Source: Roseiarcus sp.
Lineage (GTDB): Bacteria > Pseudomonadota > Alphaproteobacteria > Rhizobiales > Beijerinckiaceae
DNA: 46,447 nucleotides
Direction of reading: 5' to 3'
Assembly (NCBI GenBank): GCA_035500275.1
Contig: DATJXI010000045.1
Location: 1 to 46,447 of the forward strand
Shown here in pieces: positions 1 through 46,447 of the stretch. Each line of letters starts with the position of its first letter. The first letter of the stretch is position 1. Both the position numbers and the translations under genes were made by a program. The notes under the pieces were generated by a model that did not search any database, was not told where the DNA came from, and was given only the letters and a program-made list of their open reading frames with translations.

Positions 1-2
1 TG

Positions 3-1136
3 ACCGGCGTCGTCGAGCATATGCATGCTTCCGTCCTCGATACGCCGGGGCTCGCCCCGCTCGCGCAGGGGCTGACAGGCGGCGTCACGCGGCTTGTCTA
101 TCGCGGCGTCCGCGACTCGATCCGGTTGACCGCGAAGGGGATCGGCGGCGCGGCGGCGCTTTTCGACGCCAAGGCGGACGACCGGCCGGTCTCGCGCGGG
201 CGGGAGGCGGCGATCGCGGCGCTGAACGGCGTCGTGGGCGACCATCTCGCCGAAACCGGCAATCCGCTGGCGCTCAAAATGCGGTTTCGCCGCTACGGAC
301 GGCCGCTCACGCTCGAAAGAGGGGCGCTCGCCGCGGCGTTCCCCGACGCGACGAGCAAGCTCGCCGTGCTCGCGCACGGGCTCTGCATGAGCGACCTGCA
401 ATGGATGCGGCAGAACCACGACCATGGCGCGGCGCTGGCGCACGAACTCGGCTTTACGGCGGTCTATCTCTCCTACAATTCCGGCTTGCACATCTCGGTC
501 AACGGCCGCGCCTTCGCCGAGGCGCTGGAGGCGCTCGTCGCCGCATGGCCGGTGAACATCGAGAATTTCGTCATCGTCGGCCACAGCATGGGCGGTCTCG
601 TCGCGCGCTCCGCGTGCATTTATGGCGAAGCGGCGGGCCATGCCTGGCGGCAAAAGCTGAACAAGCTTGTCTTTCTCGGGACGCCGCACTACGGCGCGCC
701 GCTTGAGCGCATCGGCAATTGGGTCGACGTCGTCGTCGGCAGGACTCCCTACGCCGCCGCCTTCGCGCGGCTCGGAAAAATGCGCAGCGCCGGCGTCACC
801 GACCTACGCTACGGCGCGCTTCTGGACGAGGATTGGCAGGGCCGCGACCGCTTCGCCCGCGAACCCGACCCGCGCTGCCCCGCTCCCCTGCCTCAAGGCG
901 TCGCCTGCTACGCCATCGCCGCCACCACCGCCGCCTCTCCCGGCGACGTCAAGGACCGCCTCCTCGGCGACGGCCTCGTCCCCGTCATGAGCGCCCTCGG
1001 CCGCCACAAGGATTCCGCGCGGACGCTCAAATTTTCCGAGGGCCGGCAATGGATCGCTCGCGAGACGGGGCACCTCGACCTGCTCAGCCGCCGCGATGTC
1101 TATGAGCGGATCGCGGCGTGGCTGGGGAAGCCGTAG
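3..1136 (+). CDS. Alpha/beta hydrolase (PGAP1-like/lipase), probably 5'-truncated by the window edge
   Basis: GHSMGG nucleophile elbow, LAHGL oxyanion region, LGTPHYGAPL, GDGLVP and C-terminal GHLDLL. The frame is open upstream of ATG 21 to the window edge (TGVVEHMH), so the true start is probably outside the window. Confidence 0.85.
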   Translation, partial: TGVVEHMHASVLDTPGLAPLAQGLTGGVTRLVYRGVRDSIRLTAKGIGGAAALFDAKADDRPVSRGREAAIAALNGVVGDHLAETGNPLALKMRFRRYGRPLTLERGALAAAFPDATSKLAVLAHGLCMSDLQWMRQNHDHGAALAHELGFTAVYLSYNSGLHISVNGRAFAEALEALVAAWPVNIENFVIVGHSMGGLVARSACIYGEAAGHAWRQKLNKLVFLGTPHYGAPLERIGNWVDVVVGRTPYAAAFARLGKMRSAGVTDLRYGALLDEDWQGRDRFAREPDPRCPAPLPQGVACYAIAATTAASPGDVKDRLLGDGLVPVMSALGRHKDSARTLKFSEGRQWIARETGHLDLLSRRDVYERIAAWLGKP

Positions 1137-1287
1137 GGGCGCAGGCGTCCGAGGCGATGACGAGACCCGGCTTGCCGACTCAGCCAATCGATGTCGGTGT
1201 CCGCCCGCCAGTTGCGCCGGCGCGCCTCACTTCCGCTTGGTCCGGCCTCTACATTGAAGCCCATGCCGGAGCAAGGATGGCAGGGTT

Positions 1288-1491
1288 ATGAACAAAAACA
1301 CGAGGAAACAGCTACAAGATGCTATGATACATGATGAAAGTCAGCTCGACGAGGCGATCGAGGAATCGTTCCCGGCCAGCGACCCTCCCGCCAGCACCCC
1401 GACCTCCGCCGGCGCGCCGGACGAACGGACCGCCGCTGAACCGGAGCGGAGCGAGGACGAGCGTGAGGAGGAGGGCAAGGCCAGCAAGTAG
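1288..1491 (+). CDS. Small acidic hypothetical protein (LDEAIEESFPASDPP motif)
   Basis: 67-aa ORF containing the 'DEA.EESFPASDPP' motif that recurs in small bacterial proteins of unknown function. Confidence 0.7.
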   Translation: MNKNTRKQLQDAMIHDESQLDEAIEESFPASDPPASTPTSAGAPDERTAAEPERSEDEREEEGKASK

Positions 1492-1621
1492 CCGGCGCTC
1501 AACCCCCGCCGCCAAACAACCGGATTCGCGGGCCGACGTTAAACCGGGTCGTAAGCTGCTGATTCGAAAGAATCCGTGACGGCAAGAGCCGGCGCGGAAG
1601 GGTGCGGCTCGCCGAATAGGG

Positions 1622-1918
1622 TCAGGAGGTCGGGCGGACGATGAACGCGCCCGGCTTGGCGGCCTCCGGCTCGCCTGGCTCGACGAGCTCGAGACGGATC
1701 ACTTCTGCGCCCCTCGGCCCACGGCGCATTTCGGCCAGCATCGCCTCGACGTCGGCCGGGGCGCCTGAAACGAGCGCCTCGACGGTTCCGTCCGGACGGT
1801 TACGGACCCAGCCGGAGAGCCCAAGCCTTATGGCCGCGCGACGGGTGAAATCGCGGTAGCCGACGCCCTGGACGAAGCCTTCGACCACCACCCGGCGGGT
1901 CAGTGTCTCCTCGGCCAT
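1622..1918 (-). CDS. acyP: Acylphosphatase
   Basis: V.G.VQGVGYR and GWVRN.PDGTVE signatures. Start re-assigned to ATG 1918 (MAEETL), preceded by GAGGGAG. Confidence 0.93.
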   Translation of the reverse strand: MAEETLTRRVVVEGFVQGVGYRDFTRRAAIRLGLSGWVRNRPDGTVEALVSGAPADVEAMLAEMRRGPRGAEVIRLELVEPGEPEAAKPGAFIVRPTS

Positions 1919-2122
1919 GCCGTCTCCCTCTCGACTGCTGAGGCCATAACCCGCAATCAACGGTCCGAGAAGCCGTTCGGCCGGGCAAAACGGGCCGGAC
2001 GCAAGGGCGCCGGACGCCATGTTGAACAAGCGCCCACGGCAAAGACTTCCCAATTACCAAAAATAATGCTATCATTCAGATTTACCGAACAAGCGGCCCG
2101 CGGTCGGCAAGGAACAAGCGAA

Positions 2123-2656
2123 ATGGACATGCACGACCCGACGCCCACACGGCCTCGCCTCACCGTCTTCGGGCGGCAAACCCGGCGGGAGCGCATTTTC
2201 GAGCGCTTGCGGGAGGGGTGGGCTTACGAGACGATCGCGGCGGTCGAGCGCCTGTCGGAGCGGCAGGTGCGCCGGATCGTCGGAAAGCGCCTCAGAAAGC
2301 GCGAGATCGACGAGAAGACCGACCACGCGCTCCTGCAGCTCACCCGCCTTGCTCCCGCCATGCAGCTCGCCGCCGAGGCGGTGGCGAAGGGCGACCTCAA
2401 GGCGGTCGCGCCGCTCCTCAAGATCCTCGACTGCTACGACCGCTACCAGCCGGCGGCGCGCGCGGCCCAGGTCTACGACGCGAACATGCGCGAGAAGCTG
2501 CTCGCCAAGATCAACCGCATGGCCGCGGCTCTTCAGGAGGAGGAGGACAGGAAGAGCGAGGCCGCGCGGCTTAAGGAGGCGTGGGCGGAGAGCTCGCCGG
2601 CCGGGGACGGGCCGGCGGCTGGCGTATCGGATTTTTTCCGGCCGATTTCGCCGTAA
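2123..2656 (+). CDS. Helix-turn-helix protein of unknown function
   Basis: RRERIFERLREGWAYETIAAVERLSERQVRRIV looks like an HTH; followed by helical ...AVAKGDLKAVAPLLKILD. ATG 2123 follows AAGGAA. Confidence 0.7.
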   Translation: MDMHDPTPTRPRLTVFGRQTRRERIFERLREGWAYETIAAVERLSERQVRRIVGKRLRKREIDEKTDHALLQLTRLAPAMQLAAEAVAKGDLKAVAPLLKILDCYDRYQPAARAAQVYDANMREKLLAKINRMAAALQEEEDRKSEAARLKEAWAESSPAGDGPAAGVSDFFRPISP

Positions 2657-2689
2657 GGCTTTGAAAAGGCTCGATTCGGAAGCCGATTT

Positions 2690-2782
2690 TGTACATTTTC
2701 TGACATTTATTGACGTTTTTTGACATCTATCGACATATGATTGACATTTATTGTACATTTTTCGACGTTTTTCGACGTCCAT
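2690..2782 (+). repeat. Array of nine degenerate 10-11-bp direct repeats, consensus YGACRTTTWT
   Basis: Units start at 2690, 2701, 2711, 2721, 2731, 2742, 2752, 2763, 2773: TGTACATTTTC, TGACATTTAT, TGACGTTTTT, TGACATCTAT, CGACATATGAT, TGACATTTAT, TGTACATTTTT, CGACGTTTTT, CGACGTCCAT. An AT-rich island in very GC-rich DNA. Confidence 0.9.
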
Positions 2783-2862
2783 TAGTATTGCACAGCTGCT
2801 TTTAGTCAATTCGCTCGCGTTCTTGACGCCCTTCCGGCTTCCTGCGTCGCCCGCACGGGCCA

Positions 2863-2892
2863 TTGCCCCCGGCGCCGCCTTTCGTCTATAGG
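2863..2892 (+). promoter_or_regulatory. Candidate sigma70 promoter of thrS
   Basis: TTGCCC-N17-CTATAG, resembling the alphaproteobacterial TTG...CTATA pattern, ~55 nt before the thrS start. Confidence 0.35.
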
Positions 2893-2907
2893 CTTCGCGC
2901 GAGCACC

Positions 2908-2937
2908 GCTTACGCCGGCCGGTTTCGGCGAGTGAGC
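2908..2937 (+). promoter_or_regulatory. thrS leader hairpin, candidate translational operator
   Basis: GCTTAC-GCCG(gccggttt)CGGC-ga-GTGAGC stem-loop whose loop contains GGU; it ends 2 nt before the SD GAGGAG (2940-2945). Confidence 0.55.
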
Positions 2938-2947
2938 ATGAGGAGCC

Positions 2948-4912
2948 ATGATCAACGTCACCTTCCCCGACGGCGCCGCGCGCGCCTTCGAGCCGGGGAT
3001 CACCGGCCTCGACATCGCCAAGTCCATTTCGCCCTCACTCGCCAAGCGCAGCGTCGCGGCGGTGCGGGACGGGCGGCTCGTCGACCTCGTCGACCCGATC
3101 GACGAGGACGCCGCCCTCGAATTCATCTCGCGCGACGACCCGCGGGCGCTTCCGCTCATCCGCCACGACGCGGCGCATGTGCTCGCCGAAGCGGTTCAGT
3201 CGCTTTGGCCGGGCGCGCAGGTCACCATCGGCCCGGTGATCGAGAACGGCTTCTACTACGACTTCTTCCGCAACGAGCCGTTCACGCCCGAGGACTTCCC
3301 GGCCATCGAGAAGCGGATGCGCGAGATCATCGCGCGCGACAAGCCGTTCACCAAAACCGTCCTGTCGCGCGACGAGGCGAAGAGCTTCTTTGAGAAGAAG
3401 GGCGAGGCGTTCAAGGTCGAGCTCATCGACGCCATCCCGGCGCAGGAGGAGGTCAAGCTCTACAGCCAGGGAGAGTGGACCGACCTCTGCCGCGGGCCGC
3501 ACATGACCTCGACCGGCAAGGTCGGCGAGGCCTTCAAGCTCATGAAGGTCGCGGGCGCCTACTGGCGGGGCGATTCGAACAGACCCATGCTGTCGCGCAT
3601 CTACGCGACCGCCTTCGCCAGACGTGAAGAGCTCGACGCCTATCTCAAGCAGCTCGAGGAAGCCGAGCGCCGCGACCATCGGCGCCTGGCGCGCGAGATG
3701 GACCTCTTCCACGTCCAGGAGGAGGGGCCGGGCTCGATCTTCTGGCATCCCAATGGCTGGACGATCTTCCAGGCGCTGGTCGCCTACATGCGTCGGCGGC
3801 TGTCCGGGGATTACGACGAGGTCAACGCCCCGCAGGTCCTGGACAAGCATCTGTGGGAGATTTCCGGCCACTGGGAGTGGTACCGGGAGAGCATGTTCAT
3901 GTGCCGGCCTGCCGGCGACGACGCGGAGGCCGAGGACGAGCGCGTCTATGCGCTCAAACCGATGAACTGCCCCGGCCACGTCCAGATCTTCAAGCATGGC
4001 CTGCGCAGCTACCGCGAACTGCCGGTGCGGCTCGCCGAGTTCGGCGCGGTCAACCGCTATGAACCGTCGGGCGCGCTGCACGGGCTCATGCGCGTGCGCG
4101 CTTTCACCCAGGACGACGCGCATATCTTCTGCACCGAGGCGCAGCTTGCCGAGGAATGCCATAAGATCAATGAGCTGATCCTGTCCGTCTACGGCCATTT
4201 CGGCTTCGACAAGATCACGGTGAAGCTCTCGACCCGACCCGACAAACGCGTCGGGACCGACGCGATGTGGGACCACGCGGAAGCCGTGATGAGCCGCGTC
4301 CTCGACGAGATCAAGGCCCGGCACGGCAATGTCGTCACGACCAGCCTGAACCCGGGCGAGGGCGCGTTCTACGGGCCAAAGTTCGAATATGTGCTGCGCG
4401 ACGCCATCGGCCGCGACTGGCAGTGCGGCACGACGCAGGTGGACTTCAACCTGCCCGAGCGCTTCGGCGCCTTCTACATCGCCGCCAGCAGCGAGAAGAC
4501 CACCCCGGTCATGATCCACCGTGCGATCTGCGGCTCGATGGAGCGGTTCATCGGCATCCTGCTCGAGCATTACGCGGGCCATCTGCCGCTGTGGCTCGCG
4601 CCCGTCCAGCTCGTTGTCTGCACCATCACCAGCGACGCCGACGCCTTCGCAGTCGACTTCGCGGCCAAGGCGAAGCGGCGGGGGCTCAGGGTCGAATCCG
4701 ACCTCAGGAACGAGAAGATCAACTACAAGGTGCGCGAGCACTCGCTGGCGAAGGTCCCGATTCTGATAGCGGTCGGCCGCAAGGAGGCGGCCGAGAACAC
4801 GGTCTCGGTGCGCCGCCTCGGCTCCAACGCGCAAACCGCGATGGGCGCGGACGGGGCGATCGCGAGCTTCGTCGACGAGGCGATCCCGCCGGACTTGCGC
4901 GAGGCGGGGTAG
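2948..4912 (+). CDS. thrS: Threonyl-tRNA synthetase
   Basis: TGS domain, RHDAAH and DLCRGPH editing motifs, [38 protein letters not shown]. Confidence 0.99.
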
Positions 4913-5008
4913 CCCGCCTGAGGGCGAGGAACTTGCCCTCTTCTTGCCCGGCTGCCTTTGTAGGTTAGATCCGCTCTTCAGGGGCGGGGCGGACAGCAGG
5001 GGTGGATC

Positions 5009-5395
5009 ATGTTGCGGAAGAGGATTCTCATTGTCTCACTCGCGGCGGGGCTCGCCGCCTCATTGGCGGGCTGCTCGCCGTACGGTTACGGCTATGGCTA
5101 TGGCGTCACCGCGCCCGTCTATGGCGACGATTGGTACGGCGGCTATTGGCCGACTTACGGCGGCGTCTATTACGGCGGCGGCTACCGCTACCCCGGGTAT
5201 TACCGGCGAGGCACCTACTATCCCTATCGCCACGGCGTCTACGCCCGCGGCGGTTACTATCGCGGCGGCTACCACCACGGCGGCTACTACCACCGCGGCT
5301 GGCATGGCTACCGGGGCGGCGTTCACGGCGGCGGCGTGTACCGCGGCGCAGGCTATCGGGCGGGCGGCGCTCACGGCGGCTACCGGCGGCCTTAA
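5009..5395 (+). CDS. Gly/Tyr/Arg/His-rich low-complexity lipoprotein
   Basis: Signal peptide MLRKRILIVSLAAGLAASLAG|C with an LAGC lipobox; mature part is GY/GGYY/RGG repeats. Confidence 0.75.
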   Translation: MLRKRILIVSLAAGLAASLAGCSPYGYGYGYGVTAPVYGDDWYGGYWPTYGGVYYGGGYRYPGYYRRGTYYPYRHGVYARGGYYRGGYHHGGYYHRGWHGYRGGVHGGGVYRGAGYRAGGAHGGYRRP

Positions 5396-6114
5396 GCCTC
5401 CGGCGGCGCGTCGTCCCGCGCCGGCACGTAAAGCCCCGAGTTCGGCTCGATCCAGGCCATGTGGTCGCGCACCGCGACCACGCCGGGGGTGTTTTCCGCC
5501 ACGACCTTGAGGCCGTCGCGCAGGCGCTCGTCGGTGATCGACCCGCCGAAGGTGACGACGCCGTTTATGACGGCGACGTTGACGCTGGCGCGCGGCGCCC
5601 ACCCAAGCTTGTCGAGTTCGGCCTGGATGGCCGCCTTGATTTCCGCATCCGGATGCGCGCGGTCCGCTTTGGGCAGGGCGGCGAGCAGGCCTTTCAGCAG
5701 ATCCGAGCGCGACACGACCCCCACGACTGCATCCCCGCGCAGCACCGGCAGGCGCTTGACGTTGCGCTTCATCATCAGGTCCACCGCCTCGCTTAAGTCC
5801 GCGTCCTCGGCGATCATCGCAACCTTCCGCGTCATGATCTCGCCGACTTTGCGGCCGTGCGCGTGCGCGTAGGACTGGGCCAGCCGGCCTCCGCTCAAGA
5901 GATATTCGAGCCAATGCGGCCGCTCTTTCTCCGTCCCGAGTTCGCTGCGGCGCAGAAGGTCGCCCTCGCTCAGGACGCCGACGAGGGCGCGCTCCGCGTC
6001 CAACACAAAGACGGCGCTGACATGCGCGCGCAGCATCGTCTCGATCGCTTCCGCGAGGCTCGCGGTTTCGGGCACGCCGATCGCGCCGTAGGTCATAACG
6101 TCTCGAACGCGCAT
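5392..6114 (-). CDS. CBS-pair plus BON domain protein
   Basis: MRVRDVMT, GVLSEGDLL, KVGEIMT, VKRLPV, GVVSRSDLL, and C-terminal BON (V.V.NGVVTF.G...AENTPGV.AV.D). Confidence 0.92.
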   Translation of the reverse strand: MRVRDVMTYGAIGVPETASLAEAIETMLRAHVSAVFVLDAERALVGVLSEGDLLRRSELGTEKERPHWLEYLLSGGRLAQSYAHAHGRKVGEIMTRKVAMIAEDADLSEAVDLMMKRNVKRLPVLRGDAVVGVVSRSDLLKGLLAALPKADRAHPDAEIKAAIQAELDKLGWAPRASVNVAVINGVVTFGGSITDERLRDGLKVVAENTPGVVAVRDHMAWIEPNSGLYVPARDDAPPEA

Positions 6115-6225
6115 CGATGGCCTCGTTTCGCCCTTGCCGCCGCCGAACTTTGTGCGTCATCTAGCAGCTTAGCCGCGTGAGCCTACGGCGCCCATGCGCC
6201 GTTAGGTCGCCATTAAGGAGAAGAC

Positions 6226-7230
6226 ATGAGCAACCCCGTCGTCGCTGAGGCGCTGCGGGGCGGACGGATCGAGTCCTTTCACAGCGGTGCGGGCGCGGTC
6301 GTGGACTCCGCCGGCCGCGTCGTGTTCGCCTTCGGCGATGTCGAGCGTCCGATCTACCCGCGCTCTGCGGTCAAGGCGCTGCAAGCGCTGCCGCTCGTAG
6401 AGAGCGGGGCCGCCGACCGCCTGCGGCTCAGCGGAGCGGAAATCGCGCTCGCATGCGCCTCGCATTCGGGCGAGGAGAAGCATGTCGCGACGGCGAGCGC
6501 GATGCTGAAAAAAGCAGGCCGCGACGAAAGCGCGCTCGAGTGCGGTGTCCACTGGCCGGCAAGCGATGCGGCCGCACGCGCCCTTGCCAGGAACGGAGCT
6601 AGCCCAAGCCAGCTGCATAACAATTGCTCCGGCAAGCACGCTGGCTTCATCTGCCTGGCCTGCGCGCAAGGCATCGATTCGATGCGCTACATTGCCCCTA
6701 ACCATCCCGTCCAACGAGAAGTAGCGGCGGCGTTGGCCGATATGACGGGCGCGAAGGTTGGCGAAGAGAATCGCGGCGTGGACGGCTGCTCAATCCCGAC
6801 ATACGCGATTCCGCTGCGGGCGCTCGCGCATGGGTTTGCGCGCTTTGGGACAGGGGAAGGCCTGTCAGAGTCTCGTGCGCTGGCCGCGGCGCGGATTCGC
6901 AAAACCGTCGCGGCGCATCCCGACATGGTCGGCGGGGCGGGCAGGTTCGACACGGAGGTCATGACCATTCTCGGCTCACGCGCTTTCGTCAAATCCGGGG
7001 CGGAAGGAGTCCTCTGCGCGGCCTTGCCGGAAAAAGGCGTCGGGCTCGCGGTTAAGGCGGAGGACGGCGCCGGGCGCGCCGCCGGGGTCATGCTAGCCGC
7101 TCTGCTTCGCCGCTTCGGAGAATTCGACGCGAGCCAAGATGCGGAGCTCGATCCGTTCGTCGCGCCCACGCTCAGGAACTGGAACGGCTTCGAAGTCGGC
7201 GTCTTGCGGCCGGCCGGGCCGCTGGCGTAA
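6226..7230 (+). CDS. L-asparaginase II (Rhizobium etli AnsA type)
   Basis: RSAVK, ACASHSGE, HNNCSGKH, DGCSIP, KSGAEGV, EDG motifs. Confidence 0.93.
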   Translation: MSNPVVAEALRGGRIESFHSGAGAVVDSAGRVVFAFGDVERPIYPRSAVKALQALPLVESGAADRLRLSGAEIALACASHSGEEKHVATASAMLKKAGRDESALECGVHWPASDAAARALARNGASPSQLHNNCSGKHAGFICLACAQGIDSMRYIAPNHPVQREVAAALADMTGAKVGEENRGVDGCSIPTYAIPLRALAHGFARFGTGEGLSESRALAAARIRKTVAAHPDMVGGAGRFDTEVMTILGSRAFVKSGAEGVLCAALPEKGVGLAVKAEDGAGRAAGVMLAALLRRFGEFDASQDAELDPFVAPTLRNWNGFEVGVLRPAGPLA

Positions 7231-7263
7231 CGAGCCGTTTCAAACGGTCTTCGGGAGGAACGC

Positions 7264-8073
7264 TTGTTGCGAGTGGCCGCCTTCTCCTTACTTGCCCTTA
7301 TCTTCGCCGCCGACGCCGCTCTTGCCCACGATCCGTGTCCTGACATCTCGCGCAAAGTTGCGGCGCTGACAGAGGGCGATTCGTTCCAGGCGACAAGCCT
7401 GCTGTTTTCTTCTGCCCGGCTCGGCTGCGAAAAAGAGGCGAATGCGCTCCTTGAGCGCGGCGCCGCGATCGACGCGAAGGATCGCGAAGGTGAGACCGCG
7501 CTCATGCGGGCGGCGCAGGCGGGAAAGACGAAGCTCGTCACGCTGCTGATCGAGAAAGGCGCGAACGTCAACGCCCGCTCCGTCCAGGGCTCGACGCCGC
7601 TCTTCCTGGCGGCCGAGGCCGATCGACCGGAGGCCGTGCATGTCCTTCTCGATCACGGCGCCGACCCGAACACTCCCGGCCGCAGCGCCCTCACGCCGCT
7701 TTCCGCTGCAGCCTACAACGGCGCGACGGACACGGCGGAACTCTTCATACAGCACGGCGCCGACCCGAACGCCGTCGATGAAGACGGCAAGGGCGCGATG
7801 GTCTACGCGGCCGGCCGCGCCAACGCGCCGATCGTCGCGTTGCTCCTCAAGGCCGGGGTCGACGTCAACCGGCGCTACGGCCACGGCCTCACCGCGCTCA
7901 TGTGGGCCGCCGGCCACGATGCGAGCGCGGGCGTCCAGGACGTCGAGGCGACATTGCGGCTCCTGATCAGCCGCGGGGCCCGACGCGACCTCAAAGACGA
8001 TCGGGGCCTGACCGCGGCGGACATCGCCAAGGCGAGGAGCGGTGATCAATTCACCGCGATGCTGAAGGACTGA
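7264..8073 (+). CDS. Exported ankyrin-repeat protein
   Basis: Signal peptide, then repeats GETALMRAA, GSTPLFLAA, LTPLSAAA, GLTALMWAA. Confidence 0.9.
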   Translation: MLRVAAFSLLALIFAADAALAHDPCPDISRKVAALTEGDSFQATSLLFSSARLGCEKEANALLERGAAIDAKDREGETALMRAAQAGKTKLVTLLIEKGANVNARSVQGSTPLFLAAEADRPEAVHVLLDHGADPNTPGRSALTPLSAAAYNGATDTAELFIQHGADPNAVDEDGKGAMVYAAGRANAPIVALLLKAGVDVNRRYGHGLTALMWAAGHDASAGVQDVEATLRLLISRGARRDLKDDRGLTAADIAKARSGDQFTAMLKD

Positions 8074-8641
8074 CCTCGATGTCGAGGCCCGCGAGGTAAC
8101 TCGCGATCGCCTCGATGTGCTCGGGCGTCACGGTGTTGATGAGACCGGACATGCCTGGGTTATTGGCGCGCTTGCGGTCGCGGAAATCAAGCAAGGTCTT
8201 CAGAAGATAGTCATGCTCCTGCCCGGCGAGGCGCGGCACCGACGAGTCTCCCTGAAACTGGTCGAGATGGCATGAAGTGCAGACAACCGACTTGATGACT
8301 CCGACCGCAACGGCGGTGTCCTCCTTTGACGCTGAGGGCGCGTCCGTGCGCGGCCAGGGCTTCGCAGCGAAATACTCTGCGAGCTTGAGCGCATCGTCCT
8401 TGACGACGTTCTTCGCGACCGCCGACATGTGTTCGTCCTTGCGCGCGCCCTTCTGGAAGTCGCGAACTTGCAGATAGAGGTAGCCGGCGTTCTGGCCCCA
8501 GATAATCGGAACGGATTTGTCCTCAGGAATGCCCTTGAGGCCGTGACAGGCGCCGCAGGTTGCGGCCTTTTCCTCGATCGTTTCGGCAATGGCCGGGGTT
8601 GAGCAGGCGGCCAAGGCGACCGCGAGCGCAAAGCGATACAC
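8051..8641 (-). CDS. Dihaem cytochrome c4-type
   Basis: Two CxxCH motifs (CGACH, CTSCH), P.I.GQ and PRLAGQ motifs, signal peptide. Start re-assigned to GTG 8641 after AGGGG. Confidence 0.92.
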   Translation of the reverse strand: MYRFALAVALAACSTPAIAETIEEKAATCGACHGLKGIPEDKSVPIIWGQNAGYLYLQVRDFQKGARKDEHMSAVAKNVVKDDALKLAEYFAAKPWPRTDAPSASKEDTAVAVGVIKSVVCTSCHLDQFQGDSSVPRLAGQEHDYLLKTLLDFRDRKRANNPGMSGLINTVTPEHIEAIASYLAGLDIEVSPSASR

Positions 8642-8750
8642 CGTAGGTTCCCCTGAAGACTGCGTGTTGACACCCAAGGCGCTAAGGCGCAGGCGAGAAA
8701 AAGGCCGCTCCGGCCGTGCGCGGAGCAGCCTTATGCCTGACGCCAACGAA

Positions 8751-10487
8751 TTAGTCGACCGTGAAGGCGATGATGCTGTCGCCGCGCTTGAAGTCGAGCT
8801 GCGTATTCCCGCCCGCGCCGACGACAATGTACTGCTTGCCGCCGACCGTGTAGGAGGAGGGCGGCGCGTTCACGCCGGCGCCCGCCTGGAACGACCACAG
8901 CGCCTTGCCGTTCAACGAATTGTAGGCCCGGAACCAGCCGTTGCCTTCGCCCGCGAAGACGAGGCCGCCGGCGGTTGCGAGAATGCCGCCGATCATGGGC
9001 TCAGGCGTCAACACCTGCCAAACAACCTTGCCGTTATTGTAGTTGACGGCAGTGATGTTGCCGGTCTGGGCGCCGCCGGGGATGTTGGTGAAGGCGCCGC
9101 CAAGCCAGAGCTTGCCATCCGGATAGGGCGTGCTCGCTACCGTATACGTCATCTCCTGCTCGAGATTGATCGCGTAGGCCATGTTATGCGTCGGGTCCGT
9201 CGCGATTGGCGACCACTCCACCCCGCCGTTGGCCCCCGGGAACATGCGGGCCGACTTGGGGTCGAGCGGCTGGGTTGGCGTCGGCAGCGTCCACCGGTCC
9301 TTCTGCGACACCATCGGCTCGGAGAAGCGGATGAGGCTGCAGTCCTTGCGGTCATGCACGAAGATGTATCCGACCTTGCCCGCATGCAGAACGGCCGGGA
9401 TCATCTTGCCGGACTTGTCGGCCGCATTGACGAGCACAGTTGGGCTCACCGCATCGAGGTCCCAGACATCATGCGGTATGTATTGGAAGTGGCAAACGTA
9501 CTTGCCGGTGGCGAGATCCACCGAGACAAGCGAATCCGTGTAGAGATTGTCGCCGGGGCGGATGGCTCCGTCGAGGTCAGGCGAGGGATTGCCGACAACG
9601 AAATAGATGCGGTTCGCCGCCTCGTCGACCGAGGGGTTCTGCCACACGCCGCCGCCGAGCGTCTTGTAGGGGTCGCCATCCTTGGCGAGCGCCGCCTTTT
9701 CCGCCTCGATGTCACGGTGTTCGTCGCGCCCGGTGGCGTCTTTGGTCGCCCAGACGCCGACCGAGTTCTCCGGAATGGTGTCGAAGGTCCAAAGCAGCTT
9801 GCCGTCGTTAGCGTCGTAGGCCTTCACGAAACCACGAATGCCATATTCGCCGCCGTTGGTGCCGACGAGGATCTTGCCCTTGACCGCGGTCGGGGCCATC
9901 GTCTCGCTGTAGCCCTTTTCTGGGTCGCCGACCTGCTGCTCCCAGACGACCGAGCCGGTCTTGGCGTCGAGCGCGACGAGCTTGGCGTCGAGCGTTGCGA
10001 CGTAGACTTTGTCGTTGTAGACCGCGACGCCGCGGTTGTTCGGGCCGCAGCAGAACGTCGTGACGGGGCCGAGCTTCGGCTTGAAGTGCCAGATTTCTTG
10101 GCCAGTCTTTGCGTCCAGCGCATAGACGTGGCTGAACGAGGTGGTGACGTACATCACGCCGCTGACGACGATCGGCGAGGTCTCAAGCGACTCCTTCACC
10201 TCCGTCTGGAAGATCCAAGCCGGATGCAGGCGCGCTACGTTGCCGCGATTGATTTGGCTATTCGGGTAGTAGCGGGTCTGGTCGTAGTTGCCGTTGGTGT
10301 GAAGGAAGTTGTTTCCGTCGCTGGCGGCGTTGTCCAGCTCCTTCTGCGTCACCGGCGTCACGGCGGCCGCCTTTGGCGTTGAGACGGAGATGGCTTTGAT
10401 TTCCTGGGCGCCGGCCGTTCCCGCCATTACGACGGCTGCAGCGCAAATCGAACCAAGCAACAGTGGTTTATTGACGACTCGGGTCAT
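8751..10487 (-). CDS. PQQ-dependent alcohol dehydrogenase family quinoprotein
   Basis: Signal peptide, beta-propeller repeats (ALDAKTG..W), vicinal CC in [25 protein letters not shown]. Confidence 0.93.
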
Positions 10488-10646
10488 CGGCGTGTCCTCC
10501 CTGACCCGCTGAGGATGCGCCCGAAAATCGAGTTTGTCACCTGTCTGTCAAGAACCTGCCGGCCTAAAACCGCCGCTTGGCCATAATGTAAGGTGCGAGG
10601 CAGGGTCATCTGGCGCCGGACCCGCGCAGCCAGCCCTTTCCGCCGT

Positions 10647-11843
10647 TCAGTCTTGCGCCGCGACGAGGCTCTCTTCGAGCATCAACCGCGCCCGCGCCCT
10701 CAATTTCTCGCTTTGGCTTTTCAGCTGGCCGCAGGCGGCGAGGATGTCTCGGCCCCTCGGGGTGCGCACCGGGCTCGCGTAACCGGCGCTCAACACGATC
10801 TCGGAGAAGCGCTCGATCGTTCCCCAGTCCGAGCATTCGTAGGGACTGCCGGGCCAGGGATTGAAGGGGATGAGGTTGATCTTGGCCGGAATGCCCTTGA
10901 GCAGTCTAACGAGCGCCTTGGCTTCGGCCGGCAAGTCGTTGACGCCTTTCAGCATCACGTATTCGAACGTGATGCGGCGGGCGTTCGACGCGCCCGGATA
11001 CTCCCGGCAGGCCTCGAGAAGCTCTTCGATCGGGTACTTGCGGTTGAGCGGCACGAGCTTATCGCGCAGCGCGTTGTTCGCCGCGTGCAGCGAGACCGCG
11101 AGCATCGTTCCGCACTCGGCGCCGAGCCGGGCCATTTCGGGGACGACCCCCGAGGTTGAGACAGTGATGCGCCGCTTCGACAGCGAGAGCCCCTCGCCGT
11201 CGGTCAAAACGGCGATCGCGTCGCGCACGGCCTCAAAATTGTAGAGCGGCTCGCCCATGCCCATGAAGACGACGTTCGAGACCGCCCGCACGCCTTCTCC
11301 GGACGGAACAAGGCCGTCGGCCGGCGGGGCGCCGCCGGGGAAGTCGCCTAGTCGATCGCGGGCCAGCAGGACCTGCCCCACGATTTCCGCCGTGGTCAGA
11401 TTGCGCACGAGCGGCATCGTCCCGGTGTGGCAGAAGGAGCAGTTGAGCGTGCAGCCGACCTGGGCGGATACGCAGAGTGTGCCCCTGTCCGATTCCGGGA
11501 TGTAGACGCATTCGATCTCCGCACCCTTGTCGCCGGTGTAAGCGGGCGGCATCCTGAGGAGCCATTTGCGTGTGCCGTCCGCCGAAACCTGCTCGGCGGC
11601 GATTTCGGGCCGCGCGAGCGTGTGCCGCTCCGCGAGCTTTTCGAGCAGCGGGCGGGCCATGTTGCGCATCGCCGAAAATTCGCGCGCGCCGCGATGATAG
11701 ATCCAGTGCCAGAGCTGGGAGACGCGCATATTGCGCTCCCGCTCCGGGACGTCGAGTTCAAGGACGGCGCGGACCATTTCGGCGCGCGTCGCGCCGGCCA
11801 AGCGCTCGGGCGCGCCGCCCCTGGCGGACACAGCAGAGGTCAT
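10647..11843 (-). CDS. rlmN: Dual-specificity 23S rRNA m2A2503/tRNA methyltransferase RlmN
   Basis: Radical [36 protein letters not shown]. Confidence 0.98.
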
Positions 11844-11970
11844 GGCCAGGCTTCTAACATGAGGGTATGCGACCCACCAGCGCGCAAATGCCGCGCCTTT
11901 TCAAGGCGTAAGAGTCGATGGCGTCCACGAAGGGCTCGCTGCGGGCCCGCGCCTCAACCCAAAAGGAGCC

Positions 11971-12029
11971 AAACCGGGCCAGACATATCGTAGCCACGAA
12001 AGCCGGACAGATCGCCTCTGCCACCGACA
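11971..12029. mobile_element. Possible solo transposon/IS end
   Basis: Two 13-bp direct repeats 24 bp apart (GCCAGACATATCG 11978-11990, GCCGGACAGATCG 12002-12014), ending in CCGACA (TGTCGG on the minus strand). No transposase nearby. Confidence 0.4.
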
Positions 12030-12096
12030 TCCATTATTGAAATTGGAACACCGTAACTCACTATGGTGTATGCTGGCTCCCGAGACGAGCCCGCGC

Positions 12097-12912
12097 ATGC
12101 CCCATCCATTCGATCCAGGATACGTCGCCGAACCGTTTCTGGCTTTGTGCGCCAAATACCCCGACGCAAACGTCTATCCATCAGATCAATTTCGCCTCGA
12201 GTGGGGGCCGATCTTTCATCGCGGCCGGCTCGACGGCTCGGTGCGGGTGCTGGTAATCGGTCAAGACCCCGCGCAGCACGAGTCCGTCGTGCGGCGTATT
12301 TTGGTTGGTGAAGCCGGGCGCCGGGTGCAGGGCTTCTTAGGCAAGCTTGGGGTCACCCGCAGCTACGTGGCTATCAATACGTATTTGTACAGCGTCTACG
12401 GCAGCGTCAAGGCAAAGACTCGAAAGGACCCGAACCTAGTCGAGTACCGGAACCGTTGGCTGAAAGCGCTGCTCGTCGGAAGCAAAGTCGAAGCCGTGGT
12501 TGCGCTGGGGCAAGCGGCGGACGAGGCTTGGCGGTTCTGGACAGCGACGCCGGACGCCCCGTCCGTAAATGTCGCCTACCAAGCGGTGACGCACCCGACC
12601 CAGCCGGAAAGCTCGTCCAAGGGCGACAAGACGAAACTTGCCGCAGCAACGAAGAAGCTGCTCCGGAACTGGAACGCGGCCTTGCAAGCCTTGTCGCCTC
12701 ACGTGCAACATCCCGACGCGCCCACGCCGCTGGTCCTCTATGGCGACAGCTGGGTCGACGGCGACAGAGTGGAGATTCCCGGGTCCGATTTCCCCGCCGG
12801 CTTGCCGGGATGGATGCATGAGCAAGACGGCTGGGCGGCGCGCGTGGGCGGCGATGACCTCGCCAAGCGGCGCAATATAACGATCACGGTCCCAAAGGGG
12901 GTGCTCTCATGA
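12097..12912 (+). CDS. Uracil-DNA glycosylase superfamily protein
   Basis: VLVIGQDPA (motif A), LVGEAG, YVAIN, VVALG, VTHPT (motif B). Start taken at ATG 12097 (MPHPFDPG). Confidence 0.8.
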   Translation: MPHPFDPGYVAEPFLALCAKYPDANVYPSDQFRLEWGPIFHRGRLDGSVRVLVIGQDPAQHESVVRRILVGEAGRRVQGFLGKLGVTRSYVAINTYLYSVYGSVKAKTRKDPNLVEYRNRWLKALLVGSKVEAVVALGQAADEAWRFWTATPDAPSVNVAYQAVTHPTQPESSSKGDKTKLAAATKKLLRNWNAALQALSPHVQHPDAPTPLVLYGDSWVDGDRVEIPGSDFPAGLPGWMHEQDGWAARVGGDDLAKRRNITITVPKGVLS

Positions 12913-14675
12913 CCGAGTTCCAGCGCCGCTGGTATCCGCTCGCCGGAGGCCCGCCCGCGCAGCGAGGCGCACAGGCGCTGGCCGCGAAGAAGCGAGGGCC
13001 GATCGACCCTCTTGACGGCCCGAAGTTGGCGCTGGCCGGACGCGCGGTGCTCATGGATGAGGCGTTCACGGTCAAGAATGACGCTATCATTTACGTCGAA
13101 CGCGGCTCCATAGTCGCTGTGCAGGACCGCGCCATGGTGCCTCCCACTGGCTTCGATGGGGTTGGTCTGGTGGACACCGGCGGCACGCTCTTCCCCGGGC
13201 TGATCGAGCTGCACAACCACCTCAGCTACAATGCGCTGCCTCTGTGGAGCCCGGTGCCCAAGCTTTTCCAGCACCGCGGCCAGTGGCCGGACCACCCAGA
13301 CTACCGCAAGCTCATCAGCGGTCCGATGACAGTCGTGGGTGAATATCGGGATGCACAAGGCAAGTCCATGCTGCTGGCGCCCCTGGTTCGCTACGTCGAG
13401 TGCAAGTGCCTGCTCGGGGGAGTGACGACCAGCCAGGGGATCATGCTCGCCAGCAACGCGGGCGTTCAGCGCTTCTACCGCGGTATCGTGCGGAACGTTG
13501 AGCAAACCGACGATCCAAACCTGCTCGAGGCGGAGGGGCGCATTGCCGACGTGGACGCAAAGGACGCGCGCGCCTTTCTGGCCCGGCTGAAGAAGGAGCG
13601 TGGTTGTCTCCTGCTGCATCTGAGCGAGGGGGTGACCAAGCCAGATCAATCGGACTCGGTGGCCCGCCGGCATTTCCTCGCGCTCAATGTGGCGCCGGAC
13701 CAATGGGCAATCAGCGACCATTTTGCGGGCATCCATTCGGCCGGCTTACTGCCCGAGGATTTCGAGGTGCTCGCCGCGAATGGGGGCTCGATGGTTTGGT
13801 CGCCCCTCAGCAACCTGCTGTTCTACGGGGCGACCGCCCGCGTGGATGCGGCCAAGCGAGCCGGGGTTCGCATCGGGTTGGGCAGCGATTGGTCGCCGTC
13901 CGGCAGCAAGAACCTGCTTGGCGAACTGAAGGTGGCGTGGCTCTACTCGCAGCACGCTCTGGGGGGCCTGTTCAACGCGCGTGACCTGGTCGCGATGGCG
14001 ACACGCGACGCCGCCGCCATCATCGGGTGGCAGAACGCGCTCGGCGCTCTGGAGCCCGGCAAGCGCGCCGACATGGTCGTGATCGACGGGAAAGAGGACG
14101 ATCCGTATGAGGGGCTCGTCAAGGCGAAGGAGACCTCGATCCGGCTGGTGATGATCAACGGCGTCGCGCGCTACGGCGCGCCCGACTTGATGGACGCCTT
14201 CGGGTCGGAAGGCGAAAAGCTGACTGTAGGGGGTCAGCAGCGGCGGTTGTTCCTCAAACAGGCCACCGCCGATCCCGATGTGTCCAGCGTTTCGCTACGC
14301 AGGGCCCGAAGCACCCTGAGCAAGGCTTTTCGTGATTTACCCAAACTGGCGCGCGACCTGGAGAAACCAAAGCCGAAAAAGGCCGCGCGCGCGGCGCTTG
14401 ACGCTCCGCAGCCGGTGATTTGGTCGCTCGCGCTCGACGAGATCCAAGCCACCGGGGTCGACCTGCGCCCTCGGCTGCCTTTCAACGGCCCGCGCGACTT
14501 CACCGGGCCGCACCGCGTATCGGCGCGCGCTGCCGCAGCGCCGCTCTCGACGATTCTCCAGCCCATGGCGCTGGACCCCCTCACCGTAGCCGACGACCCC
14601 GATTTCCTGCTGAAGATCTCGAAGCAGCCCAACGTGCCCGACCCCATTCGCGCCGGGCTGGCGCAGCTCTACTGA
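12909..14675 (+). CDS. Metal-dependent amidohydrolase/deaminase superfamily protein
   Basis: PGLIELHNH (HxH), LHLSEG, GIHS, WSPLSN, LGSDWSPSG, MATRDAA, GALEPGKRAD. ATGA overlap with the upstream gene. Confidence 0.9.
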   Translation: MTEFQRRWYPLAGGPPAQRGAQALAAKKRGPIDPLDGPKLALAGRAVLMDEAFTVKNDAIIYVERGSIVAVQDRAMVPPTGFDGVGLVDTGGTLFPGLIELHNHLSYNALPLWSPVPKLFQHRGQWPDHPDYRKLISGPMTVVGEYRDAQGKSMLLAPLVRYVECKCLLGGVTTSQGIMLASNAGVQRFYRGIVRNVEQTDDPNLLEAEGRIADVDAKDARAFLARLKKERGCLLLHLSEGVTKPDQSDSVARRHFLALNVAPDQWAISDHFAGIHSAGLLPEDFEVLAANGGSMVWSPLSNLLFYGATARVDAAKRAGVRIGLGSDWSPSGSKNLLGELKVAWLYSQHALGGLFNARDLVAMATRDAAAIIGWQNALGALEPGKRADMVVIDGKEDDPYEGLVKAKETSIRLVMINGVARYGAPDLMDAFGSEGEKLTVGGQQRRLFLKQATADPDVSSVSLRRARSTLSKAFRDLPKLARDLEKPKPKKAARAALDAPQPVIWSLALDEIQATGVDLRPRLPFNGPRDFTGPHRVSARAAAAPLSTILQPMALDPLTVADDPDFLLKISKQPNVPDPIRAGLAQLY

Positions 14676-14695
14676 GGAATCGCTCGCCCGCTAGA

Positions 14696-14714
14696 TTAAC
14701 GTCACGCTAACCAT
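14696..14714. promoter_or_regulatory. Candidate CtrA box
   Basis: TTAA-cgtcacg-CTAACCAT: one mismatch to TTAA-N7-TTAAC, upstream of a lytic transglycosylase. Confidence 0.3.
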
Positions 14715-14789
14715 GACTCCGCCCGGCCAAGGTTCGGCCCCGTTTCGCAGTTAGCCGTCGCCGAATTGGCATCGATGAAGGCTGAGACC

Positions 14790-15608
14790 ATGCGGGCGAG
14801 ATGGATCAAGATCGCGGCCTTGGCGGCCGCCGCGACGGCGTTTTGCGCGCCGGCGGAGGCTGTGCAGTGCGGCAACACGCCGGAAGGTTTTCGCGCCTGG
14901 CTTGAAGACTTCAAGCAGGTCGCGATCAACGACGGGGTATCCCCGGAGGTCGTGGATGCGGCATTCGCGACCGCCACTTTCGATCCGTCCGTGCTCGCTC
15001 ACGATCGCGGTCAGAGGGCGCTCCAGGGGAACTACGCCGCGTTTGCGGCGAGCCACATCACGCCCAGCAGGGTCAAGAAAGGAAAGACGATGCTCCTGGC
15101 TTACGCCGAGCCGCTCGAACGGATCGAGCAGCAATTCGGGGTGCCGGGCCCGGTGCTGGTGGCGATCTGGGGGCTTGAGACGGATTTTGGCGCGGGCCTC
15201 GGCACGTATCCGACCTTCAGCGCGCTCGCGACCCTGGCCTACGACTGCCGGCGCGGAAATCTCTACAAAGCGGAGCTGATTGACGCTCTGATGATCGTTG
15301 AGCGCGGGCTGCTGCGGCCCGAGCAAATGCGCGGCGCCTGGGCGGGCGAACTCGGCCAGACGCAGTTCATGCCGTCCGCCTATCTCAAATACGGGGTGTC
15401 GTCGAACGGCGGCCGTGGCGGGGACCTCATGCGAAACTCGGCGGACGCGCTCGCCTCGACCGCCAATTTCTTGAGCCAGAAGGGCTGGCAGCGCGGAGCC
15501 GCATGGGACCCGGGCCAGCCGAATTTTTCCGTCCTGCTCGAATGGAACTCGGCTGAGGTTTACGCGAGGACGATCGCGGAGTTCGCCGACCGGCTCGCGG
15601 CGCCCTGA
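14790..15608 (+). CDS. Lytic murein transglycosylase (MltB/SLT_2 family)
   Basis: Signal peptide, FGVPGPVLVAIWGLETDFG, LATLAYDCRR, GAWAGELGQTQFMPS, DALASTANFL. Confidence 0.93.
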   Translation: MRARWIKIAALAAAATAFCAPAEAVQCGNTPEGFRAWLEDFKQVAINDGVSPEVVDAAFATATFDPSVLAHDRGQRALQGNYAAFAASHITPSRVKKGKTMLLAYAEPLERIEQQFGVPGPVLVAIWGLETDFGAGLGTYPTFSALATLAYDCRRGNLYKAELIDALMIVERGLLRPEQMRGAWAGELGQTQFMPSAYLKYGVSSNGGRGGDLMRNSADALASTANFLSQKGWQRGAAWDPGQPNFSVLLEWNSAEVYARTIAEFADRLAAP

Positions 15609-15622
15609 GGGATGGGCGCTGC

Positions 15623-16666
15623 CTAGCCGCCGAAAACCTCGTTGCTCTGGGCGCTGACCCGCACGAAGGTCGTGCGCTTCGACACCTCCTTGAGGCGGGC
15701 GGCGCCGATGTAGGTCATCATGGAGCGGACGCCGCCCATGATCTCGCCCATCGTGTTGTCGACCGGGCCGCGGTACGGGATCTCGACGGTCTTGCCTTCC
15801 GCCGCCCGATAGTGGGCGACCCCACCCGAGTGCTTCTGCATCGCGGTCTCCGAGGACATACCGTAAAACGTCATGCCGACCGGGACCTTCTCGCCGTCGC
15901 GCTCCTCGTAGCGGACTTCGCCGTCGCATTCGTCGTGTCCGGCCAGCATGCCGCCCAGCATGACGAAATCGGCCCCCGCCCCGAAGGCTTTCGCGATGTC
16001 GCCGGGAACCGTGCAGCCGCCGTCCGCGCAAACTTGGCCCTTGAGCCCGTGGGCGGCATCGGCGCATTCGATGATTGCGGATAGCTGCGGGTAGCCGACG
16101 CCGGTGACGCGGCGGGTGGTGCAGACGGAGCCGGGGCCGATGCCGATCTTGACGATGTCGGCGCCGGCCAGGATCAAAGCCTCGGTCATGTCGCCGGTCA
16201 CGACATTGCCGGCCATGATGACCGCCTCCGGATGGTCGTCGCGCACGCGCCTTACGACGTCGAGGAACTTCTCGGCGTAGCCGTTGGCGACGTCGAGGCA
16301 GATGAAGCCGATGCGGGCGGCCTTGGCGACAGCGGCAAGTTTCTTGAGGTCGGCCGCCGTCGTGCCGAGGGAGTAGAAGGCGTGAGCGCCGTCCGACCCC
16401 GAGAAGAACTTGACGAGCTCGGCTTCGGGATAATGCTTGTGGAGCGCGGTCAGCGCCCTGTGCCGGCCAAGCGCGCGCGCCATCGCCATCGTTCCTGTCA
16501 CGTCCATATTGGCGGCGATGATGGGAAAGCCCTTCCACTCGCCGCCCGTATGCAGGAATCGGAAGACCCGCGTGACATCGACGGCGCTGCGGGTATTGAG
16601 CGTCGAGCGCTTCGGGCGGATGAGAACGTCCTTGAAATCCAGTTTGACGTCGGTTTCGATGCGCAT
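15623..16666 (-). CDS. guaC: GMP reductase
   Basis: [62 protein letters not shown]; 347 aa with no CBS pair. Confidence 0.97.
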
Positions 16667-16777
16667 GGGAGACCTGTGGCGGTCGGCAAGGCCTAGCGGC
16701 GGCAGCTTGGATTTGATTTACCATAAGCCGGGGTGGAAGCGCATCGGATTGCGTGAGCGAGGAAGGAAGATCGAGGC

Positions 16778-17413
16778 ATGAGCGACGAACTGGTCTTTTA
16801 CGCCCATCCGATGTCGCGGTCGCGCATCGTCCGCTGGATGCTGGAGGAGATCGGGCGGCCGTACCAGACGAAAATCCTCGAGTTCGGGCACTCAATGAAG
16901 GCGCCGGACTATCTGACGATCAATCCGATGGGCAAGGTGCCGGCGCTGCAGCACGGGGACACGGTGATCACGGAAGCCGCCGCCATCTGCCTCTATCTTG
17001 CGGACGCCTTCCCCGACGTCGGACTCGCGCCGCCGCCGGGCTCCCGCGAGCGAGGTCCGTACTACCGCTGGTTCTTCTTCGGAGCGGGACCCTTGGAGGC
17101 GGCCGTCACCGACAAGGCGCTCGGTTTCGAAGTCCCGGTCGAACGCGAGGGAATGGTCGGCTACGGCAATCTCGAGCGAACGCTGGCGGCGATCGAAGGC
17201 GAGCTTTACCGGACCGACTATATCGCCGGCGATCGCTTCACCGCCGCCGACGTCTATGTCGGCTCGCATATCGGCTGGGGCATGGGCTTCGGGGACATCG
17301 ACAAGCGCCCCGCTTTCGAACGCTACTGGACGCTCATCAGCGCGCGCCCCGCTGCGATTCGGGCCAAAGCGATCGATGACGCGCTCGTCGAGGAGCGGCG
17401 GAAGGCGAGCTGA
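16778..17413 (+). CDS. Glutathione S-transferase
   Basis: PMSRS, INPMGKVPAL, ITEAAAICLYLAD, GDRFTAADV. Confidence 0.95.
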   Translation: MSDELVFYAHPMSRSRIVRWMLEEIGRPYQTKILEFGHSMKAPDYLTINPMGKVPALQHGDTVITEAAAICLYLADAFPDVGLAPPPGSRERGPYYRWFFFGAGPLEAAVTDKALGFEVPVEREGMVGYGNLERTLAAIEGELYRTDYIAGDRFTAADVYVGSHIGWGMGFGDIDKRPAFERYWTLISARPAAIRAKAIDDALVEERRKAS

Positions 17414-17437
17414 AACTTCGGGCGGAAGAGAACGACA

Positions 17438-18184
17438 ATGCGCCTCAAGGGCAAGACCGCGCTCGTCACCGGGGCGGGGCAGGGGTTCGGTTACGGCATC
17501 GCCGAGATTTTCGTCCGCGAGGGCGCGCGCGTCGCTTGCCTCGATCTGAAGGCCGAGGTCGCCGACGCGGCCGCCAAGCGCTTCGGCGACAGCGCGATCG
17601 CCCTGCGTGGCGACGTCTCAAACCGCGACGACGTTGAGCAGGCGGCCAAGGCCGCCATCGACGCCTTCGGACGGGTGGACATCGTCGTCAATAACGCGGG
17701 CACCACGCACCGCAACAAGCCGCTCATGGAGGTCGACGAGGCGGAGTTCGACCGCATCTTCGCGGTCAACGTGAAGTCGATTTTCCTCACCGCGCAGGCC
17801 TTCGTGCCCCACATGCGGGAGAAGGGCGGCGGCGTCATTGTCAACGTCGGCTCGACCGCTGGCTTGCGCCCGCGCCCCGGGCTCACCGTCTACAACGCCT
17901 CAAAGGGCGCGGTGCACGTGATGACGAAATCCATGGCGGTCGAGCTTGCGCCCGACAAGATCAGGGTCTGCGCGCTGGCGCCGGTGGCCGGCGAAACGCC
18001 GCTCCTCGCCATGTTCATGGGCGAGGACACCCCGGAAAAGCGCGCGGCCTTCAAGGCGACGGTGCCGCTCGGGCGGTTCTCAACGCCCTACGACATCGGG
18101 GCGGCCGCGCTTTATCTCGCGAGCGACGAGGCCGCGTTCCTGACCGGCGTGGTGCTCGAGGTGGACGGCGGACGGTGCATTTGA
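17438..18184 (+). CDS. Short-chain dehydrogenase/reductase (FabG-like)
   Basis: TGAGQGFG, NNAG, YNASK, VDGG. Confidence 0.95.
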   Translation: MRLKGKTALVTGAGQGFGYGIAEIFVREGARVACLDLKAEVADAAAKRFGDSAIALRGDVSNRDDVEQAAKAAIDAFGRVDIVVNNAGTTHRNKPLMEVDEAEFDRIFAVNVKSIFLTAQAFVPHMREKGGGVIVNVGSTAGLRPRPGLTVYNASKGAVHVMTKSMAVELAPDKIRVCALAPVAGETPLLAMFMGEDTPEKRAAFKATVPLGRFSTPYDIGAAALYLASDEAAFLTGVVLEVDGGRCI

Positions 18185-18189
18185 AGGGG

Positions 18190-18435
18190 CTATTCCCCCG
18201 GGAAAAACGCCACCACCTCCGCCTCGATCCGCGGCGGGTCGAGCCGGACGGCGCCCTCGCGCGGAATGCGTGTTTCGATCGCGCCGGCCTCCCCGCGCTT
18301 GTGCCAGATCATGACCCTGCGGTCGGGGTTGAGAATGAGATAGTGCTCGACGCTTGCGGGTGAGAAAAAGCAGTCGAGCTTGATTCAATGGTCGTCGGCT
18401 GCCGTGCTCGGCGATAGGGCCTCGACGACGGCTGA
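18190..18435 (-). pseudogene. Uma2 (DUF820) endonuclease remnant, C-terminal half only
   Basis: Hand translation gives AVVEALSPSTAADDH*IKLDCFFSPASVEHYLILNPDRRVMIWHKRG...RLDPPRIE. In-frame TGA at 18385-18387; N-terminal half absent. Confidence 0.8.
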
Positions 18436-18695
18436 CCCGCTGTTCGCGCGCAAGGTAGCGTTTCCGTTGGGTGGGCCGTGCAAGCAAAAAGCCTCCCCAG
18501 CAACAGCTTGGCCTAACATGGTTTCGACAAGGCCCTAGTGAAGCCATCGTATTGACCTCAGCGTGGCGCCGTTGTGACAGGTTGACAGAAGGATTCAACC
18601 TTCCGGAATCAAAGCGGATGATTGTCAGGCGCGTCATCATATCGGCAATTTCCTCTTGTATCTACGAATCTGGGGGCGAACGTGAGGAGATCCAT

Positions 18696-18998
18696 ATGAC
18701 TCAGCATGCGCTCTATGTTCAACTCGAAGCCAAGCCCGGAAAGGAGCAGGAGGTCGCGACCCTCCTATCCAACGCACCGAGCATGGTCCGTGACGAGCCG
18801 GATACAACAGCTTGGTTCGCGATCCGGATGGGGCCGAGGACCTTCGGCAAATTCGACGCATTCGCCAACGAGCGGGGCCGAGAAGCCCATCTCCAGGGCA
18901 AACTCGCGACGCAAATCCGGTCGAAGGCGCCGGAACTGTTCGTCAAGACGCCGGAAATTCAGCGAATGGAAGTTCTCGCCGACAAGCTGCCTCACTAA
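18696..18998 (+). CDS. Antibiotic biosynthesis monooxygenase (ABM)-family protein
   Basis: LEAKPGKEQEV, EPDTTAWFA, FDAFANERGREAHL. Start ATG 18696 after GAGGAG. Confidence 0.88.
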   Translation: MTQHALYVQLEAKPGKEQEVATLLSNAPSMVRDEPDTTAWFAIRMGPRTFGKFDAFANERGREAHLQGKLATQIRSKAPELFVKTPEIQRMEVLADKLPH

Positions 18999-19047
18999 TT
19001 GAGAAGCCGCCGCGCGCCCAAGATCGGCGCGCGCGATTCGGCGACCT

Positions 19048-19084
19048 CGAAAGCGCGGCGATGATTCCGCCGCGCTTTCGTTTT
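19048..19084 (+). terminator. Intrinsic terminator
   Basis: Perfect 13-bp stem CGAAAGCGCGGCG-atgattc-CGCCGCGCTTTCG followed by TTTT, 50 bp after the ABM gene stop. Confidence 0.75.
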
Positions 19085-19621
19085 CTAGCCTGGGGAATGC
19101 CTCGCTTTGCATGCCGCTCGGTCGCTTCTTGACGCCGCGCGACACCACCTCTCGGCTGCTCCACGTGCTGCGGCTTTCGCTCAGGCCAGCAAGATCCGCA
19201 AAAGCGGGCGGTCGGAATTTGGGTTCGAGGCGAAAAAGCCGCCACCTCAGCCTCAGTTCGCCCGCGGGTCGAGCAGGGGTTGTGTGCTATCGTTCAGGAA
19301 GGCGGCGGCGCAGTTCGCGAAACGAACCCCCGGAGCAGCCGAATTGCGGCGCCATCAATTCGGCGAAGTCCTCCTCGAACTAGGGAATCCGGCTGGCGGG
19401 GAAACCCCAGCGCGGGAGAAGCAGCGGGTCGAAATCGGGGCGTCCCCCGATCGTCGGCGCATACTGGGAAGCGGACGAACGTCCGCGCATTCTATGGGGG
19501 CGGCGCCTTTGATCGCGCTCGACGAAATGTGGCCTTGGCCGACGCGAACTCCGCGAACCAAAAGCGTCGCGGACCGGCTTCGCTCGGCAGTCTGGGTTCG
19601 GCCTGAGCCCGACGAGGGCCG

Positions 19622-21910
19622 ATGAGAACAACCCAGCTCTACCGCGACGCCGTCGCGCGGCTGCCGGCGAGCCTGAGATCCGCGGCGTCGAAGCTCTTGG
19701 GCAGACCGTCGGCGCGCTACGCCATCCTTGCGCTTGCCGCGCTTGCGGTGATCATCGTCGCGATGACGCAGATGGCCTCCGTCATCGTGGACCAGTGGTC
19801 GCAACGTGACGTCGAGCTCAGGGCTCGTCTCGTGTTCCGGTCGGTCGGGGAGCGCGTCATGCTCGGTCTGGCGGCCAAGCCCGAGGCCGATCTTCAACCG
19901 TTTTTCGAGCAGCTTGCGGAGGACGAGCGGCTGCTTGCCTTGGGTTACTGCAACCCGAAAGGGCAGTTGCTGTACGCGACCAAGTCGATGCCCGACGACG
20001 CGCATTGCCCGCCGCCCCCGCTGCCTAAGGTGGACACCTTCGAGGTCATTCGCGGCCACGGGGCGCCGATTTCACTGGCCGTCTTTCCCCTGTCGACGAA
20101 GGAGGACGAAGGGTCGCTCCTGGTCGTGCACGACCTTTCGTTCGTCGAGAAGCGAACGCGCGAGGCCGAATTCTATATGGCGCTCGCGCTCGTCGGCGTC
20201 GCAGCCGGCCTCGGATTGCTGGCGACGGCGATCGTGCTCGCGTTGCTGCGCGGCTGGACCCAGTCTTTACGCGCGGCGATCGCCAATTTCGGGCCAGGAC
20301 GGGCCGGCTATTCCGGCGCGCGGCAGGCGGAGCTGCCGATCGGTCGCGACATCGAGGCCATGCTTTCCGAACTTCGGCTGGAGCGCCGATATACGGACGG
20401 AATTCATGTGGAGTGGTCGCCGAAGACGCTGCATCAGCTTCTCGACCAGGAGTTGCCCGGCGCGCAGGTCATCGTCGTCTCGAATCGGGAGCCGTACATC
20501 CACAACCGGGTCGACGGCCGCGTGGTCCTGCAGACTCCGGCAAGCGGACTCGTTTCTGCGCTCGAGCCGGTCATGCGCGCCTGCGGCGGCGTCTGGGTCG
20601 CGCATGGCTCCGGCTCGGCCGACCGCGACACAGTCGACAAGCGCGACCGCGTCGCCGTGCCTCCCGCAAACCCGGCTTACGCCTTGCGCAGGGTCTGGCT
20701 CACCGACGCGGAGCAGGACGGCTATTACTACGGTCTCGCCAACGAAGGGCTTTGGCCGCTTTGCCACATCGCCTTCGTGCGGCCAACGTTCCGGGAAAAG
20801 GACTGGGGGTACTACGCCGCCGTCAATCGGCGCTTCGCCGATGTCGTCGTGGAGGAGGCCGACCGGGACGATCCGATCGTCCTCGTGCAGGACTATCAAT
20901 TCGCCATGCTGCCGCGCATGCTGCGCAGCCGGCTGCCACGCGCCACCATCATCGCATTCTGGCACATCCCCTGGCCCAACCCCGAGACGTTCGGTATCTG
21001 CCCCTGGCGGGAGCAGATCATCGACGGCCTGCTCGGCAGCTCGATCCTCGGTTTTCACACCCAGTTCCACTGCAACAATTTCATCGAAGCTGTCGATCGG
21101 TTCATGGAGAGCCGGATCGATCGCGAACGAAGCTCGGTCACGCTCGCCGGTCACGAGACTCTCATCCGACCGTACCCGATATCCATCGAGTGGCCCCCAG
21201 CGGCCCTGGAGCGGCAGGCGCCGCCGAAAGAATGCCGAGAGGCGGTCAAGACCCGCTTCTCGCTGCCCGCCGACGCGCGCATCGCGGTGGGGGTCGAGCG
21301 CTTCGACTACACCAAGGGCATATTGGACAGAATGCGGGCGGTTGACGCGCTCCTGGAGCATCACCCGGAGTGGCGCGGAAAGCTCGTGTTCATTCAGGCG
21401 GCCGCGCCGACCCGCAGCAAGCTCAACACGTACAAGGGACTGCAGGCCGAGGCCATCCGGGAAGCGGAGGCGATCAACGCCCGTTGGGGTCACGGTTCGT
21501 ACAAGCCGATTTTGCTGCAAATCCGTCATCACGAGCCGAGCGAGGTCTTCGAACTGTTTCGAGCCGCGGACCTCTGCGTGGTGTCGAGCCTGCACGACGG
21601 CATGAATCTCGTCGCCAAGGAATTCGTCGCTTCCCGCGACGACGAGCAGGGCGTGCTGGTGCTGTCGAGCTTCGCCGGCGCCTCGCGCGAGCTGTCGGAG
21701 GCGCTCATCGTCAATCCCTACGACACGCATGGCATGTCCGAGACGATCGATGCGGCGCTGCGAATGGACGCGAGCGTCCAGCGCGAACGCATGCGCGAGA
21801 TGCGCGAGCTCGTGCGGCAGCGCAACGTCTATCGCTGGGCCGCCCAGATGCTCCTTGATGCGGCGCGCCTCAGGCGGCGCGAGAGCATCGGCTATACGGC
21901 AGCAGCTTAG
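19622..21910 (+). CDS. otsA: Trehalose-6-phosphate synthase (GT20) with N-terminal 2TM/periplasmic domain
   Basis: [40 protein letters not shown]. The N-terminal ~270 aa contain two hydrophobic helices. Confidence 0.9.
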
Positions 21911-21969
21911 CTGTACCTCACGGAACGCCGCCGCTCCTGGCGCTAGGCGCTTCGCGCCCGCCATGTTAG

Positions 21970-23514
<1,545 letters not shown>

Positions 23515-23584
23515 AGGCGCCGTTTTCAGCCGCGAACCGCGCCTTGACCGCCTATCGCCCGGTTGAGAACGCGCCTGCGACCAT

Positions 23585-24280
23585 TCAACCCCGCCTCGAT
23601 CCGCCCTGATCGGCGCCGGGCCGTCCAGAAGACCTGGTGATTTGTTCGATTTGCAGAAGGCCCGCCTTGTTCTCGGCGATCCAGGTTTGGGTCTCCCGGA
23701 CGATAGTGTCCTGACAGGCGGCGGCAAATTGCGAAACCCGACCGAGAATGGCCTTGGCGTCGTCGCCGGACAACGTGTCGGCGGCGCAGTTTAGCGCTCC
23801 GCGGACTTCGATTTCGAACGACCAAATGAGCTTGCTCAGCTCGGCTTCCGTAAGTCTGCTTCGCATCCATGCTGAGGAGTAGCCGAACGCCTGGTCCAGC
23901 AGGATCGCCCCAGCCGCGAGCCCAAAGAGGACGAAACCCAGCGGCGAAATCATCGCCTTCAAGTCTCCCGGGAGCTCCTCAACCAGACCGGCCGGAAGCA
24001 GTGGACAGAGCCCACCCAGGACGCCGAGAATCACCGCGGCGCGCCTCAATCGGCGCGACACTTTGCCCATCTTGCTGGCATTCCATGGATAGTACTTCAG
24101 GAGCTCTCTAGCCTTCGCCAACGCGCGGTCCACCACAGTCTCCAGAGACCCCCGGTCAACGCGCGCGTCCGATTTGATGAGACTAGCCGGCACGCCTGCG
24201 CTTTGAAGTTGCGTGGCGGGTTTGGCGGCGTCGGCGTCCTGGGCGCCGGCGTCCTCCGGTTGCTCGCCTTGCGCTGGCAA
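23585..24280 (-). CDS. SLATT-domain (2TM effector, SLATT_2-like) protein
   Basis: YY...K..SRRLR..AVILGVLGGLCPLL (TM1) and GFVLFGLAAGAILLDQAFGYSSAWMR (TM2) match the SLATT_2 pattern. Start codon uncertain. Confidence 0.75.
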   Translation of the reverse strand: MPAQGEQPEDAGAQDADAAKPATQLQSAGVPASLIKSDARVDRGSLETVVDRALAKARELLKYYPWNASKMGKVSRRLRRAAVILGVLGGLCPLLPAGLVEELPGDLKAMISPLGFVLFGLAAGAILLDQAFGYSSAWMRSRLTEAELSKLIWSFEIEVRGALNCAADTLSGDDAKAILGRVSQFAAACQDTIVRETQTWIAENKAGLLQIEQITRSSGRPGADQGGSRRG

Positions 24281-24678
24281 CCGCTGCGCGCGCGGCGGCT
24301 GCGTCGGTTCCCGCCACGAGCGGGACTATATTCTCAGCGGCAGCCGGCGCTTTCGCTGACCCGGCGGCATTGACGGCGCTGTCTCGGGGCGTCTGTTGAT
24401 CGCTGGTGGGTCCAATGGCGTCCGACTTGGTCGACCCCTCGCAAATTGGCTGAAGAAGAAATCCCTGTTCGCTAATAAAACGATACCCTAACCGAATCGC
24501 GCCCGCTTGTCATGCCGGCGCGCGAGCCGCCCCGCCGAGGGAGGAAAGCGCGCGAAGAATCTCGCCGGCGCCAGCTCTGGCAGTCGCAGACCAGGACCCA
24601 ATTCTGAATCCGACCTTTCCGGCGCCCCGCCGCCCTGATGTCGGAAGGCCTGGACCGACGTCCGCTTGCCCGCGATGC

Positions 24679-25629
24679 TTGGCGCCCTTCCGCTGGGCCG
24701 AGAAGGCGGCGTCGCTTTGTCCCGAGCTCATGGACAAAACGCCGGCTCCTTCGGTCGGGGACGCTCACGCCGGCAATTTCGGCCTTTGGCGGGACGCCCA
24801 GACGCGGCTCGTCTGGGGCGTGAACGACTTCGACGAGGCGGCGCGATTGCTGTGGCCGCTCGACCTCGTCCGGCTGGCGGCGAGCGTGCTGGCGGCGGTC
24901 GAAGCCGCCGACGCCTCAGAGGTCGCCGGAGCGGTTCTCGAAGGCTATCTGTCTGGCCTTAGCGACCCGCGCGCGATTGTGATCGAGCGGAAAACCGATT
25001 TCTTATGGCTTCGAGACGCTTTCATCTCGAACGATGACGAACGCCAGAAGTTCTGGAAGAAACTCGACAAGGCCAAAGCGGCCGATTGCGACCCCGCTGC
25101 GCTCGAGACCCCGCTCTTGACCGCCTTCGGCAGGACAAGCGACGTGCTCGTGGCCCGTCGCCAGGCGGGAGTCGGCAGCCTCCGCCGGCCGCGGTTCACT
25201 GCGAGCGGCGTTGTGAACAGCGGCCCGTTCGCCGCGGAGATCAAGGCGGCGCTCCCCTCCTGCTGGAGGGACGGCCGTGAGGCGGGCCTTGCCCAGAGCA
25301 TGGCGCACGGGCCCGCACGGTCGCCCGATCCGGCGCTTCGCTACGACGACAGCGCGACAGTTCCGTTCGTCATCCGTAGGCTGGCGCCCAATTACCGCAA
25401 GCTTGAGTTCGGCGAGTTGGAGCCGAAGCTCTCCGGTCGCCACCGGCGCGCGCTGCTCGGAGCAATGGGGATGGAGCTGGCGAGTCTTCATGTCGCGAAA
25501 GCGGGCGACGAGCGCGACGCGATCATGGGCGAGCTCAGCAAGCTTCCCGAGCGCTGGTTGAGCCGCGCGGCGTCACGGGTCGCCGACTGGACCGTCGACG
25601 AGTGGCGCGGCTTTGGCAAGTCCCACTGA
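24679..25629 (+). CDS. DUF2252-family kinase-like protein, possibly N-terminally truncated
   Basis: VGDAHAGNFG.WRD...LVWGVNDFDEA, DLVRLA, AGVGSL.RPR, RSPDP, RRLAP. Confidence 0.75.
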   Translation: MAPFRWAEKAASLCPELMDKTPAPSVGDAHAGNFGLWRDAQTRLVWGVNDFDEAARLLWPLDLVRLAASVLAAVEAADASEVAGAVLEGYLSGLSDPRAIVIERKTDFLWLRDAFISNDDERQKFWKKLDKAKAADCDPAALETPLLTAFGRTSDVLVARRQAGVGSLRRPRFTASGVVNSGPFAAEIKAALPSCWRDGREAGLAQSMAHGPARSPDPALRYDDSATVPFVIRRLAPNYRKLEFGELEPKLSGRHRRALLGAMGMELASLHVAKAGDERDAIMGELSKLPERWLSRAASRVADWTVDEWRGFGKSH

Positions 25630-25735
25630 GGCGCCGCAGAGAGCGCCGGCCTCGGTCTGAGGCTTGGCGCCCGCGGCTTTGCTTGCTACTCGACTGCCGC
25701 CGCGGCCTTTTTGAGGCCGTAGCGCAGAGGCTCGC

Positions 25736-27028
25736 ATGATCCCCGCCGCCCGCGTCGCCGCCGCCATCGAGGCACTGGCCGACATCGAGAGCCGACGCCG
25801 GCCGGCGGCCGACGCGATGAAGGATTGGGGCCTCGCCCATCGCTTCGCCGGCTCCGGCGACCGCGCCGCGATTTCAAGCCTCGTCTACGACGCGCTCAGG
25901 CGGAAAAGCTCGTCGGCCTGGATCATGGGCGAATCCAGCCCGCGCGCCGAAATCATAGGCGCGCTGAAGCAGACGCGCGGGCTCGACCTTTCGACGATCG
26001 AGGCCTTGTTCTCAGGCGAACGCCACGCGCCGTCGCGCCTCACGGACGTCGAGCGCGGGCGCCTCACCCATACGGATCTCGCGGGCGCGCCGGCGCATGT
26101 GGCGGGCGATTACCCGGATTGGCTCGCGCCTGAGTTCGAGGCCGCCTTCGGCGCGGATGCGGCCGAGGAGGGGAGGGCGCTCGCCGAGCGGGCGCCGGTC
26201 GATCTGCGCGTCAATCTCTTGAAAACGACGCGAGAGAAAGCCTTGGCGGCGCTCGCTCATCTATCGCCGGCGCCGACGCCGTTCTCGCCCATGGGCCTGC
26301 GCGTGCCGCTCCGGCCCAACGGGCGCGCCGTCGCGCTCGCGGCGGAGCCGGCCTACGTCAAGGGCCTCGTCGAGGTGCAGGACGAGGGCTCTCAGATCGC
26401 GGCGCTGCTCGCCGGGGCGAAGCCCGGCATGCAGGTCCTCGACCTGTGCGCGGGCGCGGGCGGCAAGACGCTCGCGCTCGCGGCGTCGATGGACAATCGC
26501 GGACAGATCTACGCGACCGACCCGGACGGGCGCCGCCTTACGGCGATCTACGAGCGGCTCGCGCGATCGGCCGCGCGCAACGTCCAGGTGCGCAGCCCGC
26601 GCGGCAAGGCCGACGTGCTCGCCGACCTCGAAGGGCGCTCAGACCTCGTCCTCATCGACGCGCCCTGCACCGGCTCGGGCGGGTGGCGGCGCAACCCGGA
26701 CGCCAAATGGCGCATCCGGCCGGGGGCGCTTGAGCAGCGCATCAAGGATCAGGACGAGACGCTTGAAAACGCGATGTGTTTCGTGAAGCCCGGCGGACGT
26801 ATCGTCTATATCACCTGCTCGGTCCTGCGGCCTGAGAACGAGGATCGGGTCGCCGCCTTCCTCGAGCGCCACACCGACATGCTGCCGGTGGACGCCGCGA
26901 CGCAGGCGCGCGCGGCGGGACTGCCGGCGCTCGCGGGGCGCGCTTCGCCCTTCGGCCCGGGCCTTCGGCTTACCCCGCGCACAACCGGCACGGACGGGTT
27001 TTACATCGCGATGCTGGCGAGGGTGTGA
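25736..27028 (+). CDS. RsmB/NOP-family m5C RNA methyltransferase
   Basis: EVQDEGSQ, DLCAGAGGKT, DAPCTGSG.WRRNPD, YITCS, TDGFY. Confidence 0.96.
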   Translation: MIPAARVAAAIEALADIESRRRPAADAMKDWGLAHRFAGSGDRAAISSLVYDALRRKSSSAWIMGESSPRAEIIGALKQTRGLDLSTIEALFSGERHAPSRLTDVERGRLTHTDLAGAPAHVAGDYPDWLAPEFEAAFGADAAEEGRALAERAPVDLRVNLLKTTREKALAALAHLSPAPTPFSPMGLRVPLRPNGRAVALAAEPAYVKGLVEVQDEGSQIAALLAGAKPGMQVLDLCAGAGGKTLALAASMDNRGQIYATDPDGRRLTAIYERLARSAARNVQVRSPRGKADVLADLEGRSDLVLIDAPCTGSGGWRRNPDAKWRIRPGALEQRIKDQDETLENAMCFVKPGGRIVYITCSVLRPENEDRVAAFLERHTDMLPVDAATQARAAGLPALAGRASPFGPGLRLTPRTTGTDGFYIAMLARV

Positions 27029-27041
27029 ACGAGAGAGCGCC

Positions 27042-28493
27042 TCATCCTGCCGCTCGCATCGCCCATGAGGCCTCCGCCGCCTCGCGCATGATCGCCCAGA
27101 CGGCGTCCACGTCCGCCGCTTCCGTCGCAAGCGCCCCGATCGACACACGCGCCGTCCAGCGTCCGTCGATGACCGCGGGCGTCAGATAGGCCGCGCCCGA
27201 GCGGTTGACGACCTCGACCCAGGCGGTCGTGTGCGCGTCGAGCGCCTCGCCCCGGAACGCCGCGCCGTCCGGCGTCGAAGGCTCGTGCCGGACGCAGACG
27301 GTCTGCAGATGAACCGGCGCGACGACGCGCCAGCCGGGCGTCGCGGCGACCATCTCGGCGAGACGGCGCGCATTGCCCATGTCCCGCCTGAGCCGTTCTT
27401 GAAGTCCGCTCACGCCCTGCTCGCGGATGACGAACCAGAGCTTCAGCGCGCGGAAGCGGCGGCCGAGCGGGATGCCCCAGTCGCGCAGGTTCTTGACCTC
27501 GGCGTCCGCGCCGGATTGCAGGTAGCTCGGATTGGTCGACATGACCCGCACAAGGTGCTGCGGGTCGCGGACATAATAGAGCGAGCAGTCGAACGGCGCG
27601 CCGAGCCATTTGTGCGCGTTGACCACCAGACTGTCGGCGCCTTCGACCCCGTCCCACATCGAGCGGCATTCCGGCAGGATCATCGCTCCGCCCGCCATCG
27701 CCGCGTCGACATGCAGCCAGACCCCGTGGCGCTTTGCGATGTCCGCGATGGACGCGACAGGATCGATCGCCGTCGTGCTGGTTGTGCCGACGGTTGCGAC
27801 GATGGCGCAGGGCAGATCGCCGTTCGCGGCGTCCTCGGCGACCATTTCGGCGAGCGCGTCGGCGCGCATGGCGAATTCGGCGTCATGAGCAACGAGCCGG
27901 ATGTTCTCGCGGCCGAAACCCGCAAGAAGCGCCCCCTTGTGGACCGAACTGTGCGCATGTTCTGACGCGTAAACCCGGAGCCTGCGCATTTCGCCCTGCA
28001 GTCCGCCGCGCGCCGAGGCGTAGCCGGTCGTGCGCTCGCGCGCGCAAATGAGCGCAACCAGCGTGCTCGTCGAGGCGGTGTCCTGAATGACGCCGCTCCA
28101 GGCCGGCGAGAGGCCGAGCATTTGCCGCATCCAGTCGGTGACGACTTCTTCGATTTCGGTCAGCGCGGGGCTCGATTGCCAGGAGAGGCCGATCACGCCG
28201 ATACCCGTGGAGACGAGGTCGCCGAGGATTCCCGCGGGCAGGGCGTTGGCGGGGAAATAGCCGAAGAAGCGCGGATGCTGCCAAAGCGTGAGGCCCGGCA
28301 GGACGATGCGGTCGAGGTCGCGGATCGCTTCGGCGAAATCCTCCGGCTCCGCCGGCGGCGCCGGCGGCAGCGCCTCGCGGATCTGCCGCGGTCTGGTCTT
28401 GGCCATAACAGGGCGATCGGGCAGGCTCCCCTGATAGTCCGCGAGCCAGTCGATGAGTCGGTGGCCGTAAGTGCGAAATTCTTCCGGGGTCAT
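27042..28493 (-). CDS. PLP-dependent aromatic L-amino-acid decarboxylase (group II)
   Basis: MTPEEFR, WQHPRFFGYFP, WQSSPALTE, AHSSV, GTT, LHVDAA, NAHKW (PLP Lys), PLGRRFRALKLW. Start re-assigned to 28493. Confidence 0.95.
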   Translation of the reverse strand: MTPEEFRTYGHRLIDWLADYQGSLPDRPVMAKTRPRQIREALPPAPPAEPEDFAEAIRDLDRIVLPGLTLWQHPRFFGYFPANALPAGILGDLVSTGIGVIGLSWQSSPALTEIEEVVTDWMRQMLGLSPAWSGVIQDTASTSTLVALICARERTTGYASARGGLQGEMRRLRVYASEHAHSSVHKGALLAGFGRENIRLVAHDAEFAMRADALAEMVAEDAANGDLPCAIVATVGTTSTTAIDPVASIADIAKRHGVWLHVDAAMAGGAMILPECRSMWDGVEGADSLVVNAHKWLGAPFDCSLYYVRDPQHLVRVMSTNPSYLQSGADAEVKNLRDWGIPLGRRFRALKLWFVIREQGVSGLQERLRRDMGNARRLAEMVAATPGWRVVAPVHLQTVCVRHEPSTPDGAAFRGEALDAHTTAWVEVVNRSGAAYLTPAVIDGRWTARVSIGALATEAADVDAVWAIMREAAEASWAMRAAG

Positions 28494-28629
28494 GGGCGGG
28501 CGCGTTCTCTTTGGCTTGACTTTTGTTCGAGCGCTGCACCACGGCCCCCTGAGGATTGTCAATCGGCGCGCGAGACGCGCGGGCTAAACTCCCGCGCCAA
28601 GACGCTTGAAATCTCTAATGGAGCCGCAG

Positions 28630-29262
28630 ATGACCGAGCCTGCCCTCAGGGGCCCAGCGATGTGGGACGAGCGTTATGGCGGCGAGCATTACGCCTATGG
28701 CCTCGAGCCGAACCGCTTTCTCGAGGCGCAGGCGCATCGGCTCAAACCCGGCATGAAGGCGGTTGTCCCCGGCGATGGCGAGGGCCGCAACGGCGTCTTT
28801 CTCGCTTCGCTTGGGCTCGACGTGGACACGCTCGATCTCTCCGAGCAAGGCGTCGCCAAGGCGCGACGCTTCGCGGTGGAGCGCGGCGTCTCGCTCAACG
28901 CCCTCCGCGTCGACGCGCTCGCCTGGGAATGGCCGGAGGAGATTTATGACCTCGTGGCGCTCATCTTTCTCCACCTCATTGAGCCGCATCGCAAGGCAGT
29001 GCACGCCAAGGCGATCCGCGCTCTTAAACCCGGCGGGCTTCTCGTGCTCGAGGCGTTCCGGCCCGAGCAGATCGAGCGCCACGCTGCCGGGACGCGCGGA
29101 GGGCCGCGCGATGCGGCGCTTCTCTATTCGCTCGACGCGATCCGCCGCGACTTCGAGGAAGAGGAGATTCTGATGCTCGATGCGGCGGAGGCCGAGATGA
29201 GCGAAGGCCCGCTGCAGGCAGGTATGAGCGCCGTCGTCCGCGCGCTTATTCGGCGGCGATAG
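28630..29262 (+). CDS. Class I SAM-dependent methyltransferase (TehB-like)
   Basis: WDERY...YAYG.EPN.FL, GDGEGRNG, LKPGG, GGP. Start ATG 28630 after GGAG. Confidence 0.9.
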   Translation: MTEPALRGPAMWDERYGGEHYAYGLEPNRFLEAQAHRLKPGMKAVVPGDGEGRNGVFLASLGLDVDTLDLSEQGVAKARRFAVERGVSLNALRVDALAWEWPEEIYDLVALIFLHLIEPHRKAVHAKAIRALKPGGLLVLEAFRPEQIERHAAGTRGGPRDAALLYSLDAIRRDFEEEEILMLDAAEAEMSEGPLQAGMSAVVRALIRRR

Positions 29263-29277
29263 CCGCATCCTGAAGAA

Positions 29278-29976
29278 TCACGCGACCTTCTTCTCGATGC
29301 GGGCGAACGGGCTCAGGCCCATCCACGAACCGATGGCGGCTTCGAGCCGCCTGCTGCCGGTGATGAGCAGCTTCCCCTTCTCCTTGGCCCGGTCGATCGT
29401 GGTGTAGCCCATCCAGATCTCGGTCATCGTCCTGAGGTCGGTCGAGAGATAAAGGTCGACGTCGAAACCCGGGTCGACCGAGCACAAGTCGACCTCCCGG
29501 TCGGGCTCGACGACCAGCCACCAGTTTCGGCGCGTGTCGGGAAGGTCGGTGAAAATGACCTGGATGGTGCTTCGCGAGGGCGGCATGGGCGTCGGATTGA
29601 TGTTGCGCCGCATGTCCCACATGAGAAGATTGGGGTCGAGCTTCTCGAGCGAGGCTTCCAGATCGATCCATCGCTGTCCCCAGCAGCCGATGGCCTCGAT
29701 GACCGGCTTAAGCTCCCGCCCTGCCTCGGTCAGCCGGTATTCGTAGAGGCCGGGCTCGCCGCTGACCGGGGCGCGCGAGACGATTCCCGCGGTCTCCAGG
29801 TCCTTCAGGCGCTTCGACAGAAGGGCGGGAGACATCCGGGGCACGCCGCGCCTGAGATCGTTGAAACGGGTCGACCCGGAAACGAGCTCCCGCAGGAGCA
29901 GCAGCGTCCACCGCGCGCCGAGGACCTCCGCGGCCATCGCCACGGGACAAAACTGATTGTAGCTACTGTCAGGCAT
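29278..29976 (-). CDS. HxlR-family winged-helix regulator with C-terminal SCP2-like domain
   Basis: YNQFCPVAMAAEVL, RWTLL, RFNDLRRGVP, LLSKRLK, YRLTEAG, LLMWDM, DLCSVDPG. AGGAGG RBS before ATG 29976. Confidence 0.93.
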   Translation of the reverse strand: MPDSSYNQFCPVAMAAEVLGARWTLLLLRELVSGSTRFNDLRRGVPRMSPALLSKRLKDLETAGIVSRAPVSGEPGLYEYRLTEAGRELKPVIEAIGCWGQRWIDLEASLEKLDPNLLMWDMRRNINPTPMPPSRSTIQVIFTDLPDTRRNWWLVVEPDREVDLCSVDPGFDVDLYLSTDLRTMTEIWMGYTTIDRAKEKGKLLITGSRRLEAAIGSWMGLSPFARIEKKVA

Positions 29977-30002
29977 CGCGAGCCTCCTTTCGCCTGCTCC
30001 CC

Positions 30003-30065
30003 AGTTCAGAAATTGCACCGGCCGGATTCAGTTCCAGAGCTGGCGGGGAACAAGCGTCTGTGAAA
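30003..30065 (+). repeat. Copy 1 of a ~63-bp imperfect direct repeat (operator/promoter block)
   Basis: AGTTCAGAAATTGCACCGGCCGGATTCAGTTCCAGAGCTGGCGGGGAACAAGCGTCTGTGAAA; aligns with 30640-30703 with 7 substitutions and 1 indel. Confidence 0.9.
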
Positions 30066-30639
30066 TGCCAGAAGGCGGCTCCGTTGAAAGATGTCCTTTA
30101 GGCTACGGTCCGCCGCGTCGGCGCGCAAGCCTAATACGCGCGCCGACAACGGATCGCCTAAAAAAGGGAAAAGCGTCCAATGTTCGATGGCTGCGGCCGG
30201 GGGTGAGGAGAAACGCGCAGTACCGAGCGCACCGGCCGAGCCGCCCGATCGGATCGCCGAACTAAGGAACTGACGATGCTCGCCCAGCCGAAGTGCCCAA
30301 CGCCCAATTCTCAATCGCAGGCAGTTCGTAGAGCGCAAGGAAAAACAAAGCTAGGCTGGCCAAAAACAAAATGGCCGCGCCTACGCCGGTCAGAAACTTC
30401 CGCAAGGTCCCGTCTCCCGCTATTATCTATTAAATCCAACCCTATGTCCCTATGTCATGATCGCTCAGCGAAGGCGCGCGCCAGCGGGAGAAGCGCCCCT
30501 GCTGTCGGCCCCAGAAAACTTGCGAGTGAAAGTCGTCATTCTGGCTCCCGGTTGAGCGCGGGGCAATGAAGCGTCCAGCGCGCCTTTCGCCAGCCGCCAA
30601 ACGACCGGGGCGCGCGTCAGGATCGCAAGCCTAGCCCCT

Positions 30640-30703
30640 AGTTCAGAAACTGTACCGGCCCGATTCAGTTCCAGAACTAGCGGGGGAACAAGCGTCGATG
30701 AAA
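30640..30703 (+). repeat. Copy 2 of the ~63-bp direct repeat
   Basis: AGTTCAGAAACTGTACCGGCCCGATTCAGTTCCAGAACTAGCGGGGGAACAAGCGTCGATGAAA; contains the palindrome AGTTC-ca-GAACT. Confidence 0.9.
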
Positions 30704-30781
30704 ACTCGCAGCCTGCGGGGCGGACCGACCTCGGCGCCGCCAGACCGAGCCTCGACCAAGCCCCGCCAGACGGAGGCGAAC

Positions 30782-32206
30782 ATGATGGATCTTACCATTC
30801 GCACGCTCGATGCGACAAGGACGATTACCGGCGAAACGCTGACCGCTTTCAGGGGTCGGCTGCGCGGCGTCGCCGCCCTCCCGGGGGAGGATGGCTACGA
30901 GGCCGCGCGCACGATCTGGAACGCCATGATCGACCGGCGCCCGGCTCTCGTCGTGCGCTGTCTCGGCGCCGCCGACGTCATCGAGGCGGTCAAGCTCGCG
31001 CGGGAGGAGAATCTCCTCGTCGCCGTGCGCGCGGGCGGACACAACATCGCCGGCGCCGCCGTCTGCGACGACGGTTTGCTCATCGACCTCTCGCTGATGA
31101 AGTCGGTTCGTATCGATCCGGCCTCTCGCACGGCGCGCGTCGAGCCCGGCGCGACACTGGCGGATTTCGACCACGAGGCGCAGGCGTTCGGCCTTGCCAC
31201 TCCGCTCGGGATCAACTCGACGACCGGCGTCGCCGGCCTGACCCTCGGCGGCGGTTTCGGCTGGACCACCCGCAAGTTCGGGCTGACGATCGACAACCTC
31301 CTTTCGGCCGACGTCGTCACCGCCAACGGCGCGTTCGTGCGGGCGAGCGAGACGGAGCACCCGGATCTCTTCTGGGCGCTGCGGGGCGGGGGCGGCAATT
31401 TTGGCGTCGTGACCTCCTTCGAGTTCAGGCTGCATCCGCTCGGGCCGCAGGTCCTGTCGGGGCTCGTCGTGCATCCGTTCGAGGAGGCGGCGACGCTGCT
31501 CAGAGAGTTTCGCCGCATTACCGATGAGGCGCCTGACGAACTCGTGGTGTGGGCCGTGATGCGGAAGGCGCCGCCGCTGCCGTTCCTGCCTGCCGAATGG
31601 CATGGCCGGGAGGTTCTCATCTTCGCCGCCTGCTACGCCGGCGACATGGCGGAGGGCGAGAAGGCGACGCGGCCGCTGCGCGCCCTCGGCAAGCCGATCG
31701 CCGACGTCATTTCGCCTCACCCGTTCGTCGGCTGGCAGACGGCGTTCGATCCGCTGCTCACGCCTGGCGCGCGCAACTACTGGAAGAGCCACGACTTCGC
31801 CGATCTTTCGGACGCAGCGATCGACGTGATCGTGCGCGCGGTCGGCGCCCTGCCGTCGCCGGAATGCGAGGTGTTCATCGCCCACGTCGGAGGCGCGATG
31901 GCGCGCGTGGCGCCGGACGCCACGGCCTGGGCGAACCGCCAGGCGCATTTCATCATGAACGCGCATACACGATGGCGGGACAAGAGCGAGGACGCGACCT
32001 GCGTCGCATGGGCGCGCGGATTTTACGAAGCCAGCGCACCCTTCGCCGCCGGCAGCGTCTACGTCAATTTTATGCCCGAGGACGAGTCCGGACGGGTCGA
32101 GAACGCCTACGGCGCCAACTATCGCCGGCTGGCCGAGATCAAGCTCCGCTACGACCCCGACAACCGGTTCCGCATGAACCAGAACATCCAGCCGACCGGC
32201 GGATAA
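30782..32206 (+). CDS. FAD-linked oxidase (VAO/berberine-bridge-enzyme family)
   Basis: WNAMIDRRP, RAGGHN (covalent FAD His), GLTLGGGFG, DLFWALRGGGGNFG, YVNF, K.RYDP.N.F (BBE tail). Start at 30782 after GGAGG. Confidence 0.95.
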   Translation: MMDLTIRTLDATRTITGETLTAFRGRLRGVAALPGEDGYEAARTIWNAMIDRRPALVVRCLGAADVIEAVKLAREENLLVAVRAGGHNIAGAAVCDDGLLIDLSLMKSVRIDPASRTARVEPGATLADFDHEAQAFGLATPLGINSTTGVAGLTLGGGFGWTTRKFGLTIDNLLSADVVTANGAFVRASETEHPDLFWALRGGGGNFGVVTSFEFRLHPLGPQVLSGLVVHPFEEAATLLREFRRITDEAPDELVVWAVMRKAPPLPFLPAEWHGREVLIFAACYAGDMAEGEKATRPLRALGKPIADVISPHPFVGWQTAFDPLLTPGARNYWKSHDFADLSDAAIDVIVRAVGALPSPECEVFIAHVGGAMARVAPDATAWANRQAHFIMNAHTRWRDKSEDATCVAWARGFYEASAPFAAGSVYVNFMPEDESGRVENAYGANYRRLAEIKLRYDPDNRFRMNQNIQPTGG

Positions 32207-32219
32207 GGAGCGAGGCGAA

Positions 32220-33035
32220 ATGCCGATTTTTATGGACCGGCACGATGTCCGCGGCGTTAAGCAGGAGGACATCGCCGATCTGCACCGCCGGGACCTTGAA
32301 GTCCAGGACCAATACAACGTCAAATACATGACGTATTGGTTCGACCACGAACGTTGCTCGGCTTTCTGCCTCGTTGACGCGCCAGACGCGGCGGCAGCCG
32401 AGCGGGTTCACCGGGAGGCGCATGGCCAAGTCGCCAACGCCATCATTCCGGTCGATCTTGCGACGGTCGAGGCGTTCCTCGGCCGCATCGGCGATCCGCG
32501 CGCGGCGCCAAGCGCGGCGCCGGCTATGGACGCTGGGTTGCGCGCGATCATGTTCACCGATCTCGTCGGATCGACCGACATGACGTCGCGCCTCGGCGAC
32601 AACGCGGCGCTTGAACTGGTGCGGGTGCACGACGCGCTGGTCCGGCGCGGCCTTGAAGCCCACGGCGGACGTGAGGTGAAGCACACCGGCGACGGCATCA
32701 TGGCGTCTTTCGATAAGGTCGCCAACGCCGTGCGCGGCGCCGCCGACATTCAGCGGCGCTTCGCCGCCTATAACGCCGACGCGTCGGAGACCCTGAGCGT
32801 CCGGATCGGCATCCACGCCGGCGAGCCGGTCCAGGAGCATAACGACCTGTTCGGCGCCACGGTGCAGCTCGCCTCCCGGCTTTGCAGCGAGGCGGGGGCC
32901 AATGAAATCGTCGTCTCCGATTTCGTGCTCGAGCTATGCGAGGGCGACTCGGCGCGCTTCGCGCCGCTCGGCGAGCGGCGGCTGAAGGGCTTTCCCGACA
33001 AGATCCCCGTGTTCCGGTTTGACTGGCGGAACTGA
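32220..33035 (+). CDS. DUF4242 (SCO4226-like) domain fused to class III nucleotide cyclase
   Basis: N-terminal MP.FMDRH...H..DL..Q...YW.D....AFCLVDAP......VHREAHG; C-terminal MFTDLVGST, EVKHTGDG, RIGIHAGE, DLFGATVQLASR. Confidence 0.9.
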   Translation: MPIFMDRHDVRGVKQEDIADLHRRDLEVQDQYNVKYMTYWFDHERCSAFCLVDAPDAAAAERVHREAHGQVANAIIPVDLATVEAFLGRIGDPRAAPSAAPAMDAGLRAIMFTDLVGSTDMTSRLGDNAALELVRVHDALVRRGLEAHGGREVKHTGDGIMASFDKVANAVRGAADIQRRFAAYNADASETLSVRIGIHAGEPVQEHNDLFGATVQLASRLCSEAGANEIVVSDFVLELCEGDSARFAPLGERRLKGFPDKIPVFRFDWRN

Positions 33036-33072
33036 GCGGGGGTGATCGGAATAGGGGAGCGGCGAGCGGCCG

Positions 33073-33921
33073 CTATGGCGGCGGAGTAAGCCCCAGCCGC
33101 TTCGCTATCTGGTTGTCCACGAATCGCTTGGGCAAGAGGCCAATGAAGAACCTCCGCAACGGATCGGGCGCCACGGCATAGCGGACTTTCGGCTTCCGCG
33201 CGGTCAGCGCCGTTTTCACCGCCTCGCCGATCCGCTCAGGGGGCAGACCGTTCTTGGCGGCCGACATCATGTAGCGCTTCACCTTGGCGATGGCGGGCGC
33301 GTAAGGGGTCGCCGCGAACTCGACGTCCACATTCTCGGACTTGGCCCAGATCGGCGTCGCGACGGCGCCTGGCGCGATCACGATTACGTCGATCCCGAAC
33401 AGCATGAGCTCGCGCCGCAGCGACTCCGACATCCCCTCGAGCCCGAATTTGGAGGCGCTGTAGGCGCTCATGAACGGGGGAGCGTCGCGCCCGCCGACGG
33501 AGGAGATCATGACGATCCGGCCGGGCGATCCTTTGCGCGTGCGATCGGTCCCGAGCGGCGGCGCGAAAGCCTTGGTGACGACGAACGAACCGACGAGGTT
33601 GACCTCGAGCTGGCGTCGGAAGTCGTCGGTCTTGAGGTAGATGAGCGGGCCCGTAACGGCGACGCCGGCGTTGTTGACGAGACCGAACAGCGTTTCCTGC
33701 TTGAGCGCCGCCGCGACCTCGTCCGCGGCCGTCGCGACCGCCACCTCGTCGGTCACGTCGAACACGAGCGGCGAGAAGGCGTCGCCGAACTCCTGTTTGA
33801 GTCGTGCGGCGTCCTCCCGCTTCCGGACGCCGCCGAACACGCGGAAGCCGGCTTGGGTGAGAATCTTCGCGCAGCCCCAGCCGATGCCGGTCGATGCGCC
33901 GGTGACGACGACGGATTTCAT
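33073..33921 (-). CDS. Short-chain dehydrogenase/reductase
   Basis: TGASTGIG, LVNNAG, YSASK. Start re-assigned to ATG 33921 (MKSVVV). Confidence 0.93.
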   Translation of the reverse strand: MKSVVVTGASTGIGWGCAKILTQAGFRVFGGVRKREDAARLKQEFGDAFSPLVFDVTDEVAVATAADEVAAALKQETLFGLVNNAGVAVTGPLIYLKTDDFRRQLEVNLVGSFVVTKAFAPPLGTDRTRKGSPGRIVMISSVGGRDAPPFMSAYSASKFGLEGMSESLRRELMLFGIDVIVIAPGAVATPIWAKSENVDVEFAATPYAPAIAKVKRYMMSAAKNGLPPERIGEAVKTALTARKPKVRYAVAPDPLRRFFIGLLPKRFVDNQIAKRLGLTPPP

Positions 33922-33995
33922 GGCGCGCCTTTCGCTCGTTGCTCGTCTGGATTTACGGCTGCGACCGATGGCCGGACCACCGCGACCTTCGGCGC

Positions 33996-35501
33996 CTATC
34001 CATAGTGCCTGAGCCGCGGCCAGACCTTGTCCAGCGGCTCGCGCATGCCGCGGCAGAGCCACAGCGTTTGCGCCGATTCCTCCGGCATGCCGAGGGGGTT
34101 GTCGATCCAGCCGACCGGCTCGACCGAGCGGAATGTCTTGAGGTGGTCCTCGCGGCTTCCGCCGAGGACGAACACGACGCTTCCGTCCGCGCCGCGCGGC
34201 CCCCACAGGAAGTAGTTCTCGTGCGCGCTGACGACGGGCGGGCCGCCCCAGCGGGCGCCGAGAACGTCGACGGCCGCGGCCTCCCCATAGTTGCGGCCGA
34301 AGAAAACGGCCCTCGCCCTATCCTCGGGCGGCAGCGCCTGATAGGCCTTGGCCACGGCTTCCGCGATCTCCGGCCACCCGAACATGTCGGCGTAATACTG
34401 CGGCAGCGCGCCGAGCTTGAGCTTCTCGCCCGTGCCAGGCTTTATGCCAATCAGGCGCTGATATTCCAGGTACTGCGACACCGGCAGGATCGGCATGACG
34501 AGCGGGGCGGCTACGATGACGCCCACGATGACGAATGCGGCGAGCGCGGGTTTCGCGGCGCGCGGCAGCCAGGCCTCCCAGGCGACCGCGCCGCCCGCCA
34601 TGAGGAGCGGGTAGGCGGGCGCAATATAATAGGGGCGGCCCCGCCCGATGACCGCGGCGGCCACCAGGAAGATCCAGCTCACCGCGACCCAGCGCATGCG
34701 TGCGAACGGCCGCCAATGGGCGAAGGCCAAGAGCCCCGCGATCCAGACGGGCGCCGAACCCGGCCCCAGAAAGAGAATCTCCTGCCCGAGGAAGCTCACG
34801 GGCGAGAGCGGGATGTTCTTCTCCGCCGCAAGAACGGCGGTGTGGGCGACGAACGGCCAGCCGTTCGCCGCCTGCCAGACGAGGTTCGGCGCCACGATCG
34901 CGAGCGCGATCAGGGCCGCCGCCCACGGGCCCCAACCCGCGAGCAGGCGCCGCTGCGGAGTGACCAGGAGGCCGACGGCGGTCGAGACGAGAAACAGGGC
35001 GACCGTGTATTTGGCGAGGAAGGCGACCCCCGCGACGGCGCCCGCCGCGAGCCAAAGACGCGGCGCGTCGTCCCGTTCGGCTTTGATGACGAAAAGCGAG
35101 ATCGCGAGCCAGGCCAGAGGCTGCAGCGTGTCGGTCGTGAAAATGACGCCCGGGACCTGCAGCGCGCCGCCTGCGAAGACCGCCAGTCCGGCAAGCCAGC
35201 GGGCGTAAAGCCTGCCGCCGAGCACGCCCGCCGCAAACGCCGTCAGCGCAACCGTTCCCGCGGCCGCGAGGGCCGGTATGAGGCGGAGCCCGCGCAGGGA
35301 ATGGAAGATCGCTTCGGACGCCGCGGCGATGAGCGGGGTCAGCGGCGGCTGGTCGGTGTAGCCCCAGGAGGGATGGCGCCCGCAGACGATGAAATAGAGC
35401 TCGTCGCGAAAATAGCCGTAAGAGCCGTTGACCCAGAGGTGCAGCGCGAACGCGGCCAGGAAAAGGACGAGCTCGGGCCGATGGATGAGGCGGGAGACCA
35501 T
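33996..35501 (-). CDS. GT-C fold glycosyltransferase (ArnT/family 39-like) membrane protein
   Basis: YGYFRDELYF..CGRH..WGY.DQPPL, many TM segments, PNL.WQ, RPYY, NYGEA. Confidence 0.9.
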   Translation of the reverse strand: MVSRLIHRPELVLFLAAFALHLWVNGSYGYFRDELYFIVCGRHPSWGYTDQPPLTPLIAAASEAIFHSLRGLRLIPALAAAGTVALTAFAAGVLGGRLYARWLAGLAVFAGGALQVPGVIFTTDTLQPLAWLAISLFVIKAERDDAPRLWLAAGAVAGVAFLAKYTVALFLVSTAVGLLVTPQRRLLAGWGPWAAALIALAIVAPNLVWQAANGWPFVAHTAVLAAEKNIPLSPVSFLGQEILFLGPGSAPVWIAGLLAFAHWRPFARMRWVAVSWIFLVAAAVIGRGRPYYIAPAYPLLMAGGAVAWEAWLPRAAKPALAAFVIVGVIVAAPLVMPILPVSQYLEYQRLIGIKPGTGEKLKLGALPQYYADMFGWPEIAEAVAKAYQALPPEDRARAVFFGRNYGEAAAVDVLGARWGGPPVVSAHENYFLWGPRGADGSVVFVLGGSREDHLKTFRSVEPVGWIDNPLGMPEESAQTLWLCRGMREPLDKVWPRLRHYG

Positions 35502-35579
35502 GTGCGCGAGGTTGCCTGGCCTCAGCCCCGCGCGGCAATGCCGGGCGCGCAAAAATAATGACGCCGCCGAGGGCAAATC

Positions 35580-35888
35580 TCAGCCGGATATCGAAAGGCC
35601 AAGCCGGGCGCTGCGCAGGAGGACGGCCGCGTCCCGGACGTCGACCTCCTGAACGGATTGTTCGCCGGAGAAGGTGTAAGGGCGGCCAGTGATCGGGCCG
35701 CTCACCCGCATCTCCCCGCGCCCGGAATAGATGAGCTTCGCCCGGGAGACGCCAGGCCCCAGCGGAGTCAAATCCGGCGGGGCCGCCGCCGGTGAATTGG
35801 CTGGGCTTGCCTCCGGCGGGGAATATCTCGGAGTAGGCGCCGAGACTCCACCCAAGCGCCAGGCCGATCGCCTGCTACCGCAACACAT
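35580..35888 (-). CDS. Small hypothetical protein with N-terminal MCCG and C-terminal GPITGRPYTF motif
   Basis: GGAGG RBS; the start overlaps the upstream gene by 14 nt. MCCGSRR, Pro/Ala linker, then a compact domain (IYSGRGEMRVSGPITGRPYTF...VDVRDA). Confidence 0.8.
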   Translation of the reverse strand: MCCGSRRSAWRLGGVSAPTPRYSPPEASPANSPAAAPPDLTPLGPGVSRAKLIYSGRGEMRVSGPITGRPYTFSGEQSVQEVDVRDAAVLLRSARLGLSISG

Positions 35889-36210
35889 CGTCGGTTTCCT
35901 CCATGGAGTACGTATGCGCCGCCGCGCCGGCCGTGAGCCCTGTCAGACGCTCGATGAGGCAAGCTGCGCCTGAGAGGCCCAGCCAGGCGACGAACCAGGC
36001 CGCGGGCGACGACGCCACGAACAGCGCGAGCGGCGCCGCGACCCAGATGCTCATGCAGTTGAAGCAGTCCATCAAGCTGCCGATGAACCCTTCGCCCGCG
36101 CGCCGTCTGAGCCTGAAGATGACGTCCGCCGGGCCGTCCTCGTTCGCCAGCAGGTGCGTAACCCGCCAGGTTGCGAGAACGGCCAGTACGACTGTCAACC
36201 AAAGATCCAA
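35875..36210 (-). CDS. DUF1360-like membrane protein with CxxC
   Basis: TTG 36210 after GGAGG; LATWRVTHLL..EDGP...RLR...DCFNCMSIW plus further TM helices. The ORF track's longer 381-aa version is an off-frame extension. Confidence 0.82.
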   Translation of the reverse strand: MDLWLTVVLAVLATWRVTHLLANEDGPADVIFRLRRRAGEGFIGSLMDCFNCMSIWVAAPLALFVASSPAAWFVAWLGLSGAACLIERLTGLTAGAAAHTYSMEETDDVLR

Positions 36211-36224
36211 GCCGCCTCCGGACG

Positions 36225-38414
36225 CTATCCGGCGCGTTTCCTCAGGCAGAACGCAATCTGGTCGATGCGCGGCGGCCCGAAGCTTTGATCGCCGGTCGTC
36301 AGCAGGAGGTCCACCGACAGTTGAACGATGTAGGCGCAATCGGGCAGGTTTGCGAGACTCCAGCCCTGCGGCGTCGCGACGCCATACCAGTCGCCGGTCT
36401 CGGGAACCGGCGTCGGCAGCGTGAACGGATAAGGCCCGCCGGGCCCGATCATCTGGACGCTCACCGCGCCGAGGTTCGCGTGGGAAGCCGTGAACAGCAC
36501 CGTCAGCGAGTTCGAGATGCCGCCGCAGCCGTTCGCCTGCAGTTCCTGGATGTCGACCATGTAGACTGCGTACTCGTCCCCGAGTACGCCGCCGTCCCAC
36601 TCGGGATGATGGTTGACGTTGTGGTAGAGCGTGTTGTTGATCGCGACGACCTGGCAGGTGCCGCCTTCGTCGCCCGTCGCCGATCCGGATCCCCCCTTCC
36701 GAACGCGCATCCTGAGACCGAAGCAATGCGCGGTCGGCAACGGATGGTTCGCCGGATTTCCCGCCGAAACGCCGGTCTCGTCGGCCAGCGGGAACGACGG
36801 CAGCTTGGTGGAGATAAGATTGATCATGTTGCCGTTGAGGAAGATGAGCGGTCCCTGCGGCGTCTGGATCCAACCGTCCGCGGTAAACGGCGCGTCGAGT
36901 TCCGAGGCGCCCGCGTGAACCGCGATGTTCTTGTGCAATGGCGGATGCGGGAACGGTTGCGGAATCTCCTGGATGCCGATGACCGTATGGTCGATCCACT
37001 CCTTGGGGATTTGAGTCCATCCGCCGGACGCCGACGCGCCCGTGGTTACGCTGGCCCCCATGGCCGCGGCGAGCGCGGCGGTGCCATGCTGTCCACGCAG
37101 CACGGTCCAGGTCGTGGCGGCGACCGCGGTAACTCTGACGATCTCGTAGCCGCCGTTCGCGCCGCCGATGACGGCGTCAAACGGCGGGGCAGGGAAGCTG
37201 GCGCCGCTCGTCACGGTGATCGAAACGGCTGCGGCCGTAATCGCGGCGGCGAGCGTCGTCGTCGCGACGGCGATCGGCTGGTATTCGAACATGTATTCGA
37301 GCGGGGCGCCATCGTAGGTTTGGGTCAGAACGCCGTTCAGCCGCATCGTGCTGAAGAAGGCGCGGGTGTCGCTGTTCGTGAGACCTGTCGCGGGGAGGAC
37401 GCTGTCGATGTCCGCGTCATAGTCGTAACCGCCGATCGCGGTGAACAGCGGCACGAGGGTCGGCGGGCAGACGCAGATGCAGAAGAGATGACAGACTTCC
37501 GAGCATATCCATGCGCAGACCTGCCAGCAGTAGACACTGAGGCCGAAACGCTCGACGATGGCGCCATACGCTGCGCTGTCCTCGCGCATGACGGCGCCGA
37601 CGAGGTCGGAGAGCGCGCGCGCATCGCTCGAGAGCTTGCGCGCCGCGAGCGCAAATTCGCCCGCCTCCTCGATAGCCTCACGTCCGACGAGAATGGGGGG
37701 AATGCGCTGGCAGAGCGTCCGGCACACCCGCACGCAACGCCAGACGCAGATGAGGCGGCAAATGATCTCGCAGTGGGCGACAAGTTGGCCCCGGCTGATC
37801 GCCGACCGCAAGATCTCGCAGTCAAACGCCTCGGCCGCTTTGACGATATCCGCGAGCGAGCGATTGTTCGCCAGGACGCCGCGCAGTTCCTCCGCGTCGG
37901 CGCGGATGTCGAGCGCCGCGTCCGTCAGCGGGACTGGGCGCCCGGAGCAAACGACTTCGCAGACGCGCCGATAGAGGACGTAGCAGACGTACCGGCAGAT
38001 GAGGTGGCAGAACGGCTGGAGTTTGGCTTCGGCGATCGCCGATTGGTAGATCTCGGCGTCTCCGCAAGACACGGCGTCGACGATCCTGCGGAGCAGCTGT
38101 TCGTTCGATCCAAGCTGCACGATCGCCTGGGCGAATTGAGGCAGACCGGGAAATTCGGTGTTCGGGTTCAGCGGCCCGCACAATCGCCAGCACCGCAGCA
38201 CACAAAGCTTGACCCGAATCCATTCGCAGATGGGTTCGCAGTGCGGGAGCAGTTCGAGCCTTTGCAAGACCCAGCGTAACGCGTCGGGATCCTGGGATTC
38301 GAAAGCGGCGACCGCGGCGGCGAAGCCGCCGGTGTCCTTGGCGAGGCTGCCGACGGCTTCTGCCTGAGCGGCGAGATCGGCGACGGCGTTTTGCTGCAGA
38401 TTGAAATTGCTCAC
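36225..38414 (-). CDS. 729-aa Cys-rich repeat protein of unknown function
   Basis: GTG after AAGGAGG; coding-like codon use. Four ~79-aa repeats with Cys every fourth residue (aa 59-79, 136-156, 215-235, 296-316), then a beta-rich C-terminal half. Confidence 0.9.
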   Translation of the reverse strand: MSNFNLQQNAVADLAAQAEAVGSLAKDTGGFAAAVAAFESQDPDALRWVLQRLELLPHCEPICEWIRVKLCVLRCWRLCGPLNPNTEFPGLPQFAQAIVQLGSNEQLLRRIVDAVSCGDAEIYQSAIAEAKLQPFCHLICRYVCYVLYRRVCEVVCSGRPVPLTDAALDIRADAEELRGVLANNRSLADIVKAAEAFDCEILRSAISRGQLVAHCEIICRLICVWRCVRVCRTLCQRIPPILVGREAIEEAGEFALAARKLSSDARALSDLVGAVMREDSAAYGAIVERFGLSVYCWQVCAWICSEVCHLFCICVCPPTLVPLFTAIGGYDYDADIDSVLPATGLTNSDTRAFFSTMRLNGVLTQTYDGAPLEYMFEYQPIAVATTTLAAAITAAAVSITVTSGASFPAPPFDAVIGGANGGYEIVRVTAVAATTWTVLRGQHGTAALAAAMGASVTTGASASGGWTQIPKEWIDHTVIGIQEIPQPFPHPPLHKNIAVHAGASELDAPFTADGWIQTPQGPLIFLNGNMINLISTKLPSFPLADETGVSAGNPANHPLPTAHCFGLRMRVRKGGSGSATGDEGGTCQVVAINNTLYHNVNHHPEWDGGVLGDEYAVYMVDIQELQANGCGGISNSLTVLFTASHANLGAVSVQMIGPGGPYPFTLPTPVPETGDWYGVATPQGWSLANLPDCAYIVQLSVDLLLTTGDQSFGPPRIDQIAFCLRKRAG

Positions 38415-38837
38415 GACCGATTCCTCCTTGATGTCAGAACGCGCCTCTTGAGCGAGCGCTCGGTTATCAGGCCCGGCGTCGAGCCCGAACTATCTGTGAT
38501 CTTCAAATGCGGTCTGTATAAGCAACGCCACCTTTTTCATGGGGCGTCGATCCCGTTCAGGAAGTTAACGCTTTCCAAGTCCCTCGGCAAGCGAACTTCG
38601 ACGATTGGGCGTTCAATTTTCGCACTGACAAGACAAGCAGGTTTTTATTCTACAGCTTGTAACAAACAAAGCTTGTTGTTGCTACTTGAAGGCATTTGCG
38701 TTTTCTATTTCCGGGTTCTTGAATTGGAGAACAGAAAACCGCGCGCGCTGAGGGTCCTTTGAGGCGAACCTGCGGCGCCGGAGAGGGGTGGAACAACTCT
38801 TTGACCCCGGCGCGCGGCGGTCTTAGATGCTTTGCTC

Positions 38838-39821
38838 ATGACCCGCCTTGTTGACACTTTGGCGCATGACTTGGGCGCCGCGCGTCCGCGCCACCCGGAG
38901 AAAGCGCACCGCCCAGACCAGCCGGTCGCCCGCAAGCCCCCCTGGATCCGCGTGCGCGCGCCGGGCTCGCCGGTCTACGCCGAGACGCTTTCGCTCGTGC
39001 GCGAGCACAAGCTCACGACCGTCTGCGAGGAGGCGGGCTGCCCCAACATCGGCGAGTGCTGGGACAAGCGGCACGCCACCTTCATGATCATGGGCGAAAC
39101 CTGCACCCGCGCCTGCCCCTTCTGCAACGTGCGCACCGGTCGCCCGGACGCGCTCGACCCGGACGAGCCGGCGCGGGTCGGCGACGCGGTGGCCAAGCTC
39201 GGCCTTGCCCACGTCGTCGTGACGTCGGTCGATCGCGACGACCTTTCGGACGGCGGCGCACGCCACTTCGGCCGCACCATCGCCGCGATCCGGGCCGCCG
39301 CGCCGAAAACGACCGTGGAAGTGCTGACGCCCGATTTTCTGCGCAAGGACGGCGCGCTTGAGATCGTCGTTGAGGCCAAGCCGGACGTGTTCAACCACAA
39401 TCTTGAGACCGTGCCTTCGAAGTACCTCTCAGTGCGGCCGGGCGCGCGCTACTTCCACTCGCTCAGGCTCCTGCAGCGGGTGAAAGAGCTCGATCCCACG
39501 ATATTCACCAAATCCGGCGTCATGGTGGGCTTAGGCGAGCGGCGCGAGGAAGTCCTGCAGATGATGGACGACATGCGCTCGGCCGAGGTCGATTTCCTGA
39601 CGATCGGCCAATATCTGCAGCCGACGAAGAAGCACCATGCCGTGGAGCGGTTCGTCGCGCCGCAGGAATTCGCTGAATACGCCACGATCGGCGCGGCGAA
39701 GGGATTTTTGCTCGTCTCCGCCTCGCCGCTCACGCGCTCCTCGCATCACGCGGGCGAGGACTTCGCACGATTGAAGGCGGCCCGCGATGCGGCGATGCGG
39801 CCAGCCGTGCGCCAGATCTGA
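38838..39821 (+). CDS. lipA: Lipoyl synthase
   Basis: [44 protein letters not shown]. Confidence 0.99.
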
Positions 39822-39982
39822 GGAGCCTCCGGCGCTGCAATTGATCTCTTCGACGGTCTCTGCAAGGGAGAAGAGCGGTTCAGGTATGCGGCGCCAACCT
39901 CCCCCTGTTCGGAGGAACGCTCCCAAACGTTCGGCGCGAACGACGCGACTAGCCGCAGCGCCTACGGAGTCGTTCCGCGACA

Positions 39983-40951
39983 ATGAGCGTCGTCGCCGCC
40001 AATCTCTACCGCCACGGCAAGCTCGTCGGACCGGTTACGCTCGACCAGCCGTTCCCTTGCGCGAAAGACCGGTCGGAATTCGTCTGGATCGGCCTGTTCG
40101 AGCCGACCGAAGCCGAGCTCAGGCAGCTCCAGGAGAATTACGGCCTGCATCCGCTCGCCGTCGAGGACGCGCTGACCGCGCACCAACTGCCCAAGGTCGA
40201 CGTCTACGGCGACCAGATTTTCGTGGTCGCGCGCACGGCCCATCTCGCCGACGATCAGATTACGTACGGCGAAACCTCGATCTTTGTCAGCGAGACCTTC
40301 GTCATCAGCGTCCGGCACGGGTCGGAGCGCGCCCATTCCGATCTGCGCCACCAGCTCGAAGCCTCGCCGGCGCTGCTTCGGCATGGCGTCGATTACGTGC
40401 TGCACGCCATCCTTGATTTTATCGTCGACGGCTATCTGCCGATCGTGGAGGCGATCGAGGAGGACGTGTTGGAGACGGAGCAGCGCGCGCTCGACACATT
40501 TCTCGATCGCAACGAAATCCGACGGCTCTTCACGCTGCGCCGTGAGCTGATTCGGTTCCAGCGCGTGCTGGGGCCCATGCACGAAGTCTGCAACCGCCTC
40601 ACGCATCTCGCCCTTCCGGCGCTCGACCCGGACGTGCGGCCTTACTTTCACGACGTGCTCGACCATGTCCGGCGCGTCGAGACCCGAGTCGGCGGCCTGC
40701 GGGAAATTCTCACATCCGTATTCGAGGCGGCCAATCTCCTCGAGCAGCAGCGGCAGGGCACAATCACGCGCCAACTCGCGGCCTGGGCGGCGATCCTCGC
40801 GGTGCCGACGGCGATCGCCGGCATCTACGGGATGAACTTCGCCAACATGCCGGAGCTCAAGACGGAATACGGCTATTTCGTCGTGCTCGCCGCAATCATC
40901 CTCCTGTGCGCCGGGCTTTATCTGCGGTTCAAGAAGGCGGGGTGGCTGTGA
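39983..40951 (+). CDS. corA: CorA-family Mg/Co transporter
   Basis: LHPLAVED, PKVD, PT.IAGIYGMNF..MPEL and two C-terminal TMs. Confidence 0.95.
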   Translation: MSVVAANLYRHGKLVGPVTLDQPFPCAKDRSEFVWIGLFEPTEAELRQLQENYGLHPLAVEDALTAHQLPKVDVYGDQIFVVARTAHLADDQITYGETSIFVSETFVISVRHGSERAHSDLRHQLEASPALLRHGVDYVLHAILDFIVDGYLPIVEAIEEDVLETEQRALDTFLDRNEIRRLFTLRRELIRFQRVLGPMHEVCNRLTHLALPALDPDVRPYFHDVLDHVRRVETRVGGLREILTSVFEAANLLEQQRQGTITRQLAAWAAILAVPTAIAGIYGMNFANMPELKTEYGYFVVLAAIILLCAGLYLRFKKAGWL

Positions 40952-41201
40952 GGAGGGACGGCGGGCGTGACGCCTGCCTCGGACGTCAAGAGCCGCTACT
41001 TTTGCATCGTGTCGCCCTTCATTGCGTCTGCGTGCATCACCTTGTCGTTGTGCATGGTCTTGTGCTTGGCGGCATTTTTCGGCCGCGCCGGCGGCGCAAG
41101 CAAGCCAGCTGCATCGGATTGTGACGCGCGTCACTGCGACCTGCCGCCGCCGCGTCTAGACGCTCCATCAACGCGAGGCGTTAGAGATTTGGAGGTTTGA
41201 A

Positions 41202-41420
41202 ATGTCTGACCGGCAGCGTCCTCAGGGCGTAAGGCTCGGAATCGGCCATGAGGCGGACGCGCTTCTGTCCATATGGGGAGAGGATGCTTACGCGATCGCT
41301 TGCCAAAGGGCAAAAGAGGCAAGCAGCGTAGAGATGGACAGCGACTGGAGCCACGTCGCCGACGCCGTCGCGCGCCGCCTGGGCAAGCGCTCTTCCTTTC
41401 TCTCCCATATGTTCCACTAA
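41202..41420 (+). CDS. Small hypothetical protein
   Basis: 72-aa ORF with GGAGG RBS; predicted helical (EADALL..WGEDAY..A..RA.EA......W..VA.AVARR). Confidence 0.65.
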   Translation: MSDRQRPQGVRLGIGHEADALLSIWGEDAYAIACQRAKEASSVEMDSDWSHVADAVARRLGKRSSFLSHMFH

Positions 41421-41502
41421 GTCCGGGGCGCCTTGTGGGGCCGCATCGCGGCGGAAGCCGAAGCCGCGGACCAAACGTGCGGCTTCGGCGAGACGCGCGT
41501 CG

Positions 41503-41760
41503 ATGCCCGGCCCCGACGTCATCGTCTGCGGCAGCCTGTACCTCGACGTCATGGTCGCCGCGCCAAGCTTGCCGCGGCCAAGGGCGGCGACTAGGCCGTC
41601 ATGTCCGCCCGCTCGGGCGCGCGCGTCGCGATGATCGGCTGCATCGGCCGCGACAATTTCGGCGCGCGGCTCCGCGCCAACCTTGACGCGGCGGGCGTCG
41701 ATTCGACCGCCGTCGCCGAAGACGAGAAGGCGGCATCCGGCATGAACGCCGCCATCGTCC
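41503..41760 (+). pseudogene. Ribokinase/PfkB-family remnant
   Basis: MPGPDVIVCGSLYLDVMVAAPSLPRP, then after a deletion/frameshift KGGD*AVMSARSGARVAMIGCIGRDNFG...GVD (TAG at 41592-41594 where Gln is expected). C-terminal two thirds missing. Confidence 0.8.
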
Positions 41761-41858
41761 CGCGACGACGGCGAATATGGCGCCGCCATCGCGTCGATGA
41801 CCGGCTAACGCCGGCCGCCGAGGGGCGCCGCCGCGACAAGCTTGCTGGGCAATCATCA

Positions 41859-42359
41859 TTGAACGCCATCGACAGGGTCGCCATCAGGCTCGCCGAATCT
41901 TCAGTCGTTCCGGACCTTCGGCTGGCCGTGGTCGAACTGCAGGAGCATGAAAGAAGGTTGCATCCCACACATCTTCCGGGTTCTGAAATCGCCGACGCCT
42001 ATGTGGCGTGGATGGTGACGCAGGCAGCCAGGAGCGGCGCAATCCTCATCGCGGAAGTCGACGGCGTCTTCGCCGGATTCGCCGCCGGCTGGGTCGACGA
42101 CGACGACAAGCTCGCGGAGGCGCCAGACTCGCGCCGGTTTGGGCTCGTTTCGGACATCTGCGTGCTGCCGGCTTACAGAGGACGGCGCCTCGCGTCGCGT
42201 CTTCTCGACGGCATCGAAAATCGTCTCGCCACGACGGGCGTCATCCGCATCCGAATTGGCGTGCTGGCGGCGAATGGCCCGGCGTGCGCCAGCTACGAGC
42301 GCTCAGGCTTCACGGCCTATGAGATCGTCTATGAGAAGGTCGTGGGGCAGGTCGCGTGA
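41859..42359 (+). CDS. GNAT-family acetyltransferase
   Basis: LIAEVDG, DICVLPAYRGRRLA (motif A), N..A...YERSGF. Start uncertain (TTG 41859); in frame with the upstream ribokinase remnant. Confidence 0.8.
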   Translation: MNAIDRVAIRLAESSVVPDLRLAVVELQEHERRLHPTHLPGSEIADAYVAWMVTQAARSGAILIAEVDGVFAGFAAGWVDDDDKLAEAPDSRRFGLVSDICVLPAYRGRRLASRLLDGIENRLATTGVIRIRIGVLAANGPACASYERSGFTAYEIVYEKVVGQVA

Positions 42360-42393
42360 GTTGATGCGCCGGCCGAAAGACGCGGCCAAAGGC

Positions 42394-43393
42394 TCACCCC
42401 GAATAAAGCGCCGGCGGGTCGCGTAGGCGGATCGGTTCGGGCGTCCCGGTCTGCATGGCACGGACGCCGGCCGAGGTGACCACGGTCGCGACATAGCCGT
42501 CCCAGGCGCTTGAGCCGGCCGCGCCGCCTTTGCCCGCGGCAGGCTCGGAACTCGGCGTCGAACGCGGGCGCGAACACGCGCGCCAATCGACGGGCACGCG
42601 GCCGCTGAAGACGCCACGGCTCCGAAGCACGGCCGCACTCGTGTCGGCGAGGGCCACGGTGCCGGTCTCGCCTACGACCTCGCCGCGAATGTCGTAGCCG
42701 TAGGCGATATTGACCGACGTTTCGATCGCGACCAGCGCGCCCCCGCGCATCTCAATGAGCGTGATGAGCGGGTCGGACAGGGTTCCGCCGCGGCTGTTCG
42801 TGCGCGGGACCTTGACGGAGATCGCCGCCGGTTCGTCATCGAGCAGGAAACGGGCGATGTCGATGTCGTGCACCGTGCTGTCGGTCAGCGCCATATCCGT
42901 CGTAAAGTGCCGGGGGCGCGGACGCATTGCGGTTGACGCTCTGAAAAATGAGCGGCGCGCCAATCACGCCGGACACGATGGCCTGCTTCATTTCGCGATA
43001 TTGCGGATCGAAGCGGCGCATGAAGCCGACCTGGACGAGCCGCCGCCCGAACGCCGCTTCGGCGTCGAGGATCGCCGAGCAGTCCCGCTCGGAGTTGGAG
43101 AGCGGCTTCCCGCAAAACACGGGCTTGCCGGCCTTGATCGCGGCGAGCACGTAGCGCGCGTGCGTCGGGCCCCACGAAGTCACGACGACCGCCTGGACAC
43201 GCCTCGATTCGATCAGCTCCTCGCCCGCGGCGCACACCTGCGCTGCCGGAAGCCGCGAGGCGACGTCCTTGGCTTGCGACACGTTGACGTCGCTGAGCGC
43301 GACGACGTCGGCGCCCGCGAGGACGGTCGTCAGGCGCCGGATATGGTCCTGGCCGATCATTCCGACGCCGATGACGCCGACATTCAAACTCAT
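42394..43393 (-). pseudogene. iolG: myo-Inositol 2-dehydrogenase (Gfo/Idh/MocA) pseudogene
   Basis: GVIGVGMIGQDH, CGKP (normally CEKP), QVGFMRRFD, VHDID, YGYDIRGE, SAWDGY. Frameshift near the G5 run at 42912-42916 and further indels near 42585-42545. Confidence 0.85.
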
Positions 43394-43417
43394 GAACGGC
43401 TCCCGGAGCGGCTTCGG

Positions 43418-44281
43418 TCAGATCGAGGCGAGGAGACGTCTCGCCGCCTTCAGGTGCGGAACGTCGACCATCTTTCCGTCAACGCCAAGTGTGCCTGCGC
43501 CCGGATTGGCGTCGAATGCGGCGACGATCCTTCGCGCATGAGCGATTTCCGCTTCCGAGGGCGCGTAGCAGCGATTGATGACCACGACCTGATCGGGGTG
43601 GATCGCGAGGCGGCCGACAAATCCATCCCGGCGCGAGCGCCGGCAGTCGCGCTCGAGGCCTTCGGCGTCGCGGAAATCGACGAACACGGTGTCGATCGGC
43701 GCGACCTCGGCGGCGGAGGCCGCGAACAGGCATTGCGCGCGGGCGATCTCGTAAGGGCTGGTCCATGCGCCGTCCGGCTCCTTGTTCTCCGTTGCGCCGA
43801 GCGCGGCGCTCAGATCCTCGGCGCCCCAGGTGAGCGCGACGAGGCGGGGATGCGCCGGCGCGTAAGAGCCGAGCGCGAACATTGCTTTTGGCGTTTCGGT
43901 CGCGACCGCGGCGAGCTTGACGGCGCCCCCCCGCACGCCCGCCCGATATTCGAGCGCATCGAGGTAGAACCCGATCCGCTCGAGATCCGAAGCGCGGTCC
44001 GACTTGGGGATGAGCAGCCCGTCAAGGCCGGGGCGCACGACGGCGGCCAAGTCCGCAAGCGCAAGGCCGCTGTCGAGCGCGTTGATCCGGACGAAAAGCG
44101 AAAAGGGTCTGTCGTCACGCGTGTTTGCAAGGCCCGCTACGAATTCGCGCGCCGCGGCCTTCCGCGGCTCGGCGACCGAGTCCTCGAGATCGAGGATCAG
44201 CGCGTCAGCGCCGCAGTCCCTCGCCCGCCCGAACTTGCGCTTGGAATCGCCGGGGACGAAGAGAAGGGAGCGCAATTTCAA
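43418..44281 (-). CDS. HpcH/HpaI/CitE-family CoA-ester lyase
   Basis: RSLLFVPGD, LDLEDSV, VRIN, WGAEDL, AIHPDQV, GKMVD.PH. Confidence 0.93.
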   Translation of the reverse strand: MKLRSLLFVPGDSKRKFGRARDCGADALILDLEDSVAEPRKAAAREFVAGLANTRDDRPFSLFVRINALDSGLALADLAAVVRPGLDGLLIPKSDRASDLERIGFYLDALEYRAGVRGGAVKLAAVATETPKAMFALGSYAPAHPRLVALTWGAEDLSAALGATENKEPDGAWTSPYEIARAQCLFAASAAEVAPIDTVFVDFRDAEGLERDCRRSRRDGFVGRLAIHPDQVVVINRCYAPSEAEIAHARRIVAAFDANPGAGTLGVDGKMVDVPHLKAARRLLASI

Positions 44282-44595
44282 GATCTGGACTCTGAACAGA
44301 TTGACTGCTTCGCTTTAGGCGGCGTCGACGGACTGCACAACTGCATGCATCGGAGCTCAGGGAGGGCCTTCGCCGGCCGCAGACCGCAATAGGTGAAACT
44401 AGAGGTATCGAGGCGATTCGGGTTTGCGTGAGTCAAGGACGGCGAACAACAACATTAACTCCCCATTTGTGTTCCTCGTTTTGTCACAGAGCTAGCGCTA
44501 TATCTCAAGCGGTCAATTCTACGTCTGGCCGAGCTTCCAGCTCATCATCGTCGCCGTACTGACCTGCCGATAGTCAGGCCAATAAAGAGGCGCTT

Positions 44596-44958
44596 ATGAT
44601 TGTCCGAACGGCCGCGGCCGGCGTTTGGCTGGCGGCGATTTGCTCGATGGCCGCGCCGTCGGCCGGTTTTTGCGAGGTCAGGACGCTGCCAGGCGCGGAA
44701 AGCGCGCTGGCGCTCCTACCCGTACCCTCTGGGCTCGACGCCCGGGGTGCTTCCCGCGAGACGATGCCTCTCGCTTTCGGCCAACCCACGCTTTCCCCAC
44801 AGCCTCGGGCCGGGGTTCCAGCGGCCGTTCCAGAGGCGCCGACAGCCGAAGCGCCGGACCTGAGCGCCGCAACCCTGAACACAATCACCGCGCCGCCCCA
44901 GTCGCTCTGGCGGCGGCTCTTGAGCGCCATTGTGCAGCTGGGAGACGCGAACCGTTGA
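44596..44958 (+). CDS. Hypothetical exported Pro/Ala-rich protein
   Basis: AGAGG RBS and signal-peptide-like N-terminus; no recognisable domain. Confidence 0.5.
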   Translation: MIVRTAAAGVWLAAICSMAAPSAGFCEVRTLPGAESALALLPVPSGLDARGASRETMPLAFGQPTLSPQPRAGVPAAVPEAPTAEAPDLSAATLNTITAPPQSLWRRLLSAIVQLGDANR

Positions 44959-44983
44959 CGGGCGAGCATTCTTCCGCTGGACG

Positions 44984-45925
44984 TCACGCGTTCGGCAGAT
45001 TGCGCGCGAGCGCTTCGAGCACGGCCATGCGCACCGCGACCCCCATCTCAACCTGCTCGCGAATGAGCGACTGCGGGCCGTCGGCGATGAGCGTGTCGAT
45101 CTCGACGCCTCGGTTCATTGGGCCGGGGTGCATGACGAGGGCGCCGGGCTTGGCGTAAGCAAGTTTCTCGGCGTCGAGGCCAAAATAGCGGAAATATTCC
45201 TTGGTCGAGGGCACGAAGGCGCCGGTCATGCGCTCGCGCTGCAGGCGAAGCATCATCACGATGTCGGCGTCCCTAAGCCCTGACCGCATGTCGTGGGCGA
45301 CCTCGACGCCCATTTTTTCGACCGCCGGCGGCAGTAAGGTCGAGGGCCCGACCACCCGCACATAGGCGCCGAGCTTGCTCAAGAGCAGGATGTTCGAGCG
45401 CGCCACGCGCGAATGCAGGATGTCGCCGCAGATGGCGACAGTTAAGCCCTGGATGCGGCCGAGGTTGCGGCGGATGGTCAGCGCATCGAGCAGCGCCTGG
45501 GTCGGGTGCTCGTGCGCTCCGTCGCCGGCGTTGACGACCGAGCAATCGACCTTCCGCGCCAGCAGCGACACCGCACCCGCCTGATGATGGCGCACGACCA
45601 GGATGTCGGGCCGCATGGCGTTCAGCGTCATCGCGGTGTCGATGAGCGTCTCGCCCTTCTTCACGCTCGAAGCGCCGACCGCCATGTTCATCACGTCCGC
45701 CCCGAGCCGCTTGCCGGCGAGCTCGAACGACGACTGGGTCCGGGTCGAGGCCTCGAAGAAGAGGTTGATCTGGGTGCGCCCGCGCAGAGTCGAGCGCTTC
45801 TTTTCGACCTGACGCGAGATGGCGACCGCCTCGTCCGCGAGGTCGAGGAGCGCCACGATTTCCTCGCGCGAGAGGTGCTCGATGCCAAGCAGGTGGCGCT
45901 GGGAGAACAAGGGGGCGCGGGCCAT
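44984..45925 (-). CDS. pyrB: Aspartate carbamoyltransferase catalytic subunit
   Basis: [51 protein letters not shown]. Confidence 0.99.
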
Positions 45926-46447
45926 TATCGTTGGCTATGGAAGGCTGCGCCGCGGTTGTCATTCCCGCCGGGCGCGGAACGTCCGATCCGGAATTGAGCC
46001 CAGCGCGCGGCGCCGGAAGCAACCTTCCTCAATTCCCGGTCGGACCTGCGGTTCTCGCGGAATGACCGCCGAGGCAAAGCGTTCATGCGGCAAGCCTATC
46101 ACTCCGCCTGCGCTTGAGAAGAGCGTCCGCTCTCGCTCGCTCGGGGTCTAATGTTAGACCCTTCGCTTTCAGTTGAGCCGTCGGAAGCGCCCCTCTCCGG
46201 AGGGACGGTTGCTCCCCGGGCGAACTACGGCTTTTTCGTGCTATCCGGATCGGCCTCGAAGCTTCGGACGCCCCACAATTGCCTCGAAACAGCCCCTATT
46301 ATCCTTGGATTCCCTCGTATTTTTTGCAAGCCATTCCAAGCAAATCAGTGGGGTGTAAGCTCTCCACTATATGCAGGACACGTTCTTTGCGGACGATTGT
46401 GGCAAGTAAGATAAATATTCTTGTCAACGTATTGTACCATCGTTTCA

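Follow-up and report, generated by a model that had tools for sequence, protein, structure and literature searches.

The window, a 46,447-nucleotide stretch of Roseiarcus sp. DNA, carries a gene trio that we demonstrated to be a conserved mobile insertion (Table 1). In the largest product of the trio cysteines have been gained and lost in strict pairs, and the protein is therefore likely locked by about a dozen disulfides. The other two genes encode a membrane protein of the DUF1360 family and a protein with an N-terminal MCCG motif. We give an even chance to the reading in which a leaderless, disulfide-locked structural protein is accompanied by an optional membrane thiol-oxidase/relay cassette.

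Table 1. Features of the trio locus and of the large protein (coordinates refer to the window)
Feature	Coordinates	Strand	Remarks
Large leaderless protein gene	36225..38414	-	GTG start, 729 aa, 30 Cys
DUF1360 membrane protein gene	35875..36210	-	TTG start, 111 aa
MCCG protein gene	35580..35888	-	ATG start, 102 aa
AT-rich intergenic region, common to divergent lipA	38415..38831	.	presumed promoter region; G+C 0.41-0.56
GT-C (PMT_2) glycosyltransferase gene	33996..35501	-	host backbone, outside the system; 0/73 loci
Cys-ladder domain, residues 1-318	37461..38414	-	four repeats of ~78 aa; a Cys helix of 24 aa closes each
Phage tail-fibre/virion-decoration beta domain insert, residues 382-462	37029..37271	-	optional in the family
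Terminal Ig-like beta-sandwich, residues 603-728	36231..36608	-	Z about 7 to Ig-like chains
Predicted Cys pairs, ladder one			59-156, 63-152, 71-144, 75-140, 79-136 (67-148 is Arg/Tyr here)
Predicted Cys pairs, ladder two			215-316, 219-312, 223-308, 227-304, 231-300, 235-296; plus 199-314

The ORF coordinates confirmed the layout given in an earlier note on this DNA: three co-oriented genes, each preceded by GGAGG (at 8 nt for the large gene, 4 nt for the DUF1360 gene and 9 nt for the MCCG gene), with a 14 bp gap between the first two (36211-36224) and a 14 bp overlap between the last two (35875-35888). For the DUF1360 gene, 4 nt is a short distance. The AT-rich control region described there was also recovered, the G+C content upstream of the large gene being 0.41-0.56 (38401-38800) vs 0.58-0.73 within the genes. 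The third-position G+C of the trio (0.83, 0.85 and 0.75) is near that of the flanking genes (0.84-0.89). No sigma-70 consensus was found in the intergenic region (0.5 expected), and the single terminator-like site that follows the MCCG gene is no more than chance would give (2.6 expected). All three products indeed have conspicuous cysteines: 25 of the 30 in the large protein lie within residues 1-316, on four helices and with strict i,i+4 spacing, and the smaller proteins carry DCFNC and MCCG, respectively.

We found the whole trio at 38 of the 73 genome loci that encode the large protein, spread over Alphaproteobacteria, Acidobacteria and others, and no description of it was found in print, so the claim of an undescribed conserved unit stands. 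The carriers of the large protein are scattered soil bacteria of several phyla, among them Specibacter and Humibacillus isolates that have the large protein alone. In two relatives (G027 and G475) the site is empty, with the GT-C gene adjoining lipA. The GT-C gene, which starts (35501) 78 bp downstream of the MCCG gene and had been proposed as a possible member, was rejected on account of these empty sites and of its absence from all 73 loci; the neighbourhood is thus conserved for the trio and not for the trio with GT-C. The trio is not as dedicated as was assumed either, since the DUF1360-MCCG cassette is missing from 31 of the 73 loci and also follows several unrelated leaderless Cys-rich beta proteins of ~700-790 aa, whose cysteines are scattered in beta domains. 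The window DUF1360 protein, used as a query, gave no match in 30 of the 31 cassette-less genomes (mostly MAGs of unstated completeness). Among the neighbours across the 73 loci no metal-handling, immunity-like or prophage gene family recurred. A prophage origin of the locus gained no support: the 73 loci have no recurrent prophage genes and the ladder domain was found in none of 308 viral candidate contigs. The plasmid search with the large protein gave no match.

The large protein was modelled as four helical repeats followed by beta/Ig-like domains (AlphaFold2 pLDDT 93.2, pTM 0.78). The repeats were missed by BLAST self-alignment, being visible in the model and in the MAFFT alignment. Homologs numbered 238, and a search of representatives clustered at 50% identity gave 622 with E<=0.001. 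As the earlier note held, the protein has no recognisable catalytic motif and lies outside the characterised families: no Pfam or NCBIfam family matched at E<=1, and PDB sequences gave matches to designed helical bundles only. The absence of a signal peptide was likewise borne out by a crude check, in which N-terminal hydrophobicity exceeded 2.0 in only two of 113 homolog rows. The Cys-ladder domain modelled alone (pLDDT 93.5, pTM 0.92) has 16 helices and matched none of 48,161 chains at Z>=5, the best being a globin (Z 4.7). Foldseek returned nothing at E<=0.001, and the Atlas search of the large protein gave only leads under 0.9 (TM<=0.23). These missing matches do not prove that the modelled fold is new.

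The insert at residues 382-462, the only part with a match to a phage domain, matches PHROG 38058 (E 2e-9) and 8jov_1 (Z 11.5, rmsd 1.7, 79 aligned), and its columns are near-empty in many homologs. The terminal Ig-like domain keeps C630, C693 and C723. Some other cassette-linked large proteins have a comparable terminus (hhalign probability 57%, 34%, 10% and 0.2% for four clusters).

The stripe cysteines are conserved at 75-100% across 113 homolog rows, in line with the conservation expected of them, and the i+4 stripes wind 200 degrees round each helix. Among 163 non-redundant homolog domains we found exclusive co-variation of cysteines in six pairs, 199-314 (phi 0.98), 67-148 (0.94), 235-296 (0.92), 227-304 (0.90), 71-144 (0.86) and 79-136 (0.85), the next-best pairing reaching only 0.44. 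In five of the six the residue sums are 215 or 531, which is an antiparallel register. When the tree was inferred with the Cys columns removed, positions 67 and 148 changed 16 and 13 times, 13 of these on the same branch; for 227 and 304 the respective numbers are 14 and 13, with 11 shared. All 13 pairs together have 56 shared changes vs 5.1+-4.5 expected and a maximum of 41 in 20,000 random pairings, six of the pairs having been picked after seeing the data and the seven deduced from the register being nearly invariant and adding only 6 shared changes. Few pairs are half-lost, on average 0.08 in each sequence. The pairs likely define two antiparallel six-rung ladders, a signature of disulfides and not of metal storage, with C117 unpaired in the domain. 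Of the two options in the earlier note, the disulfide-locked assembly, listed second, is the one favoured by this co-evolution; soft-metal storage, its first choice, agrees less well with exclusive 1:1 pairing.

The DUF1360 protein was assigned to PF07098, its only Pfam family, with 30.1 bits (E 4.9e-7), above the gathering cut-off of 21 bits, and scored 0.96 to DUF1360 clusters in the Atlas; no PDB sequence matched at E<=10. It has three hydrophobic segments, with the CxxC at residues 49-52 (36055-36066). The family hydropathy peak spans residues 45-63, so that the CxxC stands at the start of that membrane helix, and the positive-inside count of loop 22-48 (3.3 K/R vs 4.1 D/E) does not fix the side on which it lies. 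The CxxC is kept in 126 of 126 proteins, three phage proteins among them, and also in Bacillus and Streptomyces DUF1360 proteins. In 400 Pseudomonadota genomes PF07098 gave two weak matches, both with stops. No description of the function of this family was found. The thiol-redox role proposed earlier fits the invariant CxxC together with the Cys-rich gene neighbours, and makes the protein a candidate membrane thiol oxidase or relay.

The MCCG protein (495 homologs) combines N-terminal vicinal cysteines and basic residues with a variable Pro/Ala linker and a conserved ~50-aa C-terminal domain, and belongs to no Pfam, PHROG or PDB family. It is a candidate dithiol relay or adaptor. A ribosomal L9-N/YqbF-like fold was considered for the domain; PDB, PHROGs and Pfam contained nothing that matched. 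The term microprotein used before is generous for 102 aa with a conserved domain.

The DUF1360 family is present in B. subtilis, where its member may be YjcA. The yjcA gene (BSU11790) adjoins cotV (BSU11780) and is sigma-E controlled (PMC517825). In one Bacillus exosporium cluster a DUF1360 gene (E 9.9e-37) lies after cotO, between two CotZ-family genes whose products have 12 and 14 Cys (PF10612, E 2e-47 and 3e-42); in two other Bacillus records it stands beside metabolic, not coat, genes. Among actinophages 280 records match DUF1360, and in all three examined the gene directly precedes the portal gene. One of these phages is of the hexamer/pentamer-capsid type and has a small MGCNC peptide (DUF7196) nearby. 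That capsid type is also the type of the mycobacteriophage Jabs, DUF1360 being known from the other phage and not from Jabs itself. The virion of Jabs is reported to have ~1,700 disulfides, with an unknown oxidant (Jabs preprint). The phage Cys content was 1.02% vs 0.55% in a comparison of one phage with one. With its genes beside Cys-rich spore-coat genes and in phage head blocks, DUF1360 is therefore a candidate oxidant for structures built inside the cell.

These results suggest a mechanism whose steps differ in strength. The Cys helices of the four-repeat N-domain would pair 1-2 and 3-4 in antiparallel fashion and very probably are stapled by 12-13 disulfides, the free C117 and C564 being possible inter-chain links. 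We slightly favour a view in which the large protein contributes to a coat, inclusion or particle that arises in the cytoplasm and leaves the cell through lysis or some non-Sec route, the beta/Ig half being exposed and serving for adhesion or lattice formation. With similar, modest confidence we propose that the CxxC of DUF1360 cycles, hands its electrons to a membrane acceptor, for instance quinone, and speeds the oxidation of Cys-rich structures made in the cytoplasm. More speculatively, the vicinal dithiol of MCCG may shuttle between DUF1360 and the large protein, relaying or targeting oxidation. The outcome for the large protein is likely a tough, disulfide-locked structural building block. 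We propose that the cassette helps oxidation and is not required for it.

Loci that lack the cassette have no fewer Cys pairs (12.0 per locus in 26 loci vs 11.2 in 37 cassette loci), which weighs against a role of the cassette. The ladder might then form by itself, cooperatively or after lysis, with DUF1360 as an anchor or a small export/lysis pore, MCCG as an assembly adaptor and no redox catalysis. PMC5434927 describes ExsY as disulfide cross-linked though assembled in the cytoplasm, and reports cross-linked ExsY crystals in the E. coli cytoplasm, explained by cooperativity. DUF1360 is also small, multi-pass and encoded within phage morphogenesis blocks, as a pore or anchor might be. However, the CxxC is invariant, the DUF1360 phages carry other membrane proteins and in the B1 phages a holin-like gene is present besides, and we regard this explanation as unlikely.

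A role of the N-domain in storing or detoxifying soft metal (Cu(I), Ag(I) or Hg(II)), one ion per Cys pair delivered by DUF1360 and MCCG, appears quite improbable. It would account for 25 Cys on helices without a signal peptide, and two-coordinate S-M-S sites would co-vary in pairs too; the CC of MCCG and the CxxC of DUF1360 are motifs often found in metal handling. However, exclusive pairing, purging of single cysteines and the joint gain and loss of 67/148 fit disulfides over bridged thiolate clusters, the scattered Cys of the other cassette-linked proteins do not suit it, and no metal-handling family recurs in the neighbourhood. The copper storage proteins Csp1 and Csp3 are Cys-lined four-helix bundles and share with the large protein four Cys-bearing helices, CxxxC motifs and 20 or more Cys. 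They differ from it in that the large protein has the winding i+4 stripes, 16 helices, exclusive pairs and a large beta half, and no Csp match was found in Pfam/NCBIfam (E<=1) or among the best 50 fold matches of the ladder domain.

Slightly less probable still is that the large protein is a released, disulfide-hardened effector or receptor-binding subunit, interbacterial or anti-predator. The family is patchy, mobile and domain-swapping, has phage adhesion-type inserts and shows a helical-plus-beta layout with Foldseek matches to Cry and S-layer proteins, but these are weak (TM 0.08-0.10, rmsd about 30), and a disulfide-stapled bundle would be ill suited to opening into a pore. A 440-aa Cys-rich partner, presumably resembling a beta-pore former, adjoins the large gene in 3/73 genome and 2/84 metagenome/viral loci and could deliver it there; it has no family match and was not found in the Roseiarcus sp. 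genome, and no immunity-like neighbour recurs. Finally, DUF1360 and MCCG could run the opposite way, as a reductase or isomerase keeping cysteines free or reshuffling them until assembly, for the CxxC says nothing on direction and the cassette loci have slightly fewer pairs, but for proteins made in the reducing cytoplasm an additional reductase is superfluous, which makes this very improbable.

The preferred reading, a disulfide-locked structural protein helped by an oxidizing cassette, bears on an open question in print, namely how disulfides arise in assemblies of the reducing cytoplasm, raised for the Bacillus exosporium (PMC5434927) and for Jabs (Jabs preprint). DUF1360 is one small, deletable gene family present in B. 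subtilis and laboratory actinophages, which makes the question directly testable. In its widest and rather doubtful form, DUF1360 would add a fourth kind to the membrane enzymes that form disulfides, acting from the cytoplasmic face and using a vicinal-Cys peptide as carrier. It would be the shared oxidant for three unrelated armours built in the cytoplasm, namely the Bacillus crust/exosporium, disulfide-stitched actinophage virions and a large, unrecognised superfamily of leaderless soil-bacterial coat/particle proteins, among them the putative new-fold double-ladder protein. The cassette also marks leaderless soil-bacterial proteins as a widespread superfamily without annotation, and in the ladder domain, for which no fold match was obtained, nature has recorded the paired gains and losses of Cys with unusual clarity.

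One close parallel is ExsY/CotY/CotZ (PF10612), also leaderless, Cys-rich, cytoplasm-made and disulfide-locked (for ExsY, PMC5434927); here leaderlessness rests on the hydrophobicity heuristic. The Bacillus cluster described above adds to the likeness. The large protein differs in having no PF10612 match, in size (729 vs ~155 aa) and in a predicted helical intrachain ladder instead of a hexameric lattice, and the hosts of the trio are not endospore formers. The window DUF1360 protein keeps the CxxC and first-helix Arg of its Bacillus and actinophage relatives, but represents a separate subfamily, whose genes are translationally coupled to those of MCCG proteins and follow genes for large beta-rich proteins.

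The poxvirus E10R-A2.5L-G4L system is a cytoplasmic relay. With it and with DsbB/VKOR and DsbA the cassette shares a small membrane protein, whose CxxC opens a hydrophobic helix, beside a small dithiol protein and predicted disulfide-rich clients. The role of DsbB/VKOR in disulfide formation is described in PMC5306230. DUF1360 differs from them in lacking a sequence match, in having three, not four, hydrophobic segments and in having no second Cys pair, and its predicted partner MCCG has no thioredoxin fold. Twin CX3C proteins and alpha-hairpinins have antiparallel helices with disulfides between CxxxC motifs, but these are tiny eukaryotic proteins with two rungs, in contrast to the two predicted six-rung ladders of one bacterial domain. 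The beta/Ig half is exchanged between families and acquires phage virion decoration domains. Residues 382-462 resemble those of GP4 (8jov), Chi (8vjh), VP1 (9in6) and JBD30 (8rk3) with Z 9.9-11.5, the likeness being confined to an 80-aa optional insert, with no full-length match.

The genome scan for the large protein (88 of 123 stretches confirmed) gave 73 loci in Alphaproteobacteria, Acidobacteriota, Actinomycetota, Chloroflexota, Gammaproteobacteria, Verrucomicrobiota, Deinococcus and Binatia, and its homologs numbered 238 in the 90% library and 622 among the 50% representatives. Its occurrence is patchy, with matches in 3 of 36 genomes of the same genus (one being a relative with a different architecture) and in 0 of 24 other genomes of the same order. 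Re-reading of the window sequence confirmed the three ORFs proposed in the earlier note, their 14-bp gap, 14-bp overlap and GGAGG motifs, together with the cysteine pattern and the AT-rich stretch upstream of the trio. The DUF1360-like label of the middle gene was borne out by a family match (E 4.9e-7); the large protein had no family match in Pfam or NCBIfam, and none was found for the MCCG protein. The downstream gene, a PMT_2 family (GT-C) glycosyltransferase, had been considered a possible member of the system and was found in 0 of the 73 loci. Since the matches to this gene and to lipA lie only 288 bp apart in genome G027 and 184 bp apart in G475, the trio was recognized as an insertion and the GT-C gene as backbone. 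The trio is a real, mobile and undescribed system: no description of it or of DUF1360 function was met in the largely open-access literature searched. Window DNA was present in wetland metagenomes, with no RNA dataset among those listed. An imperfect inverted G+C-rich match joins window 35520-35535 with 38740-38754, at either end of the insertion; it may be due to chance.

The N-domain of the large protein very probably carries a disulfide ladder, as judged from co-varying cysteines. The 286 profile matches yielded 222 near-full domains and, after an 85% identity filter, 163, in which co-varying presence defined six exclusive Cys pairs (phi 0.85-0.98; next pair 0.44). Added up, the residue numbers of five of the six give 215 (repeats 1-2) or 531 (repeats 3-4), a signature of antiparallel helices by which the remaining near-invariant cysteines were assigned to two six-rung ladders; the thirteenth pair is 199-314, and C117 (56%) has no partner. 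On a FastTree tree built with the Cys columns removed, partner cysteines shared 56 same-branch changes versus 5.1±4.5 in random pairings (maximum 41 in 20,000 such pairings), six of the pairs having been selected from the same data and the seven deduced pairs contributing only 6 shared changes. Shared changes, 3-4 in number, also linked Cys 136 to 235 and 296. Where pairs were lost, Gly/Tyr, Arg/Tyr, Ser/Ser and similar residues took their place. The earlier note had offered either metal storage or a disulfide-locked assembly. The one-to-one coupling and the purging of single cysteines argue for structural disulfides; broader coupling would be expected of bridged metal-thiolate clusters. Linear two-Cys metal sites are a possible basis of the pairs.

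The full-length AlphaFold2 model (pLDDT 93.2, pTM 0.78; 113-row alignment), built on the library representative P0001, which is one residue (203) off the window protein, consists of four repeats, each of three short helices and one 24-residue helix, followed by beta structure. The N-domain modelled alone (pLDDT 93.5, pTM 0.92) had no Foldseek match at E<=0.001, and no chain among 48,161 reached Z>=5 in the fold comparison; the best Z of 4.7, against about 14 usual for helical models, suggests, without proving, a new fold. Residues 382-462 matched phage tail-fibre and virion decoration domains; this insert is absent from many homologs and found elsewhere in the chain in some. Residues 603-728 are Ig-like (Z about 7). 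The halves of the protein swap, the ladder domain being joined to other beta halves and the beta half standing also behind transthyretin-like domains. A different beta half of ~470 aa is fused to the ladder domain in library proteins P0159, P0160, P0163, P0165, P0188, P0192, P0193 and P0216 and at locus L078. The P0180-P0266 group and L178 (G008:C26, same genus) form a large family with the same beta half and transthyretin-like N-terminal domains; neither DUF1360 nor MCCG was found within 7 kb of L178. N-terminal hydrophobicity, a heuristic different from SignalP, exceeded 2.0 in 2 of 113 rows of the large-protein family and in 3 of 26 complete other clients (large Cys-rich proteins encoded beside the DUF1360-MCCG pair), two of these three resembling start-site over-calls. 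The most likely reading of the large protein is that of a structural component without a leader, laddered by disulfides.

Conservation of the trio held in part: DUF1360 was present in 42 of the 73 loci (one stopping at a contig edge), followed by an MCCG ORF in 38; the other 31 loci lacked DUF1360. DUF1360 lies downstream of the large gene in 39 loci and upstream in 3, these three having MGCGCG or MCCG peptides. In a plasmid search this DUF1360-MCCG pair turned up again in Burkholderia sp. FERM BP-3421 and Ralstonia solanacearum PSI07, following two different proteins of ~700 aa. In the metagenome scan, 585 of 600 stretches were confirmed and 80 kept; a pattern search recognised an M(x)CCG ORF in 71 of these, and inspection showed a CC start in 7 of the remaining 9. 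From 82 loci, 69 upstream ORFs were called, which fell into clusters of 22, 10, 8, 8, 4 and 2 plus 15 singletons, counts that give no frequency estimate because the scan was seeded with the Ralstonia type first. Only one of the 69 matched the ladder-family profile. The clients inspected are beta proteins rich in Cys, containing GEVED-like or carboxypeptidase-regulatory-like stretches that scored below cut-off, and 41 of the 69 ORFs share a Cys-aromatic-Leu-Arg ending. Profile comparison of the terminal domain of the large protein with four client clusters gave 57%, 34%, 10% and 0.2% (control segments <0.5%), so common ancestry of these ends is supported for some clusters only. By these sequence comparisons, DUF1360 and MCCG make up a generic cassette with several different clients; the "dedicated system" proposed earlier is not supported, since the cassette also follows large proteins of other families and is missing from 31 of the 73 loci.

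Clients at loci L099, L102, L096 and L167 have marked Trp-/Cys-rich runs and Pro-Asp-Pro-Pro motifs and were assigned to no family. A ~440-aa protein lacking annotation recurs in this setting; it is Cys-rich, its middle is rich in Ser/Thr and a coiled coil forms its C-terminal part. It had no Pfam or PDB match, was not found in the window's genome and may resemble a beta-pore former.

Positions of the ~440-aa Cys-rich protein in the analysed loci
Feature	Locus and position	Strand	Setting
~440-aa Cys-rich protein	L049:5629-6951	+	beside clients or cassette
~440-aa Cys-rich protein	L051:5630-6952	+	beside clients or cassette
~440-aa Cys-rich protein	L063:5090-6400	-	beside clients or cassette
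~440-aa Cys-rich protein	L097:3521-4870	+	beside clients or cassette
~440-aa Cys-rich protein	L120:1508-2728	+	beside clients or cassette

The best-supported role of the optional cassette is that of a candidate thiol oxidation system for Cys-rich structures built in the cytoplasm. The CxxC of DUF1360 is conserved in 126 of 126 sequences. Among 14 control genomes DUF1360 matched only B. subtilis. In Bacillus sp. N5-665 the gene lies past cotO, flanked by two CotZ-family genes (12 and 14 Cys), which we take to be exsY and cotY; in two other Bacillus records it adjoins glycoside hydrolase and acyl-CoA genes. A phage member of the family, used as query, matched 280 records, nearly all actinophages, with DUF1360 immediately before the portal gene in the three records opened, and a Streptomyces plasmid copy lies within a head module. 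The phage HarveySr encodes capsid proteins of hexamer and pentamer type along with a 68-aa MGCNC peptide (DUF7196); Cys makes up 1.02% of its structural proteins versus 0.55% in D29 (first 30 kb without a DUF1360 match), a hint from a single pair. Of the two papers found to mention DUF1360, one preprint ties gp7 of the B1 phage Aelin to the capsid (10.1101/2023.05.30.542743) and the other has it as a table row (PMC10551460). The Jabs preprint describes a T=9 capsid with separate hexon and penton proteins and ~1,700 disulfides, and leaves undecided whether oxidation is spontaneous or catalysed. For ExsY, PMC5434927 reports lattices held by disulfide cross-links, poses their formation in the reducing cell as a question and proposes cooperativity. 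The system is likened to ExsY-type armour in its predicted mode of working and is not an ExsY family member; likewise, the predicted helper role is DsbB-like, the cassette not belonging to the DsbB family.

Two results count against an oxidase cassette. Cys pairs are kept in loci without the cassette (12.0 in 26 loci) as in those with it (11.2 in 37), and the window's DUF1360 found a match elsewhere in only 1 of 31 genomes with a cassette-less locus, a figure bounded by MAG incompleteness and query distance (both positive controls matched). Hence, either the ladder can do without the cassette or these hosts oxidise it by other means. The chances of the whole mechanism, a laddered structural protein with predicted oxidation by the cassette, are put at about even.

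Small peptides with two close N-terminal Cys and basic residues occur in DUF1360-bearing phage head modules (L185:4742-4948 and L182:11631-11807), and such head-module peptides (DUF7196 in HarveySr) echo the MCCG N-terminus. In alphaproteobacterial loci L007-L010, L012, L013 and L037 the MCCG protein keeps the N-terminal motif without the conserved C-terminal domain; at L060, a convergent MCCG-type C-terminal domain lies on the minus strand past the large gene, with no DUF1360 match found nearby. A putative Crp/Fnr-like regulator gene, labelled by reading the sequence, lies upstream in 7 of the 73 loci, all acidobacterial (L029, L032, L034, L036, L038, L042 and L044). In the window, what we take to be a Gfo/Idh/MocA-like oxidoreductase gene appears split over two frames (42836-43393 and 42394-42963, minus strand), possibly by a frameshift.
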